A stretch of 64,000 nucleotides of DNA, taken from sequence record OQ561750. One strand, written 5' to 3'. Made by a program: the position numbers and the translations under genes. Shown here piece by piece: positions 1 to 64,000 of this stretch. Within the stretch, counting starts at the first letter, position 1. Every line of letters starts with the position of its first letter. The stretch is from Escherichia phage LHE83. The notes beneath the pieces are model-generated. The model made no database searches. It was not told the origin of the DNA and saw only the letters and a list, made by a program, of their open reading frames with translations.

Positions 1-1076
1 ATGGTCCCGGCTGCCGGAGATACTTCACTACCTAAACGGCGGTTGATATCAGTAACTTGGAAACGTAAGCCATCACTTGAACTAACACCTACTATGGTTT
101 TAAGGTCATTTACATCAGTACGAAGACCGCTTAAACGTCCATTAATAGAAGTAGGAGTTGATTCAGAACCTATTTGGGTTTCAATTGATGTTACACGAGG
201 TTTTAAATCAACGTTGACTGAATTTTCTAGGGTAAGAGTTTTGCTTTCTAAAGTAGTTACTCGGTCCTTTATAGGCATACCGGAGAAATCAATATCAGCC
301 TTAATTTCGTCGATAGATGTATTAAAATTAATTGCAGCCGTTTCTAATACAGAAATTCGGGTATAAGCCTGTTGTTTACCTACCGTATCGGAATGAGGAC
401 CTAATTCAGCACGAATTTCATTTAATTTAATACCTAGTTGCCCGACGTCAGAATCTTCATAATTCCTTTCAAGGGTATCAATGCGAAGACGATGGTCGAC
501 CAATTGAGTGGTATTATCAATGATGCGACGTTTCATACCAGTGGCTTCGCTGGTTTCACCAGGAGGCAATGGATTGCCATTTATATCCTGGTTTTCATAA
601 TGACCTATTTCGGTTTTAAGAAGAACAATATTTTCACGTAAAGTTAAATATGGGCCGTCTTGTAAAGGGTCATGGTAACCAACGTCTTCTTTTAGGTGGT
701 CTAAATTTATGGTTAAATTGTTTAGCCCAGTAGTGGTTTCGCCTTCTACTCTCTTAAGCTCTACGATATCAACACGGTTTTTCTCAATTTGTTGGATGAC
801 GGAAATATCCGTAGCCATTTCTAAGGCATCATTGATATTATTAACGTTTTCTACCAGTTCGTTAACTTTATCTGCGGTTTTCAAATCATTCGCATCAAGA
901 GCTTCAACGTTTTTCTGAACTCCTAAAGCAGCAGCGTTCAAATTACCTTCATTGCCGTATTTTGTTTTTGCTGCAGACATACAATCACCCTCGCGTATCC
1001 ATTGGATACGCTTTTGAGGAGCATCAGGTACGCCGTCAACAAATGGTAACTCACTAAGTTCCAATTTGTTAATCAT
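1..1076 (-). CDS. wac: Fibritin (whisker antigen control), N-terminal part; gene continues beyond window start
   Basis: ATG at 1076 (minus) 10 nt after gp12 stop; N-terminus MINKLELSELPFVDGVPDAPQKRIQW read from reverse complement, with GQDINGNPL and SGMKRRIIDNT segments resembling T4 fibritin; frame appears open to window edge; absent from ORF track because no stop in window. Confidence 0.7.
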   Translation of the reverse strand, partial: MINKLELSELPFVDGVPDAPQKRIQWIREGDCMSAAKTKYGNEGNLNAAALGVQKNVEALDANDLKTADKVNELVENVNNINDALEMATDISVIQQIEKNRVDIVELKRVEGETTTGLNNLTINLDHLKEDVGYHDPLQDGPYLTLRENIVLLKTEIGHYENQDINGNPLPPGETSEATGMKRRIIDNTTQLVDHRLRIDTLERNYEDSDVGQLGIKLNEIRAELGPHSDTVGKQQAYTRISVLETAAINFNTSIDEIKADIDFSGMPIKDRVTTLESKTLTLENSVNVDLKPRVTSIETQIGSESTPTSINGRLSGLRTDVNDLKTIVGVSSSDGLRFQVTDINRRLGSEVSPAAGT

Positions 1077-1085
1077 TTTTTACCC

Positions 1086-2612
1086 TTATTCTACTTTAAT
1101 AATAAAAAGAACGGACATTGTCCATGGACGTGTTTCGTTGGCAATAAGACCTTCACTATTCAATGTGGTATGTCCATCACGGTTCCAAGGATCGGTGGTC
1201 TCAAAACCTTCGTTGGTATAATAACTACGGTTATCCCAGTCAAGGCCTTTACGAGTACCAACATATCCGGAGTTAGCGGTGTTACCAAAAGCGCCATAGT
1301 TATCATGTTCACCAAAACCACCAGCATGTTTATGATAACGTAATGCTTGGGCTTGAACGGAAGATTGCGGGAAAGAACCAACACCATTACCTAAACGGGC
1401 TTTACCTTTACCGTCTTCTCCTCGGTTACCGGCAATATGCGGGTTAACTTCGCCTTCAGAATATCCACCGACCATGTTAGCGCCACGAGGATATAATCCA
1501 CGGAAATCTGGAATAGCACCCCACCATCCCCAACGCCCACCAACAGCATTTAAATATGCACCACCAGTGTAAGTCCCACCTACACAAGCACGCCATTTAC
1601 CAGGTATATTACCTTCATTGCCACCCCACATGCAAATAGTACCCACCGGAACGCTATCTGATAATTGGTCATGGGTAACAACATCAACACCATTACGACG
1701 TAATGCTCCATTAACGTTTAAAGTACCCCATATTTCGCCGCCTGAAGTAGAAATAACGTTAGCATTATAAGCCAGCGCCGTATTACCATCGCCTTGGCCT
1801 ACAGTAGTAGATAAACGAACCAACCCAATACGTCCAGTATTACCTGTACGAGCTAACAAAGAAGCCGGTGTAACTGCGGCGGTATGGTCGGTACCATTAG
1901 ATACCATATCCCAACCTGCGAGTTTAATAATACCGCTTCGTTCTTCGGTGGAAGTTAATGTGGCTAATCCTGCCGGAGAAATAGCGATACCTACAGAAAG
2001 ATTTCCATTACCAACTTCAGCATTAGTCGCTAAACGAACTAAACCTTCATTTGTAGTCGTTGCCGTAGAATAAACCGGTAAAGCTGCTGTCGCTGCACCA
2101 ATTGCTTGCGATACTTTAAGTGGGGACATCGCTGTGGTATCATCGGTACCAGCTAATGCAGCAGGTGTAGTTGAAATCTTGATAACGCCTGTGGCGTTCT
2201 CTGTTGATAAACGGTTCTCAAATGTATAATCCATTACCGCTTTCAAAGAGGTTGCTACGATTGCGGCCTGGGGCTCTGTGCCTGCTATAGCTTCAGCGTT
2301 AGTAGCGTAACGGGTGATACCTACATAAGTTTCTGTTGCCTGAGTAGGAATATCTAAACGGGCTTTTAAAGTTGCTGGGGTCACTGCACTATAAGCATCC
2401 AATCCATCCATTACTTCTTGTGTTGTGGCCAGACGAATAATACCTTGGGATGTTTCTGTGGCTGAAGGAACATTACCTGTGACACCGATTAATGAAATAG
2501 TTGCCAATGCTTCTTGAACATTAGTAATATCAGGCGGGAAATTCGACCCAGTAGGGTCGAATGATTTGAATTCCGATTTATCACTAATGTGTTTTAGTGT
2601 GTTTGTTGACAT
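1086..2612 (-). CDS. 12: Short tail fibre protein gp12
   Basis: 508 aa; position after gp11 in conserved order; His-rich HKHAGGFGEHDNYG segment near C-terminus consistent with gp12 metal-binding receptor domain. Confidence 0.75.
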   Translation of the reverse strand: MSTNTLKHISDKSEFKSFDPTGSNFPPDITNVQEALATISLIGVTGNVPSATETSQGIIRLATTQEVMDGLDAYSAVTPATLKARLDIPTQATETYVGITRYATNAEAIAGTEPQAAIVATSLKAVMDYTFENRLSTENATGVIKISTTPAALAGTDDTTAMSPLKVSQAIGAATAALPVYSTATTTNEGLVRLATNAEVGNGNLSVGIAISPAGLATLTSTEERSGIIKLAGWDMVSNGTDHTAAVTPASLLARTGNTGRIGLVRLSTTVGQGDGNTALAYNANVISTSGGEIWGTLNVNGALRRNGVDVVTHDQLSDSVPVGTICMWGGNEGNIPGKWRACVGGTYTGGAYLNAVGGRWGWWGAIPDFRGLYPRGANMVGGYSEGEVNPHIAGNRGEDGKGKARLGNGVGSFPQSSVQAQALRYHKHAGGFGEHDNYGAFGNTANSGYVGTRKGLDWDNRSYYTNEGFETTDPWNRDGHTTLNSEGLIANETRPWTMSVLFIIKVE

Positions 2613-3277
2613 TAATATAATCTCTTATAGTAATATAAAGGAATCGTGCCGTTAACTGTACCACCTGCTAACGATTGGGTAGAGTTACCTAAGTATTCCC
2701 ACTTACCGTATCCAGCCCTTGGCTGTTGGACTATAGTATGGGAAATTGTACAACCCGATTGTTTATATGGTGAAAAAATATGATTCTGATAGTCATTGTA
2801 TTTAATATTCAAGGTAGATTGGTCTAAGGCATCAATAGCAGTTTCGGCCAAAATATAGCTATTAGCAATAGCGTCTAAAAACACATCATTTACTTTAGAT
2901 GCAACCAATACAGATGAATCGCCAACTAAGACCTCTACAGGAAGCCCAAACACTTTAATAATAACCGGGTCGCCAAGTTCACCGCCCGAAGAAATAGAAC
3001 CGGTAAATGTAATTTTATCAGATTGTTGGATAAATCCAGGTGCTCTGTTTTCTGTGGTAATAATAACAGAGTTCACAGGAAGCTCTGTTCTAAATGCAAT
3101 ATCATCTATTGCACTTTGGACCGTAGGAAAATAAACACCCTTCTGGGTTTGGTTTGCAGAAGGGCCACCAATAGGTCGTTGGTCAGCGACAGCAGTAGGC
3201 TTGTCACTGGTATAAGATAATTCCAAATAATCAGCTAAGCGGGATTTTAACCCGCTTTTCATTTCAGTTAAAGTCAT
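2612..3277 (-). CDS. 11: Baseplate wedge protein gp11
   Basis: 221 aa (T4 gp11 219 aa); start/stop overlap with gp10 and gp12; synteny. Confidence 0.7.
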   Translation of the reverse strand: MTLTEMKSGLKSRLADYLELSYTSDKPTAVADQRPIGGPSANQTQKGVYFPTVQSAIDDIAFRTELPVNSVIITTENRAPGFIQQSDKITFTGSISSGGELGDPVIIKVFGLPVEVLVGDSSVLVASKVNDVFLDAIANSYILAETAIDALDQSTLNIKYNDYQNHIFSPYKQSGCTISHTIVQQPRAGYGKWEYLGNSTQSLAGGTVNGTIPLYYYKRLY

Positions 3278-5088
3278 TATGCAATCCTCATCCAGCGATG
3301 AACAGTTAAGTATGGTGGTAGAGTATTAACCGGGATAGGAGTGGTTCCTTGAGCCTTATTAATACCGGCTTTATCTTCACGATATTTTGTATAAGCTGGT
3401 CCTTGTGAATCAGGGTCAACTAAACATCCACCTACAAAAATAGGGCCATCGTTATCAGCAATAAGGACTTTATCATCGGTATTAAGTTCAGGGATATTCT
3501 CATATTTCAAATTAGCCACATGAGCACCACCAGTACCACCGGCAGTTGACTGTGGAATACCAGCAGAATCCAGATCGTTATTATTTGCATTAAACAAAGA
3601 AGCCGCGTCTGGAGACCAACCTACCAAGAACACATCAGATAAACGCTTCCATGAACCAAAGCCCATATAAGTTTTAGGGTTATTAGGGTTCACCGTGTTC
3701 TCATAGATAGTTCCTATAGGGTAAATTAAATCAAAAAATGTTGCTGCTGTGTCTATTGTAATATTAGACGAGGCAACCGGCTCAACGTTAGGTGCAAAAG
3801 GATTATCTACATCAGTAATACGAACCTGGCCTGTTATATTAATAGATGGGCCTTTAGAAATATAGATGTTGTTGGTGTAATCCAAAATCTCATCAATTTC
3901 CATGGTAGTACCGATATCATTATTGTACCAAATTACTGTAAGAATATCACCATGTTCAAAGTTACGTCCAAATTCGATGGATTCAATCTTGTCTTCAGGA
4001 GTCAAATTAAAAATATAGTCTGATTTAGATTGGGTCCATTGACCACCTGCATTAAAACACTCGGTAGCAGTACGACCATCAGCACCTTCACAATAAAACG
4101 AAGGAAGTCCTGCCGTACCAGCTTGATGAAGTAATGTGCTATTCAGCATAACTTGGCAAGCATTTGGGTTGATAGGACTATTAACAGAAATATTCAAATC
4201 TGCGGCCGATATAACATGCGAAGTATTCAAATCAGCCACGAAAGAAGAACCAGGAACAGAAACGTTTTTAGTCAATTCTGAACTTTGGATTGTTATATCA
4301 CGGCGGTTATAAGAACTGCGCCATTGAGCAAGCCCGTCATTATATGATTTGATAATAACAGTATCACCTGCTTCACAAGGATATTTTAAACGGATGTCTT
4401 TACCATTCAAGGCAACCAATTCACCTGGTTGAGCACCCGGAGAACCGAACTCTGCAGTAGCCGCATCAAAAATATCATCAACACCGTAGAACAAATTGTT
4501 ACCACGTTGCGAAACGCTTAAACTTGCTACGTTATAAGAAAGCCCTGGGAAAATGTCTAGAAAATCTGTTTGGCCTTCAGTGGCAATAAACTGCTTAGTT
4601 GCTACAGTAGCGAGGTCGTTATTTGGAATACGGTTTACTTGCTTATTTTCAACGTATTCCCATCGTCCTGGGGCACAATAAACTAATTCAAGGTCCGAGA
4701 AGTTGCGAGCAATTTCTACTTGAGTAGCTGAACCCTTAATGGTATCACCCGTGGCAGGGATTAGGGTTACAGGGTTAGCTTGCCATGAGGAATACACGTC
4801 ACGTACACGGATAACAAAGTTATATTCTTCAGGAGAGCCTTTAGGAAGCTGAACGTTAATACGCCCACCTTGAGTATTAAGGGTATAGCTATGACCCATT
4901 ACGGCGTTCAACAAAGCACCATCTTCAGTAGAATGTTGTTTCCAAGCACCTGCTGCATGTGGGTTATTGCCATCGCCTAATTGGTAATAAAGCTCATTGA
5001 AGTTGTTATTAATTTTAAGACCACCTGCGCGCAGGTAATCACCGGACCCGTCATCAACAGCGGAACCTACTTTTAAGTCTTGTTTCAT
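3277..5088 (-). CDS. 10: Baseplate wedge protein gp10
   Basis: 603 aa (T4 gp10 602 aa); synteny, translational coupling to gp9 and gp11. Confidence 0.7.
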   Translation of the reverse strand: MKQDLKVGSAVDDGSGDYLRAGGLKINNNFNELYYQLGDGNNPHAAGAWKQHSTEDGALLNAVMGHSYTLNTQGGRINVQLPKGSPEEYNFVIRVRDVYSSWQANPVTLIPATGDTIKGSATQVEIARNFSDLELVYCAPGRWEYVENKQVNRIPNNDLATVATKQFIATEGQTDFLDIFPGLSYNVASLSVSQRGNNLFYGVDDIFDAATAEFGSPGAQPGELVALNGKDIRLKYPCEAGDTVIIKSYNDGLAQWRSSYNRRDITIQSSELTKNVSVPGSSFVADLNTSHVISAADLNISVNSPINPNACQVMLNSTLLHQAGTAGLPSFYCEGADGRTATECFNAGGQWTQSKSDYIFNLTPEDKIESIEFGRNFEHGDILTVIWYNNDIGTTMEIDEILDYTNNIYISKGPSINITGQVRITDVDNPFAPNVEPVASSNITIDTAATFFDLIYPIGTIYENTVNPNNPKTYMGFGSWKRLSDVFLVGWSPDAASLFNANNNDLDSAGIPQSTAGGTGGAHVANLKYENIPELNTDDKVLIADNDGPIFVGGCLVDPDSQGPAYTKYREDKAGINKAQGTTPIPVNTLPPYLTVHRWMRIA

Positions 5089-5948
5089 TATACTGGAACT
5101 CCAATAGTTTGGGTTTCTACGACCTTAATTGCAAGCCTCATAGGGTTGACAGAAGAAGCGGTCGCGATAATATAGTTTGATGTATCGAATTTAAAATCTA
5201 GAGAATAAATTTCGTCATCATCTGAAGTTTGTCCACGTTTAATAACACCGTATTCAGTGGAATAAATCTTTTTAGCTTGGTTGTCGATAAACACAAGATA
5301 TTCTGAAGCTTTGTAAATGGTTTCATTAGCATTCACTGCCGTAACTAAAAGTTTGAGCAATGAGTACTGGCCGGAATAAACCACCGGGATATCACGAGCG
5401 ACAGAAGATATATTATATGTCTTATTTAATGGAACTCGTTTATCGCCAAACATACTTTCAATTGAATAATCCCATACCGCAACGCCGTTTGTATCCGATA
5501 CACACCATAAAAGAACTCGTGTATAAGGTGTTACGATGCGCAAAGTCGAAGTTGAATGGCTTGCAAAAGTATCCAATATACGGATTTCAAGATAATTAGT
5601 GGAAGAAATACTTCCATTAGAGTTGATAATCTCGATTCCTTCACCGACTGCACCTTTTACAGTGGTTAATACGATAGAACCGGTAGAAGCATCGATATCT
5701 ACCAAGGAGCCTAAATCAACTGAACTTGCTTGGTCGGTATCACCAAATTTTTGATAGTAGCCTGTAGCGTGTAATTTCTGACCTGTTAATTCGCCGGTTA
5801 AAGCAGTTTTACGTTGGTCGCCAAAAGTATTATAGATGTTGTTTAAGTCAGTGTTCAGTTTAACACCGCCGTCATAAAGAATGTCGCCGGTGCTGGCATT
5901 ACCAATTTCACCGACGTCAATTAGTTCTTTACCAGTTTGCTTAATCAT
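5088..5948 (-). CDS. 9: Baseplate wedge / long-tail-fibre attachment protein gp9
   Basis: 286 aa (T4 gp9 288 aa); synteny. Confidence 0.7.
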   Translation of the reverse strand: MIKQTGKELIDVGEIGNASTGDILYDGGVKLNTDLNNIYNTFGDQRKTALTGELTGQKLHATGYYQKFGDTDQASSVDLGSLVDIDASTGSIVLTTVKGAVGEGIEIINSNGSISSTNYLEIRILDTFASHSTSTLRIVTPYTRVLLWCVSDTNGVAVWDYSIESMFGDKRVPLNKTYNISSVARDIPVVYSGQYSLLKLLVTAVNANETIYKASEYLVFIDNQAKKIYSTEYGVIKRGQTSDDDEIYSLDFKFDTSNYIIATASSVNPMRLAIKVVETQTIGVPV

Positions 5949-5993
5949 AGGTATGCCTCATTATTGATATACTGTATTTATTAAACCCCGAAA

Positions 5994-6007
5994 GGGCCTT
6001 GCGGCCC
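5994..6007 (-). terminator. GC hairpin (GGGCC-N4-GGCCC) followed by U-rich tract between gp8 and gp9; possible attenuator/terminator or RNA-stabilising stem
   Basis: Perfect 5-bp GC stem seen directly after gp8 stop on the minus strand; U-run is interrupted so termination efficiency is uncertain. Confidence 0.35.
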
Positions 6008-6010
6008 TTA

Positions 6011-7015
6011 TTAGAATTCGAAGATAATGTTAATTTCTTCTGTTTGGTCCATGGAACGAATAACCGGAGGACGGTTTTCCATATAAATCATTTCACCTGA
6101 ATGGCGGGAGAGGTCTATAACATCATAGTACTCTTTTTCGGCTTTAATGATCGGATCGGATGGGTGAGCTTTAGCTTCTAATGGATTAGAAATTATCGAA
6201 AGCTGTCTAAATCCTTTGTTACCAGGAAGACTAAATTCAGGGAAGTAAACTGAATCTAAGAATGCTTTAAAACGAATGGTATTGCCTTTAATACGATAAA
6301 TCAATCCATAATCGTCTTGCTGCCAAGTAAGATTATTCTCGTATCCCCAACGTTCTGGGTCTTCAGCAATTTCTTCTGGCCATGGAACCACAATATATTC
6401 ATTAGTGCAACGGTTGATACTTACATCAGGTGGAATCTCATACAAATATTCCCAGAGATAACCATCTCCTGTATCAACCATACCTTCCGTATCGCCTTGT
6501 CCTGCAGGGGCTTTAACCGACTGTACATTTGAAGTCCATTTACCACCAAGTTTAATACACTCGGTTTTATTATCAAGGGATAAAATAGAACATGTACCTG
6601 ATTCAGGAATATCTACACAACGATAAACCATCCATCCGGCGCCGACATCAGTACGGTTTTGCGGCTGGCTGTTCGCCACTACAATTTCACCAATCTGGAA
6701 AGTAAACGGGTTAGGATAAGAGGTGTCACCCCAGTCTTTGCGAGGGACAACACAATCCAGCATACTCTTATAAACCTTAACACAACCCATCATGTTGGTC
6801 CAGACGTCTTCTACGCCTTCAGAATCATCTACAGGATATGGTGGTGCAAAACCTGGGTCATTTTCGTTATCGGCCCATGGTCGGGCCCTTCCGAAAGATA
6901 CATACATAGTGTTCTGGTCTTCACCATCACCTATTGTTCTGTAAAAGTTGTACATTTTTTCCGTTCTAAATTTTGAAGTAACAATAGAACGGTAAACTAC
7001 TGTAGAATTAATCAT
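6011..7015 (-). CDS. 8: Baseplate wedge protein gp8
   Basis: 334 aa, identical in length to T4 gp8; synteny. Confidence 0.75.
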   Translation of the reverse strand: MINSTVVYRSIVTSKFRTEKMYNFYRTIGDGEDQNTMYVSFGRARPWADNENDPGFAPPYPVDDSEGVEDVWTNMMGCVKVYKSMLDCVVPRKDWGDTSYPNPFTFQIGEIVVANSQPQNRTDVGAGWMVYRCVDIPESGTCSILSLDNKTECIKLGGKWTSNVQSVKAPAGQGDTEGMVDTGDGYLWEYLYEIPPDVSINRCTNEYIVVPWPEEIAEDPERWGYENNLTWQQDDYGLIYRIKGNTIRFKAFLDSVYFPEFSLPGNKGFRQLSIISNPLEAKAHPSDPIIKAEKEYYDVIDLSRHSGEMIYMENRPPVIRSMDQTEEINIIFEF

Positions 7016-10000
7016 TAATTTTTACCTGAGTTGGAACTTTAGGGTCTCTAGGATTTCCAATATCGTCTTTAAGACGTTTATCAACCAGTGCACGCCAATT
7101 GGCAAAGGTCACAGCACTTTGGTCAAACAATGGACTATGCTTTTTAATACGTTCGTGTGGTAATTGACCTTGGAATACAGAGAAATCGTTTTCTGCATCA
7201 TAATCGGCAGGAATATCAAACGGTTCACCTGCTTTAGGGCCGACGTTGTACATCGGAGCACCTGTACGAGGGTCTCGTTCTATATTACCATCAAAACCTA
7301 TTACAGCAACTCTATCATACCATTCAGATGGCAAACCAGAGTCCCATTTGTAGTTCTTAAGGACATTAATAATAGTTTCTGTATGTTTTAGCGTTAAACC
7401 AACGTTAACAAACATAGAAAGCAAAGTTATACCTACAAAGCCGAAACCTACCGGATGGACAAATCTCAAAACATCGTTGCGATAACGAGAGGTAGGGAGA
7501 TTAGACTTAATAGTCATCACATAATAAGAACGGTTACGGTTGATATAGTCGATATTGTTACTCAAAAGCTCTTTACCACGTACGCCCTGAACAATCATAC
7601 CCTTGAACGAAGTACGTTCAGATTTAATTTCCTGTCCAACTATAAAACGACCTAAAAGATTATGAATGGTTAAACGCCATTGCAGTTTACCATCTTTATA
7701 ATTTCGTTCTATATAAGTAACATTACTACGACCCGTAGGAGTATAAATCGTTTGGCCTACGATATCTTCACTGATATTATCGGATTCTACGATGATATCA
7801 TATTCGATAGAGTTCTTGGACTCGATATCAATTTCGACATCTTCGTTGTAAAGCAATTTAAACAGGAATTTATATGAAGCTTCGGTACCTTTTGTAGACC
7901 AAAAATCGGTTTGGCGCGCCTGGAAAAAACGAACTACTTCGTCGCGTTTTTCTTTCGACAAATAGATATTACGCTTATAGATTTCCGACCACAAATATTC
8001 CCATGAATCTTCTTCACGTGGGTATTGGTTACGAATAAGATTCAACAAATTATTATAGTGTGTACCTGAGCCATCACTAATAAATTGGAGATAGTATTCG
8101 CAGAATTTTTCAAAGTTGCTATCTTGAAGCAAATAACTATCTGGAATCATTTTAACCAGTAAAGGCTGGAGGTCCGGGTCTTGCTCACCAACTTCCTCTT
8201 TGGGTTTCCACGGGATTTCATGTTCTTGGTTTTGCAATTCAGCCGTAAACATAATTTCTTTAGGCTTCCAAATAACACGGACTTCATCGCGTACACGATA
8301 GTCGAATTCAAAATATCCAACCAATTCACCTGTAGATTTGTGAATCATCATTCCGGAAGAATATTTCTTAAAGCCGTTGAACTCTATATTAGGAGATGTG
8401 ACTTTACAAAAACCTTTATTCCAAATCTCATGAACAATACGTTCAGGTGAAGAACCACTGTTCAGGTCGATAATTTTCTGGTATAAAGCATCATTATAAA
8501 CAACCATCGCATGGTCGCTAGTAGTAATCCACGAACGGGTTCCATCGCGTCGAGACCAACTAAAAAATGGTTCGGCATAATAAGCCATACGCCCAGGTTT
8601 AAATTCTTTGAAATCGGATTTAGAGTTAGACCTAAAACTCATCATCAAATAATGTTTATCGTGAATCCATTGTTCATCTTTAACATATTTAACGGCGGAG
8701 GTGACAATTTCAGGGTATTCCAAAGGAAGCTCAGAATCAACCTCTACTTCATATCTAAAGTTGCTTGAACTGAAAAATAATTCCTCTCCATCAGTAGACA
8801 TGCTGGTATATCCATGCTCTATACGACGACGTTCTTCTTCAGTGTTTCCAAATACACGGGTCCATGTATCAGTTGAAGTGTCTAACCAATAAACACCTTT
8901 GGATTCAGAATCAACCACATTGGATTCGACCGTAGGGTCCATTTTTTCTTCTTTAACTTCACCTGTAATTAAAGCAAATGTATGGCCTTGGATAGAATCT
9001 AATTTATAACAAACTGCTTTAGGGTTCCCTGTGATAGTCGAATATCCGCTTTCAAATATCTTCTCTCCATAAGTCGGAGAACTAGGGTCGGTGTCTATAG
9101 GTGCCTCAGATGTTTTTGCTTTATAAACTCTGTCTCTACCTGCAACATAAATGAAATCATCAGAAGCGCATATAGCTTCAGCAATAGTGGAAATAGGCAA
9201 AGGAAGTTTTGCATATGACCCAAATATCTCGATTTCAAATGGAAGGTCGATATCACTACCTATTTTAGCAAATGTTATATCTTGGGAGCTAAAACGGACA
9301 TCATCAGCAGACCAACGAATATCACTTGATTTACGTCCGTAAAATATTTGGTCATAACCTAGAACATACGTAGTAGTTTCAGTTTGGTAATGTGCTGTAC
9401 GCGAAACAGGGTTACCTACTCGGTCATTAAACAAACGGATATAATGCCAGTTCTGCCCTTTATCATTAGAAACCTTAGCAGTACTTTGGAATCTTTCTAA
9501 AAGGTAAAGTACACCACCAAGTTCCATTAAAATAGAACGTTTAGGGTCTTTACAAACCGCTTGGATGCTTCCTTGGATTTCATGGAAACGGTCGGCTTTT
9601 AAAACATAATTTGATATAGATGACAAATGCGAATACGCTGGCGTAAAGTTAAAATCTTCCGTCATTAAGGAAGCCATAATGGCATCGGTATTAAAGTTCA
9701 CATAATTCTGATTATTTTTTGTGAATTTTTCTTCAATAAATTTATTAGACAAAGTGAATTCGCGCATATGCTCAAATGTATATGCGTTGGTAGAGAAAGT
9801 TTCAAATTCTTCAGTGTAAACCCATTCGGACTGCTCAAACCCCTGGGCGGCCACCGCAACTCGCATTTTATAAAATGAATTAGGAGAAATGAATGCCTCT
9901 TCAAACCATTCGTTATTAGGGGTGTAACCTAAATTTCTCCAAAATAATCTATCGTCGGGAATTTCTACACCCGCATCCTTCGTTTGGGCCAGTTCTACGA

Positions 10001-10103
10001 AATAATAGAAGTTGGCGCCTACGTCATCCCAAAGAATGCTCACATGGTTAGCCGAGAGTTTATCAATTCTCAGACTAGTAACATAAGGCGCTTGTACAGA
10101 CAT
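7008..10103 (-). CDS. 7: Baseplate wedge protein gp7
   Basis: 1031 aa (T4 gp7 1032 aa); synteny. Confidence 0.75.
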   Translation of the reverse strand: MSVQAPYVTSLRIDKLSANHVSILWDDVGANFYYFVELAQTKDAGVEIPDDRLFWRNLGYTPNNEWFEEAFISPNSFYKMRVAVAAQGFEQSEWVYTEEFETFSTNAYTFEHMREFTLSNKFIEEKFTKNNQNYVNFNTDAIMASLMTEDFNFTPAYSHLSSISNYVLKADRFHEIQGSIQAVCKDPKRSILMELGGVLYLLERFQSTAKVSNDKGQNWHYIRLFNDRVGNPVSRTAHYQTETTTYVLGYDQIFYGRKSSDIRWSADDVRFSSQDITFAKIGSDIDLPFEIEIFGSYAKLPLPISTIAEAICASDDFIYVAGRDRVYKAKTSEAPIDTDPSSPTYGEKIFESGYSTITGNPKAVCYKLDSIQGHTFALITGEVKEEKMDPTVESNVVDSESKGVYWLDTSTDTWTRVFGNTEEERRRIEHGYTSMSTDGEELFFSSSNFRYEVEVDSELPLEYPEIVTSAVKYVKDEQWIHDKHYLMMSFRSNSKSDFKEFKPGRMAYYAEPFFSWSRRDGTRSWITTSDHAMVVYNDALYQKIIDLNSGSSPERIVHEIWNKGFCKVTSPNIEFNGFKKYSSGMMIHKSTGELVGYFEFDYRVRDEVRVIWKPKEIMFTAELQNQEHEIPWKPKEEVGEQDPDLQPLLVKMIPDSYLLQDSNFEKFCEYYLQFISDGSGTHYNNLLNLIRNQYPREEDSWEYLWSEIYKRNIYLSKEKRDEVVRFFQARQTDFWSTKGTEASYKFLFKLLYNEDVEIDIESKNSIEYDIIVESDNISEDIVGQTIYTPTGRSNVTYIERNYKDGKLQWRLTIHNLLGRFIVGQEIKSERTSFKGMIVQGVRGKELLSNNIDYINRNRSYYVMTIKSNLPTSRYRNDVLRFVHPVGFGFVGITLLSMFVNVGLTLKHTETIINVLKNYKWDSGLPSEWYDRVAVIGFDGNIERDPRTGAPMYNVGPKAGEPFDIPADYDAENDFSVFQGQLPHERIKKHSPLFDQSAVTFANWRALVDKRLKDDIGNPRDPKVPTQVKIND

Positions 10104-10130
10104 TAAATCTCCTTAAACCTCCGAAGAGGT

Positions 10131-12089
10131 TTATATTGTAATTGGTTCCAACTCTATAGTTGTGTACTGAGGACGAAGGTCATCTTCAAATACGATTAAA
10201 GAACCGTCTTTGGTAAAGATGTTGTCTTGGTCTGGCCCTGCATAAAGTTCAATAGACTGGACTTCAAAACGGTCGGAAGTAAGGCCTATTGCGGCGATAT
10301 CCCAGAAAATAAAGTCCGAGTAATAATCAATTTCGCCAATAACATAGTAGACCGATTGGTCTGCAGGCGCTGCCATTTTATCGAAGTCATCTCCGGTGTA
10401 AGGTTGGATGTATTGGTTTTCAATTACATCGCCAGGTCGGAAAGGACCTATAACCATTTTACCATCGCCTCGTTCGTCTTTATCTGTGGCAACAATACGT
10501 ACGTTGTAAGATTTAACAACATCAGATACGTTTGTTGGGACGAACTCAAATTCACTAGAAGTTACAGAACGGTTGGTGTATTGATTATAGTATTTAATAC
10601 CTGCTTCAGGTGTTTTGAAGAAGTTTAATACCTCGCGAACCATTGTTACCGTAGCCGAAGAGCCAAGGATACTGTGGTCTGCATTATCAATATAAGTCAG
10701 CATTTTAGACTTGGCAAATCCGTGGTTGAATATTTCAACTTCGTTAATATAATAACGGTCTATTTGGGAAAGGATTTGAGCCGTTAACCATTGTTCGGAT
10801 TCCTGTAATTTGTTCAGTGCATATGAAACCTTAATTTTATGCTTCAAGAACAAGTAGTCAGGAGAAATAACCGAAGGGGTAATAGGTGCCAAGTTAAATT
10901 CTGAAAGATAATTTTGGATATCTTCGCGTTGAACCGCAGTCAAATACAATCCTGATTTAGGTTTAATGGTAACAAAGGCGTAACCCGGTTTATTTGGGTC
11001 TGTAAAGGTTTGTACTGCTTGTACAATAGAACCAAATCGCTCCGAAACGAATGTATCGTAATCTGTACCAGTTACAGCACGCATCTGGGCTTCACGTTTA
11101 ACTACAGCCAATTCACGAATACGTTCAATATCTTCAGGGTCACCACCACCATCAGCACCTACATAATCCGGGTTTTCATCGTAGTTTTCTGTAATTTTTT
11201 CAACTGTAATATACGCCAAAGAATCCGCATAACTAAAGTCCACTGCCCCGTTAGCAACTTCACCATCTGTACGAAGGTATTCTATAACAATGGTAGCATC
11301 TTTAACAGGTTTTAAACCACCAATATAATTAGCTTCTAATACCCCACCTGCAACTGATTTTTCAGCAACACCTTCACCAAAGAAGAATTCAGTATTACCA
11401 TCTACGGTTTCACGCATATAGTAAATTGTTGATGTACTACCAGCATGAACCATGGATTTATTAGTCCAGTTAGTCCATTCTGCGCCATCGACATAAAGTT
11501 TAACTTCCTGTCTATCAATATCCGGGTCACGAATAAGAATAGGAGTTTTAGGGTCATACTTAAGTTCAGTACGGATAATACGACCTTGTGCTAAAGATAC
11601 GATAGGAAGATATTGGTTATTAACATCACGTACGGCAATAACGTTTTCCGTGGTAACAAAAGCATACGGGTCTGCTGAAGTATCACGGGCATAGGCCAAG
11701 AATTTAGTACCACGTGGGATACGAATATTCTTTTCATTCAGGGCTTGGGTACAGGTCAACATGATACTTGTTTTGGCTGCTGATTTAGAACTTGGCAAAT
11801 AGCCGTTATCCTGTGCAGCCTGGACGACGGAGGAACGCAAGTTAGCAGTACCGATGAAAGATTCATATACCGCGGTATTAGCAAACTGCTGCATATACAG
11901 GGTGTTGTAAGCTAACATGTCAATCAGGATATTCATTCGCGAACCAACGAAATCGTAATCCTTAAATTCGTCCTGGCTAGAAAGCCAATCGATAATATTC
12001 TTTTTAATCTCTTCAAACGTAGCTCCCACAAATACTTTTGGGATAGCGTTAACGGTTCTTGTTAATTGGTAATTCGTAGGAGTAGCCAT
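10131..12089 (-). CDS. 6: Baseplate wedge protein gp6
   Basis: 652 aa (T4 gp6 660 aa); synteny. Confidence 0.7.
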   Translation of the reverse strand: MATPTNYQLTRTVNAIPKVFVGATFEEIKKNIIDWLSSQDEFKDYDFVGSRMNILIDMLAYNTLYMQQFANTAVYESFIGTANLRSSVVQAAQDNGYLPSSKSAAKTSIMLTCTQALNEKNIRIPRGTKFLAYARDTSADPYAFVTTENVIAVRDVNNQYLPIVSLAQGRIIRTELKYDPKTPILIRDPDIDRQEVKLYVDGAEWTNWTNKSMVHAGSTSTIYYMRETVDGNTEFFFGEGVAEKSVAGGVLEANYIGGLKPVKDATIVIEYLRTDGEVANGAVDFSYADSLAYITVEKITENYDENPDYVGADGGGDPEDIERIRELAVVKREAQMRAVTGTDYDTFVSERFGSIVQAVQTFTDPNKPGYAFVTIKPKSGLYLTAVQREDIQNYLSEFNLAPITPSVISPDYLFLKHKIKVSYALNKLQESEQWLTAQILSQIDRYYINEVEIFNHGFAKSKMLTYIDNADHSILGSSATVTMVREVLNFFKTPEAGIKYYNQYTNRSVTSSEFEFVPTNVSDVVKSYNVRIVATDKDERGDGKMVIGPFRPGDVIENQYIQPYTGDDFDKMAAPADQSVYYVIGEIDYYSDFIFWDIAAIGLTSDRFEVQSIELYAGPDQDNIFTKDGSLIVFEDDLRPQYTTIELEPITI

Positions 12090-12090
12090 T

Positions 12091-14178
12091 TTAATTCCTA
12101 GTAGGAGATTCTAAACAAGGTATGCAAATGGAAAGGGATGGAAATGCAATCGTTAAACCGAATATTCCCAGCATCTTATTAATCCATTGTACCACCTTAC
12201 TTAAGGATAATGTTGATATTTGGTTATACATTGATTTGCACAAGTCTTTCATTGACCTGGAACCATCAGTAAATTCGTGATATAAAGATTTTGCTTTAGT
12301 TACTGAGTTCTCGTATATAACCATGATATCATCTACAGTAGCTCCGAGCATACCGAGAAGTTCTTCCATTTGAGCCACAATAGGAAGTTTTTTGAATTCT
12401 TCTAAAGCCATATCTAATACATCAGAAACGGAGGTTTGACTTTCGGTAATAGAGTTCTTAATCTGATTATATTTATTCTTTAAAAGTTCGAGTGCAGCTT
12501 CAGCTTGTGCTAATGCGGCTTCCTTCTGAGCAGTTAGCTCGTCTGTAACTTTTTCGTACATTCCTGAAAGATATTGTTTAAATTCAATAGCTTGTTTTTG
12601 TACTTCTTGCTTTTTGAGCTTAATCTCATTCCACAGATTGAGTGCCTGGGTTTTAAGAGCCTCAATCATTGCATAAGCTTCGTCTATTTTCTGGTCTACC
12701 TTTTCCATAACCATTTGATAAACATCTGATGCTGTGAATCCTGGAAAGTTACCGCTCATTATCATGTCCAGTGGTTTAACTTGCTTCATCATTTCCTTGA
12801 CCGCAGTAATAACGCTCCAAACTGGGTTCGGAACTATAGGAGGCATACTCCATATTTGAGCGAGGTCTACACACAGTTTTGATAATGCAACCCCAGCCAT
12901 AAGCAATTGAGACCAGGCCCAGTCATACAAGTCTGTAATTGCATCAATAAGGTCACGCGAATACATCTTGACGCGTTCAACCGAATAATCGTATGCAGAC
13001 CCAATGGCAGAATAAATCGATTGGATGGTTTCTTCTAAATTAAAGTTTTTCCATGCTTCTTTTAATTTCTGTACACCATCACCTGAAGTGCAGAGGTCTT
13101 CTAGGTCAATAGTCATGCCCATAATAGTAATCGAGGGTAAAAAGCTTTTAAGTAAGTCCCACCCACCGCCAACAATATTCAAGACCTGTGATATGGCATC
13201 TTTAAATGCAAGAAAAGCCATTTGCTGAACATATTGACACATAGCAACAGCCGAGTTGCCTAGCTCTTCCATTGCGACCGATAGCTTACTATAACCAGAA
13301 TCGAAGAATTTTTCCCAATCGGTTCCACCAGATGATGGCCATCCAGGGAGCATATCCCAATATAATTTGAATGAATTCCTAGATGTATTCCATGAAGCCA
13401 TAATCGCATTGGTCAATCCGTTGTAAGGGAATTCCGCTGTAAAAGGAACACAGCTTATTGCCCTGGCTCGCCCGGTTATTTCTGGCGGTAAAGACCCGAT
13501 GGATACCGGTCCCGGAATCGGAGTTCCTGGGATACTCATATCAACATCTAGATTTAATACCAGTCCAACATAAGTACAAGGTTTTGTCTCATAGTACTTC
13601 AAATAAGCCCTGCGGGAGTCACCAAGGCCGTTAAAGTTGACATACATATGATAATCAGCCGTAACTGCAATCATCGTCCTGGGGTCCATTCTGGGGCCTT
13701 GTGATGTCCATACACCACCACAGTTTTCGATGCGATACATATCATATTCAATAGATGTTTTATACAATACAGATTTTGATAAATCAGCACCGTACCAATC
13801 ATTACCGGGCAAAAGAGTTGCACCAATCGATTCTACATAATTTTCTAAATCCAATTGCGTAATAAAGAATATTCCGAGTTTAGCACACCAGATACCTTGA
13901 CTTGTTCCATCTTCCGGCGGGGGAGGTGCAGGAAAAGTTTCGGACTTATTACCAAATGGATTTTGTGTGTATAAATGTGTAGCTAGTGGAATAATCTCGG
14001 TATCCCATTCAACGCCATTCCCAGGTTGAATAAAAGCACCTGTTGGGTTATATAATTCCCATTTAACCCGGCGATATTCACCGGGTCCTACTGCGTCATC
14101 ACAGGGACTTGTTACAGTCCCTACCACTTCATCAACTTTATCGTAGTAATTCATATTAACCGACCTGTACGTTGCCAC
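12091..14178 (-). CDS. Large hypothetical protein in baseplate operon (695 aa) occupying the position of T4 genes 5.1-5.4
   Basis: Uninterrupted ORF abutting gp6 start and overlapping gp5 stop; GTG at 14178 or ATG at 14154 one nt after gp5 TAA; long coiled-coil-like C-terminal half and hydrophobic C-terminal tail; no homolog recognised. Confidence 0.65.
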   Translation of the reverse strand: MATYRSVNMNYYDKVDEVVGTVTSPCDDAVGPGEYRRVKWELYNPTGAFIQPGNGVEWDTEIIPLATHLYTQNPFGNKSETFPAPPPPEDGTSQGIWCAKLGIFFITQLDLENYVESIGATLLPGNDWYGADLSKSVLYKTSIEYDMYRIENCGGVWTSQGPRMDPRTMIAVTADYHMYVNFNGLGDSRRAYLKYYETKPCTYVGLVLNLDVDMSIPGTPIPGPVSIGSLPPEITGRARAISCVPFTAEFPYNGLTNAIMASWNTSRNSFKLYWDMLPGWPSSGGTDWEKFFDSGYSKLSVAMEELGNSAVAMCQYVQQMAFLAFKDAISQVLNIVGGGWDLLKSFLPSITIMGMTIDLEDLCTSGDGVQKLKEAWKNFNLEETIQSIYSAIGSAYDYSVERVKMYSRDLIDAITDLYDWAWSQLLMAGVALSKLCVDLAQIWSMPPIVPNPVWSVITAVKEMMKQVKPLDMIMSGNFPGFTASDVYQMVMEKVDQKIDEAYAMIEALKTQALNLWNEIKLKKQEVQKQAIEFKQYLSGMYEKVTDELTAQKEAALAQAEAALELLKNKYNQIKNSITESQTSVSDVLDMALEEFKKLPIVAQMEELLGMLGATVDDIMVIYENSVTKAKSLYHEFTDGSRSMKDLCKSMYNQISTLSLSKVVQWINKMLGIFGLTIAFPSLSICIPCLESPTRN

Positions 14179-15943
14179 CAGATACTTTAGCTAATGAACC
14201 GCCATCCATATGCACAGTATTTGATGCGTTTAAATTAATGTTCGTCGCTGCAAAATTTAAATCTTGTTCGACATTTACATCCATATTTTGAGCATTGATT
14301 GTGGCCTTTTGTTTAACGCTTATATCTGCATTCTGGTTGACATTAACTGTTGTATCTTTTTCAACCGTAATATATGCTTCTTGTTCAACAGTTATATCAG
14401 CAGTACCCATAATAACTATTTTAACGTTTCCTTTAACAAGCAGAGTTCCATTACCTTCTACAGTTTTGGTTTCATTCCCTCGAATATGAATGCTTTCAGA
14501 CCCATCAGTTTGACGGCGCACGTTTGCCATATTATAATAGGTTTCATCGCCACCAACGTTGACTTTATTATTACCACCAACATAAGTATTTGAATCGCCT
14601 TGGGTCATATAATAACCATCGGCTACCGTCTTAGAAGTTTTACGTCCATCAGGAGCAACTTCTTCATAACTACCGGTAGGATGGATTAAACGGTATCGTT
14701 CTTGCCCTGGGGTATTATCGAATTCTTGGATATGCCCGCCTTCAGTTTGCATGGTTTGGACATATGGATATTCGCCTTTATAACTAGAATCAGGTTCTTT
14801 AAAAAGAATCCTTGTGTCTTCTGGAGTCCACGGGTCGGCAGGGTCTGAATTTGTAGGGGCCACAAAGGTTTGAATCATTCTATACGAACGGCCATTAAAT
14901 GACCTTTCTTTAGGGGCCATAATACCATATGATTCCATGTTACCTGTGAGGATAATCATTGACACCCTTGATGCGCGACCTTTAGTTTGGTTAAACCATA
15001 CTGAATTACGAGCTTCCTCAAATGCCTTTTTATAATCGCCTATTAGCATTGCACTAAGCATTCCACGGAATTTAGCAAGCCCGCCTAACCCCATTTGGAA
15101 AGCCATGTTTTCAAGAGCCATTTGTCTTGAACGGTTTTCTTTATTGTAAACAGGACCCACAACACTATGCCGGCCTATATCATTTTGGACTTTTTTAAGG
15201 TCTTCTTGGAATAACTTAGAAGCCTCGTCCATTGATATTGCACCAGGGTTACCTTTAACTTCTCGTCCTACCTGATTAGATAATATTTTGTTTATTTGAT
15301 TCATATCTCTAATAGGTTGTGGTGTAATAAGGTGACCTATACCGATAGTAGGGTATCCTTCGGTGTCCCAATATACCTTCAGTCGAAGCCCTTCATCACG
15401 GTGAAGCATGTTTTCTATTGTGAAATTAGGATTATCATCAGGCTTAACCTGGCTCAAATCTAAACCGTCCGGATTAATACCTACATCAGTGTTTGCATCT
15501 TGTATTACGTTGGAAGTGGCATCATATCCAACTTCACCACCTCGGTTTAAAGCCGCGGCATCATTACCTAAATAAAGTGGGTATTGACCTGTCGGGTCGC
15601 TAAAACCTTCATTAGGATTAGCCTTTTGTCTTGAAGCGGAACCGTATGTACCAAGGACAAGTCCGTTTAATTTCCACTTATCAAGAAAGTGACCATAAAC
15701 TTGTGTACCGGGGACCATACCAGTCATAGCGGTTTGGATACCTGAAACAGAGGCAGAAGATGTAGGCATTAATACCGACATCCATGGTAAATCTTCTGTA
15801 CGAAGGCCTTTTACAGGGCCTTGTACTTTTTCATATGGATGCATACCCCATACGCGCACGCGTACTCGGCCTTGTTGGAGTGGGTCCATTCGGTCTTCAA
15901 CTACACCGACGAACCAACTTACATTATCAGACATGTTAATCAT
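14156..15943 (-). CDS. 5: Baseplate central hub / cell-puncturing protein gp5 with lysozyme domain
   Basis: 595 aa; N-terminus MSDNVSWFVGVVEDRMDPLQ; internal lysozyme domain DEGLRLKVYWDTEGYPTIGIGHLI matching T4 lysozyme catalytic region; C-terminal V/N-rich beta-helix repeats. Confidence 0.85.
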   Translation of the reverse strand: MINMSDNVSWFVGVVEDRMDPLQQGRVRVRVWGMHPYEKVQGPVKGLRTEDLPWMSVLMPTSSASVSGIQTAMTGMVPGTQVYGHFLDKWKLNGLVLGTYGSASRQKANPNEGFSDPTGQYPLYLGNDAAALNRGGEVGYDATSNVIQDANTDVGINPDGLDLSQVKPDDNPNFTIENMLHRDEGLRLKVYWDTEGYPTIGIGHLITPQPIRDMNQINKILSNQVGREVKGNPGAISMDEASKLFQEDLKKVQNDIGRHSVVGPVYNKENRSRQMALENMAFQMGLGGLAKFRGMLSAMLIGDYKKAFEEARNSVWFNQTKGRASRVSMIILTGNMESYGIMAPKERSFNGRSYRMIQTFVAPTNSDPADPWTPEDTRILFKEPDSSYKGEYPYVQTMQTEGGHIQEFDNTPGQERYRLIHPTGSYEEVAPDGRKTSKTVADGYYMTQGDSNTYVGGNNKVNVGGDETYYNMANVRRQTDGSESIHIRGNETKTVEGNGTLLVKGNVKIVIMGTADITVEQEAYITVEKDTTVNVNQNADISVKQKATINAQNMDVNVEQDLNFAATNINLNASNTVHMDGGSLAKVSGGNVQVG

Positions 15944-16545
15944 TAGAGGGCTTTCTCCATTTCTCTAATTAAAGCGGAAACAAAGGACTCGATGTCATTA
16001 GGGTCTATAATCTTTATTTCGCGCTTATATTCATTTTTACGAATGGCGTCCTCGTAAATATCTACTGCAGCCAAAGGACCTTCATATTGAGGATAACGTT
16101 TTTCTGTATCACCTTTATCGTACCAAGTATAAGGATTTTCCGGAGTATTTACTAGATTCCAGAATTTCTCACCCTTTTCATTGACATGATAAAGGACTTG
16201 GTTTCCGCCTGCAGTAGCATAACGTTGAATAGCTGCTTGATACGCAGATTCTTGGCCTGTAATCCAGCCGTAATAAGGGTCATAGATATTGTTACACATT
16301 AAAAGGACCCAATATAATTGCACGTTACCATAAAGTTGATGGGCTAATTCTTCTGGACGAGGGGCCCCACTGATATAATATGTTTTAAGTGTATAATTTT
16401 TAGCCACTTTATCAAAATATTCTTTATAGTTTCTAAATATATCAGTCATCGGTACGCTCAGTACATCGGCATCAGTTAATGAGCCGGAATCTGGCTTGAC
16501 TGTTTTTGATTCGTAATTTATAGGATCGAAAAATGAGAAGAGCAT
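15943..16545 (-). CDS. 53: Baseplate wedge protein gp53
   Basis: 200 aa (T4 gp53 196 aa); immediately upstream of gp5 with ATGA overlap; late promoter upstream. Confidence 0.65.
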   Translation of the reverse strand: MLFSFFDPINYESKTVKPDSGSLTDADVLSVPMTDIFRNYKEYFDKVAKNYTLKTYYISGAPRPEELAHQLYGNVQLYWVLLMCNNIYDPYYGWITGQESAYQAAIQRYATAGGNQVLYHVNEKGEKFWNLVNTPENPYTWYDKGDTEKRYPQYEGPLAAVDIYEDAIRKNEYKREIKIIDPNDIESFVSALIREMEKAL

Positions 16546-16557
16546 AGTGCCTCCGAG

Positions 16558-16565
16558 TATAAATA
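16558..16565 (+). promoter_or_regulatory. T4-type late promoter (TATAAATA) for gp4
   Basis: Exact TATAAATA 25 nt upstream of gp4 ATG, followed by AGGAGG SD. Confidence 0.6.
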
Positions 16566-16572
16566 ATATTAA

Positions 16573-16580
16573 TATTTATA
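16573..16580 (-). promoter_or_regulatory. T4-type late promoter (TATAAATA on minus strand) for gp53-wac operon
   Basis: Reverse complement reads TATAAATA about 28 nt upstream of gp53 start; divergent with the gp4 promoter. Confidence 0.6.
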
Positions 16581-16590
16581 AGGAGGCACT

Positions 16591-17040
16591 ATGGCCTACT
16601 CAGGGAAATTTAAACCTACAAACTTACAAAAATATAAAGGTGATTGGAAGAAAATCCAATATCGTTCCTCTTGGGAAGCATGGCTTATGCGTTGGCTTGA
16701 CAACCATCCTAATGTCGTCCAGTGGAACTCGGAAGAGGTTGTGATTCCATATTTTAGTAACGCTGATGGAAAGAAACGTCGGTATTTTATGGACTTCTGG
16801 GTGAAGTTCGACAATGGTCAACAATTCTTTTTCGAAGTCAAACCTTTTAAAGAGACCCATCCTCCAGCGGCGCCTGCTAAAATGACTACAGCTGCTAAAA
16901 AGAGATATATCAACGAACATTATACATGGAGTGTAAATAAAGATAAATGGAAAGCTGCTAAAGCTACAGCAGATAAAATGGGAATTAATTTCAGATTGAT
17001 TACCGAAAACTCACTGAAAAAATTAGGATGGAAAGGATGA
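16591..17040 (+). CDS. 4: Head completion protein gp4
   Basis: 149 aa (T4 gp4 150 aa); divergent from gp53 as in T4; strong SD. Confidence 0.65.
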
Positions 17041-17864
17041 GTATATTTTCTTACATCAACGAGGCTACTGAAACTACAAAAGGTTCCAAGCCTACTCGTT
17101 CAGAACAACAATGGATAACTTTAGGCGTTGAATATGCCAACGCTAAGGCTAAAGGTGTTTCGGCTAAGAAATTCGCTGAAGATAAAGGCATCAAGTATTC
17201 TAGCTTTACATCTGCGATGTCTCGATACTCGAGTCGAATTAAAACTGCTGTACAGGTTGAAAAACTTCAGAAGAAACCTGGCAATAAATTAACCAAAGCC
17301 GAACGTCAATTAATTTTGGTGAATAGTTTTAGAAAGAGTATTCGCGATAAGATTGCTAACGAAGGCGCTGCCGTAAACAATAAATCAGCTAAATGGTTTA
17401 CAGAAACATTAAAGAAAGGAATTCGTGGACACCAGGTATCTAAACCGTCTCCTGGTAAGCTTTATGCTTATATCTATGATGCCAAACATAAGGATACCCT
17501 ACCATACTGGGACAAATATCCTTTAATAATTTATCTTGGGTTAGGTAAGCATAATTTAATGTACGGACTGAACTTACACTATATTCCACCTAAAGCACGT
17601 CAGCAATTTCTGGAAGAATTGCTGAAGCAATACGCGAGTACGCCTACCATTACGAACTCGACTAAATTAAAAATCGATTGGAGTAAGGTAAAAGGATTCG
17701 CTGGCGCCGACGTGATGATTAAGGCTTATATCCCTGGAAATATTAAGGGACCTTTAGTAGAGATAAAACCGTCTGATTGGGCTAATGTAATAGGATTACC
17801 ACTCCAGCAATTTGTATCGAAAGGTAAGCGTTATTCAGCTCAGAAAGTATGGAAGAATTCATAA
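17028..17864 (+). CDS. 2: DNA end protector protein gp2
   Basis: 278 aa (T4 gp2 274 aa); synteny 4-2-3-1; alternative start at 17037 (ATGA overlap with gp4 stop). Confidence 0.65.
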
Positions 17865-17946
17865 TCTATTATCCCAGCCAGTTATTGAATGGAACAGACC
17901 TAGGACCATTATACACTGTCTGGGACTTAAGCAATATAGGAACCCT

Positions 17947-18537
17947 ATGAACGGTTTATTTAACCAAACTAACACTACTAACTTTATCTTAGAGGTTAGT
18001 GACGCAGGAATGACACAGGCATTCAAATTGAACGTACAAGATGTAACACTACCGGGTATCCATATTCCGGTCTCAGACGTCCCAGGATCGACCCAGGGCA
18101 TACATCGTGCTAAGCTGCCAGGTTCTACTGTAGAATTCGACCCATTGATTGTGAACTTTCTTGTGGACCGTGAATTGAAATCGTGGCTTGACGTTTATAA
18201 GTGGATGTTGTCATTAAACAACTATGTAACCCATGATTCAGAAGCCTGGCATCCTAAAGGTCAACCGGAAGCTATCACCCTCCACATCCTTGATAACAAC
18301 AAACAGAAAATCGTAATGAGCATTCATTATTACGGTGGTTGGCCATCCGACCTCTCGGAAATCCAGTATTCGTATAAAGAAGATTCTGACCCTGCGATAA
18401 TCGCTACAGCAACATTCAACTTCAAATCGTTTGCTGTAGAAATAGATGGTACAATAGTTACAGGTCGTCCACAAATTGATTCGTATGCCGAACAACGAGT
18501 GGCTCGTATGTCTATGCATCCATCTATGAGAAAATAA
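17947..18537 (+). CDS. 3: Tail completion / sheath stabiliser protein gp3
   Basis: Internal ATG with AGGAA SD chosen (196 aa; T4 gp3 176 aa); synteny. Confidence 0.55.
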   Translation: MNGLFNQTNTTNFILEVSDAGMTQAFKLNVQDVTLPGIHIPVSDVPGSTQGIHRAKLPGSTVEFDPLIVNFLVDRELKSWLDVYKWMLSLNNYVTHDSEAWHPKGQPEAITLHILDNNKQKIVMSIHYYGGWPSDLSEIQYSYKEDSDPAIIATATFNFKSFAVEIDGTIVTGRPQIDSYAEQRVARMSMHPSMRK

Positions 18538-19290
18538 TGAAACTAATATCAATTGTAGGAATCAAACGTAGCGGTAAGGATACCGTTGCTAACTATGTAA
18601 TCGAAAATATGGATTCGGTAAAATTTCAGCTCGCAGGTCCTATTAAAAAGTATCTGGCTGAAGCCTATGAATACATCTCTGATGACCCTGTATTCGACCG
18701 TAGTTACATGCCTAAACTAGATTTTAACTGTTTTGAAGGTATCGGTTACGACCGTGAAGAAATCATTCCTTTAAAACCATATGATGTGATTGATATCTTT
18801 GAAAATGCTATTGTCAAACTGAATAATATCCTTCCTATTCCAGGAATGGATGTTCGTACCGCATATCATTATGGTCTTACCCCAGTCCAGTATCTGTCTG
18901 AAGAAACAAAAGACCAACTGTTTGAAGTAATAAATAAAAATAACAATTGGTCAGTACGTCGTCTCATGCAGACCCTTGGGACTGATATTATTGTTAACCA
19001 ATTTGATAAGATGTATTGGGTTAAGTTGTTCGCTTTAGACTATTTTGATAAAATATACTCTGATGCGAAATACTATGTCGTACCTGATGTTCGTCAAACA
19101 CACGAAATTGATTCGCTCAGAGCGATGGGTGCTACGATTATTCATGTAGTTCGCGCTGAAACCGGTCAAGTACAAGACTCGCACATCACTGAAGCGGGTC
19201 TACCAATTTTACCTGGTGACGTTGTTGTTGAAAATAACGGCACTCTTTCTGAACTATACACCACTATTGATAAATTATTAGGAAATAAAA

Positions 19291-19298
<8 letters not shown>
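18537..19298 (+). CDS. 1: Deoxynucleoside monophosphate kinase gp1
   Basis: 253 aa; N-terminal P-loop GIKRSGKDT; synteny after gp3. Confidence 0.75.
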
Positions 19299-19991
<693 letters not shown>

Positions 19992-20002
19992 TTTAAAAAG
20001 GT

Positions 20003-20031
20003 GTTTACAAGGTCTATAGGCATGATACTAT
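20003..20031 (+). promoter_or_regulatory. Early promoter (GTTTAC-N17-TACTAT) with conserved TATAGACCTATCAA box
   Basis: -35 GTTTAC and -10-like TACTAT at 17-nt spacing, 37 nt upstream of ATG 20069. Confidence 0.55.
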
Positions 20032-20068
20032 AGACCTATCAAAACAAACTAACCAAACGGAAATCAAA

Positions 20069-20293
20069 ATGAAAACTTATCAAGAATTTATTACCGAAGC
20101 TAAAAGACATGAAGATGAACTGCCAATTGTTACAAAAACCTTTGATGGCACACTGGCTGATTTTAAAAAAGTCCCTAGTGATAAGCTTGCTAAATTGACT
20201 GGCTCTATCAATGAAAAAGATGGCAAGGTCACGTTTTCTGCTGGCGGCATAGCCAATCTTAAAAAACTTTTGAAAGCCGCTGGCGCTGAATAA
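20069..20293 (+). CDS. Internal-protein-like capsid protein (ipI locus), N-terminal capsid-targeting sequence MKTYQEFITEA
   Basis: 74 aa; N-terminus matches T4 internal protein CTS (MKTYQEFIAE); located next to 57B like T4 ipI. Confidence 0.6.
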   Translation: MKTYQEFITEAKRHEDELPIVTKTFDGTLADFKKVPSDKLAKLTGSINEKDGKVTFSAGGIANLKKLLKAAGAE

Positions 20294-20294
20294 A

Positions 20295-20567
20295 ATGAAA
20301 TCATACCAAGAATTTATCGCTGAATCTATTCTTAATGAAGAAGTAAAAATTAACAAATCTGTTAAGACCATGATTGATAATATAAATCATCTCTATAACA
20401 TCGATTTGACTAATCACGTAACTTTAGGCAATAAGCGAAACTTTTTTGTTTTTGATACTTCAGAACTCGACCAGAATCAAATTAACAATATTGAACGTTT
20501 TGCTAATGAAAAAGGGCTGCGCCACGAGACGGCTGGTTATAAAAAATATGCAATTTATTTAAAATAA
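20295..20567 (+). CDS. Second internal-protein-like gene (CTS MKSYQEFIAES)
   Basis: 90 aa; same CTS-like N-terminus, divergent body; 1-nt spacing after previous gene. Confidence 0.55.
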   Translation: MKSYQEFIAESILNEEVKINKSVKTMIDNINHLYNIDLTNHVTLGNKRNFFVFDTSELDQNQINNIERFANEKGLRHETAGYKKYAIYLK

Positions 20568-20569
20568 TT

Positions 20570-20599
20570 GTTTACAACGGGCTTTAGTGATGGTACTAT
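20570..20599 (+). promoter_or_regulatory. Early promoter (GTTTAC-N18-TACTAT)
   Basis: Motifs upstream of ATG 20636 with conserved CTATCAAAACAA box and GGAGAATAAA SD. Confidence 0.5.
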
Positions 20600-20635
20600 A
20601 GCCCTATCAAAACAAATGAGTGATTGGAGAATAAA

Positions 20636-20821
20636 ATGAAACGTTGTGAATTAATTAGAAATGCTACTGCACTGGCCGCTGTTACTGCTTTTGGCTTTAG
20701 TATGTTTGCAGGATTCATGCTCGATATGCTTTCAACTTCCGAGAATATAATCTCTTTAGTAGTGGCATTCTTAATTGGTTCAATTTCTTTCGTTATGGAT
20801 AAAATCTCTAAAGGTGAATAA
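20636..20821 (+). CDS. Small membrane protein (61 aa)
   Basis: Internal ATG after SD GGAGAA; hydrophobic TM-like segments. Confidence 0.45.
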   Translation: MKRCELIRNATALAAVTAFGFSMFAGFMLDMLSTSENIISLVVAFLIGSISFVMDKISKGE

Positions 20822-21228
20822 TGAACATTGAATATTATGTATATGCGGATTATGAAAATAATCCGTCTAAAGATGAAGATAACCGTTTAGGTGTAGATGC
20901 TTTTGAATCCCCTGCTGCAGCTTGGCAATGGGTTGAAAGTACCGATATTCCTTACCGTTATATTGAAGTGGTAGACCAAGCAGGAAACAAGTATCCTAAG
21001 GAAGCATATGTTCCTTCTGGTAAAGTAAATTTCCTTCTGTTCGCAGGTGATAACTATTATCCACGTGGCGGCTATACCGATTTAATCGCTAAAGCATTTT
21101 CTGAAGACGAACTACGTGATATTATTAACGAAAATGAGAAAAAGCCTCGTTACGGTTCTAATCGTTTTGACTGTGACTGGTGGCAGATTGTTAATGCTAA
21201 TACCCATACTATTGTAGACGAGGGTTAA
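20821..21228 (+). CDS. Hypothetical protein (135 aa)
   Basis: ORF with TAATG overlap to upstream gene; no recognised motif. Confidence 0.45.
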   Translation: MNIEYYVYADYENNPSKDEDNRLGVDAFESPAAAWQWVESTDIPYRYIEVVDQAGNKYPKEAYVPSGKVNFLLFAGDNYYPRGGYTDLIAKAFSEDELRDIINENEKKPRYGSNRFDCDWWQIVNANTHTIVDEG

Positions 21229-21519
21229 ATGCTATACGTTAAGGTTACTAATCCAGAGAATGGCTATAATTCAGACCAGGTTGCAGCAGAGCTACTGATT
21301 CGCAACTTTGGCAAAGGTGCTGTGCTTGATGTCCAACAGGTTAATATTGGTCGTAGTTCAAGCGACGTTAAACTAAAAGTTAATGGTCGCCGTTATAATT
21401 CTGTTAACTTTACTTTCTACACCGCAACTGAAAACAGATTGATCGAATACGACATCTTTAAAAATCCTTTGAAGATTGCTTCTATTAAACTTGATTACAT
21501 TAATATGTGGCCACAATGA
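21229..21519 (+). CDS. Hypothetical protein (96 aa)
   Basis: ORF immediately after previous stop (TAAATG). Confidence 0.45.
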   Translation: MLYVKVTNPENGYNSDQVAAELLIRNFGKGAVLDVQQVNIGRSSSDVKLKVNGRRYNSVNFTFYTATENRLIEYDIFKNPLKIASIKLDYINMWPQ

Positions 21520-21693
21520 ATCAAATTTGACCAGACTATTCCTAAAAATAGTAATATGCTTTAAGAGTAATGTGTTATTATTACTCTATCATTAATACCC
21601 TCTATTACCAAAGGTTCTTCCCTCAAAGAACCTTTCATAATAGACAAGGTCTATTAATCAAACTTACTTTACTTAATTTTATTTGAGGTGTTT

Positions 21694-21960
21694 ATGTTAG
21701 TATTAAAATTAGCTTTTTATGACCCGGCAACCAAGACAACCACTACCAAACGTTGTTCTATTTCGTATGAATGTCAATTTGGTGAAGTTGAGACCGACGG
21801 CGAGCCCTTTATGGCAATTGCCGATAGCACATTCGCTAAACCAAAAATAATTCCACTAGTTAACGCTGCGGCTTATCTGGTTGCTCCTGAAGAAATGACT
21901 TATCATACAATTCAGCACATGGCTAAAGATGATAATGCTCCTGCTGGATTTGTAGTTTGA
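21694..21960 (+). CDS. Hypothetical protein (88 aa)
   Basis: ATG after GAGG SD; ends 5 nt before tRNA. Confidence 0.4.
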   Translation: MLVLKLAFYDPATKTTTTKRCSISYECQFGEVETDGEPFMAIADSTFAKPKIIPLVNAAAYLVAPEEMTYHTIQHMAKDDNAPAGFVV

Positions 21961-21965
21961 TTTAA

Positions 21966-22039
21966 GGCCCTGTAGCTCAATGGTTAGCAGCAGTCCCCTC
22001 ATAAGGGAAAGGTTACCGGTTCAAATCCGGTCTGGGCCA
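21966..22039 (+). tRNA. tRNA with anticodon CAU (Met, or Ile2-type reading AUA as in the T4 tRNA-Ile)
   Basis: 74-nt cloverleaf: 7-bp acceptor stem (one U-U mismatch), anticodon loop CUCAUAA, T-arm ACCGG-TTCAAAT-CCGGT; position matches T4 tRNA cluster. Confidence 0.65.
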
Positions 22040-22080
22040 TATTTTAAGAACATAAATACTCTTAGAAATAGGAGATATTT

Positions 22081-22746
22081 ATGTTCCATTACACTTATAA
22101 AATAACAAACAAAATTAATAATAAAATCTATATAGGCGCCCATTCAACCGAAAATTTGAATGATGCATATTTTGGTTCTGGTAAACTCTTAAAAAGGGCC
22201 CAGGCCAAATACGGTATAGAAAATTTCTCTAAAGAAATATTAGAGTTCTTTGACGATAAAACCTCTATGTTTGAGTCAGAAAAGAATATTGTGACTAAAG
22301 AGTTTTTAAAGCGCCCCGATGTTTATAATTTGAAATTAGGTGGTGAAGGTGGTTGGGACCATTTAAACACTGAAGAATATTTAGATAAAAAGAAAGAAGC
22401 TTCCTTAAAAGGAGTTGCCGCTTTTAAAACCAGATTTGAGAACGACCCAGACCTTAAAGAAAAATATCGTAAAATGGGTTCAGAAAAGTTTAAACAACTT
22501 TGGGATAATCCTAAGTATAGAGAGAAATTTTCAAATACTAAATCTTTCTTGGGTAAGACCCATTCAGATGAAACCAAAAATAAAATGAAAGAATCTCACG
22601 CCAGAAATAAACATCAACAAGGTGAAAATAATTCCGGATACGGAAAAATGTGGATTCATTCTTTAGAAGAAAAAGTTTCTAAACGTATTAACAAAACGGA
22701 TATTATTCCTGAAGGTTGGAATAAAGGTCGTAAAATAAAATTTTGA
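22081..22746 (+). CDS. segB: GIY-YIG homing endonuclease, SegB-like, inserted in tRNA cluster
   Basis: 221 aa; N-terminal HYTYKITN...NKIYIGAHS...YFGSGK GIY-YIG pattern; basic NUMOD-like C-terminal repeats; same location as T4 segB. Confidence 0.6.
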   Translation: MFHYTYKITNKINNKIYIGAHSTENLNDAYFGSGKLLKRAQAKYGIENFSKEILEFFDDKTSMFESEKNIVTKEFLKRPDVYNLKLGGEGGWDHLNTEEYLDKKKEASLKGVAAFKTRFENDPDLKEKYRKMGSEKFKQLWDNPKYREKFSNTKSFLGKTHSDETKNKMKESHARNKHQQGENNSGYGKMWIHSLEEKVSKRINKTDIIPEGWNKGRKIKF

Positions 22747-22751
22747 ATTAC

Positions 22752-22826
22752 GTCCCGCTGGTGTAATGGATAGCATACGATCCTTCTAAGTTTGCGGTCC
22801 TGGTTCGATCCCAGGGCGGGATACCA
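22752..22826 (+). tRNA. tRNA-Arg (anticodon UCU), CCA encoded
   Basis: 75 nt; 7-bp acceptor stem, anticodon loop CUUCUAA, T-arm CCTGG-TTCGATC-CCAGG, 3-prime ACCA. Confidence 0.7.
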
Positions 22827-23205
22827 AATGAAGACTATTATATAGTCAAGCCGTCGTATGAAGACTGATTACCAGCATTCACCGGCGCAACAAACAAGAA
22901 ACCGGGTCGCTACCGGTAAGTCGTCGGACTGATGTTCCCTGTTTAAGGACCGGCATTAATAAATCTTTACGATTCGTTAATGTCCCCTTACATCACAACA
23001 GAAACGGCGCACAGAATTATCGATTCGAGGAAATATCTTTGCCGTAAGCCGAGTAGCGTTTTTGACGGAACGTTCGGATATGGTCGAGATATGGCCTTTT
23101 AAAAATATTGAGCGGCGTCAACTACTTAATAACCGGGTTCGAATCCCGGCGTTTCGTACAAACACTTGCCTAGCAGGTGGAACCCCGACAAGGTTACCCT
23201 AGGTT
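22827..23205 (+). ncRNA. ORF-free structured region after tRNA-Arg; candidate small stable RNA(s) analogous to T4 RNA C / RNA D
   Basis: About 380 nt with no ORF, higher GC than surroundings, tRNA-like T-arm element (CCGGG-TTCGAAT-CCCGG) near 23137-23155, ends at intrinsic terminator. Confidence 0.4.
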
Positions 23206-23206
23206 A

Positions 23207-23236
23207 AAGGCCCTTCCGAAAGGTTGGGCCTTTTTT
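23207..23236 (+). terminator. Intrinsic terminator (GGCCC...GGGCC + T6)
   Basis: GC hairpin followed by TTTTTT; identical copy at 23832. Confidence 0.65.
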
Positions 23237-23237
23237 G

Positions 23238-23245
23238 TATAAATA
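23238..23245 (+). promoter_or_regulatory. T4-type late promoter TATAAATA
   Basis: Exact TATAAATA 28 nt upstream of ATG 23274. Confidence 0.5.
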
Positions 23246-23273
23246 TGTAAGTTAAACTAACCTAGGAAATAAT

Positions 23274-23828
23274 ATGAAACTTTTAAAATATTTTAGTTGG
23301 GTTCTGTTGGTCCCACTAGATTTTATCTCTATGGTTCTGGCTGTTATCCTTGCACCATTTGTGGTTCCTTTCCACAATAAAAAGACAGGTAAATTACCGT
23401 ACGGCTTTGATTGGATGATGACATACGATAATCCAATTGACGGTGATAAAGGTCATATTAAACGTTGGGCTAACATCAGGAAAATGCCTGGTGGTGTTTA
23501 TCTCCAGAGGGTAGCTTGGCTATGGCGAAATAAAGCTTATAACTTTGCTTACCATAAACTTGGACGCGATTGTAGCTCAGAATTCCATTATCGTGGTAAT
23601 CCTGACGTTGAATCCGGTTCTCCTGATAAAGCTCATCATGGATGGTTATGGATGTGGAATGACGAAGCATGGGGAGTCTTTGCTTCAGTTCCGTATCTTA
23701 AAGTAGGTGGGATTACCTTTTACCTTCGTGTATACTGTGGTTGGAAACTTAAGAGTCTTTTGTCTCGTAAAATCCCTAAGGCTATGTTAGCCTTCCACAT
23801 AAACCCATTCCGGTTCTACAAGAACTGA
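23274..23828 (+). CDS. Membrane protein (184 aa), late-promoter driven, flanked by identical terminators
   Basis: N-terminal hydrophobic helix (WVLLVPLDFISMVLAVILAPFVVPF); Trp/His-rich body. Confidence 0.55.
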   Translation: MKLLKYFSWVLLVPLDFISMVLAVILAPFVVPFHNKKTGKLPYGFDWMMTYDNPIDGDKGHIKRWANIRKMPGGVYLQRVAWLWRNKAYNFAYHKLGRDCSSEFHYRGNPDVESGSPDKAHHGWLWMWNDEAWGVFASVPYLKVGGITFYLRVYCGWKLKSLLSRKIPKAMLAFHINPFRFYKN

Positions 23829-23831
23829 TTC

Positions 23832-23861
23832 TAGGCCCTTCCGAAAGGTTGGGCCTTTTTT
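23832..23861 (+). terminator. Intrinsic terminator, duplicate of the 23207 terminator
   Basis: Same GGCCCTTCCGAAAGGTTGGGCC + T-run sequence directly after stop codon. Confidence 0.65.
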
Positions 23862-23886
23862 GTTTCTAAAAAGTTTAAAAAAAGAT

Positions 23887-23915
23887 GTTTACTCTTTCGT
23901 AGAACATGATACTAT
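23887..23915 (+). promoter_or_regulatory. Early promoter (GTTTAC-N17-TACTAT) with TATAGACCTATCAA box
   Basis: Motifs upstream of ATG 23951. Confidence 0.55.
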
Positions 23916-23950
23916 AGACCTATCAAAACCACAGTGTGAAGGAGAGTAAA

Positions 23951-24214
23951 ATGGATAATTATGGTGAAGTGTTTAATTTCTTTATGAAATGCGTTCCTGA
24001 AGAATTTGGTGCTACTGTTAACGATATTAAAGTTATCGGTCCTGAACACCCGGTGTATGAAACCTATGCAGTAATGGGTAATGAAGATGGACAGTGGTAT
24101 ACAATTAAAGTTGTGATTAATATGTTCTCAGCTGAAGGTTACGCCAAATCGTCTACCAAAGTTTACCATGGTAATGATTTTGATGCAGAAAATTATTTCA
24201 ATAATATGAAATAA
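23951..24214 (+). CDS. Hypothetical protein (87 aa)
   Basis: ATG after GAAGGAGAG SD. Confidence 0.45.
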   Translation: MDNYGEVFNFFMKCVPEEFGATVNDIKVIGPEHPVYETYAVMGNEDGQWYTIKVVINMFSAEGYAKSSTKVYHGNDFDAENYFNNMK

Positions 24215-24217
24215 AAC

Positions 24218-24248
24218 GTTTACATGGGCTCATGATTAAGATATTATG
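24218..24248 (+). promoter_or_regulatory. Early promoter candidate (GTTTAC ... TATTAT) overlapping inverted repeat GGGCTCAT/ATGAGCCC
   Basis: -35 GTTTAC seen; -10 assignment uncertain (spacing about 19). Confidence 0.4.
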
Positions 24249-24272
24249 AGCCCATAATTTGAGGAGAACATA

Positions 24273-24671
24273 ATGAATATCGAAGATAAAGAAATGCAAG
24301 AGTTGTATAATTCATTAACACCTGAACAACAAAAATATGCCAAAGAACTAGAGAAAGCTCTTACTTTCAACTTGGCAAAAACTGATTGGGCCGCGATGTA
24401 TGAAGAAAAAACTAGATTAGAAATTGAAGCTGCTGAGAGAAATGAATGGGTTGTCGAAACCAAGATTTCTGATGGTGGTTGCTCTGTTGAGGTGTCAGCT
24501 GTAGTTAAAGGTACTCATGGCGAAAAATCATGGGGCTGGCATAATGAAGCAAACAAATGTATTGTTCTCTCAACGTCAAAAACTTATGGCCAAAGGGCTC
24601 CTGTATCCAAAGCTATTATTAAGCAAGCTCAATGGGAAGCCAATGAAATCTGCCTCGCAAAAATGAAATAA
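24273..24671 (+). CDS. Hypothetical protein (132 aa)
   Basis: ORF with GAGGAGAA SD. Confidence 0.45.
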
Positions 24672-24674
24672 AAT

Positions 24675-24704
24675 GTTTACAAACCTCAGAGGACAGGGTA
24701 TAAT
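24675..24704 (+). promoter_or_regulatory. Early promoter (GTTTAC-N18-TATAAT), -10 embedded in GGACA/TGTCC inverted repeat
   Basis: Consensus hexamers seen. Confidence 0.55.
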
Positions 24705-24747
24705 GTCCTCATGGATTACAAAATATCAACCAACTGAAGGAAATACT

Positions 24748-25341
24748 ATGAACACTTTAAAGAAAATCGTTGAATTCATTCGTTCTAAACTGGGCACCGC
24801 AATGGCTCAGAACCTGTCAATCGAAGACCAATACACCAAAGCTGCTTCTACTCTGATTGATAAAATCACTGAACTCCAGACTGCTCATGTTAAGTCTGTG
24901 AATGAAGAAAAACGTATTCGTGCATTGGCTAATGAAAAAGACCAGCTCGCTGCTTCTAAAGAACGTGAAATTCGTAAACTGATTGCCGAAGGCGCTGATG
25001 TCCAGGTACATGCTAAACTTGGCCTCCTTTATCGTCGTACAGCTACCCAGCTTCGTAAGAAAGCCGATGATTATATCGAAATGCGTAATGAAATTAAACT
25101 GAAGGTTAAGGAACTTGATGACTCTCGTCAGGAACTGGCTGTTAAGCTCGAGTACATCCGTGAAACTCGTAATATGGCTGCCCTTGGTATTGCTACTGCC
25201 GACGATGTTGTTGAAATTGCTGCACTGACCAAGATTGATATCGAAGACACCCTGATGCGCGTAGAAACGTTTAAAGGCCCGCAAGTTGGAATGGATACGA
25301 CTTCTGCTGATATCGAAGACTACATTAATTCACTTAAGTAA
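24748..25341 (+). CDS. Coiled-coil protein (197 aa)
   Basis: Internal ATG with AAGGAAA SD downstream of promoter; heptad-rich helical sequence. Confidence 0.45.
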
Positions 25342-25348
25342 TGTTACC

Positions 25349-25371
25349 GGGAGACTTCGGTCTCCCTATTT
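25349..25371 (+). terminator. Intrinsic terminator (GGGAGAC-TTCG-GTCTCCC + TATTT)
   Basis: 7-bp GC stem with TTCG tetraloop right after stop. Confidence 0.55.
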
Positions 25372-25389
25372 GGAGGAGAGGAGAATATT

Positions 25390-25926
25390 ATGAGTTTATA
25401 TGACGACCTGATATCAAATATTGATTGGTTTAAAAATAGTGGTCTTTCCCATGAAACCAATTCAGTTCTTTATAGAATTCGCCAAGACCTAGGCTATTCA
25501 AACGATTTCTTAAGCAGAACATCTAGCCGTGGCGATACTACCAAATTACCTTTTATTTTTGCTTTAGCTGAAGACCTTTCTTTTGAAGATGCTTTGGAAA
25601 TTATTGACGTAAATCTGGCTATTCAACGAGTGGAATTCGCTGGGCTACGCTATTCAGTATACTCTTTAAATGAACCAAGCGATTATAAACAGCTTGTTGA
25701 TGCCGACGATGATTACCATTTAGTATGCTATTTGATGTTAGAAAATGGTGACCACTTTGGTATGGTCGACCGCCGCCCGAGTTATTCGGATATTAAAAAT
25801 TACGATAAAGATGAGCTTATTATTTTAGCCAATGAGTATACATCAGAGATTCGTAAACAACAACGTAAACTTAATCGTTTTATTACTGAATGTCGCGAAT
25901 ACGCTAAAGAGGTTCAAAATGCATAA
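25390..25926 (+). CDS. Hypothetical protein (178 aa), C-terminus FITECREYAKE
   Basis: ORF with GGAGGAGAGG SD. Confidence 0.45.
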   Translation: MSLYDDLISNIDWFKNSGLSHETNSVLYRIRQDLGYSNDFLSRTSSRGDTTKLPFIFALAEDLSFEDALEIIDVNLAIQRVEFAGLRYSVYSLNEPSDYKQLVDADDDYHLVCYLMLENGDHFGMVDRRPSYSDIKNYDKDELIILANEYTSEIRKQQRKLNRFITECREYAKEVQNA

Positions 25927-26272
25927 GCCTAGTAAAACCGACCCTGGTTACGCATTAGCAGATTATGATATAGCTATTTCCTTATTCCTCGGCATTGCTA
26001 CTAGTATGACTGCAGGGATAATTGGATTTCTTGTCGGTGGGATTATTAATGGTATGCCTCGCCATCCGTTTGAAGATATGAGCCTTGCATGGATTTGGGT
26101 TCCGGCTTTAATAGGATTTTTTATCCCATGGGTCTTTGATATTGCCCAAACTAATAAAATAAACAAGCCACGTAAAAAGAGATATGCTTTAGCTATGGCT
26201 AATTATAATGAGTATGTAAAACAAACTAAACGTAATGACCTTGAAACCTTTATTAAGGAATGTAAATCATGA
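25919..26272 (+). CDS. Membrane protein (117 aa) with C-terminal FIKECKS motif
   Basis: Two hydrophobic helices; internal ATG overlapping upstream stop. Confidence 0.45.
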   Translation: MHKPSKTDPGYALADYDIAISLFLGIATSMTAGIIGFLVGGIINGMPRHPFEDMSLAWIWVPALIGFFIPWVFDIAQTNKINKPRKKRYALAMANYNEYVKQTKRNDLETFIKECKS

Positions 26273-26559
26273 ATAAAATTGAAATCGAAATCCCGGAACA
26301 CAATGACGAGAAATCTGCAGAAAAGGCTATCTATGCTCTTCTGAATAAAGCGAATACCATCGAACATGAATGTGAAGCTATTGCCGATAAGTATGGTATC
26401 CAATTCGGTACCGGTGATTATGGTTCAGGACGTACATATTATCCTATCGGCTATGAATGCTCCCAGTGGTTTAAAGATGAAATTGAAAACAACGGCGGTG
26501 AAGTTGAAAACGGCGTCGTTACAGTTGGTGCTTGGGTCTCCTCTTCAGCAATGTGCTAA
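26269..26559 (+). CDS. Small protein, tandem paralog 1 (96 aa), C-terminus AWVSSSAMC
   Basis: ATGA overlap with upstream gene; shares IADKY and G-x-G-D-Y motifs with paralog 2. Confidence 0.5.
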   Translation: MNKIEIEIPEHNDEKSAEKAIYALLNKANTIEHECEAIADKYGIQFGTGDYGSGRTYYPIGYECSQWFKDEIENNGGEVENGVVTVGAWVSSSAMC

Positions 26560-26568
26560 GGAAACGCT

Positions 26569-26850
26569 ATGATGAATGATTGCCGTAAAAATAAAGAGCT
26601 GGCTGACGCAGTAAATGATATCCACAAAGCTATTCGTCGTGCTGAGGAAATTGCTGACAAATATGAGACTCATTTTAATATATACCCTGCTCGCGGTATG
26701 GGCGGTGACTATTATTCTCCTGGCGCCTTGAAAGCCGACCTTGCCCACTGGGAAGAATACGGTGAAGCCCAGTACGCTATTGTAAACCAGCATGATTACA
26801 CCACCAGCCTAGAAAATGGCGGTTGGGTGTCCTCTTCTTCTGAATGTTAA
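26569..26850 (+). CDS. Small protein, tandem paralog 2 (93 aa), C-terminus GWVSSSSEC
   Basis: TAAGGAAA SD; motif EEIADKYETHF...GMGGDYYSPG parallels paralog 1. Confidence 0.5.
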   Translation: MMNDCRKNKELADAVNDIHKAIRRAEEIADKYETHFNIYPARGMGGDYYSPGALKADLAHWEEYGEAQYAIVNQHDYTTSLENGGWVSSSSEC

Positions 26851-26859
26851 GGAAATAAA

Positions 26860-27072
26860 ATGACTATTGATGAAATTGAAAAACAAATCCGCGAATTAGT
26901 ACGTAAAGGCCAGGCCGTGGCTGACGAAACGGGTGAAGAGTTCCGTGTTTCTGGTCGTGGAGAATACATTTCTCCAAAGAACCCGGAATATGATGATTAC
27001 GAATGGGTCCGTGATGACTACGGTATTCCGGAAGGTGAAGGTTTCTGGTTTACATCCTCTATGTCTTGCTAA
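26860..27072 (+). CDS. Small protein, tandem paralog 3 (70 aa), C-terminus FWFTSSMSC
   Basis: TAAGGAAA SD; GRGEYISP motif. Confidence 0.5.
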   Translation: MTIDEIEKQIRELVRKGQAVADETGEEFRVSGRGEYISPKNPEYDDYEWVRDDYGIPEGEGFWFTSSMSC

Positions 27073-27083
27073 GGTGATAAAAA

Positions 27084-27308
27084 ATGTCTGATATTAATGA
27101 ATTAGAAAAAGCTGCACTTGAACTGGCTGCACTGTATAAGAAAGTAAAAGATATGGCTTCTGCTCAAAGTTTTGGTGTTGAGCTCGACGATTATGACGGT
27201 GAAGTTCGTCTCGAAGATTGGCTGAATAGCTCGTGTTATGGCGAAGAAGCTGGACGCACCTTCGTTGCTCAGGCCGATGGTAAAATCTGGTATCCGAGCT
27301 CATGCTAA
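27084..27308 (+). CDS. Small protein, tandem paralog 4 (74 aa), C-terminus IWYPSSC
   Basis: TAAGGTGA SD; divergent body, same C-terminal W-x-SS-C tail. Confidence 0.45.
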   Translation: MSDINELEKAALELAALYKKVKDMASAQSFGVELDDYDGEVRLEDWLNSSCYGEEAGRTFVAQADGKIWYPSSC

Positions 27309-27529
27309 AATTAAAGAAAAGATACATTCGTAAAATAAATGGTCTTCTCGATTATGCCAAAGGTTGGCCGTTAAGTATTATTATGGCTGATAGACACCCG
27401 CGTTATAATACTGAGATGACTTATTACAAAAAGTACGATTCATATTGTCGGTCTAAAGCAGGTCGTTTAGATGGTTCTTATGAAGACTATTTCGGTAAAA
27501 AACCTACTCGTATTTCGTTAGGAAAATAA
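27302..27529 (+). CDS. Hypothetical basic protein (75 aa)
   Basis: ORF overlapping previous stop. Confidence 0.4.
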   Translation: MLKLKKRYIRKINGLLDYAKGWPLSIIMADRHPRYNTEMTYYKKYDSYCRSKAGRLDGSYEDYFGKKPTRISLGK

Positions 27530-27559
27530 TTTAACCACATGGATGTGGTAGGAGGACTT

Positions 27560-27889
27560 ATGCATAAAGATTCAGTATTCAAATATCTTTTGAAAACAAA
27601 TAAAGAATTCTATATGAATGGACAGGCCTTCTTGTTCGTTCGTGGTAAACGTGAGATGTTTTACAAATGCGACCTCTCAATGCACCATCATATGTATCAC
27701 ACCCATGGTGAGCCTATACTGGGATTCTCTGGTGACGAGACTAGACACATAGCTATGTACTACGACCATTTTAAGCTCAATGATTGCGGTGACAACGCTC
27801 TGGTCTGGAATCCATCTTGGCGTCGTTGGGATACAGTAGACAACGATAAATTATTTTTAGAATATTGCAGAAGTGATGTACAACTCTAA
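27560..27889 (+). CDS. Hypothetical protein (109 aa) with His-rich segment HHHMYHTHGE
   Basis: Internal ATG after AGGAGG SD. Confidence 0.45.
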   Translation: MHKDSVFKYLLKTNKEFYMNGQAFLFVRGKREMFYKCDLSMHHHMYHTHGEPILGFSGDETRHIAMYYDHFKLNDCGDNALVWNPSWRRWDTVDNDKLFLEYCRSDVQL

Positions 27890-27932
27890 AAATACGTGTT
27901 ACTATTACCTTACACAAACATGAGGAGTACAT

Positions 27933-28172
27933 ATGTGGTATTACGCCCCGATGTCCGATAAGTCTAATGAACCGGTACGCATTACTCGTGCCAAGTTTAA
28001 AAAGATTTATGGCTTCTCTTATAAGAAGTCTGATTACGGTGTTCGTTTTGAAGATGCCCACTGTATCAATGACCCTTATGCTGAAGAAATCTCTAATGAG
28101 ATAATTCCTATCATTAAGAATAATTCTGATGATATGTGGGAATTGCATAACGATTACGTTGCTGAAATTTAA
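27933..28172 (+). CDS. Hypothetical protein (79 aa)
   Basis: ORF with GAGGAG SD. Confidence 0.45.
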   Translation: MWYYAPMSDKSNEPVRITRAKFKKIYGFSYKKSDYGVRFEDAHCINDPYAEEISNEIIPIIKNNSDDMWELHNDYVAEI

Positions 28173-28193
28173 GTTTACTCTGAGGAAAATATT

Positions 28194-29153
28194 ATGATGT
28201 TAGTTATTGGTTCTCGTGCACTGCACCACGCTGGTCTGATTGAAAGTAAGCATATCGAAAATTCTGATTGGGATTTCATTGCCGACCAAGGCTCATGGAA
28301 TCACTTTAAAGCTCGGATGTTTGGTGCCCATGTTCCTGTGGATAACCCTGATGTCCAGGCTTTTAAATGCATGTACAATGGTAAAGAAACCTATTTTGAA
28401 GCTTATATCGTTCGTGCCCTGACTAACGTACGAGAAATTACCGGTGAGCTTCAAGACGAAGATTTCACCTCAAGTTATCGTCTCCTGAAATATGCCGAAA
28501 ATCATATTAAAAAGGACCGTCTTACAGGTTTCTATTGGGCCACGCCTGATATCTGTCTGGCTATCAAAACCTCTCATCGTTTCCTGAAGAATAATCCGTT
28601 CTTCTTGAAAACTATGTCCCACATCAAATACCTTCGTAATAAAGGTATCACCCTGAACGAAGAACTCCAGGAAATTATGCTGCAACGTCAAAAAGAAACG
28701 TTGAGCTATTCCCACCCTAAATTGGATGTAAACAAATCATCGTTCTTTAATGATACCATTTATACCCTAGACCACGACTCTATCCATGAAGCAGTGGCAT
28801 TGGCAGGGCGCCCTGCATATACCTTTTATATGAAGGAAGGTTCTGAAGTCATGACCTCTCGTGAGAAGTTCGAGGCTTTGCCTGAAGCTATTAAACTGGC
28901 TGGTGTGTATGAAGAAACTTGTGTCCTGGCACTAGAACGTTCACAGGTTCCTAATGACTTCAATATTTCACCATCATTAAGTTTCTATATGGCCCTTGAG
29001 AAAGTGTGCACCTCAATCACTTCAGGTTGGTTCCGCACTTATGCATGGGAAAACTACCAAGCTGTGGTTAATATGTACAAGACTTTAGGTGAAAACGACT
29101 ACATTGAACGGTTTAAGCGTAACCAACATTTAATTCGTCCTTTCGAAAAATAA
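28194..29153 (+). CDS. Hypothetical protein (319 aa)
   Basis: Long ORF with GAGGAAAA SD; no recognised motif. Confidence 0.5.
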   Translation: MMLVIGSRALHHAGLIESKHIENSDWDFIADQGSWNHFKARMFGAHVPVDNPDVQAFKCMYNGKETYFEAYIVRALTNVREITGELQDEDFTSSYRLLKYAENHIKKDRLTGFYWATPDICLAIKTSHRFLKNNPFFLKTMSHIKYLRNKGITLNEELQEIMLQRQKETLSYSHPKLDVNKSSFFNDTIYTLDHDSIHEAVALAGRPAYTFYMKEGSEVMTSREKFEALPEAIKLAGVYEETCVLALERSQVPNDFNISPSLSFYMALEKVCTSITSGWFRTYAWENYQAVVNMYKTLGENDYIERFKRNQHLIRPFEK

Positions 29154-29165
29154 TTGCACAAAACA

Positions 29166-29194
29166 GTGTACAAGGTCTATAGGTGTGATACTAT
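29166..29194 (+). promoter_or_regulatory. Early promoter (GTGTAC-N17-TACTAT) with TATAGACCTATCAA box
   Basis: Variant -35; same cassette as at 20003 and 23887. Confidence 0.5.
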
Positions 29195-29231
29195 AGACCT
29201 ATCAAAACAACAGAGTGAAATGGAGAATAAA

Positions 29232-29444
29232 ATGAAACTTTCTAACCAAGCAATCAACATGTTAAACGAAGTTCGTGCAGCTGGTGCTAAATGCCTGATG
29301 GTTAACACTCGTGACGGTGACCTTCGTCAAGCATTTGGTGAATTGAAATCTGCTGACCTGGTTAAATGTTCAGTTGGTATTGGTAACGCACTTCGTGTAT
29401 CCTTATCCCCTAAAGGTAAAATGTACTTTTTCAACAAAAAGTAA
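29232..29444 (+). CDS. Hypothetical protein (70 aa)
   Basis: ATG after GGAGAATAAA SD. Confidence 0.45.
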   Translation: MKLSNQAINMLNEVRAAGAKCLMVNTRDGDLRQAFGELKSADLVKCSVGIGNALRVSLSPKGKMYFFNKK

Positions 29445-29458
29445 GTGAGGAAAATATT

Positions 29459-30148
29459 ATGAACGGTCCAAAAATTTTTAATTCTAAAGCTCGTGCAGTA
29501 GGTGGTTTTGCTCAAGATATCAGTAATGATATGATTAAAAATGAGCCTATGTTCTTTAATTGCGATGCTTATTTTGCTCATAAACATGGCGGTCCTATTA
29601 CTCGTAGCTTTATTGAAAACCTGCCTGAAGATTGGCAATGTGGCCCTGATATTGTATTTGATTCCCGTGTACACATGTTAATGCCTGGCTGGTACCCTGC
29701 AATCCCAGGCTTCCACCATGATGATGTACCACGTCCGGATATTCCGGTTGGCCAACACTTTATTACCGCAGGGCAACCTGATTATGATAATCCTCGATAC
29801 CATTCTGAACATATTCTTGGTCTTGTTAACGCTGATGTGTGTCCTACTCATTTTGCAACCGGAACTGCACAGTTCAGTCAGATTCCTGAAGGCGAACTTA
29901 TCTATCGCCAGTGGCATAAAGAAGTTCTGGAAAAAATTGAGTCCAATGAATTAACCAAGTGGGATGCTCCTGACCGCACGTTGCTCCAGTTTGATTGGCA
30001 GACATGGCATACAGGTTCTCGTGCAGTAAGTAATGGGTGGCGCTGGTTTGGTCGGGTGTCTCGTAATACAGACCGTGTTAAAAAGATTACAAATGAAATC
30101 CGCGTTAATGCTCAAGTATATCTGGAATTCCCTATGGAGGGCTGGTAA
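29459..30148 (+). CDS. Hypothetical protein (229 aa) with possible metal-binding HHDD ... H arrangement
   Basis: PGFHHDDVPRPD and TWHTGSRA segments seen; fold assignment unverified. Confidence 0.45.
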   Translation: MNGPKIFNSKARAVGGFAQDISNDMIKNEPMFFNCDAYFAHKHGGPITRSFIENLPEDWQCGPDIVFDSRVHMLMPGWYPAIPGFHHDDVPRPDIPVGQHFITAGQPDYDNPRYHSEHILGLVNADVCPTHFATGTAQFSQIPEGELIYRQWHKEVLEKIESNELTKWDAPDRTLLQFDWQTWHTGSRAVSNGWRWFGRVSRNTDRVKKITNEIRVNAQVYLEFPMEGW

Positions 30149-30735
30149 TGGCCCTTTATGAACCTGGTTGTATGGGTATTGATACAAACTTCATCCGTCG
30201 GTCGGAAAATGCTGGAATTATTATCCCAAGTGGTGAGAATACGATTATTAAAAAGTCCTGGCGAAATATCGATGACTGCGATGAAGGAATTTCAGCCAGT
30301 ACAATAGATTGGTCAGGTTGTACTGCCGAAATGAAACAGCTTTTAATTGAGGAATATAAAATGGGCTATATTGTAAACGGCTGGCAAGCGGAACCACATA
30401 AAGAACAGACTCCAGACCCATTGATTTGTTATAGCAAAAAATACGGCTTCCGTGCCTGGAGTGATGAATACGACAAATTGGTGAGTTCTAGATTCTATGT
30501 TTGGATGGGTATATTATTTTTCCCACTCCTAGGGTTTTTCCTGACAACAGATAATGACCTGCCTATTTGTGTATTCGCTTCAGCGATGTCTGCTGCTATC
30601 TTAGGTCTTATCGCATCATTTTTATGGACCTCTGTTATCGAAGTACCTTTTCGTATTTCTAAAGTTAAAAAGGTATATGACGATATCACTAAGAAAAATA
30701 CATTAAACTCTTTTATTAAGGAATGCCGTAAATGA
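30148..30735 (+). CDS. Membrane protein (195 aa) with C-terminal FIKECRK motif
   Basis: Two C-terminal TM helices; C-terminal tail paralogous to 25919 gene. Confidence 0.5.
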   Translation: MALYEPGCMGIDTNFIRRSENAGIIIPSGENTIIKKSWRNIDDCDEGISASTIDWSGCTAEMKQLLIEEYKMGYIVNGWQAEPHKEQTPDPLICYSKKYGFRAWSDEYDKLVSSRFYVWMGILFFPLLGFFLTTDNDLPICVFASAMSAAILGLIASFLWTSVIEVPFRISKVKKVYDDITKKNTLNSFIKECRK

Positions 30736-30968
30736 GCATTGCAATTTATATTAAATCTGAGTCATGTGATTCTTATCTGTATTCCTATGATACCGGAACA
30801 TCAGAAGAGAAAATTAAAGAAGACTTAGAAAGCGATATGGATATGTTCTGTCCTATTGGTGACTATATGCTTCAAGTGTCTGATAGTGAAAGTCCATCAT
30901 CAGAAAATAGACTTCAAATTATTATGCAAGATATTTTTAAACAATCATGGGAACGAGACGATGAGTAA
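30732..30968 (+). CDS. Hypothetical acidic protein (78 aa)
   Basis: ATGA overlap with upstream gene. Confidence 0.4.
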   Translation: MSIAIYIKSESCDSYLYSYDTGTSEEKIKEDLESDMDMFCPIGDYMLQVSDSESPSSENRLQIIMQDIFKQSWERDDE

Positions 30969-31410
30969 GAAAGCTAAGGAATTATCGGCAGGTATTTTGT
31001 TCATGACCGTTGATAAAGAACTAGTTATGGGTCGTGTAACAGGCTCTCGTAATCCAGAGAACATGCGTCATAAATGGGACATTCCTAAAGGTCATGTCGA
31101 ACCAGGCGAAGAGCCTATTCAAGCGGCAATGCGCGAAACCGAAGAAGAGATTGGATTCACAGCATACGATCCTGCATTCCTGAAAGACCTAGGTGAGTTC
31201 AAATATTCAAGCAATAAGAATCTACATCTGTTCTTATATACAGTGCCTGTGGAACACGAGCAGTTCAAGGATTGCAAATGTACGGCTTACCATACGTTCC
31301 CTGATGGTCGTACTATTCCTGAATTCGATGCGTTCGCCTTGATTAAACGTCCGCAATGGGAATATGTCATGGGTAAGTCGATGTTTAAGGTTTTAGATTC
31401 GCTCTTTTGA
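30961..31410 (+). CDS. nudE: Nudix hydrolase (T4 e.1 / NudE-like)
   Basis: Nudix box GHVEPGEEPIQAAMRETEEEIG; adjacent to e as in T4. Confidence 0.7.
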   Translation: MSKKAKELSAGILFMTVDKELVMGRVTGSRNPENMRHKWDIPKGHVEPGEEPIQAAMRETEEEIGFTAYDPAFLKDLGEFKYSSNKNLHLFLYTVPVEHEQFKDCKCTAYHTFPDGRTIPEFDAFALIKRPQWEYVMGKSMFKVLDSLF

Positions 31411-31418
31411 TATAAATA
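31411..31418 (+). promoter_or_regulatory. T4-type late promoter TATAAATA for e, abutting SD-sequestering hairpin CCTCC/GGAGG
   Basis: Exact TATAAATA 22 nt upstream of e ATG; 5-prime arm CCTCC (31419-31423) pairs with SD GGAGG (31432-31436). Confidence 0.6.
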
Positions 31419-31440
31419 CCTCCTATACTCAGGAGGTATT

Positions 31441-31929
31441 ATGGATATTTTTGATATGTTACGTCAAGACGAAGGTCTTGATTTAAATCTTTATAAAGAC
31501 ACTGAAGGTTATTGGACTATTGGTATTGGCCAGTTAGTTACCAAGAACCCATCTAAAGACGTTGCTCGCGCTGAACTTGATAAGCTTATGGGTCGAGTTT
31601 GCAACGGTCGTATTACTATGGCTGAAGCTGAGCAACTCTTTAACCGATCGGTTGAAAATGCTCGTAGAGCTATTCTGCGTAATCCTAAATTGAAACCTGT
31701 TTATGATGTATTAGACGAAGTTCGTCGTTGTGCTTTAATTAACATGGTCTTCCAAATGGGTGAAGCAGGTGTAGCAGGGTTCACTAACTCTTTACGTATG
31801 CTCCAACAGAAACGTTGGGACGATGCGGCAGTTAACCTGGCTCAATCCCGTTGGTATAAACAAACTCCAAATCGTGCTAAGCGCGTGATTTCAACATTTA
31901 AAACCGGCACATGGGCTGCTTATAGATAA
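31441..31929 (+). CDS. e: Endolysin (T4 lysozyme, gene e)
   Basis: 162 aa; [30 protein letters not shown] with catalytic Glu11/Asp20/Thr26 equivalents; high similarity to T4 lysozyme along full length. Confidence 0.9.
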
Positions 31930-31934
31930 AAGCA

Positions 31935-31963
31935 GTTTACATCTCCTAGAATTGTGATAGTAT
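31935..31963 (+). promoter_or_regulatory. Early promoter (GTTTAC-N17-TAGTAT)
   Basis: Motifs upstream of ATG 32017. Confidence 0.5.
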
Positions 31964-32016
31964 ATCTACAGTTACTTGAACAGACCAATTAAAATATTTA
32001 CCTTTAAGGAATCCGT

Positions 32017-32613
32017 ATGAAAACGTATAAAGAATTTATCGCCGAAGCTTCTGTAGGAAAGGTCCAAGGCATTAATAAAGATGAGTGGACTTACAAAGGA
32101 AACGGCGTTGACAACCCAGGAAACGGTTTTGACGCTAAAACAGCTCCTATTGAACGGTATTTAGCTACAAAGGCTTCTGATTTTAAAGCTTTCGCCTGGG
32201 AAGGACTTCGCTGGCGTAACGACCTAAATATTGAAGCTGATGGACTTAAATTTGCCCATATCCAAGATGTTGTTGCTAGTAACTTGGACGCAGCTTTTGT
32301 TAAAGCTGACGGTGACCTTCGTCGCTGGAATTTAAAACTGTTCTCTAAACAGAAAGGTCCTGTATTTGTACCTAAAGCAGGTAAATGGACTATTGATAAT
32401 AAATTGGCTAAGGCGGTCAACTTCGCCGGTCTTGAATTTGCCAAGCACAAATCAGCATGGAAAGGTCTCGATGCAATGACTTTCCGTAAAGAATTTGCCG
32501 ATGTTATGGCTAAAGGCGGCTTTAAGGCAGAAATAGATACCTCTAAAGGTACGTTTAAAGACGCTAATATTCAGTACGCTTACGCCGTTGCTAATGCTGC
32601 CCGTGGTAATTAA
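32017..32613 (+). CDS. ipIII: Internal protein III-like (CTS MKTYKEFIAEA)
   Basis: 198 aa (T4 IPIII 194 aa); CTS N-terminus; position e-ipIII-ipII-denV as in T4. Confidence 0.6.
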   Translation: MKTYKEFIAEASVGKVQGINKDEWTYKGNGVDNPGNGFDAKTAPIERYLATKASDFKAFAWEGLRWRNDLNIEADGLKFAHIQDVVASNLDAAFVKADGDLRRWNLKLFSKQKGPVFVPKAGKWTIDNKLAKAVNFAGLEFAKHKSAWKGLDAMTFRKEFADVMAKGGFKAEIDTSKGTFKDANIQYAYAVANAARGN

Positions 32614-32654
32614 TAAAGCGAATACTCGGACCTATTTACATTTAAAGGAAACAT

Positions 32655-32957
32655 ATGAAAACCTATCAAGAATTTATCACCGAAGCGCGAGTAAGTGCGG
32701 GTAAATTAGAAGCCGCCGTAAATAAAAAGGCCCATTCATTTCATGATTTGCCCGATAAAGACCGTAAGAAACTTGTAAGCCTTTATATTGACAAAGAGCG
32801 TATTCTCGCTCTCCCAGGCGCTAATGAAGGTAAACAGGCCAAGCCTTTGAATTCTGTCGAAAAGAAAATTGATAACTTTGCTTCTAAGTTCGGTATGTCT
32901 ATGGATGACCTTCAGCAAGCGGCTACCGAAGCAGCTAAAGCAATTAAAGGTAAATAA
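32655..32957 (+). CDS. ipII: Internal protein II-like (CTS MKTYQEFITEA)
   Basis: 100 aa (T4 IPII 100 aa); CTS N-terminus; synteny. Confidence 0.6.
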   Translation: MKTYQEFITEARVSAGKLEAAVNKKAHSFHDLPDKDRKKLVSLYIDKERILALPGANEGKQAKPLNSVEKKIDNFASKFGMSMDDLQQAATEAAKAIKGK

Positions 32958-33017
32958 CGGTTTATTTTTACGATAGTTGTGATATAGTGTTCTCATACAA
33001 ACATGGAGAACACTAAA

Positions 33018-33425
33018 ATGACTCGTATCAACCTTACCTTAGTATCTGAATTGGCTGACCAACACTTAATGGCTGAATATCGTGAATTACCACGTGTTTT
33101 CGGTGCAGTTCGTGAACGTATTGCCAAAGGGCAAGGCTTCTCTGATATCCCTAAAGACTTCCGCCTTGGTTCAGGGCACGTCAAGTTCTTTTATGACAAA
33201 ATTGGTTTTTTGTTCTTGCGACAAAATGCAATAATTGAGGAACTTCTGAAGCGTGGTTACCAGATTCAAAATACCCATGTAGACGTAGCGGATATTCCAT
33301 TACGGCTTATGAACGATTTCACTCCAACCGAAGCTGATATAGCTTTAAGCCAAGCTCGTCTGGACGAAAAAATTGCACAGCGTCCTACCTGGTACAAACA
33401 TTATGGCAAGGCTATTTACGCTTAA
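33018..33425 (+). CDS. denV: Endonuclease V (pyrimidine dimer DNA glycosylase)
   Basis: Starts [31 protein letters not shown] and ends [15 protein letters not shown], closely matching T4 DenV; 135 aa from internal ATG. Confidence 0.85.
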
Positions 33426-33468
33426 TTAAATCCGTGATAGAATACTTCTATCAACTTAAGGAATAACA

Positions 33469-33768
33469 ATGAAAACTTATCAAGAATTTATCACAGAAGC
33501 CAAAGCTCCTAAAGCATTTCAAATTGGAGTTCAAGGCAATTTAGACCAAGAATATGTTGATGCTATTGTAGCAAGCCTCGGTAAACAGGGCGTACAAGTC
33601 GATTTTGTTGATTTTACCAAAGGTAATACTTTTAATATTGTTACATCTAAAGGTTCTTTAGCTAAAGTTAAAAAGGCCTTTGGCGTAGCACAAGCATATG
33701 AAATCGACCACTCCGAATTAGAAAATAAAGGTCGCCAGAACACAATTAGAGGTTCTGGTTCTTTCTAA
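33469..33768 (+). CDS. Additional internal-protein-like gene (CTS MKTYQEFITEA)
   Basis: 99 aa; identical CTS-type N-terminus, unrelated body; downstream of denV. Confidence 0.55.
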   Translation: MKTYQEFITEAKAPKAFQIGVQGNLDQEYVDAIVASLGKQGVQVDFVDFTKGNTFNIVTSKGSLAKVKKAFGVAQAYEIDHSELENKGRQNTIRGSGSF

Positions 33769-33864
33769 TAAAGGCAAGCCGGCCCTCTCCTCATGAACGT
33801 CGCGTCCTCTGAGTGATGGACCTTTCCCTACCTGTAATAAGGTCGAGCCCAAGTGCGGTAAAGG

Positions 33865-33893
33865 GTTTACATACGGATACATGGATGAATTAT
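33865..33893 (+). promoter_or_regulatory. Early promoter candidate (GTTTAC-N17-AATTAT) inside GC-rich spacer
   Basis: -35 GTTTAC seen; -10 weak. Confidence 0.35.
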
Positions 33894-33929
33894 GTGCCAA
33901 GGAACGGCCCCACCAACTAAGAGACAATT

Positions 33930-34457
33930 ATGAAATTTTTAACTCCCATTTATCTAACCTTAATGCACGCCTTCGCTGAACGCGCCATTGAACGTTTAGA
34001 CTCAGACCAATACACCTGGTATGAACCCGCTTCAAGAATGCAAGAGTTTGGTACTCTGAGACTTGACGGTGGGCGACAAACAGGTAAAACAAGTGCCATT
34101 GCGCAGTTTGCTGCGGATTGGGTTTCCAAGGGTAATGATGTGATTGTTATGTCGAGTTCTTCGCATCGCTCGCGAGAAATTTGTAATGTAATAAAACAGG
34201 TTTCTAAGGCACACCCACATCTCCAAGTCGAAGGTCCTGGTTTTGTTGTCTATGATACTGTGCGCAGTTTCCTTGATGAAGACAATTTCCATAAGTATCG
34301 TGGACTATCTGTTACTCGATTATTGATTATTATCGAAGAGCCAATGCGCCTTCCAGCGATGGATAAGTTCTATGAAGCTTACCAGGTAATGATTAATAAA
34401 TTTATGTGCCAAGGCGACAAGCCTTTGCCTCTGTTCTTTGTGATAGGAATGCAATGA
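33930..34457 (+). CDS. Small P-loop NTPase-like protein (175 aa)
   Basis: Walker A-like GGRQTGKTS and Walker B-like LLIIIEEP. Confidence 0.45.
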   Translation: MKFLTPIYLTLMHAFAERAIERLDSDQYTWYEPASRMQEFGTLRLDGGRQTGKTSAIAQFAADWVSKGNDVIVMSSSSHRSREICNVIKQVSKAHPHLQVEGPGFVVYDTVRSFLDEDNFHKYRGLSVTRLLIIIEEPMRLPAMDKFYEAYQVMINKFMCQGDKPLPLFFVIGMQ

Positions 34458-34750
34458 TGACTGATGAAGAACTTTTTGAGTTCTGTTATTTCTCACGTAA
34501 GGTTCGAAGAGAGGACCTTACTGCAAATTTCGAGTATGCTTATTTCTATCCATTAGAATATGTATTCATGACAGGGCCCTTTAAGGGCTCTCGTTTTAGA
34601 TGTCATGCCCCAAGCATCCGATTAATGAAACAGGTTCCTTACTTCACCCTCGAGTTCATCTCAGGGCCTTGTAAGGGTATTATAACTCGTAGTCTCTTGA
34701 CATATGACCAAGAGATTCATATGATTTCTGACTGGAAAAAATATGTCTAA
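34454..34750 (+). CDS. Hypothetical protein (98 aa)
   Basis: ATGATGA start/stop overlap with upstream gene. Confidence 0.4.
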   Translation: MMTDEELFEFCYFSRKVRREDLTANFEYAYFYPLEYVFMTGPFKGSRFRCHAPSIRLMKQVPYFTLEFISGPCKGIITRSLLTYDQEIHMISDWKKYV

Positions 34751-34961
34751 ATTGTCAATTGAAGGCTCTGATGAAGCTCTGAAGATGTTTGTTGATTGGT
34801 TCCACGAACAGGGCGAACAAGGCTTTTTGGAATGTTGGAATGGTGGACAATGGAACGGTAAAGAAACCGTTTATCCGAGCACATATATCTCTGTTCGTGG
34901 CGGACCCAACGGCCTTCGTTTAGTGGAATACGATATCGCAACTGGTGAGGAAGTAAAATGA
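34743..34961 (+). CDS. Hypothetical protein (72 aa)
   Basis: Overlapping start; compact array. Confidence 0.4.
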   Translation: MSKLSIEGSDEALKMFVDWFHEQGEQGFLECWNGGQWNGKETVYPSTYISVRGGPNGLRLVEYDIATGEEVK

Positions 34962-35236
34962 TTGAAGATATCAAGGGTTACAAACCACATACCGACGATA
35001 AAATCGGTAAAGTGAATGCTATTAAAGATGCCGAAATTCGGTTAGGGCTGATGTTTAAAGCTCTAGAAGAAGAACATGTTACCTATTATATGAACTTAGA
35101 TACCGAAGAGGTTTCTGAACAAGAACTAGACCAGGCTCATGAACGCATTACCCAGATTCGTAATGCAATTGACCGTCTTAAAGAAGCTAGTATGTGGGCT
35201 TGTCGCTCTGTGTTCCAACCAGAAGAAAAGTACTAA
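34958..35236 (+). CDS. Small helical acidic protein (92 aa)
   Basis: ATGA overlap; predicted helical by composition. Confidence 0.4.
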   Translation: MIEDIKGYKPHTDDKIGKVNAIKDAEIRLGLMFKALEEEHVTYYMNLDTEEVSEQELDQAHERITQIRNAIDRLKEASMWACRSVFQPEEKY

Positions 35237-35240
35237 AGCA

Positions 35241-35269
35241 GTTTACATCTCCTGTAGGTATGATACTAT
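35241..35269 (+). promoter_or_regulatory. Early promoter (GTTTAC-N17-TACTAT) inside 10-bp inverted repeat TCTCCTGTAG/CTACAGGAGA
   Basis: Hexamers plus conserved ACCTATCAA box; 3-prime arm carries SD of regB. Confidence 0.55.
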
Positions 35270-35297
35270 AAACCTATCAACTACAGGAGATTACAAA

Positions 35298-35756
35298 ATG
35301 TCAGAAATTAATTCAGAAGTATTCATCCGCCGCAATAAATTACGTCGTCAGTTCGAAACCGAATTCCGCGAACTGAATGCGTCCATCAAAAAAGCCGCCA
35401 TTAAGAGCGGAGTCCCAGCCTTCTTTATTAAGTACTCTAATCACTTGTTGGACCGTGCTATCCAACGTGAAATCGACGAAAAATACGTTTTTGCTTTATT
35501 CAAGCAACTCCATAACCATGTTAAAGAAATTCATGAATTTTTAATCCAGGAACCTCTGCCTGATGTAGAAGCCGAAATCATTCCTGGTAAAGTGTATCGC
35601 CCATTGCGTCTCGAAATTACCGATAAAACCTTATGGCTAGGTATGACTGTAGATCGTAAACATCCTGATAAAGGATACTCGTTAAAATGTCGTATGGCAT
35701 TTGTTAACTCTAAACGTTTAGAAGGTAAAACCAGCACGAAAGTAATCTATCTTTAA
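35298..35756 (+). CDS. regB: Sequence-specific endoribonuclease RegB
   Basis: 152 aa; EVFIRRNKLRR...HLLDRAIQREIDE...RLEITD...CRMA segments align with T4 RegB. Confidence 0.8.
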   Translation: MSEINSEVFIRRNKLRRQFETEFRELNASIKKAAIKSGVPAFFIKYSNHLLDRAIQREIDEKYVFALFKQLHNHVKEIHEFLIQEPLPDVEAEIIPGKVYRPLRLEITDKTLWLGMTVDRKHPDKGYSLKCRMAFVNSKRLEGKTSTKVIYL

Positions 35757-35768
35757 TAATGAGGTCTC

Positions 35769-36308
35769 ATGAAAAAAGTATTAGCCACTTTACTATTGAC
35801 AGTTAGTATGTCTGCCCATAGCGTAGAGCCTACTTTCAGTAATGAACAACTCGATAATTTACATTATGCGTATGCTTTCGGTGAACAATACCAAAAGTCG
35901 GGAAAGTTCAAAGAAACCCCTAATCAAAAAGGATTAGGATATATCATGGCCGGATTACTATGGCAGGAATCATCCGCCGGAATTAATCAAGGTTTAAATA
36001 AAGATAAGCACCATGCTTATGGCATGTTCCAAAATTACTTGCCTACGTTAAGAAGTCGTGTTCAACAGGTAGGTTGGAAGATGTCTGACAAAGAAATAAT
36101 TCGTATGGTCCAAAAACGACAGAACAGTGCCTCTTGGGCCTACATTGAACTGTCTTATTGGATTGATGTTCACAAAGGTGACCTGAGAAAAGCGATTGCT
36201 TCTTATAATGCGGGCTGGAACGCCAAAGCAGGCAGTAAATATGCTTCTGAAGTTCTAGAAAAGGCCAATTACCTAAAATCTAAAAAGATGTTTGAGGCGG
36301 TGTATTAA
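35769..36308 (+). CDS. Secreted lytic-transglycosylase-like protein (SLT-like motifs)
   Basis: Signal peptide MKKVLATLLLTVSMSAHS; motifs WQESSAG, GMFQ, SYNAGW resembling SLT family 1. Confidence 0.5.
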   Translation: MKKVLATLLLTVSMSAHSVEPTFSNEQLDNLHYAYAFGEQYQKSGKFKETPNQKGLGYIMAGLLWQESSAGINQGLNKDKHHAYGMFQNYLPTLRSRVQQVGWKMSDKEIIRMVQKRQNSASWAYIELSYWIDVHKGDLRKAIASYNAGWNAKAGSKYASEVLEKANYLKSKKMFEAVY

Positions 36309-36665
36309 ATGATTAAGCAGATGACTATAGCGCTTATGTTGATTGCTCCGGGAGTATTAGCGTCACAAGTTGATGATAGTAATAATTCAATTGTCGAGTA
36401 TGCTACCCGTACAGCAAAAGATTATTGTCATCCGAGTAATACTGAATGCATTATCGAATTCAGTTCAAAAATCACAGCTGCTTTTAAAGATGGCCAGAAC
36501 GACGTAGAGCATCGCCGAATGAAAGAGAAAACTCTTTCTAAAAGATACGAGCAACGTCTAAACGTTACTGAATGTATTCCATCTGATAAAAAGTACAAAG
36601 AAATGTGCGCGTCTATGGTAGACAGACTCGTTGATTCATACAACCGAGGATTAAACTCTAAATGA
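36309..36665 (+). CDS. Secreted small protein with signal peptide (118 aa)
   Basis: N-terminus MIKQMTIALMLIAPGVLASQ; TAAATG junction. Confidence 0.45.
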   Translation: MIKQMTIALMLIAPGVLASQVDDSNNSIVEYATRTAKDYCHPSNTECIIEFSSKITAAFKDGQNDVEHRRMKEKTLSKRYEQRLNVTECIPSDKKYKEMCASMVDRLVDSYNRGLNSK

Positions 36666-37129
36666 TTATTGATTATATTAAGGGCGATATCGTCGCCCTG
36701 TTTCTTCAAGGTAATAATGTTGCACACGGGTGCAACTGTTTCCACACAATGGGTTCAGGTGTAGCTGGGCAATTGGCTAAGGCTTATCCGCCTATTCTCG
36801 CTATCGATAAAACTACTTATTTAGGCAATTTGGCAAAACTTGGCACGTTTACTCAAGCTACAGGTAATAATGGCCAAATTTGCTATAATTTATATACCCA
36901 ATACGAACCAGGCCCTAATCTTGATTATGGTGCTTTAGTAAACTGTATGATAGAATTAAACCGTACCGCAAAAGGTCTTTTGTTTAAACCAAGAATTTAT
37001 ATTCCTCGCATTGGTTGTGGTATTGCTGGTGGTGATTGGGACAAGGTTTACCAATTGATTAATTTGTTTACTCCTGATATTAATTTAGTGGTGGTAGATT
37101 ATGAAAGCCCATTACCCGCATCCGTTTGA
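36662..37129 (+). CDS. Macro-domain protein (ADP-ribose binding/processing fold)
   Basis: 155 aa; GDI...NVAHGCNCFHTMGSGVAGQLAKAYP and PRIGCGIAGGDW parallel the GDIT...NAAN...GGGVDGAIHRAAGP and AFPAISTGVYGYP macro motifs (e.g. E. coli YmdB). Confidence 0.55.
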   Translation: MIIDYIKGDIVALFLQGNNVAHGCNCFHTMGSGVAGQLAKAYPPILAIDKTTYLGNLAKLGTFTQATGNNGQICYNLYTQYEPGPNLDYGALVNCMIELNRTAKGLLFKPRIYIPRIGCGIAGGDWDKVYQLINLFTPDINLVVVDYESPLPASV

Positions 37130-37313
37130 CCCTAAAAACAAAGCGGAAATTATTCGACGCTGGACCGAAACACGAGTAACTAAATGCCCTATAAAAAGTC
37201 AACACAACACCGATAAATGGTATATTGGTGAATATGTTGAATATACTTTTATAGATAAAAATAAACGTAAACAGCATGTAGAAGAATATTGCTTAAAGGT
37301 GCAATGGTTATGA
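37101..37313 (+). CDS. Hypothetical basic protein (70 aa)
   Basis: ORF overlapping macro gene 3-prime end in another frame. Confidence 0.35.
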   Translation: MKAHYPHPFDPKNKAEIIRRWTETRVTKCPIKSQHNTDKWYIGEYVEYTFIDKNKRKQHVEEYCLKVQWL

Positions 37314-37483
37314 GTCTGAGTAAAGAACAGAAAGATAAATTGTTTGAGCTTATCCATGAGCTTATGGAACTCAACATAGAATGTGAATTTGATAACTCTC
37401 TGGATTGGGATTGGAGAGGTGGTGAAGAGGATGAGTTTTCTAAAAAGGAAAATGAATTAATTGCTTATGTAAATAGTCTTTAA
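37310..37483 (+). CDS. Hypothetical acidic protein (57 aa)
   Basis: ATGA overlap start. Confidence 0.35.
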   Translation: MSLSKEQKDKLFELIHELMELNIECEFDNSLDWDWRGGEEDEFSKKENELIAYVNSL

Positions 37484-37492
37484 GAAGGTAAT

Positions 37493-38065
37493 ATGGCTCA
37501 ACTTTATTTTCATTATGCGGCGATGAATTCCGGGAAAACCGCTTCATTGCTAACGGCAGCTCATAACTACAAAGAACGTGGTATGGGCGTACTCCTTTTA
37601 AAGCCTGCGATAGACAATAGAGAATCAAGCCATAGCATTTCGTCTCGTATAGGGATTAGTCAAGAGGCTAATGCCGTGACTCCGGATATGGACCTATACG
37701 AGTTCTATCGTTGGGCTGAATCTCAAAAAGATATCCACTGCGTATTTGTGGATGAAGCACAGTTCTTAGAACCTGCACAGATAAAACAACTGGCAAAGAT
37801 AGTAGACAATTATAATGTTCCGGTTATGTGCTATGGGCTAAGAACTGATTTTCAGGGTAAACTGTTTCCTGGCTCTGCTGAATTACTCGCTACGGCAGAT
37901 AAACTCGTTGAGTACAAAGGTGTGTGCCATTGCGGCCGTAAAGCTACTATGACGGCTCGTATCCAAGATGGTATCGCAATTAAGGACGGAGCCCAAGTTT
38001 CTATAGGTGGCAACGATTCTTACGTGTCATTGTGCAGGAAGCACTGGATAGAAATAACGAGTTGA
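37493..38065 (+). CDS. tk: Thymidine kinase
   Basis: 190 aa; P-loop AMNSGKT, VDEAQF, C-terminal zinc ribbon CHCG...C..H. Confidence 0.85.
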   Translation: MAQLYFHYAAMNSGKTASLLTAAHNYKERGMGVLLLKPAIDNRESSHSISSRIGISQEANAVTPDMDLYEFYRWAESQKDIHCVFVDEAQFLEPAQIKQLAKIVDNYNVPVMCYGLRTDFQGKLFPGSAELLATADKLVEYKGVCHCGRKATMTARIQDGIAIKDGAQVSIGGNDSYVSLCRKHWIEITS

Positions 38066-38072
38066 GGGTACT

Positions 38073-38351
38073 ATGGACCTAAATTCAAAGATTTTAATTC
38101 TAGCGTTCGCTGTGGCTATTTCTTATATTGTTCTTTCGCCTATCATGGATGATGTGGCTTACAAAAGAGAGATAGAGGTTGTAGCAGCGACGTATAATGC
38201 TAATAATAAAGAGTGTCCTAATAAAAATGGGATGGATTTAATTAAAGCGCATTATATGCTTTCCATTACCTCGCCTATACAGAGGAATTGGGTTGAATAT
38301 AATTTTAACGACGTGTTCTATTCTTATTGTCGTAAGCTTAAAAAGCTATAA
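38073..38351 (+). CDS. Small membrane protein (92 aa)
   Basis: N-terminal TM helix ILILAFAVAISYIVLSPI. Confidence 0.45.
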   Translation: MDLNSKILILAFAVAISYIVLSPIMDDVAYKREIEVVAATYNANNKECPNKNGMDLIKAHYMLSITSPIQRNWVEYNFNDVFYSYCRKLKKL

Positions 38352-38354
38352 ATA
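38347..38354 (+). promoter_or_regulatory. Possible late promoter TATAAATA
   Basis: Exact octamer overlapping stop of 38073 gene, about 90 nt upstream of 38444; function uncertain. Confidence 0.3.
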
Positions 38355-38443
38355 ATAATACTAACCGTAGAGCTTTAGCTTTTGGTAATCGCTATCGGTT
38401 AAGGCCGAAAGGCAAATAGTATAAAACAACAAAGGACTTTTGT

Positions 38444-38737
38444 ATGGATATTTTCCGTACAGCGGCTTGTATCCTTATGGCGGGATGTTTAAGCCCTACA
38501 GTTTCACTAGCAAATGACACCAACGATAAATTGATGGATGCATTTGCTAGTAGTGCGATGCCTGTTTATGCGCAAATGAGTAGACCTAGCATAAAGGCCT
38601 CCGAAGACTATTGGGCCTACCTTAATGCTTCTTGGAAGGTATCAAGTTGTCAGACTATAGAAGCGTGCTCAATTGAAGGTCGTGCCATCGGAGAGCGTTA
38701 TGCAAAACTAATGAAGGTGGAAGATGAAGTTCAATGA
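38444..38737 (+). CDS. Putative lipoprotein (97 aa)
   Basis: Signal peptide with lipobox-like LMAGC. Confidence 0.45.
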   Translation: MDIFRTAACILMAGCLSPTVSLANDTNDKLMDAFASSAMPVYAQMSRPSIKASEDYWAYLNASWKVSSCQTIEACSIEGRAIGERYAKLMKVEDEVQ

Positions 38738-39107
38738 TTTCGTACCCGGTCGAGGGTCTGAAGTGGATTCTTATATTGGTTGGCTACTGGTTTCTTTAGC
38801 CTATTTTAAGTCAGCCCATTTAGAAACCAAAAGCTATGCAAGACACAAAGCATATGACTTCTATTATGTAGAAGTTCAAGGACCACTGGACCAATTTAGT
38901 GAGCAATATCTTGGATTCAGTGGCAAAGAATATAAAGCATCATTACCGTCTGCTTCAGACTTGCCTAAGGACCCGGTAGATTTTCTTGACGAGCTTCTTA
39001 AAGCATCTGATAAAATCTATGATACACTTCCTAAGGCCATCCAGTCGACTTTGGACGATATCACTGGTGTCTTTTACCAGACTAAGTATTTGTTGACGTT
39101 AGAATAA
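38724..39107 (+). CDS. Hypothetical protein (127 aa)
   Basis: ORF overlapping upstream stop; followed by terminator. Confidence 0.45.
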   Translation: MKFNDFVPGRGSEVDSYIGWLLVSLAYFKSAHLETKSYARHKAYDFYYVEVQGPLDQFSEQYLGFSGKEYKASLPSASDLPKDPVDFLDELLKASDKIYDTLPKAIQSTLDDITGVFYQTKYLLTLE

Positions 39108-39112
39108 TCAAA

Positions 39113-39138
39113 GGTCTCACTTCGGTGGGACCTTTTTT
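39113..39138 (+). terminator. Intrinsic terminator (GGTCTCAC-TTCG-GTGGGACC + T6)
   Basis: 8-bp stem, TTCG tetraloop, T-run. Confidence 0.7.
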
Positions 39139-39147
39139 CGTTTAGGT

Positions 39148-39176
39148 GTTTACATCCTCTAGGAACATGATACTAT
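39148..39176 (+). promoter_or_regulatory. Early promoter (GTTTAC-N17-TACTAT) with TATAGACCTATCAA box
   Basis: Same cassette as 20003/23887/29166. Confidence 0.55.
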
Positions 39177-39204
39177 AGACCTATCAACTAATGAGGAGAA
39201 CAGT

Positions 39205-39441
39205 ATGAAACTTACAAGTACTACGGTTTCATTAGAATATGAAATCAACGGTCGTATCCTTGAGATTAAGATATTCGACGACCGAAGTATCTTCGCTGAT
39301 TATCGAGGATACAGAATTCGTCTAGAAAAGGACGAGCTCAAGGAACCGTGGCTCCTTAAAGACACATTAAAGGGTTGTGGATGTAAACTGAAGACTACCC
39401 AAGCCCAAGAATTAATTTCTACTATCAACAAATACTGGTGA
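39205..39441 (+). CDS. Hypothetical protein (78 aa)
   Basis: ATG after GAGGAGAA SD. Confidence 0.45.
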   Translation: MKLTSTTVSLEYEINGRILEIKIFDDRSIFADYRGYRIRLEKDELKEPWLLKDTLKGCGCKLKTTQAQELISTINKYW

Positions 39442-39445
39442 TATT

Positions 39446-39628
39446 ATGTTAACTACTGAACAGATTGAACAAATCCTTAAACTAGCTACTGCTATTGAAC
39501 GTGATTCTTATGATAGTGCAGTAGAACATTGCGAAGGCTATTCATATTCCGGAATAGAGCAGTGTAAACGAGATTTGGCTAATTCTAAAGCGGCCTTGGT
39601 TGAGTATCTTAATGAGTTGAAAGCATAA
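39446..39628 (+). CDS. Hypothetical protein (60 aa)
   Basis: ORF 4 nt after previous stop. Confidence 0.4.
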   Translation: MLTTEQIEQILKLATAIERDSYDSAVEHCEGYSYSGIEQCKRDLANSKAALVEYLNELKA

Positions 39629-39653
39629 TGGCTGATGGCACAGGAGCCTGAAG

Positions 39654-39749
39654 ATGATTTATTACTTAGAACCCTGGGCTTGGTCAACAATGATTATAGG
39701 CCCTATTTTAATCGGTTTATTCTTTTCATGGTTAGCGAGGAAATTGTAA
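39654..39749 (+). CDS. Unannotated hydrophobic micro-ORF (31 aa, MIYYLEPWAWSTMIIGPILIGLFFSWLARKL)
   Basis: Below ORF-track cutoff; GGAG SD 8 nt upstream; stop TAA overlaps next ATG (TAAATG). Confidence 0.35.
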   Translation: MIYYLEPWAWSTMIIGPILIGLFFSWLARKL

Positions 39750-39947
39750 ATGTTATACGATCCAAATGGTTGTTCTGAAGATGGTGTGATTGCCCTTTTA
39801 GCAGATGTTGAAGAATCTGACGATGACGTCTTTGTTAAAGATTGGGAAGAAAAAGGTGGAATTACGCTCCAACAAGAAAATGATATGATTTGTCTGAATG
39901 CAGACCAAGTCGAAGAGCTTTATAGTATTTTAAAACATAACCGTTGA
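39750..39947 (+). CDS. Hypothetical acidic protein (65 aa)
   Basis: ORF in compact array. Confidence 0.4.
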   Translation: MLYDPNGCSEDGVIALLADVEESDDDVFVKDWEEKGGITLQQENDMICLNADQVEELYSILKHNR

Positions 39948-39957
39948 GGAATAGAAA

Positions 39958-40518
39958 ATGATTATTGAAACAACTGAATTGTTTGGCGAACTGTCCGCTG
40001 AAGTAGTTAATAACGCAATTGAGCTTTCACAAGAAGACGATAAAATCGTACTGACTATCGCTGATATTAAACCGCTTTATGATTTAATGGTTTTAGATAG
40101 ACACGATTATCTTAACGGTCGACATAGCGCTCCTATCGATATCAATGATGGTGTGTTTGCCTATATCTATAAAAATGAAACTGGGTTTAATCTGGAAAAT
40201 GGTATTGAATGTCTGAGCATCAGCGATTCTGATAAATTCTTTGATTGTATTTTCAAACTGTTCCAGGAAGAATGCAAGCCAGAAGTTGAATGGAAAGTCC
40301 CAGGTCAAGATGCACTGATTCGTTCTAGTGAAACGTTTGAAGGCGATGAAGAGGAATTAGATTATAATACTGAACTGACTGTGCTTCAACATCAGGGTCG
40401 TGATTTGCTATCCTTGACCCAAAGACACGATGGTGAAAGTGAAGTGGTATTTACTAAGGATGAGCTCAAAGCTTTAGTCTCTTATCTGAACTCTGTTATC
40501 CCAACTATGAACTCTTAA
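39958..40518 (+). CDS. Hypothetical acidic protein (186 aa)
   Basis: ORF with GAGGAA SD. Confidence 0.45.
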   Translation: MIIETTELFGELSAEVVNNAIELSQEDDKIVLTIADIKPLYDLMVLDRHDYLNGRHSAPIDINDGVFAYIYKNETGFNLENGIECLSISDSDKFFDCIFKLFQEECKPEVEWKVPGQDALIRSSETFEGDEEELDYNTELTVLQHQGRDLLSLTQRHDGESEVVFTKDELKALVSYLNSVIPTMNS

Positions 40519-40528
40519 GGAAAATATT

Positions 40529-40981
40529 ATGATTATCAATGCAAACTCTTGGCACGTTAAATTACACGACCGTTTTTATGACCGTCATTCTCGACCACAC
40601 TCTTTGTGTGCTTACTTCTGGAAAATGGTTTGGGCTTGTTTTGCTTGTGCTGTTGTTGCAGGTAGTACGCTTTTTGGATTAACTGTTGCAGGTGTTGGTG
40701 TATTAGAGCATTTCTTTGTATTAAGTACCCCTGTTCTGTTGAGTCTAGGGTTTGTTTTAGGATTGGTTGCAATAGCTCTTATTATTGCGCTATCCATTGG
40801 TTTGGCATTCGGTGTGATGAATTTACACTCATGGTATGATTTACGTAAAGAAGAAAAGGAATGGCAACTAATTAAAGCTAAACGTGAAGGAAAGGAAATT
40901 AAAGAAAACATTGTTATCCAATATATCAAAGCTCGTAAATCTAAGGTCTGTCCGGTAATCCACTTCGAGGACAAAGAATGA
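40529..40981 (+). CDS. Membrane protein (150 aa)
   Basis: Two or three TM helices (FACAVVAGSTLFGLTVAGVGVL; LLSLGFVLGLVAIALIIALSIGLAFGV). Confidence 0.5.
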   Translation: MIINANSWHVKLHDRFYDRHSRPHSLCAYFWKMVWACFACAVVAGSTLFGLTVAGVGVLEHFFVLSTPVLLSLGFVLGLVAIALIIALSIGLAFGVMNLHSWYDLRKEEKEWQLIKAKREGKEIKENIVIQYIKARKSKVCPVIHFEDKE

Positions 40982-41988
40982 GAACAGTTATGAAAGGCTA
41001 CTTCGGTAGCCACCTTTATGGAACAAGTACTCCAGAATCTGATGTCGATTTTAAAGAAATCTTTGTTCCACATCCGCGTGATATTCTGTTAGGTACGGCT
41101 ATGAACCATACCAACCTGAACACGAATAACACTGCTTCCAAAAACACCAAAGATGATGTAGACCATGAGCTTTACAGTCTGAAATATTTCTTTAAACTAG
41201 CGGCTGAAGGTGAAACCGTTGCTCTGGATATGCTTCACACTCCACCTGAACTAGTGGTTAAATCTGATTTACCTGATGTATGGAAATTTATCCAAGACAA
41301 CCGTTCTCGGTTCTATACAACCAACATGAAAGCCTATTTAGGGTACGTCCGTAAGCAAGCTTCTAAATATGGTGTTAAAGGTTCTCGTCTGGCTGCTCTG
41401 CGTGGTGTACTGGCAATCGTTAACCAGATTCCTGAACAGTGGATTGATTACCAAGAAGATGGTTCTACTAAACAACGTCGCACTAAGGTAGAAGATATCA
41501 AACATCGACTCCCTGAAAATGAGTTCTGTGAATGGGCATTCCATAACCATGAGAAAACAGGTCCTCAAACGTTCTATACTGTTCTCGGACGTAAATACCA
41601 AACCACTCTGTCATTAATCGAGCTCAAGCAATCTCTGAATAAGCTTGATGCCGAATATGGTGAACGTGCTCGTAAGGCTGAAGCTAACGAAGGTATTGAC
41701 TGGAAAGCTCTGAGCCATGCTTATCGTGCTGGTTATCAGTTGAAGGAAATCTATCAAACTGGTGACCTTCAATATCCTTTACGTACAGCGCCGTTTATCC
41801 TTGAAATCAAACAAGGGCTTCATGCTTTTAAAGATGTACAGGCCGAACTTGAAGCTATCGTTGATGAAGTCGAAACTAATGCTATCTGGGCCGCTAAGAA
41901 CGGTATGCCTGAGAAGGTAGACATGAAGTTCTGGGACAAGTTCGTTGAGCAGGTTTACCTAGAAAACCATAACTCGTATTATAAATGA
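40978..41988 (+). CDS. Pol-beta-superfamily nucleotidyltransferase-like protein (336 aa)
   Basis: N-terminal signature FGS-x10-DVD-F (GSHLYGTSTPESDVDF) = hG[GS]x9-13Dh[DE]h; ATGA overlap with upstream gene. Confidence 0.55.
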   Translation: MRTVMKGYFGSHLYGTSTPESDVDFKEIFVPHPRDILLGTAMNHTNLNTNNTASKNTKDDVDHELYSLKYFFKLAAEGETVALDMLHTPPELVVKSDLPDVWKFIQDNRSRFYTTNMKAYLGYVRKQASKYGVKGSRLAALRGVLAIVNQIPEQWIDYQEDGSTKQRRTKVEDIKHRLPENEFCEWAFHNHEKTGPQTFYTVLGRKYQTTLSLIELKQSLNKLDAEYGERARKAEANEGIDWKALSHAYRAGYQLKEIYQTGDLQYPLRTAPFILEIKQGLHAFKDVQAELEAIVDEVETNAIWAAKNGMPEKVDMKFWDKFVEQVYLENHNSYYK

Positions 41989-41992
41989 TAAA

Positions 41993-42010
41993 GGCCTTCG
42001 GGCCTTTTTT
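41993..42010 (+). terminator. Intrinsic terminator (AGGCC-TTCG-GGCCT + T6)
   Basis: Hairpin and T-run immediately after stop. Confidence 0.6.
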
Positions 42011-42029
42011 GGGTTTAGTGCAAAAAAGA

Positions 42030-42058
42030 GTTTACACTCTCGTAGAGCATGTTATTAT
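42030..42058 (+). promoter_or_regulatory. Early promoter (GTTTAC-N17-TATTAT)
   Basis: Hexamers plus GGACCTATCAA box. Confidence 0.5.
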
Positions 42059-42095
42059 GGACCTATCAAATCTACTGAGTGAAATGGAGAATATA

Positions 42096-43076
42096 ATGTT
42101 AACTATCAAAATCAACAAAGGTATCTATCGCGGTAATGTAATCTCTGGTACGTTCATGAGTTCAGGTAAAACCTGGTTCCCTAATAAAATTCATGAATCA
42201 GAAGCTCACCTCGGTGACGGCAAGGTATTCGTACAGATTGATGGTGTTGAACGTGGTGTATGGGTGTTCAAATGTGACGTTGAAATGGAAGGTGCTGAAG
42301 CTCCTGCAGTTGTTACTGAATCCGCTGAAGAAATGAAACATCGCATTAACAAACGTTTTAAAGTAATGAACATGATGACCAACGGAATCATCGATGGTAA
42401 AATTCGTTCCCTTATCATCTCTGGTGCCGCAGGTATTGGTAAAACGTATTCTTTGGATAAAGCATTACAAAATGCCCACGAAAATGAAACTATCGAATAT
42501 AAATCAATCAACGGAAAGATTAGTGGAATCGGTCTTTACGAGCAGCTTTGGAATAACCGCGGCCCTAATAGTGTTCTTCTTATTGATGATGTTGATGTAT
42601 TCTCTGATATGGATATCCTGAACCTGTTAAAAGCAGCATTGGATACCGGTGAAAAACGTAAGGTGTGCTGGAGCACTTCAAGTTCTTACCTCGATGATAA
42701 AAACATCGATAAAGAATTCGAATACGAAGGCACCATCGTGTTCATCACCAACGTTGATATCGACCGTGAATTAGAGCGTGGAACTAAACTTGCTCCACAC
42801 CTCCAGGCTTTAGTATCTCGTTCAGTTTACTTAGACCTCGGAGTTCACTCTAACGAAGAGATTATGGTCCGTGTTGAAGACGTTATCCTGTCCACTGATA
42901 TGATGCAAAACCGTGGTCTGACTGATGCCGAGACTTATCAAGCACTGTCCTGGATGAAGGCTAATGTATCTCGTCTTCGTAACGTATCATTACGTACAGC
43001 TCTTTATCTGGCGGACTTCATTGCCACCGATAAAAATGACTGGAGCGAAATCGCTGAAGTTACACTTCTGAAATAA
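42096..43076 (+). CDS. AAA/P-loop ATPase-like protein (326 aa)
   Basis: Walker A GAAGIGKT and Walker B VLLIDDVD; ATG after GGAGAATATA SD. Confidence 0.55.
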   Translation: MLTIKINKGIYRGNVISGTFMSSGKTWFPNKIHESEAHLGDGKVFVQIDGVERGVWVFKCDVEMEGAEAPAVVTESAEEMKHRINKRFKVMNMMTNGIIDGKIRSLIISGAAGIGKTYSLDKALQNAHENETIEYKSINGKISGIGLYEQLWNNRGPNSVLLIDDVDVFSDMDILNLLKAALDTGEKRKVCWSTSSSYLDDKNIDKEFEYEGTIVFITNVDIDRELERGTKLAPHLQALVSRSVYLDLGVHSNEEIMVRVEDVILSTDMMQNRGLTDAETYQALSWMKANVSRLRNVSLRTALYLADFIATDKNDWSEIAEVTLLK

Positions 43077-43086
43077 AGGTGAAATT

Positions 43087-43428
43087 ATGTTCGAACAATT
43101 TATTTACAATCTTTATAACGCAGGTCAGACTTTTTCCAAAGCCATGAAACAGTCTGTTGAAGACTATATTAATGAATGTAGTACTAAGTTTTCTGAGAAA
43201 TTCTATAAAAATCCGTGTAGTGGAGGAGACTTCAGGAGACTGCGCTTGGCCGTTAACACCCGGGCCTTAATAAATCTAGACCGCAAGCAGGTAAAGTTGG
43301 CAGGCGACTTCCGAGATGAACTCTGCGCCATCAGGAATGAATATCGCATTCGTATTGAACACCAACGGAAAGAGAACACTCAATCCGCATGGTTTAGTGG
43401 TCAAGCCGGTGAAAAAAGTTTCTATTAG
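43087..43428 (+). CDS. Hypothetical protein (113 aa)
   Basis: ORF with AGGTGA SD. Confidence 0.45.
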   Translation: MFEQFIYNLYNAGQTFSKAMKQSVEDYINECSTKFSEKFYKNPCSGGDFRRLRLAVNTRALINLDRKQVKLAGDFRDELCAIRNEYRIRIEHQRKENTQSAWFSGQAGEKSFY

Positions 43429-43430
43429 TT

Positions 43431-43459
43431 GTTTACATCTCCAGTAGAAATGATACTAT
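43431..43459 (+). promoter_or_regulatory. Early promoter (GTTTAC-N17-TACTAT) inside inverted repeat CTCCAGTAG/CTACTGGAG
   Basis: Same cassette architecture as 35241. Confidence 0.55.
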
Positions 43460-43485
43460 AGACCTATCAACTACTGGAGGTTATC

Positions 43486-44010
43486 ATGAACGCTAAAGAT
43501 ATTTTTTCACTGATTAATTTCAACAACGGTAATTTCAAATCTGAAAAACAAAGCAAGTTCTTTAATGATGTTGCTTGTGGTAATGAGATTACCGTATCTG
43601 GAGGAGAGATTTACAAAAGCCGTTGGAACTGGATTGTTATCATCGATTCAGTTGGTATTGTAGAGCTCTATAAAAACACTAACAAAAAACGTACTCTTCA
43701 CTGGAGTCGTGAAACCAATCAAGCTTATCAAGCTGAACGTAACAAACGTTTAATGCCTACCGAATCCGACCTGGCAAACGTTAAATCTGATATCGCTTAT
43801 TTCGATAATCTGATTGCAGAGGAACAAGCGGTTATTGATAAGTTTGACGAAATCAAAGCTTGTAAAGAGATTCCTGAATTTATGCGGGAATCAGTAAATG
43901 AACAGTACGCCCTCACTTCAGGTCGTATCGAGCAGTACAAATCGCAACGAGCTGAACGCCAAGCTCTGCTTCAGAAATTTGAAGAGCGTTTAAAGACGGT
44001 TCTCGCATAA
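43486..44010 (+). CDS. Hypothetical protein (174 aa)
   Basis: ORF downstream of promoter. Confidence 0.45.
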   Translation: MNAKDIFSLINFNNGNFKSEKQSKFFNDVACGNEITVSGGEIYKSRWNWIVIIDSVGIVELYKNTNKKRTLHWSRETNQAYQAERNKRLMPTESDLANVKSDIAYFDNLIAEEQAVIDKFDEIKACKEIPEFMRESVNEQYALTSGRIEQYKSQRAERQALLQKFEERLKTVLA

Positions 44011-44073
44011 ACGCTTTATACCAAGGATGGTATAATGGTTTTAGGTTCTTAATTACTTACTGAGGAAATTATT

Positions 44074-44916
44074 ATGTCACAGGCAATTAATCAAATTCGT
44101 TCTGAAGTTAAAAAAGTTGTTAAATTTGGTCGTATTCCGAGTTCTAAAGAAGTGGTTGAAAAGGTTCTATATATGATGTGGGACAAGTTCAATGTTTGTA
44201 CTGTTAAAGATGACTTCACTAAAATCTTTGATAAGACCAGGTCGTTTACCTTAGAAGACCGGGTCATGAAAACTCTTCGTAAAACAGGTATGTTGTCTCG
44301 TGCTAATGCCAAAATTATTCTTAAAAATTATAACAAAGGCTACGACCTCTATGGTCGTTTAATCCCGGCGATGTCATTTGACGAAGTGGTTCAAGACCTT
44401 CATGCCAACCAACGACGTCTACTAGCACTAGGTGCTCGCCTTGCAAAAGGTCAAGATAAACAAATGACCTTTAAGACTAATGGTTCAGGTGATTGGATTA
44501 TCTTTAGTATTGTTAACCACCCCAGAAATGAAAATGAGTATACCATTTCAACTTTTAGTGGTTGTCAATATGACAACTGGAAGTTCCATCTCCGATTAGC
44601 CTTGTCCGAATTAGAACAGCACGGTGTTCTTGGTTTTGGTGATGCCGAAACTGGGGTGGGTCAGCGTATTAAACTTTATAAAATTAAAGACCTGGCTGAA
44701 GAGCATTCAGAACAAGCTCCTAAACCGGAACCTGTGCCAGTGCGCAGCAATGAGAAGCATCAAGCCCAGATTGAGTATTTTAGCAATTTGCTTACTTGCT
44801 TGAATGTTACAATTCAACAACAAGATGATGAGATTTTCCGACTCTCTGGTCTGAATGCTAAAGCCAAGGCTGAACGTCAAAAATATATCGATATCCTAAA
44901 TCTTCTTAAGGATTAA
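44074..44916 (+). CDS. Hypothetical protein (280 aa), N-terminus MSQAINQ
   Basis: Leader ACTGAGGAAATTATTATGTCACA shared with gene at 51269. Confidence 0.5.
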   Translation: MSQAINQIRSEVKKVVKFGRIPSSKEVVEKVLYMMWDKFNVCTVKDDFTKIFDKTRSFTLEDRVMKTLRKTGMLSRANAKIILKNYNKGYDLYGRLIPAMSFDEVVQDLHANQRRLLALGARLAKGQDKQMTFKTNGSGDWIIFSIVNHPRNENEYTISTFSGCQYDNWKFHLRLALSELEQHGVLGFGDAETGVGQRIKLYKIKDLAEEHSEQAPKPEPVPVRSNEKHQAQIEYFSNLLTCLNVTIQQQDDEIFRLSGLNAKAKAERQKYIDILNLLKD

Positions 44917-44918
44917 TT

Positions 44919-45134
44919 ATGGAAATTATTGGTTTTATTCTTGCTTATCTTGTGATAGGATTTATTACTGCTTTGATTGCGCATAAAACAGGCGCGTGGA
45001 ACCCGGTTAAAATTGAATCAAGCTATGATGCGGTATTCATTACATTTGTATGGCCAGTATTTTGCTTTGCCTGGTTATGTATGCTAATTCTGTGGCCTAT
45101 CGCTAAACTCTATGAAAAATTATTTGGACTCTGA
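44919..45134 (+). CDS. Small membrane protein (71 aa)
   Basis: Two TM helices. Confidence 0.45.
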   Translation: MEIIGFILAYLVIGFITALIAHKTGAWNPVKIESSYDAVFITFVWPVFCFAWLCMLILWPIAKLYEKLFGL

Positions 45135-45135
45135 T

Positions 45136-46005
45136 ATGAACATTAAAACACGTAAAGAATATTCCATCTATGACCATGACACGACTCGTCGTATCGCTAT
45201 CGATCGGCTGGCAGACTTTGGCCATATTTGTAATGGTAATTATACTTATGGTGTAGGTCGTAAAGGGACTTATATTAGTTCTTTGAACGATTATTGCCGT
45301 TGCCCTGCTCATTTATTTGGTGCAACACTGCGAGCTAATATCAAAGACCTCTTGGCTACCGCAGGACGTATTTCTACGGTTCCTGTCAATATCAAGAATA
45401 TTAATTTTACGGCTCGTAACCTAGTCATTAATATTCTGCCTGACGGTATTCAAGTTCGTTTCCGTCCCACCTCAAAAGGCAATAAGGCTCTTCGTGAAGC
45501 ATTCGAAACCTTATTCAGGGAAGCAATGACTCGTATTAAGGCAGTAGAATCATATAAAGTTACAACCGATGAATATGCTGATTGTTTTGAGCGGGCTGAT
45601 GCAGTTTATTTTAATATTAAACTAACTCGTGAATATCTTTTGTCTTATGCCCCTTATCAATCCCAACAAAAGGAACCACAAATGGAACGTCGTATCTCTG
45701 CAGTATCATGTGACAGCGTAGGCCAGTATGCAGCCTATGACAAATTCAAAACCACTGCTGTACCAAGCCCATTCAATTCCGAACCGTATCATTGGAAAAT
45801 TAAACCTGATAATTCTTTGGTTATTACTAACCCTACGATGAAACCTATCGAGAAGTATCATGAGGACCACCTCCAGGAATCAATCCACCGTTTAAACGGC
45901 CAGATCGAAGATGAGAAAAAGAGTATTCAAGACGTATTGATTCGCATCAAGAACATGGAACTCCAGCGTGACAAGCTCCGCGCGGCAGTATTAGCTCTAA
46001 AATAA
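45136..46005 (+). CDS. Hypothetical protein (289 aa)
   Basis: Internal ATG 1 nt after upstream stop. Confidence 0.45.
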   Translation: MNIKTRKEYSIYDHDTTRRIAIDRLADFGHICNGNYTYGVGRKGTYISSLNDYCRCPAHLFGATLRANIKDLLATAGRISTVPVNIKNINFTARNLVINILPDGIQVRFRPTSKGNKALREAFETLFREAMTRIKAVESYKVTTDEYADCFERADAVYFNIKLTREYLLSYAPYQSQQKEPQMERRISAVSCDSVGQYAAYDKFKTTAVPSPFNSEPYHWKIKPDNSLVITNPTMKPIEKYHEDHLQESIHRLNGQIEDEKKSIQDVLIRIKNMELQRDKLRAAVLALK

Positions 46006-46006
46006 T

Positions 46007-46036
46007 GTTTACATCCAAGGACGGATGGAGTATAAT
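46007..46036 (+). promoter_or_regulatory. Early promoter (GTTTAC-N18-TATAAT)
   Basis: Consensus hexamers seen. Confidence 0.55.
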
Positions 46037-46063
46037 CTTTTTAAATCTACTGAGGAGAATATC

Positions 46064-47074
46064 ATGACTCGTACTGAATACATTAATGCCTTTACTACGT
46101 ATATCACTGCCAACACCCCTCCGTTAACCCCATACGAGGTAATAGTTTCTAATATCAATAAATGGGTCGACCAAATTGATGATGCATTATCGCGCTGTTT
46201 CAAAGCTGAAATCGAAAAGATTGCAGGCCGTTTGTGCATTCATGATATCATTAAAACATTTAAAGGTTCTCGACTGCTTTCGCGCCTGGTCAATAAGGAC
46301 ATCCTTTCTGAGTTCGGTAAAGAGAAATATCCAGGTTCCAACCGTGTTGTTAGCTACAAATGGTTTGGTGATACCATAAAAGGTTATATCAAAATTAAAG
46401 GTATGGACCCTAATAGTTTATTTCCGCAACGTTGGGTTAGCGAATTCAAGGCTAACTCTGCATTAATTCTCAAAGCGGCCTCTAAAACTATAGTTTCCGG
46501 TGATTGTCGTACTATTCACCCGATGGCTAATTGCATGATTAAAACAAATAGTTATAAAGGAAAAGCTATTATTTCTGTTATTTGGTCACCTAATAGGAAA
46601 CCTAAAGATGATGCGGAAGTTGTAAAGTATCAAGATATTGCTTACGATACCTTGAATACTATCGAACAAGCTTTAGCTCTGATGGATACCGTAGAGAAAT
46701 ATGAGACCCAAGAAGTTAAACACCACTTAGGCTGGAAAGGATATGAGGTCTTAGTAACAGTCCGTGAAATCAAATGTACCGTTCCAAAAACTGATGCTGA
46801 AATTTACAAAGAAAAATGTGAGGAAATTGTGAACACTGATAAAGAGCCTGCTACATTAGAAGATTTGATTAACGACTTGAACAGCCCTATCATGGCCCCT
46901 ACACCAATTACTAAATCCAAGTTACCGGAAGTCGTTGCCTTGGAAAAAGCGTATAAAGACGCCCTTGCTATCAACAAAAAACTGACTGGCCAATATACTG
47001 CTGCCAAGAAACTTTGGGAAGAGTCTACCAATCGTTTAGACCGTCTTGAACAGGCTCTGGAGCTGCTGAAATGA
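46064..47074 (+). CDS. Hypothetical protein (336 aa)
   Basis: ATG after GAGGAGAA SD; C-terminal coiled coil. Confidence 0.5.
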   Translation: MTRTEYINAFTTYITANTPPLTPYEVIVSNINKWVDQIDDALSRCFKAEIEKIAGRLCIHDIIKTFKGSRLLSRLVNKDILSEFGKEKYPGSNRVVSYKWFGDTIKGYIKIKGMDPNSLFPQRWVSEFKANSALILKAASKTIVSGDCRTIHPMANCMIKTNSYKGKAIISVIWSPNRKPKDDAEVVKYQDIAYDTLNTIEQALALMDTVEKYETQEVKHHLGWKGYEVLVTVREIKCTVPKTDAEIYKEKCEEIVNTDKEPATLEDLINDLNSPIMAPTPITKSKLPEVVALEKAYKDALAINKKLTGQYTAAKKLWEESTNRLDRLEQALELLK

Positions 47075-47382
47075 AACAACGTTTAGCTGAAGATATTGCT
47101 TCAGCATCTAATACTGGTTTATTGAAATTTATTAAAGCCGCGGATGTTGAAGTTGAATTGGTTGGTAAAATTCATGGTTGTGATGATTATGATGATGCCG
47201 TTAATTGGGATGCTGTAATGGCTATGGTCGCACGACGAGAACAAGCTTCTAAGAATGTTCCTAACTGTCCTAAGTGCGGCACAGAACAGGTTCAATTGGT
47301 CCATTGGCAGACTAGTAATCTTCGTTACAAATGCCGCCATTGTAAACATAAATTTGAGCGAGAAGAAAATGGCAAAGCGTAA
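47071..47382 (+). CDS. Small zinc-ribbon protein (103 aa)
   Basis: CPKCG ... CRHCKH four-Cys pattern. Confidence 0.45.
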
Positions 47383-47605
47383 AGAATATGTAGAGGCTGC
47401 CGATAAGGCAGTCCGCGAACTTACTTTAGCTTATTATAAAGAGCATGGTAAATTTCCGGACAGTTATTCAGTATTGAAATCTGCTTTAACTCGCTCGTAT
47501 AATAATATACTATCTGATGTGTATAATTTAAAATATGAGCACATGGAAAAATATGGAACAGAACTTGACCGTTCTGAAGCATTCAAACAAATATTAGGAA
47601 TTTAA
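47369..47605 (+). CDS. Hypothetical protein (78 aa)
   Basis: Internal ATG overlapping upstream stop. Confidence 0.4.
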
Positions 47606-47606
47606 A

Positions 47607-47870
47607 ATGTTTAAAGTTTATGGTTATGATTCAAATATTCACCGTTGTGTTTTCTGTGATAATGCCAAACGTCTGCTTGATGTTAAGAAACAACCTTACG
47701 AATTCATTAACGTGATGCCGGAAAAAGGCGTATTTGATGATGAGAAGATTGCTCAACTCCTGGCTGCGCTTGGTCGCGAATCTCAAATCGGTTTGACCAT
47801 GCCGCAAGTATTTGCCCCTGATGGAAGTCATATCGGTGGCTTTGACCAACTGCGAGCGTATTTCAAATGA
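47607..47870 (+). CDS. nrdC: Thioredoxin/glutaredoxin NrdC
   Basis: 87 aa; MFKVYGYDSNIHRCVFCDNAKRLL...TMPQVFAPDGSHIGGFDQL, near-identical pattern to T4 NrdC with CxxC active site. Confidence 0.85.
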   Translation: MFKVYGYDSNIHRCVFCDNAKRLLDVKKQPYEFINVMPEKGVFDDEKIAQLLAALGRESQIGLTMPQVFAPDGSHIGGFDQLRAYFK

Positions 47871-48028
47871 TTGAATTAATGTTGGTTGTTTTGTATCTTA
47901 TCATCGGTATTGGTTATGCTAAGACCCTAGCTAAATTAGATGATTCAGGTGACTTTTGTTGGTGGTTGACGTCTATGATTTGTTGGCCTTTATTTCTGGT
48001 TGGTGCTTCATTCTGGAACTTCAAATGA
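47867..48028 (+). CDS. Unannotated small membrane protein (53 aa, MIELMLVVLYLIIGIGYAK...)
   Basis: Below ORF-track cutoff; ATGA overlaps nrdC stop and next gene start; hydrophobic. Confidence 0.4.
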   Translation: MIELMLVVLYLIIGIGYAKTLAKLDDSGDFCWWLTSMICWPLFLVGASFWNFK

Positions 48029-48333
48029 TTGAATTAAACGAACAAACCATTTTTCTAGGTGATGGTACCGAAGATGACCTGGAATATAAACTATACGAAT
48101 ATATGGTTTGGTTGGCTAAAGCAGAAGGTATAGACTTTGCTGTAGCCCATCCATATGGCGAGAACACTGTTGTAATCGGCGGCACCGCTTACGAAGTCCA
48201 ATGGCAATACGTTGGCCTTGAATCTGAAGAATTTGAAGAAGATGAACACGGTGATTGGCATCCAGTCGGTCCTTGGTACTGGGAACACGGTGAACCTGAT
48301 TTTGAAGTAAGTAGTTGGTGGTGTGACCGTTAA
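48025..48333 (+). CDS. Hypothetical acidic protein (102 aa)
   Basis: Starts MIELNEQ, same 16-nt start sequence as 47867 ORF. Confidence 0.45.
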   Translation: MIELNEQTIFLGDGTEDDLEYKLYEYMVWLAKAEGIDFAVAHPYGENTVVIGGTAYEVQWQYVGLESEEFEEDEHGDWHPVGPWYWEHGEPDFEVSSWWCDR

Positions 48334-48440
48334 GCCATGGTATGTCGCTCGGTGGGATACGATAGAACCTACCGAGCCAGAGGAACCCGTTTACAACGAT
48401 TCCGAAATAGAGTATAATGAACCTTCAAACAATGATTTAA

Positions 48441-48650
48441 TTGATATGGAATATGGGTTTTACTATGAAAACTGAACTGATTTATACTGAAAAGTTAAAT
48501 GGCGGTAAAGTCTGGAAACTTCTTATTAAAGGAAGTCCTACTGATCAGTTTATGGCCACTTGTGTAGGGTTATACACCCGTCCTACTAAAAAGATGATTC
48601 GTCAATTTAAACGGTTGCATCGCTCGTTTTATAGTACATTTGAAAAATAA
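48441..48650 (+). CDS. Hypothetical basic protein (69 aa)
   Basis: ORF only; start uncertain. Confidence 0.3.
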   Translation: MIWNMGFTMKTELIYTEKLNGGKVWKLLIKGSPTDQFMATCVGLYTRPTKKMIRQFKRLHRSFYSTFEK

Positions 48651-48685
48651 TAAATACCCTTATCTAATAATGGTAAGGGTTTATT

Positions 48686-49159
48686 ATGTTGTTGACCGGC
48701 AAATTATACAAAGAAGAAAAACAAAAACTTTATGATGCACAATGTGGTAAGTGTTTGATTTGTAAACGTGAATTAAACCCTGATGTTCAAAGTAACCACC
48801 TTGACCACGACCATGAATTGAACGGGCCAAAAGCCGGTAAGGTTCGTGGTTTACTATGTAATCTGTGCAATGCTGCAGAAGGACAAATGAAGCATAAGTT
48901 CAACCGTTCTGGTCTTAAAGGTCAAAACGTTGACTACCTCGAATGGTTAGAGAATTTGCTGGTCTATCTGAAAGCTGATTATACTGAAAACAATATCCAT
49001 CCTAATTTCGTTCCTGATAAAACCAAAGAGTTCAGCAGGTTAGGTAAGGAAGAAATGATTGCTGAAATGCTTTCACATGGAATGACTTATAATGAATCTG
49101 ACACTAAGAAACAAATGGTCGATTCATTTAAAAAACAACTGAGGAAATCGCTTAAATGA
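48686..49159 (+). CDS. 49: Recombination endonuclease VII (Holliday junction resolvase)
   Basis: 157 aa (same as T4 gp49); CGKCLIC zinc motif and HLDHDHELNG catalytic H-N-H-like segment. Confidence 0.85.
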   Translation: MLLTGKLYKEEKQKLYDAQCGKCLICKRELNPDVQSNHLDHDHELNGPKAGKVRGLLCNLCNAAEGQMKHKFNRSGLKGQNVDYLEWLENLLVYLKADYTENNIHPNFVPDKTKEFSRLGKEEMIAEMLSHGMTYNESDTKKQMVDSFKKQLRKSLK

Positions 49160-49253
49160 TTAATTTTTATGCCTTAACCGAATCCATGAATGATATTATC
49201 CGGCGCATGGGTGTTGAGTATCCTGCTCAATGGTTATTTGTTGTAACTAATAC

Positions 49254-49481
49254 GTGGACTATCGTATGAACAAATTTCGTAATGCTGTCTCTGATATCCT
49301 GGCCAATATTACATTTGTCTTGTTTATCGTGTGCCTTTTAATCCTGGTCGTCCCATTTGGATTGCTGTTTATGATTATTGGTGCCCTGAGTACTGAAAAA
49401 GGTCTTGAAGGGTCTGAGTTCGAAAAACGAATCCAGTCTGTCCATGGTGTTATTTCTAAAATGATGAAGGTGAAAGAATGA
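49254..49481 (+). CDS. Small membrane protein (75 aa)
   Basis: TM helix ITFVLFIVCLLILVVPFGLLFMIIGAL. Confidence 0.4.
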   Translation: MDYRMNKFRNAVSDILANITFVLFIVCLLILVVPFGLLFMIIGALSTEKGLEGSEFEKRIQSVHGVISKMMKVKE

Positions 49482-49774
49482 AACGTTTTGAAGAATATGT
49501 AGCTACTAATTGGACCGCATGGGACAAATTCGGTGATGATTGGTACTTCCATGACTGTGACCTGAACCCGGAATTCTTTAAAGATAAGGAAGAAGACCTT
49601 AAAGACATCTATGTCCTGTCAGAGATTCATGGTATTAAACCGACTGTCTACTTCTCTTTTGATGACACCGGGTTCCTTATCCAGATTTACGTCCCGTATG
49701 GAACTAATGAGGACGAAGTTCTAAAAACCTGGGACTACCAAGGAGTTATTTCCTGTGGACCAAAAGTTAACTAA
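49478..49774 (+). CDS. Hypothetical acidic protein (98 aa)
   Basis: ATGA overlap. Confidence 0.4.
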   Translation: MKRFEEYVATNWTAWDKFGDDWYFHDCDLNPEFFKDKEEDLKDIYVLSEIHGIKPTVYFSFDDTGFLIQIYVPYGTNEDEVLKTWDYQGVISCGPKVN

Positions 49775-50072
49775 AATTGAGATTTACGGTATCCCTGAGA
49801 CAGTCATGCGCTGTCCAGGGTGCATTGCTGTTCTATCGCTCCTAAATTCCCTTTCTATCCCACATACTTTCTATCCTGTGATTAATCAGACGCCGTCAGG
49901 CGCAGTATATGACAAGCCTCTTATAGTATCATTGGCCAAACGTGCAGGCTTCAAGAGCTTAGCGATACGCTATCCTGTCATATTTGTCGATAATAAGAAA
50001 ATAGAAAATATTCCTGCCTTCAAATCGCTTTTGATTGAACTTGGTTATGACCGAGATTTAATTGAAGATTAG
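49755..50072 (+). CDS. Glutaredoxin/NrdH-like redoxin (CPGC motif)
   Basis: IEIYGIPETVMRCPGC thioredoxin-fold start. Confidence 0.45.
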   Translation: MDQKLTKIEIYGIPETVMRCPGCIAVLSLLNSLSIPHTFYPVINQTPSGAVYDKPLIVSLAKRAGFKSLAIRYPVIFVDNKKIENIPAFKSLLIELGYDRDLIED

Positions 50073-50073
50073 T

Positions 50074-50102
50074 ATTTACTTCCTCTCCTCACGTGTTATA
50101 GT
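50074..50102 (+). promoter_or_regulatory. Early promoter candidate (ATTTAC-N17-TATAGT) within inverted repeat CTCACGTGTT/AACACATGAG
   Basis: Hexamers and hairpin whose 3-prime arm carries SD GAGGAG. Confidence 0.45.
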
Positions 50103-50131
50103 CTATCCTATCAACACATGAGGAGAACATT

Positions 50132-50314
50132 ATGACTATCCAAGATAAAGAAATTAAAGCCGACCAGTATTATTCAGTAAATGGCTACCCTGTTCAAATA
50201 ACAAAGGTAACAAATCTCGATGTATGGTATCAACCTTTGACTCACCCTGATGCTCCATTGATGGTGTGCGACCGTCCTTTATTTTGTTCAGTAGCTAAGG
50301 AAATTAAATCATGA
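50132..50314 (+). CDS. Hypothetical protein (60 aa)
   Basis: ORF with GAGGAGAA SD. Confidence 0.4.
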   Translation: MTIQDKEIKADQYYSVNGYPVQITKVTNLDVWYQPLTHPDAPLMVCDRPLFCSVAKEIKS

Positions 50315-50565
50315 GCCTGAAATTACATTCAATGAAAAATGTCGTCACCCTTAATCTGGATGATGAGCGCCTGATTTTTCTCACCGTCACTGATAAGAAT
50401 ATTGAAATCGCCAACGGCCCGAAAACTTATTGCTGTCCTGTTAAGAATTGGAAACGTGTATCATTTCTTACTCTGACCGAACGCCTGAAAGATATTAAGT
50501 TAGATTTGGATGTCAAAGATGTCCAATACATTAAAAATCTTATTGGATACAAACTGCTGAGGTAA
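50311..50565 (+). CDS. Hypothetical protein (84 aa)
   Basis: ATGA overlap. Confidence 0.4.
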   Translation: MSLKLHSMKNVVTLNLDDERLIFLTVTDKNIEIANGPKTYCCPVKNWKRVSFLTLTERLKDIKLDLDVKDVQYIKNLIGYKLLR

Positions 50566-50567
50566 CT

Positions 50568-50861
50568 ATGGGTAAAACTATTCGTCGTAAAGAATTGTCT
50601 GTAAAAGATTTTTATTATTCCGGACGTCGTAAAGCACCGGACGGCGTAAGTCAGGAACTGGTTGAAGAAAATATCTTCCGTTCTGACAAGTGGAAACGTA
50701 TGCGCGGTGTTGATTCTGAAGTTAAGAACGAAATGAACCGCCAGCTTCGTAAAGAAGTGAGAAAGCTGAAAAAAGATGTTTACAATGACGATGAACCTGA
50801 TTACAATACTTCTCATCGAGTTGCAAAACGTAAATCAAACGAATGTTATCGTTATAGCTGA
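50568..50861 (+). CDS. Hypothetical basic protein (97 aa)
   Basis: Lys/Arg-rich ORF. Confidence 0.4.
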   Translation: MGKTIRRKELSVKDFYYSGRRKAPDGVSQELVEENIFRSDKWKRMRGVDSEVKNEMNRQLRKEVRKLKKDVYNDDEPDYNTSHRVAKRKSNECYRYS

Positions 50862-50868
50862 GGAAAAT

Positions 50869-51000
50869 ATGAATATCAAACGAATGCTTTTTAAGCAAGG
50901 ACTATACACTTTAAATGTTAGTCCAAAGGGCGATACAACCACGTGGTCAGTAAATGACTGGATTAAATTCATTGATAAACACGGAAACTGGAAAATTTAA
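50869..51000 (+). CDS. Hypothetical small protein (43 aa)
   Basis: Internal ATG with GAGGAAAA SD; the longer upstream reading would overlap previous gene. Confidence 0.35.
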   Translation: MNIKRMLFKQGLYTLNVSPKGDTTTWSVNDWIKFIDKHGNWKI

Positions 51001-51201
51001 ATGAATCCTGAATCTAAATTATCACAGCGAATTGCTGAAGCTCGTCGTCAGTTCTTTGAAAATATGATAGCCCAAGGTATTGATGACGAAGTTTTTCTGA
51101 ACTGGTTTTGGAACCACAAATATTCAAGTTGTTCAGGCGCTTTATTAATTTCAGCTGCATCTATGTACGAAGGCTGGAAAGGTGCAATGAGTCAAAAATA
51201 G
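51001..51201 (+). CDS. Hypothetical protein (66 aa)
   Basis: TAAATG junction. Confidence 0.4.
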   Translation: MNPESKLSQRIAEARRQFFENMIAQGIDDEVFLNWFWNHKYSSCSGALLISAASMYEGWKGAMSQK

Positions 51202-51230
51202 TTTACAAACTCTTGGGACCAGAGTATAAT
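51201..51230 (+). promoter_or_regulatory. Early promoter (GTTTAC-N18-TATAAT), -10 inside GGGACC/GGTCC inverted repeat
   Basis: Consensus hexamers seen. Confidence 0.55.
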
Positions 51231-51268
51231 GGTCCTACGGATTATAAATTTTAACTGAGGAAATTATT

Positions 51269-51598
51269 ATGTCACAAGCTATTAAAAACGTACTGAACTC
51301 TTTCGCTTTCGATAAAGTAAACGAACTGATGAAAACTGGTTTTGTAACTCCTCAGGTTCTTGACCAATGGGTTGCTGAACTGTTACCTATCATGCACTCT
51401 AAAGACCAGAAAATTGGTAAGAATGGTATTCGTGAAATCCTGGTTCAATATATCCTTGATGAATTCGATGTCGCTGCCTTTGGTGTCGAATCCAAAGCTT
51501 GGCACCCAGGTGAAATCACGGATAAAACTATCCGTCGTATGAAAAACCAACGTAAGAAAAAATTCGTTGACCTGAAAATTGTTAAGGCAGCGAAATGA
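51269..51598 (+). CDS. Hypothetical protein (109 aa), N-terminus MSQAIKN
   Basis: Shares leader and first codons with gene at 44074. Confidence 0.45.
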   Translation: MSQAIKNVLNSFAFDKVNELMKTGFVTPQVLDQWVAELLPIMHSKDQKIGKNGIREILVQYILDEFDVAAFGVESKAWHPGEITDKTIRRMKNQRKKKFVDLKIVKAAK

Positions 51599-51861
51599 TT
51601 AAAATAAAACTCTCTAATTACGATAAAAACTTGGAAATGATTGCTATGAAAGAAGAACTCTTGAATGATGTCCGCTTTACAGGTTATGCAGTTCAATTTA
51701 ATGGTGATGGGACTCTCCAGATTGAGGGTGACCACTTTATCATCGAATACGAATTTAAACAGTATTGGCTGTATGCAAAAGATGAGGTTGGCGGTGTTGA
51801 TTACGTCGACGAGTTCGATAACCTAGATGACGCATTGGAAGGAGCTCGATTCCTACAATGA
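51595..51861 (+). CDS. Hypothetical acidic protein (88 aa)
   Basis: ATGA overlap. Confidence 0.4.
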   Translation: MIKIKLSNYDKNLEMIAMKEELLNDVRFTGYAVQFNGDGTLQIEGDHFIIEYEFKQYWLYAKDEVGGVDYVDEFDNLDDALEGARFLQ

Positions 51862-52121
51862 AACCCATATCCACCACCCTCGCCTACGAAGGTCTCGGAT
51901 TTTTCTTAATAGATAACCGTATGGATGTTGAGTTTGTTTGTGGTGAGACTTCTTTAGTATGGAAGTCTCATATTTCCAAATACAACCATCGCGAATATCC
52001 AGGTCTTTTTAAAGAATTTTGTGGATATATGTCTGAACATGGATGTACTGATACAATTTCTTATTCCGAGTTCACACAAATCCTTGAAACCGTATTTCAG
52101 GCTTATTGCTTACTCCGTTGA
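51858..52121 (+). CDS. Hypothetical protein (87 aa)
   Basis: ATGA overlap. Confidence 0.4.
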   Translation: MKPISTTLAYEGLGFFLIDNRMDVEFVCGETSLVWKSHISKYNHREYPGLFKEFCGYMSEHGCTDTISYSEFTQILETVFQAYCLLR

Positions 52122-52178
52122 TGCTTTAAGCCAATTGGTATATAATAGATTCATTATTTAAATTAAAGATTAATCATT

Positions 52179-52874
52179 ATGCACTATTGTTATATGACCA
52201 CTATAAAATCCGAAAATGATACTTATTACTATTTCGGTAAACACACCGGATTTATAGATGACGGGTATGTCGGTAGTGGCAAATTCGTAGAAGATGCTAA
52301 GGCCTCAGGGAAATGCTCTTTTAATATAGAGGCCTTATGTTATTTTGAGACAAGTGAGCTTGCTTTTGAATTTGAAGAGCTTTTGGTAGAAAATGCCATG
52401 TCCGAAATAACTAACTGCGTCAATATGAAACCTGGTGGTATAGGTGGTTATGCTCCTCCGACACCGGAAAGACTTGAAGAACAGTCTAAAGAAGTTACCG
52501 AACGCTGGCAGGACCCTGAATATAAAGAGCGGGTTTCCAACTCTATTAAAAAGTCTTGGGAAAATGAAGAGCATCGAGAAATGATGCGTCGAATCCATAA
52601 AGAGTATAATGCTAATCCTGAAGTTAGAGAGGCCAAAAGTAAAAAGAACAAAGAATATTACTCTATAGAGAATTATTCCAAGTTTGCTAAAAATCCAACA
52701 TATGTATTATATGATGAGTTCCATGAACTTTGGATTAAGGAAGGACGCCCTAGTTATTCTAAATTCTGGCGCAAATGCTGTGAACTATGTTATCCATATA
52801 CGATAAATAATTTTAGACCACTAGTTGATAGGTTTAAGAGGGCTTATGAATCAGGTGAAGTTAACAAAAAATAA
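52179..52874 (+). CDS. GIY-YIG-type homing endonuclease-like protein (Seg-like), paralog of the 22081 gene
   Basis: HYCYMTT...YYYFGKH...YVGSGK...NMKPGGIGG parallels HYTYKITN...IYIGAHS...YFGSGK...NLKLGGEGG of the segB-like gene; basic C-terminus; 3-prime end overlaps gp55 start. Confidence 0.5.
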
Positions 52875-53403
52875 TTATGTAAATAACAAGGAGCTTCTTA
52901 AAGCTATTACAAGTTGGAAGCAGGAATTATATGCTAACACCGACCCTAATAAAATCATTAGACAAAATGATACTATAGGATTGGCTATTATGCTTATAGC
53001 AGAAGGCCTCAGCAAGCGTTTCAACTTCTCAGGATATACCCAATCTTGGCGGCAGGAAATGATAGCTGATGGAATCGAAGCTTCGATTAAAGGTCTTCAC
53101 AATTTCGACGAAACAAAATACGACAACCCACATGCATATATCACTATGGCTTGTTTTAATGCCTTCGTTCAGCGTATCAAAAAAGAACGTAAAGAAATGG
53201 CAAAGAAATATAGCTACTTCGTCCATAATGTCTATGACAGTAATGATGACGACATGGTAGGTATTGCAGATGAAACCTTTATCCAAGATATCTACGACAA
53301 AATGACTCAGTATGAAACCTCTTTAACTAAAGCACCAGGGTCTGATAAGAGTGCCGAACCTAAAGTTGGTGAACTGGATTTTTTATATGGAACATCAGAT
53401 TAA
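52846..53403 (+). CDS. 55: Late-transcription sigma factor gp55
   Basis: 185 aa from internal ATG; [12 protein letters not shown]...[30 protein letters not shown]...[10 protein letters not shown] closely matches T4 gp55. Confidence 0.85.
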
Positions 53404-53617
53404 TATCACTCCACTTTTAGATGGAATGGAAGACTTCGAAGCACTCCCTTATTTTATTAAATTGATATTACGGGATGTTAAAGGTCTTCCTATTGATATT
53501 GACCCACTTAACGTCAGGAATATTGAATTCACTTCTCCTGACAATAACGTAGATTATCGTTATCATGTTGAGAACGCTAATTTCTACTTCACTATTGAAT
53601 TGACTCCAAAGGATTAA
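53387..53617 (+). CDS. Hypothetical protein (76 aa)
   Basis: Internal ATG overlapping gp55 3-prime end. Confidence 0.35.
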
Positions 53618-53618
53618 T

Positions 53619-53930
53619 ATGCAAAGCCATGACATTTCTCAATTGACTGATGAGCAAATTGAAGAAGCCCAGCAACGTTTAGAAGAGCACAATATTAAAG
53701 AAGCTAATTCTCAAGCGGCTAAGATTCTTAAGAAAAATGCTCGTGAAATCCGTCGTTTAAATCTCCATGCCCAAGGCGCTGTACTTGAAAACAACTTTGA
53801 AGCATATAAGTACGCTTTAATTAAATTACGTGGTATTTACCGTCAACCTGTTACTGATGAACTTGTTCAATTGATGTGGAAATCTACCCGCAAACAAATT
53901 TGGGAAATCGTCAATGGCCCTAGTAAATAA
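53619..53930 (+). CDS. Hypothetical protein (103 aa)
   Basis: ORF 1 nt after previous stop. Confidence 0.4.
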   Translation: MQSHDISQLTDEQIEEAQQRLEEHNIKEANSQAAKILKKNAREIRRLNLHAQGAVLENNFEAYKYALIKLRGIYRQPVTDELVQLMWKSTRKQIWEIVNGPSK

Positions 53931-54114
53931 ACCCTTTAAACGGCTTCTTATTGGAGCCGCCTTTAGACTTCGCTCATACGGTAATATCTGTATTAAGCAG
54001 TCCGAAACCGAATATAAAATGGTCGGCCAGTATTCCGATGGAATTTTTCGGATTGAGCCCGTAGCCAAGGTTTGGGTAGATTCTCATCAACTTAAGAAAT
54101 GGTGGCAACGATGA
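53914..54114 (+). CDS. Hypothetical basic protein (66 aa)
   Basis: Overlapping ORF; weak support. Confidence 0.3.
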   Translation: MALVNKPFKRLLIGAAFRLRSYGNICIKQSETEYKMVGQYSDGIFRIEPVAKVWVDSHQLKKWWQR

Positions 54115-54172
54115 TAACGTGGACAGGCGGCTAATGAAAGACGAATACGAAAAAGTTTAAGAGGTTGTATGA

Positions 54173-54346
54173 ATGACGAATTCGATGGATTTTGATAAGA
54201 TTAAATCTGACAAAAATGAGATGATACTTCAATTTGAAGCCGCTCGTATTAAAGCAGAAAATGAAGGTACTATTACCTATAAGCCTATCAAGTTCAGGTC
54301 TTCTCACGAACCTCTGTACGGTGTATTGGTTGGTAAAGGAGCTTAG
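54173..54346 (+). CDS. Unannotated small protein (57 aa, MTNSMDFDKIKSDKNEMILQF...)
   Basis: Below ORF-track cutoff; AGAGG SD; stop codon embedded in terminator hairpin. Confidence 0.35.
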   Translation: MTNSMDFDKIKSDKNEMILQFEAARIKAENEGTITYKPIKFRSSHEPLYGVLVGKGA

Positions 54347-54357
54347 GCTCCTTTTTT
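54338..54357 (+). terminator. Intrinsic terminator (GGAGC-TTAG-GCTCC + T6)
   Basis: Hairpin plus T-run upstream of gp47. Confidence 0.6.
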
Positions 54358-54540
54358 GCTTTATATTTGGATGATAAAATGAACCAACTGAGGAGAACAT
54401 ATGGAACTACTTTTAGGATATGTCGTGTTATTCATGGCATTCTACACATTCACACGAGCTTGTTGGATAGGATTCTTTTCCACTCCTGACGGGTTCATTT
54501 CAATAATTTTATTTTGCATTGCAATAACGGCGCTTGGCTT

Positions 54541-55563
54541 ATGAAAATATTAAACACAGGTGACTGGCACCTTGGAGTGAAGGCCGATGATGTGTGGGTA
54601 CAAAATATCCAACGTCAAGGTATCCAAGACGCTATTAATTATTCTAAAGCAAATGGCATTACTGTATGGATTCAATACGGTGATATCTTTGACGTTCGTA
54701 AAGCAATTACCCATAAGTGTATGGAATTCGCTCGCGAAATCTCCGATTTGCTTAAAGCCAACGGCATTACCATGTATACGGTCGTTGGTAACCATGATAT
54801 GCACTACAAAAACACATTGACTCCGAACGCTGCTTCTGAAGTTCTGGGTAAATACGACCATATCAAGGTTATTGAGAAACCTACTACGGTTAATTTTGAT
54901 GGTACAGAAATTGATTTGATTCCATGGATGTGTGAAGAAAACACGACCGATATCATGGACCATATCAAAAATACTACTGCCGATTTCTGTATTGGCCACT
55001 GGGAATTAAATGGTTTCTATTTCTATAAAGGAATGAAATCACATGGTTTAGAACCTGATTTCCTTAAGAAGTATAAGCAAGTATGGTCTGGTCACTTCCA
55101 CACCATTTCTGATGCAGCAAACGTCAAGTATATTGGTACGCCATGGACCCTGACTGCAGGTGATGAGAACGACCCTCGCGGCTTCTGGATTTTCGATACA
55201 GAAACCCATAAGATGGATTTCATCATCAATGAAACCTGTTGGCACCGTAAGATTCATTATCCAAATGCGACTATCGATTACAAAGATTTTACAAATATCG
55301 CAGTTCGTGTTATAGTCGATAAAATTGATGACGGCCTTACTAAGTTTGAATCAGAGCTTGAAAAGGTCGTCCATTCTTTACGTATTGTGTCTAAGGTAGA
55401 TAACAGTGTTGATATCGATGATTCTGAAGAGGAAGATGAAGTCAAGTCCCTCTTGGATATGATGTATGATTATATCGATGCTCTTCCTGATGGCCACACT
55501 GAAGACGATGTTAAAGCCCTTAAGACTATGGCTGCACAACTTTATAATGAGGTTACACGATGA
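54541..55563 (+). CDS. 47: Recombination endonuclease subunit gp47 (Mre11-like)
   Basis: 340 aa from internal ATG (T4 gp47 339 aa); phosphoesterase motifs LNTGDWHLG, GDIFD, GNHD. Confidence 0.85.
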   Translation: MKILNTGDWHLGVKADDVWVQNIQRQGIQDAINYSKANGITVWIQYGDIFDVRKAITHKCMEFAREISDLLKANGITMYTVVGNHDMHYKNTLTPNAASEVLGKYDHIKVIEKPTTVNFDGTEIDLIPWMCEENTTDIMDHIKNTTADFCIGHWELNGFYFYKGMKSHGLEPDFLKKYKQVWSGHFHTISDAANVKYIGTPWTLTAGDENDPRGFWIFDTETHKMDFIINETCWHRKIHYPNATIDYKDFTNIAVRVIVDKIDDGLTKFESELEKVVHSLRIVSKVDNSVDIDDSEEEDEVKSLLDMMYDYIDALPDGHTEDDVKALKTMAAQLYNEVTR

Positions 55564-55823
55564 CTTTAGATGAATTCAAAAAATCAGGACTTGAACTGGA
55601 GCATGACTGCACAGTTATTGATGACGATAACCAAACGAATATCATTAAGTTCTGGTTTGAAGCCGTGAGCACTCGCGATACCAACGAGCTTATTAAAGTT
55701 TATGTTGCTACTGATTGGGCTGTGGAATTTAGCTTTAATGTAATGGTAGATGATACTCCAGAAACATTAATTCATATGGCTGAATCATGCATCAAGGATG
55801 CTTATAACGATGAAGACTTTTAA
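55560..55823 (+). CDS. Hypothetical protein between 47 and 46 (T4 46.1-like position)
   Basis: 87 aa, ATGA overlap with gp47 stop. Confidence 0.4.
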   Translation: MTLDEFKKSGLELEHDCTVIDDDNQTNIIKFWFEAVSTRDTNELIKVYVATDWAVEFSFNVMVDDTPETLIHMAESCIKDAYNDEDF

Positions 55824-57492
55824 GTTAAAGAAAGTAACGTATAAAAATATTATGTCGGTAGGCCAGCAACCTATTACAATCCAACTTGACAAGGTCCAAA
55901 AGACCTTAGTCACCGGTAAAAATGGTGCTGGGAAATCTACGTTCCTTGAAGCCGTTACATTTGCTCTGTTCGGTAAGCCTTTTCGTGATGTTAAGAAAGG
56001 GCAGTTGATTAACTCAAGTAATAAGAAAGACCTTTTGGTCGAACTGTGGATGGAATATGATGGCAAAGAATACTATATCAAGCGCGGGCAAAAACCCAAT
56101 ATTTTTGAAATCTCTTGTGGCGGTGAACGTCTTGATGAATCTGCCAGCAGTAAAGACTTCCAAGCAGAATTTGAACAGCTTATCGGAATGTCATATACCA
56201 GTTTCAAACAGATTGTCGTACTTGGTACAGCAGGGTATACCCCTTTCATGGGTTTGTCGACCCCTGCGCGCCGAAAGCTTGTGGAAGACCTCTTAGAGGT
56301 TTCTGTATTAGCGGATATGGACAAGTTGAACAAATCTTTGATTCGTGAGACTAATAGCCAAATCCAAGTAATCGACGTTAAACAGGATTCTATTATCCAG
56401 CAAATTAAAATTTATAATGACAACGAAGAACGTCAGCGTAAATTATCAGGTGAGAACGCAGCACGTCTACAAACAATGTACGATGAGCTCGTTAAAGAAG
56501 CCAGGACTGCGAAGGGCAATATAGAAAAACTGACTGATGAATTACTCAATGTCATCGTCGATGATGACCCTAGCAACTCTATGAGTGACCTGAGCAATAA
56601 AGGATTTGCAATCAAGAATGATATGGCAACCTTTACTAAGGTCGTGAAATTATACGAAACAGGCGGCAGCTGTCCTACGTGTATGCAAGGATTGGAAGAG
56701 CATGGAAACATCCTTACTAAAATTAAGGATAAGAACTTTGAGCTTCAAAAATCTTTGGATAAGATTAATGAGCAGTACCAAGAACTCAAGCTCATTAAGG
56801 ACCAAGTAACCGAACAACGTAATAAAGCGCTGGCTATTAAATCTCAGATAGCTACTCATAAGCAACAGGCCATTACTGCTGTAGAGAAAGCTAAAAAAGT
56901 TAAAGTATTAATTGACCAAGCAGCTGCTGAGTTCGTAAGTAATGCCGAAGAGATTGCCGCGCTTCAAGCAGAGCTTGATAAAATCGTCTCTACCAAATCG
57001 TCCTTGGTAATGGAAAAATACCATCGTGGAATTCTGACAGAAATGTTGAAGGATACAGGTATTAAAGGTTCCATTATTAAGAAATACATTCCTATCTTTA
57101 ATAAGCAGATAAATTCTTATTTGAAGATTATGGAAGCCGACTACGTCTTTACCCTAGACGAAGAATTCAATGAGACGATTAAATCACGTGGACGTGAAGA
57201 CTTTAGTTATGCTTCATTTTCACAGGGTGAGAAAGCACGTATTGATATCGCACTACTTTTTACATGGCGCGATATTGCTTCTAAGGTATCAGGTGTTAAT
57301 ATCAGCACGTTAATTCTTGATGAGGTATTTGACAGTGCTACTGACGCTGAAGGCGTTAAGACCATTGCAACCATCTTGAATAGCCTTGAGGATACGAACG
57401 TGTTCATTATCTCTCACCGAGACCATGACCCACAAGCTTATGGCCAACATCTTCAAATGAAGAAAGTTGGACGATTCACGGTGATGGAATGA
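55810..57492 (+). CDS. 46: Recombination endonuclease subunit gp46 (Rad50/SbcC-like ATPase)
   Basis: 560 aa from internal ATG (T4 gp46 560 aa); Walker A GKNGAGKST, long coiled coil with CPTC zinc hook, C-terminal signature/Walker B LILDEVFD. Confidence 0.85.
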   Translation: MKTFKLKKVTYKNIMSVGQQPITIQLDKVQKTLVTGKNGAGKSTFLEAVTFALFGKPFRDVKKGQLINSSNKKDLLVELWMEYDGKEYYIKRGQKPNIFEISCGGERLDESASSKDFQAEFEQLIGMSYTSFKQIVVLGTAGYTPFMGLSTPARRKLVEDLLEVSVLADMDKLNKSLIRETNSQIQVIDVKQDSIIQQIKIYNDNEERQRKLSGENAARLQTMYDELVKEARTAKGNIEKLTDELLNVIVDDDPSNSMSDLSNKGFAIKNDMATFTKVVKLYETGGSCPTCMQGLEEHGNILTKIKDKNFELQKSLDKINEQYQELKLIKDQVTEQRNKALAIKSQIATHKQQAITAVEKAKKVKVLIDQAAAEFVSNAEEIAALQAELDKIVSTKSSLVMEKYHRGILTEMLKDTGIKGSIIKKYIPIFNKQINSYLKIMEADYVFTLDEEFNETIKSRGREDFSYASFSQGEKARIDIALLFTWRDIASKVSGVNISTLILDEVFDSATDAEGVKTIATILNSLEDTNVFIISHRDHDPQAYGQHLQMKKVGRFTVME

Positions 57493-57680
57493 GTGATTTT
57501 ATAACAGGCCAGCATTTGTTGGCCGTTCCTGAACTAAAGCGGTATGTTTTAGTTAATAACTTCTCTGGAGACGAACATCTTGTTACTGAAGATTATCTCC
57601 GAAATGCTTTTAAGTCGGAGTATGATAGAATCATGTCGAACAGGAATCCTGCCTGGTTCGTTTATGAATACTTTGATTAA
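57489..57680 (+). CDS. Hypothetical small protein (T4 45.2-like position)
   Basis: 63 aa; ATGA overlap with gp46. Confidence 0.4.
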   Translation: MSDFITGQHLLAVPELKRYVLVNNFSGDEHLVTEDYLRNAFKSEYDRIMSNRNPAWFVYEYFD

Positions 57681-57740
57681 ATTAAGTGCTTTAAAATATT
57701 GATTTATAATACATCTACCAACCAAATGAGAGAAAATATT

Positions 57741-58154
57741 ATGTTTGCTAACGCTATTACTGTTAAAGATATCCAAGTTAAAACCATTCGTACTGATTCC
57801 AACCCACATAATCAAAACCGTATCCGTAAATCATGGGTACTGAATATTGATACCGACTCTGCACGTCGTCTGCAGTCTCTTCCACAAGAAACTAAGTTCA
57901 TGCTCTACGGTATCATTGATAACGACGTATCCGATAAGTGGGTAGAAATTATGCGTCGCCACTATAATGATTCACTGGCCGCAGGTGCTAAACTGGTTAT
58001 CGACCGTGATGGTTCTGAACGTCTCGAAGATGATTATTGTGTAGATTTTGACGAACAACTGCTTGAAGCTGGTGCTATTGTTGCTTCCCAGATTCCAGAG
58101 TATATTGAATCTCTGCCTGAATCCATTCGTAAACAAATGATCGTTATTGCTTAA
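57741..58154 (+). CDS. rpbA: RNA polymerase-binding protein RpbA-like (by position between 46 and 45)
   Basis: 137 aa from internal ATG with GAGAGAAAA SD; assignment by synteny only. Confidence 0.4.
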   Translation: MFANAITVKDIQVKTIRTDSNPHNQNRIRKSWVLNIDTDSARRLQSLPQETKFMLYGIIDNDVSDKWVEIMRRHYNDSLAAGAKLVIDRDGSERLEDDYCVDFDEQLLEAGAIVASQIPEYIESLPESIRKQMIVIA

Positions 58155-58182
58155 TTAATTTTTGACTTGATAAGGAAACATT

Positions 58183-58881
58183 ATGAAATTCTCTAAAGAA
58201 ACTCTGAACATTCTGAAAAACTTCTCCAGTATTAACCCAGGTATCATGCTTAAGCCTGGTAACACTATTCTAACTCGTTCAGTAACGGGTGCAAGTTATG
58301 GTGAAGCTACTGTAAATGACACCTTTGATATCGAAGCCGCAATCTACGACCTGAACGGCTTCTTAAGTATTCTGTCATTGGTATCTGAAAGTGCTGAAGT
58401 TTCGGTAAGTGAAGACCAAACCACTCTAATTATTAAAGACCAACGTTCAACTATTAAGTGGCCTATTGCCGACCCAAGCACAATTGCATTCCCAAGCAAA
58501 GCTATTCCATTCCCGGTGGCTGAAGTTATTTTTGACCTTAAAGCCGAAGATTACCAGCAGTTGATGCGTGTGTCCTCTGGACTGAGTATTGATACATTTG
58601 CTATTACTGTAGACAATGGTAAAATTGTAATCAATGGCTACAAACAAGTTGATGATAAGGACCTGGCCCGTCCATTGTATTCCTTAGTGGTTGCAGACCA
58701 TGATGGCCCTGAATTCAAATTCATTATCAACAAAACTAATATGAAAATGATGCCTGCCGATTACCATGTATTGTTATGGGCCCGTGGTGAAGGCCAGGAC
58801 GCTCGTTTCGCAGCCAAGTTTGAAGGTTCACAAGCTTCTTATGTATTGGCTATGGAAGCAGGCTCAAGCCACTCGTTCTAA
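58183..58881 (+). CDS. 45: DNA polymerase sliding clamp gp45
   Basis: 232 aa (T4 gp45 228 aa); LKNFSSINPGIMLK...VAIYDLNGFLSILSLV...QPGNYKLLLWA-type segments align with T4 gp45 throughout. Confidence 0.85.
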   Translation: MKFSKETLNILKNFSSINPGIMLKPGNTILTRSVTGASYGEATVNDTFDIEAAIYDLNGFLSILSLVSESAEVSVSEDQTTLIIKDQRSTIKWPIADPSTIAFPSKAIPFPVAEVIFDLKAEDYQQLMRVSSGLSIDTFAITVDNGKIVINGYKQVDDKDLARPLYSLVVADHDGPEFKFIINKTNMKMMPADYHVLLWARGEGQDARFAAKFEGSQASYVLAMEAGSSHSF

Positions 58882-58887
58882 AGCATA

Positions 58888-58916
58888 GGGAGGAAATTCC
58901 TCCCTTGGAGTATAAT
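58888..58916 (+). promoter_or_regulatory. Hairpin (GGGAGG-AAATT-CCTCCC) followed by -10-like TATAAT upstream of gene 44
   Basis: Perfect 6-bp stem and TGGAGTATAATG element; no GTTTAC -35, so possibly middle-type promoter or RNA processing/stability element. Confidence 0.35.
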
Positions 58917-58942
58917 GTAAAAACAAACCTGAGGAAATTAAT

Positions 58943-59902
58943 ATGCTTACAGTAAACAATAATGAATTCATGTGGGAACAGAAATATCGTCCAGGTACTT
59001 TATCTGAGTGTATTCTGCCTGCGCATGATAAAGAAACCCTCCAAGCCATTGTTAATAAGGGCCTAATCCCTAACATTATCCTAGTCTCTGCTTCACCAGG
59101 CACAGGTAAAACTACCGTAGCTAAAGCATTGTGTGCTGATACAAATTCAGACATGTTGTTTGTTAACGGTTCTGACTGCCGTATTGATTTCGTTCGTAAT
59201 GAACTTACTCGTTTTGCATCTTCCAAATCTATCGAAGGTAAGCGTAAGGTAATTGTTATCGACGAATTCGACCGCGCCGGTGTTGCTGAAGCTCAACGTC
59301 ACCTTCGTTCGTTCTTAGAAGCCTATTCCTCAAACTGTTCTGTAATTATTACAGCAAACAATATTGATGGTATTATCGGCCCACTTCAATCCCGTTGTCG
59401 TGTTATTAAATTTGGTGAAGCCACTCCAGCTGACCAAACATCCATGATGAAAGAAATGATTCATCGTGCTGTAGCGATCTGTAAAAACGAAAATATCGAA
59501 GTCGAAGACCTTAAAGTTATTGCTGCTTTAGTTAAACAAAACTTTCCTGACTTCCGTAAAACAGTTAACCAACTGGACCGTTACTCATCCAGTGGTAAAA
59601 TCGATACAGGCATTTTGAGTATTGTAATGAATACCAATTCGCCTATCGATGAAGTAGTGGCTGCACTTAAAGATAAAAACTTTAAAGAACTCCGTGCATT
59701 AGCTCCACGTCATGTCAACGATTATTCCAACTTTATTATGTCGCTGGCTAACGAACTCTATGGTAAATTGCCTGGGCCAAGCATTGTTAGAATGTACGAA
59801 ATTGTCGGTGAAAATAACCAATACCACGGTATTGCGGCTAACCCAGAAATTCACATGACTTATCTGTTCATCCAACTTGCTCTGGAGCTCCAATGGCTAT
59901 AA
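58943..59902 (+). CDS. 44: Clamp loader large subunit gp44
   Basis: 319 aa (same as T4 gp44); Walker A SPGTGKTT, Walker B VIDEFD, sensor SRC. Confidence 0.85.
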   Translation: MLTVNNNEFMWEQKYRPGTLSECILPAHDKETLQAIVNKGLIPNIILVSASPGTGKTTVAKALCADTNSDMLFVNGSDCRIDFVRNELTRFASSKSIEGKRKVIVIDEFDRAGVAEAQRHLRSFLEAYSSNCSVIITANNIDGIIGPLQSRCRVIKFGEATPADQTSMMKEMIHRAVAICKNENIEVEDLKVIAALVKQNFPDFRKTVNQLDRYSSSGKIDTGILSIVMNTNSPIDEVVAALKDKNFKELRALAPRHVNDYSNFIMSLANELYGKLPGPSIVRMYEIVGENNQYHGIAANPEIHMTYLFIQLALELQWL

Positions 59903-60465
59903 GTCTTTTTGATGATGACGTTGAACTGAACGAACATGAAGTTGCTTGGAAATCACGTAACGACGCTGCAATTCAAGCCTTGGCCGATTCATTTAAAGAA
60001 AAGGCTGAAAACGAACTGTTCGCCATTATGAACGATATCACATATGGTAAGAACCAACGTAACTTGGCTCAGTCGGAAAACTACAATCAATTTTGGCTCG
60101 ATAATAGTTTGAGCCAACATGTGGATTGTATTATGCAGGCTGCAATGGTTAACTGTCTGAAACTTGATGACCAAAGTCATTTCAACTATCTTTTACACGC
60201 TGTTCCTAAGGGTAAGAGGTTTGGTAAATGGGCTAAGGCCCATGATGATGAAGTTAGTGTAGTTTTTATTACTCGTTTATTGATGAAATACCATTCAATT
60301 AATAATGATGACGCTTATCGTTATCTCGAGACTTATAAAATTAAAGGCCATCTTCCGGCAGTGCTTAAGAAGATGAAAGGGTTGGTTACGGACGAATTCC
60401 TGAAATCCGTAACTAAAAATGTTAAAGAACAAAAAGACTTGAAAAAGAAAGCATTGGAATGGTAA
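59893..60465 (+). CDS. 62: Clamp loader small subunit gp62
   Basis: 190 aa (T4 gp62 187 aa); overlaps gp44 end; synteny. Confidence 0.7.
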   Translation: MAISLFDDDVELNEHEVAWKSRNDAAIQALADSFKEKAENELFAIMNDITYGKNQRNLAQSENYNQFWLDNSLSQHVDCIMQAAMVNCLKLDDQSHFNYLLHAVPKGKRFGKWAKAHDDEVSVVFITRLLMKYHSINNDDAYRYLETYKIKGHLPAVLKKMKGLVTDEFLKSVTKNVKEQKDLKKKALEW

Positions 60466-60471
60466 ATTAAA

Positions 60472-60834
60472 ATGATTGAAATTACTCTGAAACAACCTGA
60501 AGACTTCTTGAAAGTTAAAGAGACCCTAACTCGTATGGGTATCGCTAATAATAAAGAAAAGAAACTATATCAATCCTGTCACATTCTGCAAAAGCAAGGG
60601 CTATACTATATCGTCCACTTTAAAGAGATGTTGCGTATGGATGGCCGCCAAGTTGATATCGATGGTGAAGACTATCAACGTCGAGATTCAATTGCCCAGC
60701 TTCTTAAGGAGTGGGGACTGATTGATATCGTAGACGACTCTGAGCTGTTCGAAATCACTAATAATTTCCGTGTCATTTCCTTTAAGCAGAAAAATGACTG
60801 GGAACTACTGTCTAAGTATACCATCGGTAATTAA
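60472..60834 (+). CDS. regA: Translational repressor RegA
   Basis: 120 aa; MIEITLKQPEDFLKVKETLTRMGIANNKEKKLYQSCHILQKQGLYYIVHFKEMLRMDGRQV nearly identical pattern to T4 RegA. Confidence 0.85.
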   Translation: MIEITLKQPEDFLKVKETLTRMGIANNKEKKLYQSCHILQKQGLYYIVHFKEMLRMDGRQVDIDGEDYQRRDSIAQLLKEWGLIDIVDDSELFEITNNFRVISFKQKNDWELLSKYTIGN

Positions 60835-60835
60835 T

Positions 60836-61051
60836 ATGATTCTTGAAATTGAAATGTGTGAACGTCTTAAAGAGGTATACGGACTTTCCCCAACTCAAAC
60901 TGTTTTTGACCTTTCCGAAGAGCTCCAAATAGAATTTCAAAAAGAACTCCATAAGTTGCTACATCCGGGTCAGAAAGTCTTCCAGGCTATGATTAAAACT
61001 AAAGACGAAGATGGTAATTCAACCATTAAACGTCAAACAATAGAAATTTAA
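60836..61051 (+). CDS. Hypothetical protein (71 aa) between regA and 43
   Basis: Internal ATG 1 nt after regA stop. Confidence 0.4.
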   Translation: MILEIEMCERLKEVYGLSPTQTVFDLSEELQIEFQKELHKLLHPGQKVFQAMIKTKDEDGNSTIKRQTIEI

Positions 61052-61056
61052 GCAAA

Positions 61057-61075
61057 GGGACTTCGGTCCCTTTTT
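61057..61075 (+). terminator. Hairpin terminator (GGGAC-TTCG-GTCCC + T5) followed by TATAAT
   Basis: Stem-loop plus T-run directly after stop; -10-like TATAAT at 61080-61085. Confidence 0.5.
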
Positions 61076-61133
61076 GGAGTATAATGATTCATCAACAAAC
61101 AAAAGACAATCACTCGTCTATAAAGGAAATGAA

Positions 61134-63845
61134 ATGCAAGAATTCTATTTGACAGTCGAACAAATCGGTGATAATATTCTCGAACGTTACATCGATAAAA
61201 ATGGTAACGAACGTAGTCGTGAAGTTCCATACAAGCCTACAATGTTTATGCATGCTAATCCAGAGCAAGCCGTAAAATACATTGATATCTATGGTAAGGG
61301 TTGTGTTAAGAAAGAATTCGATTCTATGCGTGATGCATCCCAATGGATGAAACGTATGGATGATATGGGTCTCGAAGCCCTGGGTATGGACGACTATAAA
61401 TTAGCCTATTTGTCTGATACCTATCGTAAAGAAATCAAATATGATTCTTCTAAGATTCGTATTGCTAACTTCGACATCGAGGTAACATCTCCTGATGGAT
61501 TCCCTGAACCAGCTCAGGCTAAACATCCTATCGATGCCATTACCCACTACGACTCGATTGACGATAAATTCTATGTATTCGACCTTTTAGTTTCGCCTTA
61601 TGGTACTGTCGAAGAGTGGTCGATTAAAATCGCTGAGAAACTCCAAGACGAAGGCGGTGACGAAGTTCCACAAGAAATCATTGACAAAATCGTTTATCTT
61701 CCGTTTAATTCTGAAGAAGAAATGATGCTTGAGTACTTGAATTTCTGGCAACAGAAAACTCCTGTGATTTTGACTGGATGGAACGTTGAGTCGTTTGACG
61801 TACCATACGTTTATAACCGTCTGAAAAATCTGTTCGGTGAGAACACTGCTAAGCGATTAAGCCCACATCGTAAAACTCGTGTTAAAGTTATCGAGAACAT
61901 GTACGGTGCTCGTGAAATCATTACATTGTTCGGTATCTCTGTTCTGGATTATATCGACCTGTATAAAAAATTCAGCTTTACCAACCAGCCTTCTTATTCT
62001 CTGGATTATGTTTCTGAATATGAATTGAAAGTAGGTAAGTTGAAATATGATGGCCCAATCTCCAAGTTACGTGAGACGAACCACCAACGATATATTTCCT
62101 ATAACATTATCGACGTATATCGTGTAGTGCAGATTGATATGAAGCGTCAGTTCATTCTTCTGAGTTTGGACATGGGTTATTATGCCAAGATGCAGATTCA
62201 GTCGGTGTTCAGCCCAATTAAGACTTGGGACGCTATTATCTTTAATAGCCTTAAAGAACAAGGCAAGGTAATTCCACAAGCTCGCTCACACGTGGTCCAA
62301 CCTTATCCTGGTGCTTTCGTTAAGGAACCGATTCCTAACGCTTACAAATATGTAATGAGTTTCGACCTTACATCTCTGTACCCGAGTATCATTCGACAAG
62401 TGAATATAAGCCCAGAGACCATCGCAGGGACATTCGCTAACGCACCGATACATGAATATATTGCCGGAACTGCTCAGCGTCCTAGCGACACCTACAGTTG
62501 CTCTCCTAACGGCATGATGTACTATAAAGACCGTGAAGGTGTGATTCCGACAGAAATCACCAAGGTATTCTTGCAGCGTAAAGAACATAAAGGTTACATG
62601 CTTGCAGCTCAACGTAATGGTGAGTTAATTAAAGAAGCATTGGAAAATCCTAATCTCTCAGTTGATAGTCCACTGGATATCGATTATCGTTTTGACTTCT
62701 CTGACGAAATCAAAGCCCAGATTAAAGCACTGTCAGCGCCTTCTTTAAGAGAAATGTTGAAGAAAGCCGAGCTCACTGAAGTTGCAGGTAACACTGCTCA
62801 GATTAACCGTAAGTTGCTTATCAACTCCCTTTATGGTGCACTTGGTAACGTATGGTTCCGTTACTATGACCTCAGGAACGCAACTGCAATCACATTGTTT
62901 GGTCAAATGGCCCTCCAATGGATTGAACGTAAGGTTAACGAATATCTGAATAGCGTGTGTAAGACTGAAAACCAGAAGTTCGTGCTCTACGGTGATACTG
63001 ACTCCATTTATGTTAAGGCAGATGCAATCATCAATAAAGTAGGCGAAGATAAATTCCGTGATACTAACCACTGGGTCGACTTCTTAGATAAATTTGCACG
63101 TGAACGTATGGAACCAGCTATTGATGCAGGCTTCCGTGAGATGTGCGAATACATGAACAACAAACAACACTTGATGTTCATGGACCGAGAAGCTATCGCA
63201 GGTCCTCCACTTGGTTCTAAAGGCCTTGGTGGATTCTGGACAGGCAAGAAACGTTATGCACTTAACGTTTGGGACATGGAAGGTACTCGTTATGCTGAAC
63301 CACACTTGAAAATCATGGGTCTCGAAACTCAGAAATCAAGTACACCTAAAGCAGTTCAGAAAGCTCTGAAGGAATGTATCCGTCGTATGCTTCAGGAAGG
63401 CGAGGCATCTTTGCAAGAATATTTCAAACAGTTTAATAAGGAATTTAACGAACTCGATTATGTAAGCATTGCAGCAGTATCCAGTGCTAACAACATCGAG
63501 AAATATAATGAAGGTGGATTCCCGGGTTCTAAATGTCCATACCACATCAAAGGTTGCTTAGCTTACATGCGTGCTTCTGCAGGTGATTTGACTATGCCTC
63601 GTATCGTTGATGGTGAAAAGGTATATGTACTGCCACTTAAAGAAGGCAACCCGTTTGGTGAAGCTTGTATGGCATGGCCGTCAGGTATTGAACTTCCGGT
63701 TCAGATTCGTGACCAAGTCCTCCGTTGGATGGACTACAACGTACTGTTCCAAAAGACCTTTATCAAACCTCTGACCGGTTTTACTGAGTCTGCTAAAATC
63801 GACTACGAGAAAAAAGCAACATTATTTGATATGTTCGACTTTTAA
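61134..63845 (+). CDS. 43: DNA polymerase gp43 (family B)
   Basis: 903 aa from internal ATG with AAGGAAA SD; N-terminus MQEFYLTVEQIGDNILERYID; exo motif NFDIEV; polymerase motifs DLTSLYPSI and LYGDTDSIYV; colinear with T4 gp43. Confidence 0.9.
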   Translation: MQEFYLTVEQIGDNILERYIDKNGNERSREVPYKPTMFMHANPEQAVKYIDIYGKGCVKKEFDSMRDASQWMKRMDDMGLEALGMDDYKLAYLSDTYRKEIKYDSSKIRIANFDIEVTSPDGFPEPAQAKHPIDAITHYDSIDDKFYVFDLLVSPYGTVEEWSIKIAEKLQDEGGDEVPQEIIDKIVYLPFNSEEEMMLEYLNFWQQKTPVILTGWNVESFDVPYVYNRLKNLFGENTAKRLSPHRKTRVKVIENMYGAREIITLFGISVLDYIDLYKKFSFTNQPSYSLDYVSEYELKVGKLKYDGPISKLRETNHQRYISYNIIDVYRVVQIDMKRQFILLSLDMGYYAKMQIQSVFSPIKTWDAIIFNSLKEQGKVIPQARSHVVQPYPGAFVKEPIPNAYKYVMSFDLTSLYPSIIRQVNISPETIAGTFANAPIHEYIAGTAQRPSDTYSCSPNGMMYYKDREGVIPTEITKVFLQRKEHKGYMLAAQRNGELIKEALENPNLSVDSPLDIDYRFDFSDEIKAQIKALSAPSLREMLKKAELTEVAGNTAQINRKLLINSLYGALGNVWFRYYDLRNATAITLFGQMALQWIERKVNEYLNSVCKTENQKFVLYGDTDSIYVKADAIINKVGEDKFRDTNHWVDFLDKFARERMEPAIDAGFREMCEYMNNKQHLMFMDREAIAGPPLGSKGLGGFWTGKKRYALNVWDMEGTRYAEPHLKIMGLETQKSSTPKAVQKALKECIRRMLQEGEASLQEYFKQFNKEFNELDYVSIAAVSSANNIEKYNEGGFPGSKCPYHIKGCLAYMRASAGDLTMPRIVDGEKVYVLPLKEGNPFGEACMAWPSGIELPVQIRDQVLRWMDYNVLFQKTFIKPLTGFTESAKIDYEKKATLFDMFDF

Positions 63846-63847
63846 GT

Positions 63848-63877
63848 GTTTACATACCACAAGGAACGTGGTAGTAT
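63848..63877 (+). promoter_or_regulatory. Early promoter (GTTTAC-N18-TAGTAT) within inverted repeat CCACAAGGAACGTGG
   Basis: Hexamers seen upstream of ATG 63908. Confidence 0.45.
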
Positions 63878-63907
63878 CCTTCCTATCAACTACATGAGGA
63901 AATTACA

Positions 63908-64000
63908 ATGGAAGCTTTAATCGTTAGTGCTGGTGTTTTAGGATTCGGTTCTCTGGTTATTATGTTCATCGGTTACTTTTTACCATGGATTCTGGCTCTT
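63908..64000 (+). CDS. Small membrane protein, 5-prime part only (runs off window); position of T4 imm
   Basis: ATG after GAGGAAA SD; N-terminus MEALIVSAGVLGFGSLVIMFIGYFLPWILAL is a TM helix; imm assignment by synteny only. Confidence 0.4.
   Translation, partial: MEALIVSAGVLGFGSLVIMFIGYFLPWILAL

Follow-up and report, generated by a model that had tools for sequence, protein, structure and literature searches.

The window analysed here, which is the whole stretch of 64,000 nucleotides from phage LHE83, consists of T4-type phage DNA of the JS98/IME08-like (Dhakavirus) group, and the genes and features of the locus under study are listed in Table 1. The DNA of its nucleotidyltransferase (NTase) gene is about 94% identical to that of Dhakavirus phages, in which the gene is annotated as nrdC.11 or as a nucleotidyltransferase, and the encoded protein has a 98% amino acid identity to that of JS98. 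T4 NrdC.11 is of equal length and shares 83.6% amino acid identity over all 336 residues, and its gene is found at the corresponding place in the genome, with tk/rI/mobD on one side and nrdC.10 on the other. Judged by its sequence, the LHE83 ORF is the JS98-group ortholog of T4 nrdC.11. It is thus already known as an annotated gene of T4-like phages and as a member of a named family, and it carries the RefSeq label 'nucleotidyltransferase'. In many database records nrdC.11 is mislabelled 'thioredoxin'.

It was suggested in an earlier note on this DNA that the NTase gene is translationally coupled to an upstream membrane protein and is followed by a terminator and then by an independently promoted AAA-type ATPase, and this arrangement was borne out. 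The TGA of the membrane-protein gene lies at 40979-40981 and therefore overlaps the NTase start as ATGA, whereas in T4 the mobD homing endonuclease is found beside nrdC.11 instead. When folded, the terminator-like hairpin 3' of the NTase gave -15.9 kcal/mol (z = -3.0 against shuffles), and the promoter-like site of nrdC.10, with 10 of 12 positions matched and a TG upstream, was the best in the region. The nrdC.10 product gives a whole-length match to PHROG 1250 if the start is placed at 42096; its AAA/P-loop matches are weak, and every one of them falls below the Pfam cut-off. No RNA-repair gene adjoins the NTase in the 64,000-nucleotide window, its neighbours being the membrane protein and the AAA-like protein.

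Table 1. Features of the nrdC.11 locus of phage LHE83, with positions in the window
Feature	Position	Strand	Remarks
Upstream 150-aa membrane protein	40529..40981	+	RB69 ORF104c-like, PHROG 944
Shine-Dalgarno GAGGA	40967..40971	+	6 nt 5' of the NTase ATG, read from sequence
NTase ORF (nrdC.11 ortholog)	40978..41988	+	ATG start, 336 aa, RlaP-family (PF10127) Pol-beta nucleotidyltransferase
NTase core, residues 1 to ~95	40978..41262	+	Conservation, hhalign, AF2 strands 2-9, 23-30, 44-48, 61-67
G10-S11	41005..41010	+	
D22-x-D24	41041..41049	+	
D62	41161..41163	+	Proposed third carboxylate
D84-M-L	41227..41235	+	Family motif
Clade-specific ~100-aa insert, residues ~136-236	41383..41685	+	Helix, beta-meander (154-208), long helix; AF2 pLDDT 80-98
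C-terminal helical bundle	41686..41985	+	Motif second in conservation only to the active site: D241-W-K-A-x-S-H247-A-x-R250 ... P267
Intrinsic-terminator-like hairpin AAAGGCCTTCGGGCCTTT	41990..42013	+	UUCG loop, followed by a T-run (hairpin with T-run read at 41990-42007); directly after the NTase stop codon
Sigma-70/T4-early-like promoter for nrdC.10	42031..42058	+	TTTACA-16-(TG)TATTAT; consensus match only
nrdC.10 ortholog	42096..43076	+	326-aa P-loop/AAA-like protein, PHROG 1250; neighbour of the NTase

Family assignment and active site

In a Pfam search the 336-residue protein scored 42.9 bits with the PF10127 (RlaP) profile, whose curated gathering cut-off is 23 (E = 6.4e-11), the alignment being limited to residues 8-134, or profile positions 25-142 of 249. 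PHROG 388 ('nucleotidyltransferase') was matched over the full length (2.6e-133), and PF10127 was also matched by 134 of 136 diverse homologs. The Pol-beta NTase class and the T4-like origin that had been read from the DNA are thereby confirmed, and the subfamily, which had been described as not recognisable by eye, is named by the profile searches as PF10127/RlaP, with the protein as the T4 NrdC.11 ortholog. The name RlaP was given by Burroughs and Aravind in 2016. In a 2025 preprint (PMC12776372) T4 NrdC.11 is listed as an RlaP member in SSN cluster 5, labelled 'unknown function'.

The GS and DxD signature was likewise confirmed. As read from the protein, the motif F9-GSHLYGTSTPESDVD-F25 holds G10-S11, ten further residues, and D22-V-D24. 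G10, S21, D22 and D24 are invariant across the 136 homologs (33-84% identity), and S11, D60, D62 and D84 are kept in at least 90% of them. In hhalign the NTase core aligned with that of canonical RlaP (probability 94%, residues 1-130), and D62, which sits on strand 61-67 of the AlphaFold2 (AF2) model, was placed on an Asp that is invariant in canonical RlaP. Alignment and model point to D62 as most likely the third catalytic carboxylate, the acidic residue that had been sought.

The look-alike families mentioned in the earlier note were rejected one and all. The MntA type VII antitoxin profile gave 13.2 bits, where 60 would be needed, and the 336-residue protein has no adjacent HEPN gene; the minimal-NTase profile NTP_transf_2 gave 14.1 bits against 21; and for the CD-NTase or cGAS/DncV-like enzymes no PADLOC family was matched at E <=0.01, nor was there a Pfam CD-NTase or SMODS match. 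CCA-adding and class II tRNA nucleotidyltransferases also belong to the Pol-beta superfamily and add nucleotides to the tRNA 3'-OH without a nucleic-acid template (Iyer et al. 2021). The LHE83 NTase gave no Pfam or NCBIfam match to the CCA-adding families, which have other C-terminal domains; RlaP instead adds any NMP and stops after one or two.

Homologs of the NTase are numerous, with 2,691 in 90% clusters and 3,185 clusters at 50% identity. The nrdC.11-type gene was found in 1,504 phage records, mostly of T4-type phages, and in about 1,438 the protein is retained at full length. From phages to bacteria (33-98% identity) the active-site residues are invariant, and the LHE83 protein is probably an active Pol-beta-fold nucleotidyltransferase. 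In T4 the nrdC.11-mobD.3 segment can be deleted while viability is kept on laboratory hosts, and the region is rich in ORFans and homing endonucleases, as might be expected if the gene were a remnant, catalytically dead or no more than structural, which synteny has preserved in this hyperplastic part of T4-like genomes. However, with an active site this constant, full-length proteins in so many phage records and a confident fold prediction, such a remnant is exceedingly improbable.

Domain architecture

What had been taken for a long C-terminal extension proved to be no appendage. Sequence clusters, conservation and the AF2 model all indicate a second domain that forms part of the protein throughout a large clade, and the architecture of about 300-350 residues is common to hundreds of sequence clusters. 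The AF2 model, which was built from 136 diverse sequences and superseded one from 25 close T4-like homologs (pLDDT <50 at residues 1-64), confidently predicted an NTase domain and a helical C-terminal domain that bears a beta-rich insert of about 100 residues and ends in a long helix (316-335). Short phage NTases of 232-234 residues could be aligned structurally with the model from end to end, which left some 100 columns as gaps (TMt 0.71-0.91). The insert is possibly an RNA-binding module.

Like the canonical RlaPs of Pseudomonas fluorescens and P. aeruginosa, which are encoded in rtcB-rlaP-rtcA operons, the LHE83 NTase matches PF10127, has the GS, DxD, third Asp and [DE]-[WM]-L motifs, is modelled with an NTase and a helical domain and, at the level of the clade, occurs in an RNA-repair gene context. 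In the crystal structure of PfRlaP the C-terminal helical domain and the NTase domain form a cleft, and the last helix packs back (PMC12776372). Canonical RlaP has about 250-260 residues, whereas the NrdC.11 clade is longer and carries the insert. When the C-terminal half or the insert was compared by hhalign with the C-terminal half of canonical RlaP no similarity was found (probabilities <1%), and an equivalence of K243-x3-H247-x2-R250 with the canonical K-x3-Y-x2-R helix was dropped for this reason. Since the C-terminal half has no profile similarity to canonical RlaP, the choice of substrate could differ.

Sequence searches of the PDB gave nothing meaningful, whether the query was the protein itself or either of two profiles, and in Foldseek the AF2 model found weak matches only in the PDB (E 0.014 or worse). 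The nearest solved folds were those of Hailong HalB (PDB 9dbh) and the kanamycin nucleotidyltransferase ANT(4') (1kny/6nlt). In both, a Pol-beta NTase core adjoins a helical domain and the chemistry needs no template, but neither has a sequence-level match to the LHE83 NTase (identity 10-13%, Foldseek E at least 0.014, TM <0.3). Their acceptors are different, with Tyr-primed dA synthesis in HalB and an aminoglycoside hydroxyl in ANT(4'), and so is their gene context. Membership in HalB was rejected at 13% identity, with two profiles that found no PDB sequence match. The protein could also be thought to nucleotidylate a protein or small molecule in the manner of an AMPylator or an aminoglycoside NTase, for example by AMPylating a toxin or defence effector of the host and so neutralising it, in the way that MntA acts on HEPN toxins. 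This is quite improbable, as the similarities are those of the fold in general (9-14% identity, with the low TM values given above), the MntA and PADLOC searches were negative, no E. coli protein was labelled by the Pseudomonas RlaPs (PMC12776372), and a conserved toxin-like neighbour was not found at phage or bacterial loci.

Genomic context of the homologs

Of 78 bacterial or MAG loci at which a full-length homolog occurs (33-50% identity), 33 have an RNA-repair gene within 6 kb. In this raw count many loci classed as 'bacterial' come from metagenome bins, and phage contigs may be among them. Most of these genes are on the same strand as the homolog and abut it. The partners at the 33 loci were canonical RlaP (20), the Pnkp kinase-phosphatase-ligase (9), RtcB (8) and Ro60/TROVE (4), and the presence of an NrdC.11-type protein side by side with canonical RlaP at 20 bacterial loci argues against functional redundancy of the two. 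A gene for RtcB or for an Rnl1-like or Pnk-like protein is found within 3-4 kb at some of the distant phage loci. The close relative JS98 has stp and, elsewhere in its genome than the NTase, pseT and rnlA, and these supply precisely the 3'-OH/5'-P chemistry required by the products of RlaP.

At most loci with at least 51% identity a membrane-protein homolog lies upstream of the NTase, either next to it or close by. Down to about 51% NTase identity, most T4-type phage loci have an nrdC.10 homolog within the 6-kb flank, mostly 1-3 kb downstream of the NTase and at many loci behind intervening ORFs. Near the bacterial NTase homologs neither a membrane-protein nor an nrdC.10 homolog was seen. The idea that the two are obligate partners of the NTase was rejected, since the bacterial homologs occur without both, a terminator and a promoter precede nrdC.10, and ORFs intervene in many phages.

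These neighbourhoods also bear on the proposal of a CD-NTase-like or HalB-like enzyme that would provide a nucleotide or oligonucleotide signal or decoy, perhaps together with the coupled membrane protein, for example as oligonucleotides by which a channel such as Hailong HalA is gated or blocked. Such a role is very improbable. In addition to the HalB and PADLOC results described above, the membrane protein is absent beside bacterial homologs, is separated from the NTase by ORFs in many phages, and in T4 a homing endonuclease adjoins the NTase gene; the bacterial context is moreover one of RNA repair and not of defence effectors, and no effector-like conserved neighbour was found at phage or bacterial loci. 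The earlier note had left two functions side by side, the modification of host or phage macromolecules and the making or destroying of nucleotide signals. The first is favoured, with RNA 3' ends as the probable target, and the second found no support.

A possible role in tRNA repair

Studies of two Pseudomonas RlaPs (PMC12776372) demonstrated that they add one or two NMPs to an RNA 3'-OH and then stop. They favour cleaved-tRNA mimics and Mn2+, use all four NTPs and label rRNA-, tRNA- and fragment-sized RNAs, while DNA and protein were left unlabelled. This NMP-addition activity is that of canonical RlaP, with which the NrdC.11 type was compared by sequence. The same RNA-repair prediction was made for phage RlaPs by Iyer et al. 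(2021).

We put at roughly 60% the probability that the NrdC.11 ortholog is an active RlaP-family NTase that mends broken tRNA between Pnk and Rnl1. For the phage enzyme we infer NMP addition, tRNA halves as the substrate and joint work with the two T4 repair enzymes in the following order. Pnk (pseT) would act first, making 3'-OH and 5'-P ends at the break. NrdC.11, in which D22, D24 and D62 would bind a pair of metal ions (probably Mn2+), would then extend the broken RNA at its 3'-OH by one or two NMPs in an untemplated reaction that draws on NTPs. Its substrate would most likely be the 5' tRNA half that is left when a host anticodon nuclease cleaves the anticodon loop. Rnl1 (rnlA) would act last and seal the break. 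The dispensability of T4 nrdC.11-mobD.3 on laboratory hosts, the partial match to the Pfam profile and the neighbours of the gene in the window, none of which is an RNA-repair gene, count against this role in tRNA repair.

An RNA 3'-end NTase might also have another job, such as restoring a trimmed tRNA 3'-CCA or adding short decay or protection tails to host or phage RNAs. The specificity of RlaP is loose, as RNAs of rRNA, tRNA and fragment size are labelled and all four NTPs are used, the NrdC.11 clade has a C-terminal module and insert of its own, and the operons shared with canonical RlaP suggest a different substrate or end. Nonetheless, the bacterial partners Pnkp and RtcB (healing and sealing) and Ro60 point to the repair of breaks and not to tailing, and the characterised RlaPs stop after 1-2 nt, so that we regard a job of this kind as unlikely.

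Within the tRNA-repair role a more specific proposal can be made, which is put forward tentatively and may well prove wrong. The NrdC.11 type would be a distinct long-form branch of RlaP, whose insert and divergent helical domain confer a non-redundant activity, for example selective refilling of a nicked tRNA at the wobble position that had been excised, and in T4-like phages it would be the missing third enzyme that acts with Pnk and Rnl1 and enables the phage to overcome nucleotide-excising anticodon nucleases such as RloC. In 2008 it was proposed that RloC excises the wobble nucleotide and in this way defeats T4 Pnk/Rnl1 repair. A non-redundant activity of the long form would explain the bacterial tandems with canonical RlaP beside Pnkp, RtcB and Ro60.

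NrdC.11 is the obvious candidate for a phage answer to RloC-type nucleases. It is carried by about 1,500 sequenced phages, and it fits the 3'-OH/5'-P chemistry by which Pnk and Rnl1 operate. If this is true, the textbook T4 tRNA repair pathway would gain a third, 'fill-in' step, and a phenotype would be provided for the widespread phage gene nrdC.11.

The nrdC.11 gene and its neighbors

The earlier note had placed here a gene for a Pol-beta-type nucleotidyltransferase (NTase), translationally coupled to a membrane protein gene and followed by a terminator and a separately promoted AAA-type ATPase gene, and each of these elements was recovered (see table). The N-terminal sequence of the protein includes MRTVMKGYFGSHLYGTSTPESDVDF, in which G10-S11 is followed after ten residues by D22-V-D24; this is the classical signature of Pol-beta nucleotidyltransferases. 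A Shine-Dalgarno GAGGA lies 6 nt 5' of the ATG, which shares the sequence ATGA with the TGA stop of the membrane protein ORF. The hairpin, two bases past the nrdC.11 stop, has a folding energy of -15.9 kcal/mol (z = -3.0 against shuffles), and the promoter match is the best in the region. In the downstream product the AAA_14, AAA_22 and STAND matches were sub-threshold, and a C-terminal HTH_37 match was weak. The mechanical start of that ORF at 41985 crosses the terminator and promoter and is therefore not the true nrdC.10 start; from 42096 the PHROG 1250 profile is matched end to end. The longer IME08 RefSeq start would likewise cross both elements, while 42096 fits the family profile exactly.

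Features of the nrdC.11 region and phage tRNA genes
Feature	Coordinates	Strand	Remarks
tRNA-Met (CAT)	21966-22039	+	phage-encoded
tRNA-Arg (TCT)	22752-22826	+	phage-encoded
mobD.1 ortholog	39958-40518	+	T4_y05I_N 9.4e-36, T4_y05I_C 4.6e-20
Membrane protein	40529-40981	+	150 aa; PHROG 944; translationally coupled to nrdC.11
nrdC.11	40978-41988	+	ATG start, 336 aa
Hairpin AAAGGCCTTCGGGCCTTT and T-run	41990-42007	+	terminator
Sigma-70-like promoter match	42031-42058	+	TTTACA-16-TATTAT, TG upstream
nrdC.10 ortholog	42096-43076	+	P-loop/AAA-like, GAAGIGKT; PHROG 1250 (function unknown)

A 3.1-kb region was 92-95% identical to the Dhakavirus T4-type phages PSD2002, WG01, IME08 and JS98. The IME08 RefSeq order, mobD.1, membrane protein, nrdC.11 ("nucleotidyltransferase") and nrdC.10, identifies the ORF as the ortholog of T4 nrdC.11, whose product is 83.6% identical and is also annotated "nucleotidyltransferase". 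By tblastn, homologs were found in 1,504 phage records (1,438 near full length), one of which is labelled "RNA repair pathway DNA polymerase beta family". Many orthologs in GenBank/UniRef are misnamed 'thioredoxin', and a few 'HNH homing endonuclease', 'glutaredoxin' or 'ArsR regulator'. A profile search gave no thioredoxin-like match in NrdC.11, and the label was apparently carried over from the name of the gene, nrdC.

The mobD.1 product matches both y05I-like domains, of a putative transcription-factor type. The membrane protein contains a long hydrophobic hairpin, which yields an Oleosin-like match below threshold, and its C-terminal tail is basic. The two tRNA genes belong to the usual T4-like tRNA cluster. 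Several close relatives (L003/JS98 at about 7008-7431, L007, L010, L012) carry some 300-900 additional bases between nrdC.11 and nrdC.10, and nrdC.10 begins further along the locus; the window's junction (41988-42096) holds the terminator and promoter only, and its megablast match to such relatives splits in two. The difference suggests an indel at this junction, or insertion of a small ORF.

Family membership and predicted structure

NrdC.11 scored 42.9 bits against Pfam PF10127 (RlaP; gathering score 23), in a match confined to residues 8-134 (profile positions 25-142 of 249), and gave a full-length match to PHROG 388 "nucleotidyltransferase" (2.6e-133). The NTase class proposed earlier holds. 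Of the 136 aligned homologs, 134 also matched PF10127. Membership of the RlaP family is near certain. The NTP_transf_2 profile, which had been suggested as a check, failed at 14 bits, as did the MntA model (13 bits, cut-off 60), and no PADLOC defence model was passed. When 1.8 billion cluster representatives were searched exhaustively, 3,185 homolog clusters were returned at E <=1e-3 and 793 at <=1e-30; nearly all measure 300-350 aa and align from one end to the other. The C-terminal part is thus integral to a large clade, rather than the added "long C-terminal extension" first envisaged. Among the 136 members (33-84% identical to the query), G10, S21, D22, D24, Y131, H247, R250 and P267 were invariant, and S11, D60, D62, D84, K130, K134, R137, R230 and D241-W-K243 at least 90% conserved. 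An inactive relic is the least supported of the alternatives considered.

The AlphaFold model built from the same 136 sequences was confident (pLDDT 94.7, pTM 0.84), and predicts that residues 1 to about 95 form a beta/alpha NTase core, followed by connecting helices (99-149), a beta-meander (154-208) and a helical bundle (213-335). No PDB chain was matched in a sequence search. Predicted structures of short phage NTases (232-234 aa) aligned with the model along the whole of their own length (TMt 0.71-0.91), leaving about 100 gap columns, which indicates an insert of about 100 residues in the NrdC.11 type relative to them. Profile-profile comparison with canonical RlaPs (260 aa, full-length PF10127 match at 6.8e-81) gave a probability of 94% over residues 1-130, and similarity between the C-terminal halves was not detectable. 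In this alignment D84-M-L pairs with the E-W-L motif of canonical RlaP and D62 with its invariant "LD" Asp. Since D62 also lies on predicted strand 61-67, it is the best candidate for the third acidic residue sought in the earlier note, and likely the third catalytic carboxylate.

Genomic company of NrdC.11-type genes

In most T4-type loci, down to about 51% identity, the membrane protein gene lies upstream of nrdC.11 and nrdC.10 lies downstream inside the 6-kb flank, usually at 1-3 kb and in many loci with ORFs between; about a dozen loci had no nrdC.10 in the flank, and in T4 a homing endonuclease adjoins nrdC.11. This arrangement is ordinary T4-like synteny. Neither nrdC.10 nor membrane protein homologs were found beside the NrdC.11-type genes in the analysed bacterial/MAG loci. 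HalB/CD-NTase-like signal synthesis, for which the coupled membrane protein would be the partner, is less supported than nucleotidylation of proteins or small molecules.

In a few distant phage loci an RtcB, Rnl1-like ligase or Pnk-like gene lies within 3-4 kb of the homolog. By tblastn, canonical RlaP was present in jumbo Pseudomonas and Burkholderia phages and was not found in Escherichia T4-likes. JS98, whose NrdC.11 is 98% identical to the window's, has pseT (Pnk), rnlA (Rnl1) and stp. In Aeromonas/Vibrio T4-likes (L043-L054, L056-L059, L067, L073) the homolog has an NAD+ salvage gene on either side: upstream one of the NatV-like NMN-adenylyltransferase/Nudix type (13 loci), downstream one resembling NadV/Nampt (10 loci); examples are L058:2475-3587 and L067:8417-10015. 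The arrangement may be synteny only or may reflect a functional link.

Full-length homologs of 33-50% identity were found at 80 loci in bacterial and archaeal genomes or MAGs, a sample in which some bins may hold phage contigs. Using HMMs built from recurrent neighbors, an RNA-repair gene was detected within 6 kb at 33 of the 78 analysable loci, mostly abutting and on the same strand. These neighbors, whose identities Pfam confirmed, were canonical RlaP immediately downstream of the NTase (20 loci), Pnkp kinase-phosphatase-ligase (9), RtcB (8) and Ro60/TROVE (4). As RNA-repair genes number about one per genome, this association by an informal estimate exceeds chance by far. The tandem consists of the NrdC.11-type NTase followed after 0-27 nt, on the same strand, by a canonical 260-aa RlaP (L089, L092, L094, L102, L104, L117, L119, L122, L143, L147 and others, at about 6001-7800 each), and in many cases Pnkp, RtcB or Ro60 lies alongside. 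It suggests a division of labour.

A possible role in RNA repair

Two Pseudomonas RlaPs whose genes lie between rtcB and rtcA have been characterised in a preprint of December 2025 (PMC12776372). Among E. coli macromolecules they labelled RNA alone (PMC12776372); nucleotidylation of a protein or small molecule by NrdC.11 is less supported than action on RNA 3' ends. The enzymes require a 3'-OH, extend it by one or two NMPs or dNMPs with low base specificity, and favour Mn2+ and the 5' half of a nicked tRNA mimic (PMC12776372). RNA 3'-end tailing or CCA-type mending is the best supported of the alternatives. The Pseudomonas RlaPs also partly restored aminoacylation of a tRNA lacking one anticodon-loop nucleotide, and the RlaP crystal structure has an N-terminal NTase domain and a C-terminal helical domain with a cleft between (PMC12776372). 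The authors proposed that RlaP counteracts "smart" ribotoxins, of which RloC is an example, and T4 NrdC.11 falls in cluster 5 of their PF10127 similarity network, labelled "of unknown function" (PMC12776372). RloC excises the wobble nucleotide, which is predicted to defeat T4 Pnk/Rnl1 repair.

In the best-supported reading, NrdC.11 would be an active RlaP-family enzyme, and it would put back the nucleotide taken out by RloC-like enzymes. We infer this activity by analogy with distant paralogs, and rely on context for its physiological substrate and partners. T4 nrdC.11 is dispensable on laboratory hosts, which fits the expectation for a counter-defence gene. Substrate specificity may differ from that of canonical RlaP, given that NrdC.11 has a diverged C-terminal half and an insert, and that NrdC.11-type and canonical genes occur in tandem in bacteria.

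The window's gene is a real and ordinary one, the known and already annotated T4 nrdC.11, of a named family, RlaP. What is added here is D62 as its likely third carboxylate, a predicted insert of about 100 aa that sets off a long-form clade, and the occurrence of that clade in tandem with canonical RlaP within bacterial Pnkp/RtcB/Ro60 operons.

Follow-up and report, generated by a model that had tools for sequence, protein, structure and literature searches.

A SegF-like GIY-YIG homing endonuclease gene overlapping late sigma factor gene 55 in a Dhakavirus, with a predicted target inside gene 55

The gene 55 locus and its inserted cassette

The window, by which we mean the whole 64,000-nucleotide stretch of Escherichia phage LHE83 (record OQ561750) that was analysed, belongs to a JS98-like T4-type phage of the genus Dhakavirus. 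Its plus strand carries gene 49, the 55.x genes, gene 55, the a-gt.x genes, gene 47 and gene 46 in this order. A 2.7-kb stretch around the homing endonuclease gene (HEG) described here is 98.9% identical to Escherichia phage vB_EcoM_FB (FB) and 98.6% identical to Salmonella phage vB_SalD_ABTNLS3 (ABTNLS3). The HEG is a stand-alone reading frame located between a conserved DUF7200 gene and gene 55 and shares their orientation; in JS98, IME08, MX01, VR20 and T4 these two genes are adjacent. The locus contains the following features.

51858–52121, plus strand: conserved upstream gene, DUF7200, RB69 orf072c-like (Pfam PF23830, E 2e-31; annotations of JS98 and IME08)
52118–52146, plus strand: promoter-like site TTGATG-17-TATAAT upstream of the HEG (pattern match only)
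52130–53064, plus strand: mobile cassette of ~935 bp, delimited by comparison
52179–52874, plus strand: Seg-type (SegF-like) GIY-YIG HEG, 231 aa, ATG start
52179–52454, plus strand: GIY-YIG catalytic domain, residues 1–92
52464–52688, plus strand: helical linker with repeated W-x-D/N-P-E-Y/H-K/R-like units, residues ~96–170
52695–52853, plus strand: C-terminal three-helix homeodomain/Myb-like helix-turn-helix, residues ~173–225, common to T4 SegF
52788–52790, plus strand: private Gly204Cys (GGT to TGT), from comparison of copies
52836–52842, plus strand: Shine-Dalgarno-like AAGAGGG for gene 55, inside HEG codons K-R-A (sequence; kept in the 67% identical lineage)
52846–52874, plus strand: 29-nt overlap of the HEG and gene 55 (reading frames and alignment)
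52846–53403, plus strand: gene 55, late sigma factor gp55, 185 aa
52849–52869, plus strand: recoded gene 55 codons 2–8, MNQVKLTK versus MT(K/E)IKLTK in HEG-less phages (alignment)
52875–53064, plus strand: foreign gene 55 tract, nt 30–219 of the gene, 190 nt (alignment, blastn)
53050–53052, plus strand: gene 55 codon 69, CGG (Arg) here and AAG/AAA (Lys) in the HEG-less phages compared (alignment; predicted immunity substitution)

The first-pass annotation had described a 231-codon frame starting with ATG on the plus strand, its end shared over 29 nt with the late sigma factor gene; this description holds throughout. The downstream gene matches PHROG 234, 'late sigma transcription factor', at E 7e-68, and its ATG at 52846 lines up with the start codon of gene 55 in relatives without the HEG. 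The HEG ends at a TAA that is read, in another frame, across the conserved gene 55 codons AAA-AAT-AAT. In the GenBank record of FB, gene 55 (L001 3157–3705) starts at a GTG 9 nt downstream of this ATG, which would shorten the overlap to 20 nt and the product to 182 aa. The same record gives the DUF7200 gene (L001 2223–2423) as 201 nt, compared with 264 nt in the window, and both annotated starts are probably start-codon miscalls.

Comparison with relatives, proposed earlier as a way to find the empty site, reveals it in the HEG-less JS98, IME08 and MX01, which have a native gene 55 leader and native first codons. The cassette stands in place of this leader of about 66 bp and of codons 1–8, and consists of its own leader, the HEG, recoded gene 55 codons 1–8 and the foreign gene 55 tract. 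The replaced ~90 bp are near-identical in MX01, IME08 and JS98 although the flanking coding DNA is 25% different, and gene 55 codons 2–8 are altered in all three HEG lineages described below. On the right, the cassette ends at about gene 55 nt ~219. On the left, the alignment shows that the final ~50 nt and the stop codon of the DUF7200 gene are common to two different left-flank haplotypes and thus serve as a left homology arm; both haplotypes switch to the cassette straight after GATGCTTTAA.

The inserted DNA also bears on how gene 55 may be expressed. A MotA-box-like TGCTTTA (52122–52128, by pattern match) overlaps the promoter-like site and lies 12 nt before its TATAAT (52141–52146). The same 12-nt spacing is found in the HEG cassette of the 67% identical lineage and in the HEG-less Gaprivervirus VR20 (L044 ~850–900), whereas it is 21 nt in HEG-less Dhakaviruses (L002 2420–2470); a promoter with different spacing may thus have come in with the cassette. 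Near the locus no late promoter TATAAATA was found, the plus strand showed no sigma-70-like promoter inside the HEG frame, and no plus-strand terminator turned up. Gene 55 expression in carriers must rely on predicted signals, namely the promoter-like site at 52118–52146 and the AAGAGGG at 52836–52842. A MotA-like box inside the frame, TTTGCTAAA near 52685, was spotted by eye and is not claimed as a gene 55 promoter. RNA structures hiding the start sites of the HEG or gene 55 were sought and nothing notable appeared (z-scores +0.9, -0.8 and -1.2). Operator-like similarity between the region upstream of the HEG and the predicted target, of the kind involved in I-TevI autorepression, fell below shuffled controls.

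The neighbourhood varies in other ways too. Some Dhakavirus backgrounds have an extra ORF of ~82 aa between the 55.2 and 55.1 homologs (IME08, L003 ~1900–2140; L010 2776–3024; L011 808–1056), which accounts for length differences of ~240 bp among matching records. One HEG-carrying contig (L009 2751–3560) has an additional 269-aa ORF in the interval between a-gt.2 and gene 47, where the window has no such gene; it is without a Pfam match and may be another mobile insert.

The encoded GIY-YIG protein

We read the protein as a free-standing GIY-YIG homing endonuclease of SegF-like build, with an activity predicted from its sequence. The catalytic domain has the three-stranded sheet and flanking helices of the GIY-YIG superfamily, with its GIY and YIG strands (strands at residues 2–10, 15–23 and 47–56; helices at 35–43 and 59–76). 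Its conserved residues Y5, Y18, G20, H22, E66 and N82 include equivalents of I-TevI Y6, Y17, G19, E75 and N90, that is, the Tyr, the Tyr-x-Gly, the metal-binding Glu and the structural Asn of the superfamily. Further matches in the fold comparison were the GIY-YIG nucleases PD-T4-3, T4 EndoII, UvrC and Eco29kI, and the C-terminus matched homeodomain/Myb-type helix-turn-helix domains; this C-terminal domain is presumed to bind DNA.

The expected GIY-YIG profile match was obtained from one source and failed to appear in others. PHROG 314, 'homing endonuclease', matches at E 7.5e-20, while Pfam and NCBIfam gave no significant match to the full-length protein or its halves, their profiles including PF01541, PF19835 and TIGR01453. 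The N-terminal 100 aa reach E 0.45 and 11.3 bits against PF01541, for which the cutoff is 22.6. Active T4 SegF, taken as a control, is likewise without a Pfam match at E ≤ 1, so that the miss reflects the profile and not the protein; Pfam overlooks the SegF-like branch of GIY-YIG enzymes. The family profile retrieved nothing from PDB sequences.

An exhaustive phmmer search of 1.84 billion representatives yielded 2433 relatives at E ≤ 0.001, just one of them below 1e-30. SegE_GIY-YIG (PF19835) matches 18 of 42 aligned relatives, GIY-YIG (PF01541) 14 and NUMOD3 (PF07460) 13; unlike these 13 and the segB-like paralog, the window protein has no NUMOD3 detected by Pfam in its linker. Ten residues are invariant in the 42-relative alignment (Y18, G20, H22, Y30, G32, S33, G34, E66, N82 and G86), and the window protein has all ten. 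The first-pass annotation took YYYFGKH for a degenerate first motif. It is in fact the second (YIG) motif, the GIY equivalent being HYCYM at residues 2–6, and it is not degenerate: YFGKH is seen in several relatives and every family-invariant residue is kept.

The closest characterised homolog is T4 SegF. An alignment with the T4 Seg proteins had been suggested as a check, and SegF proved collinear from end to end (BLASTP: 25% identity across 228 aa, E 5e-16), with tblastn covering 94% of the query. In the alignment both proteins share the variant motif GKH...D-x-Y-x-GSGK...E...N..GGxGG and the type of C-terminal domain; both genes are free-standing and adjoin a conserved gene in shared orientation, and Pfam is blind to both. 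They differ in location, segF lying between genes 56 and soc, where its product cuts gene 56 of T2, and the window HEG lying at gene 55. Moreover, segF overlaps its upstream gene by 11 bp, whereas the window HEG overlaps the downstream gene 55 by 29 nt and provides its predicted ribosome-binding site. I-TevI (PDB 1LN0) is more remote, at 14% identity to the window protein; it is intron-encoded and cuts within 25 bp of its insertion site, whereas the window HEG is free-standing. The helix segment around I-TevI Arg27 is replaced by H22-x5-D28-G-Y30-x-GSG in the whole subfamily, SegF included, and no Arg27 counterpart is identifiable.

Within the window, the previously noted paralogy with a segB-like gene (22081–22746) is borne out at 31% identity over 148 aa (E 5e-14), spanning the N-terminal domain and the first linker repeats, with the HYxY / Y(I/F)GxH / GSGK / GGxGG pattern aligned. 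The segB-like gene matches PF01541 (E 1.6e-5) and NUMOD3, and its C-terminal half is unrelated to the window HEG. Like T4 segB it sits in a tRNA cluster, between tRNA-Met (21966–22039) and tRNA-Arg (22752–22826).

Comparison of the window HEG with the 67% identical lineage gives pN 0.21 and pS 0.75, at which synonymous sites are saturated, and the catalytic third is the most constrained part (pN 0.16). This difference between pN and pS excludes pseudogene decay at the level of the whole family. The window's own copy has one peculiarity: Gly204 is kept in FB, in eight metagenomic copies and in the 67% and 53% identical lineages, and Cys is found in the window copy alone. A sequencing error could account for the change, or it could be a mutation that impairs function; lying in the presumed DNA-binding domain, it may have impaired this particular copy.

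Distribution of the insert and the linked gene 55 tract

The insert is present in 2 of 696 matching phage records, FB and ABTNLS3, and is thus not conserved at this site across relatives. Both records annotate it as a hypothetical protein, which can now be named; in tblastn, the next-best phage protein is 31% identical. Scans of IMG/VR and JGI metagenomes for further copies returned distant relatives only, at ≤49% identity over part of the protein. A protein with two residue differences from the window's is encoded on sixteen contigs from ENA assemblies and Logan assemblies of read runs, eight of which were retrieved and examined.

These copies occur on two kinds of left flank, which are ~25% different over 300 bp. 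The window, FB, L007 and L008 are of MX01/JS98 type, and L009, L010, L011, L013 and L014 are of IME08 type. Across the two types the cassettes differ at ≤15 of 696 nt, and the junction lies at the cassette edge. Near-identical cassettes on different backgrounds indicate a recent spread. Overall, the comparison supports the earlier reading of the gene as a Seg-like, free-standing and mobile GIY-YIG HEG. The base composition of the insert shows no difference from its flanks.

Two diverged lineages occupy the same site and likewise overlap gene 55. One (P0002; here v2, the window's lineage being v1) is 67% identical and resides in a host background that shares 95% identity with Gapriverviruses (VR20, VR26 and others) whose GenBank members are without the HEG. 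The other (P0004) is 53% identical, and its host's nearest relatives are just ~76% identical. Across the three lineages pS is 0.70–0.75 for the HEG and ~0.57 for the host gene 55.

The cassette continues into gene 55. Against IME08, the 190-nt tract is 76.8% identical with pS 0.74, compared with ~99% and pS 0.06 over gene 55 nt 220–540. Synonymous saturation within one tract of a gene that is elsewhere 99% identical is a signature of gene conversion. By blastn the tract is found at ≥99% in six records representing four phages: FB and ABTNLS3 with the HEG, and MX01 and vB_EcoM_005 without it, the next-best match being 81% identical. MX01 (L002 2489–3046) and vB_EcoM_005 (L050) have the complete 190-nt tract, yet a normal leader and normal codons 1–8. 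The nine loci with v1, in FB and on eight metagenome contigs, all have the whole tract, despite differences downstream. A corresponding pattern arises independently in the 67% identical lineage compared with VR20, with 39 mismatches in gene 55 nt 1–228 and 5 in the next 690 nt. Comparison of these natural alleles thus shows what we interpret as co-conversion of flanking gene 55 DNA with the HEG, in two genera and on different backgrounds.

Predicted target, mechanism and alternatives

An alignment of the first 300 nt of gene 55 comprised MX01, the three alleles linked to a HEG and, from six genera, eight alleles without one. Only two of the 300 columns, nt 205 and 206, separate the three HEG-linked from the eight HEG-less alleles (AA to CG, Lys69Arg). 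Both columns fall where the region is most conserved (FSGYTQSW[K/R]QEM in the protein), and they precede each of the two tract ends by 15–25 nt. Taking SegF and SegG as models, we infer a recognition or cleavage site near gene 55 nt ~190–230, around codon 69. Among IMG/VR contigs, 35 have AAR at this codon, none of them with the HEG, and the one with CGN is vB_EcoM_005. Lys is present in about 95 of 120 gp55 cluster representatives, Arg in 8.

The idea that Arg69 is exclusive to carriers had to be rejected, as it also occurs in the HEG-less MX01, vB_EcoM_005 and L086 and in distant gp55 lineages with unrelated upstream neighbours. In L086 (149–709) the site is more altered still, reading CGA AGT. 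These three HEG-less Arg69 phages may have survived attack through resistance, or may have lost a HEG. Arg at the equivalent gp55 position is also seen in a remote T4-like lineage, in which a 489-aa protein (L087 1491–2960; weak DEAD-helicase match) takes the place of the small 55.x genes upstream of gene 55.

The reading we favour, with a probability of roughly 0.7, is that of a free-standing SegF-like HEG in the gene 55 transcription unit that homes by cleaving gene 55 near codon 69, with co-conversion of the DNA in between. During mixed infection the enzyme would cut both DNA strands of a HEG-less phage in its gene 55 region, and repair would copy the donor's cassette, comprising tract, recoded start and HEG. 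Since the break would lie some 200 bp from the HEG, as with SegF and SegG, everything between the two would be co-converted. The change from Lys69 to Arg (AAG to CGG) would make carriers immune, and a recombinant joining the HEG to a sensitive site would cut itself, so that the tract stays linked; such self-cutting would explain a linked tract that ends just past codon 69 in two genera. MX01, vB_EcoM_005 and L086 would be resistant HEG-less products of the process.

In its mode of working the element most resembles T4 SegG, whose gene lies between genes 59 and 32 and, like the window HEG, just ahead of an essential gene. The cleavage sites of free-standing T4 endonucleases lie hundreds of bp away from the genes that encode them; segG embeds gene 32 promoters, and SegG cuts inside gene 32 at a distance, with co-conversion of its 5' part (PMC2988022). 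Host expression signals appear to be embedded or displaced in both cases, and the 5' part of the neighbouring gene co-converted; for SegG these features were demonstrated by crosses and cleavage mapping, and for the window HEG they are read from natural variants.

The same HEG could instead target its insertion point, the conserved gene 55 leader and first codons, with the 190-nt tract and Arg69 as mere hitchhikers. Several observations suit this proposal: the near-identity of the replaced ~90 bp in MX01, IME08 and JS98 despite 25% flank divergence would make a good target, and gene 55 codons 2–8 are altered in all three HEG lineages. In addition, the HEG-less MX01 is identical to a carrier outside the replaced segment, so that the site must lie within that segment if MX01 is sensitive. 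Arg69 could indeed be a variant hitchhiking from the ancestral cassette, and the right end of the tract coincides with the start of a very conserved gene 55 stretch, where any recombination would tend to resolve. Yet an insertion-point target leaves unexplained why the tract ends ~15–25 nt past codon 69 in two genera and why nt 205–206 are the sole fully discriminating columns, and the characterised free-standing T4 endonucleases cut far from their own gene. We consider it unlikely.

A decaying, inactive relic, its frame kept as the carrier of the gene 55 promoter-like site and ribosome-binding site so that deletion would be lethal, is highly improbable. The gene 55 Shine-Dalgarno sequence does lie inside the frame, and according to a review embedded host signals favour retention, but this sequence needs the last ~40 nt only and cannot explain the conservation of 690 nt. 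The absent Pfam and NCBIfam matches, the missing counterpart of the canonical Arg and the private Gly204Cys of the window copy would fit a relic, though active SegF has the same variant motif and is also without Pfam matches. Against decay stand the intact invariant residues, strong purifying selection that is strongest in the catalytic domain, and the near-identical cassettes on different backgrounds, which indicate recent spread. Scarcely credible is an old, non-mobile insertion passed on by vertical descent in several Tevenvirinae lineages with repeated loss, its mosaicism being ordinary phage recombination: three diverged lineages at one locus and a HEG pS of the same order as that of host gene 55 would fit, but not the occurrence in only 2 of 696 GenBank relatives, the cassettes ≤15 of 696 nt apart on ~25% divergent left flanks with the junction at the cassette edge, or the gene-conversion signature of the synonymously saturated tract. 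None of the alternatives, be it a leader or start target, a hitchhiking Arg69, a tract end set by the conserved stretch, or old descent with loss, changes the classification of the gene as a SegF-like HEG.

Building on the homing mechanism near codon 69, a bolder interpretation is that the selfish endonuclease decides which sequence an essential transcription factor may have. It would recognise a near-invariant gene 55 stretch, oblige carriers to have Arg69 and make the HEG and the ~190-nt tract inseparable; HEG-less Arg69 phages would be survivors of past attacks, and the element would be hard to lose because it has replaced the gene 55 leader and ribosome-binding site. We offer this tentatively, at somewhat less than even odds.

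A full-text literature search found no published homing endonuclease at or next to gene 55, and the list in the 2010 T4 review contains none; the window HEG thus adds an uncharacterised Seg lineage at a locus for which no published homing endonuclease was found. Natural variants yield a sharp prediction for it, a cleavage site ~200 bp inside the late sigma factor gene together with a two-nucleotide immunity change. The locus offers a test case for how free-standing endonucleases keep their linkage to a distant immune site, and for how such an element may drive localized gene conversion in an essential gene and become entrenched by taking over host expression signals.
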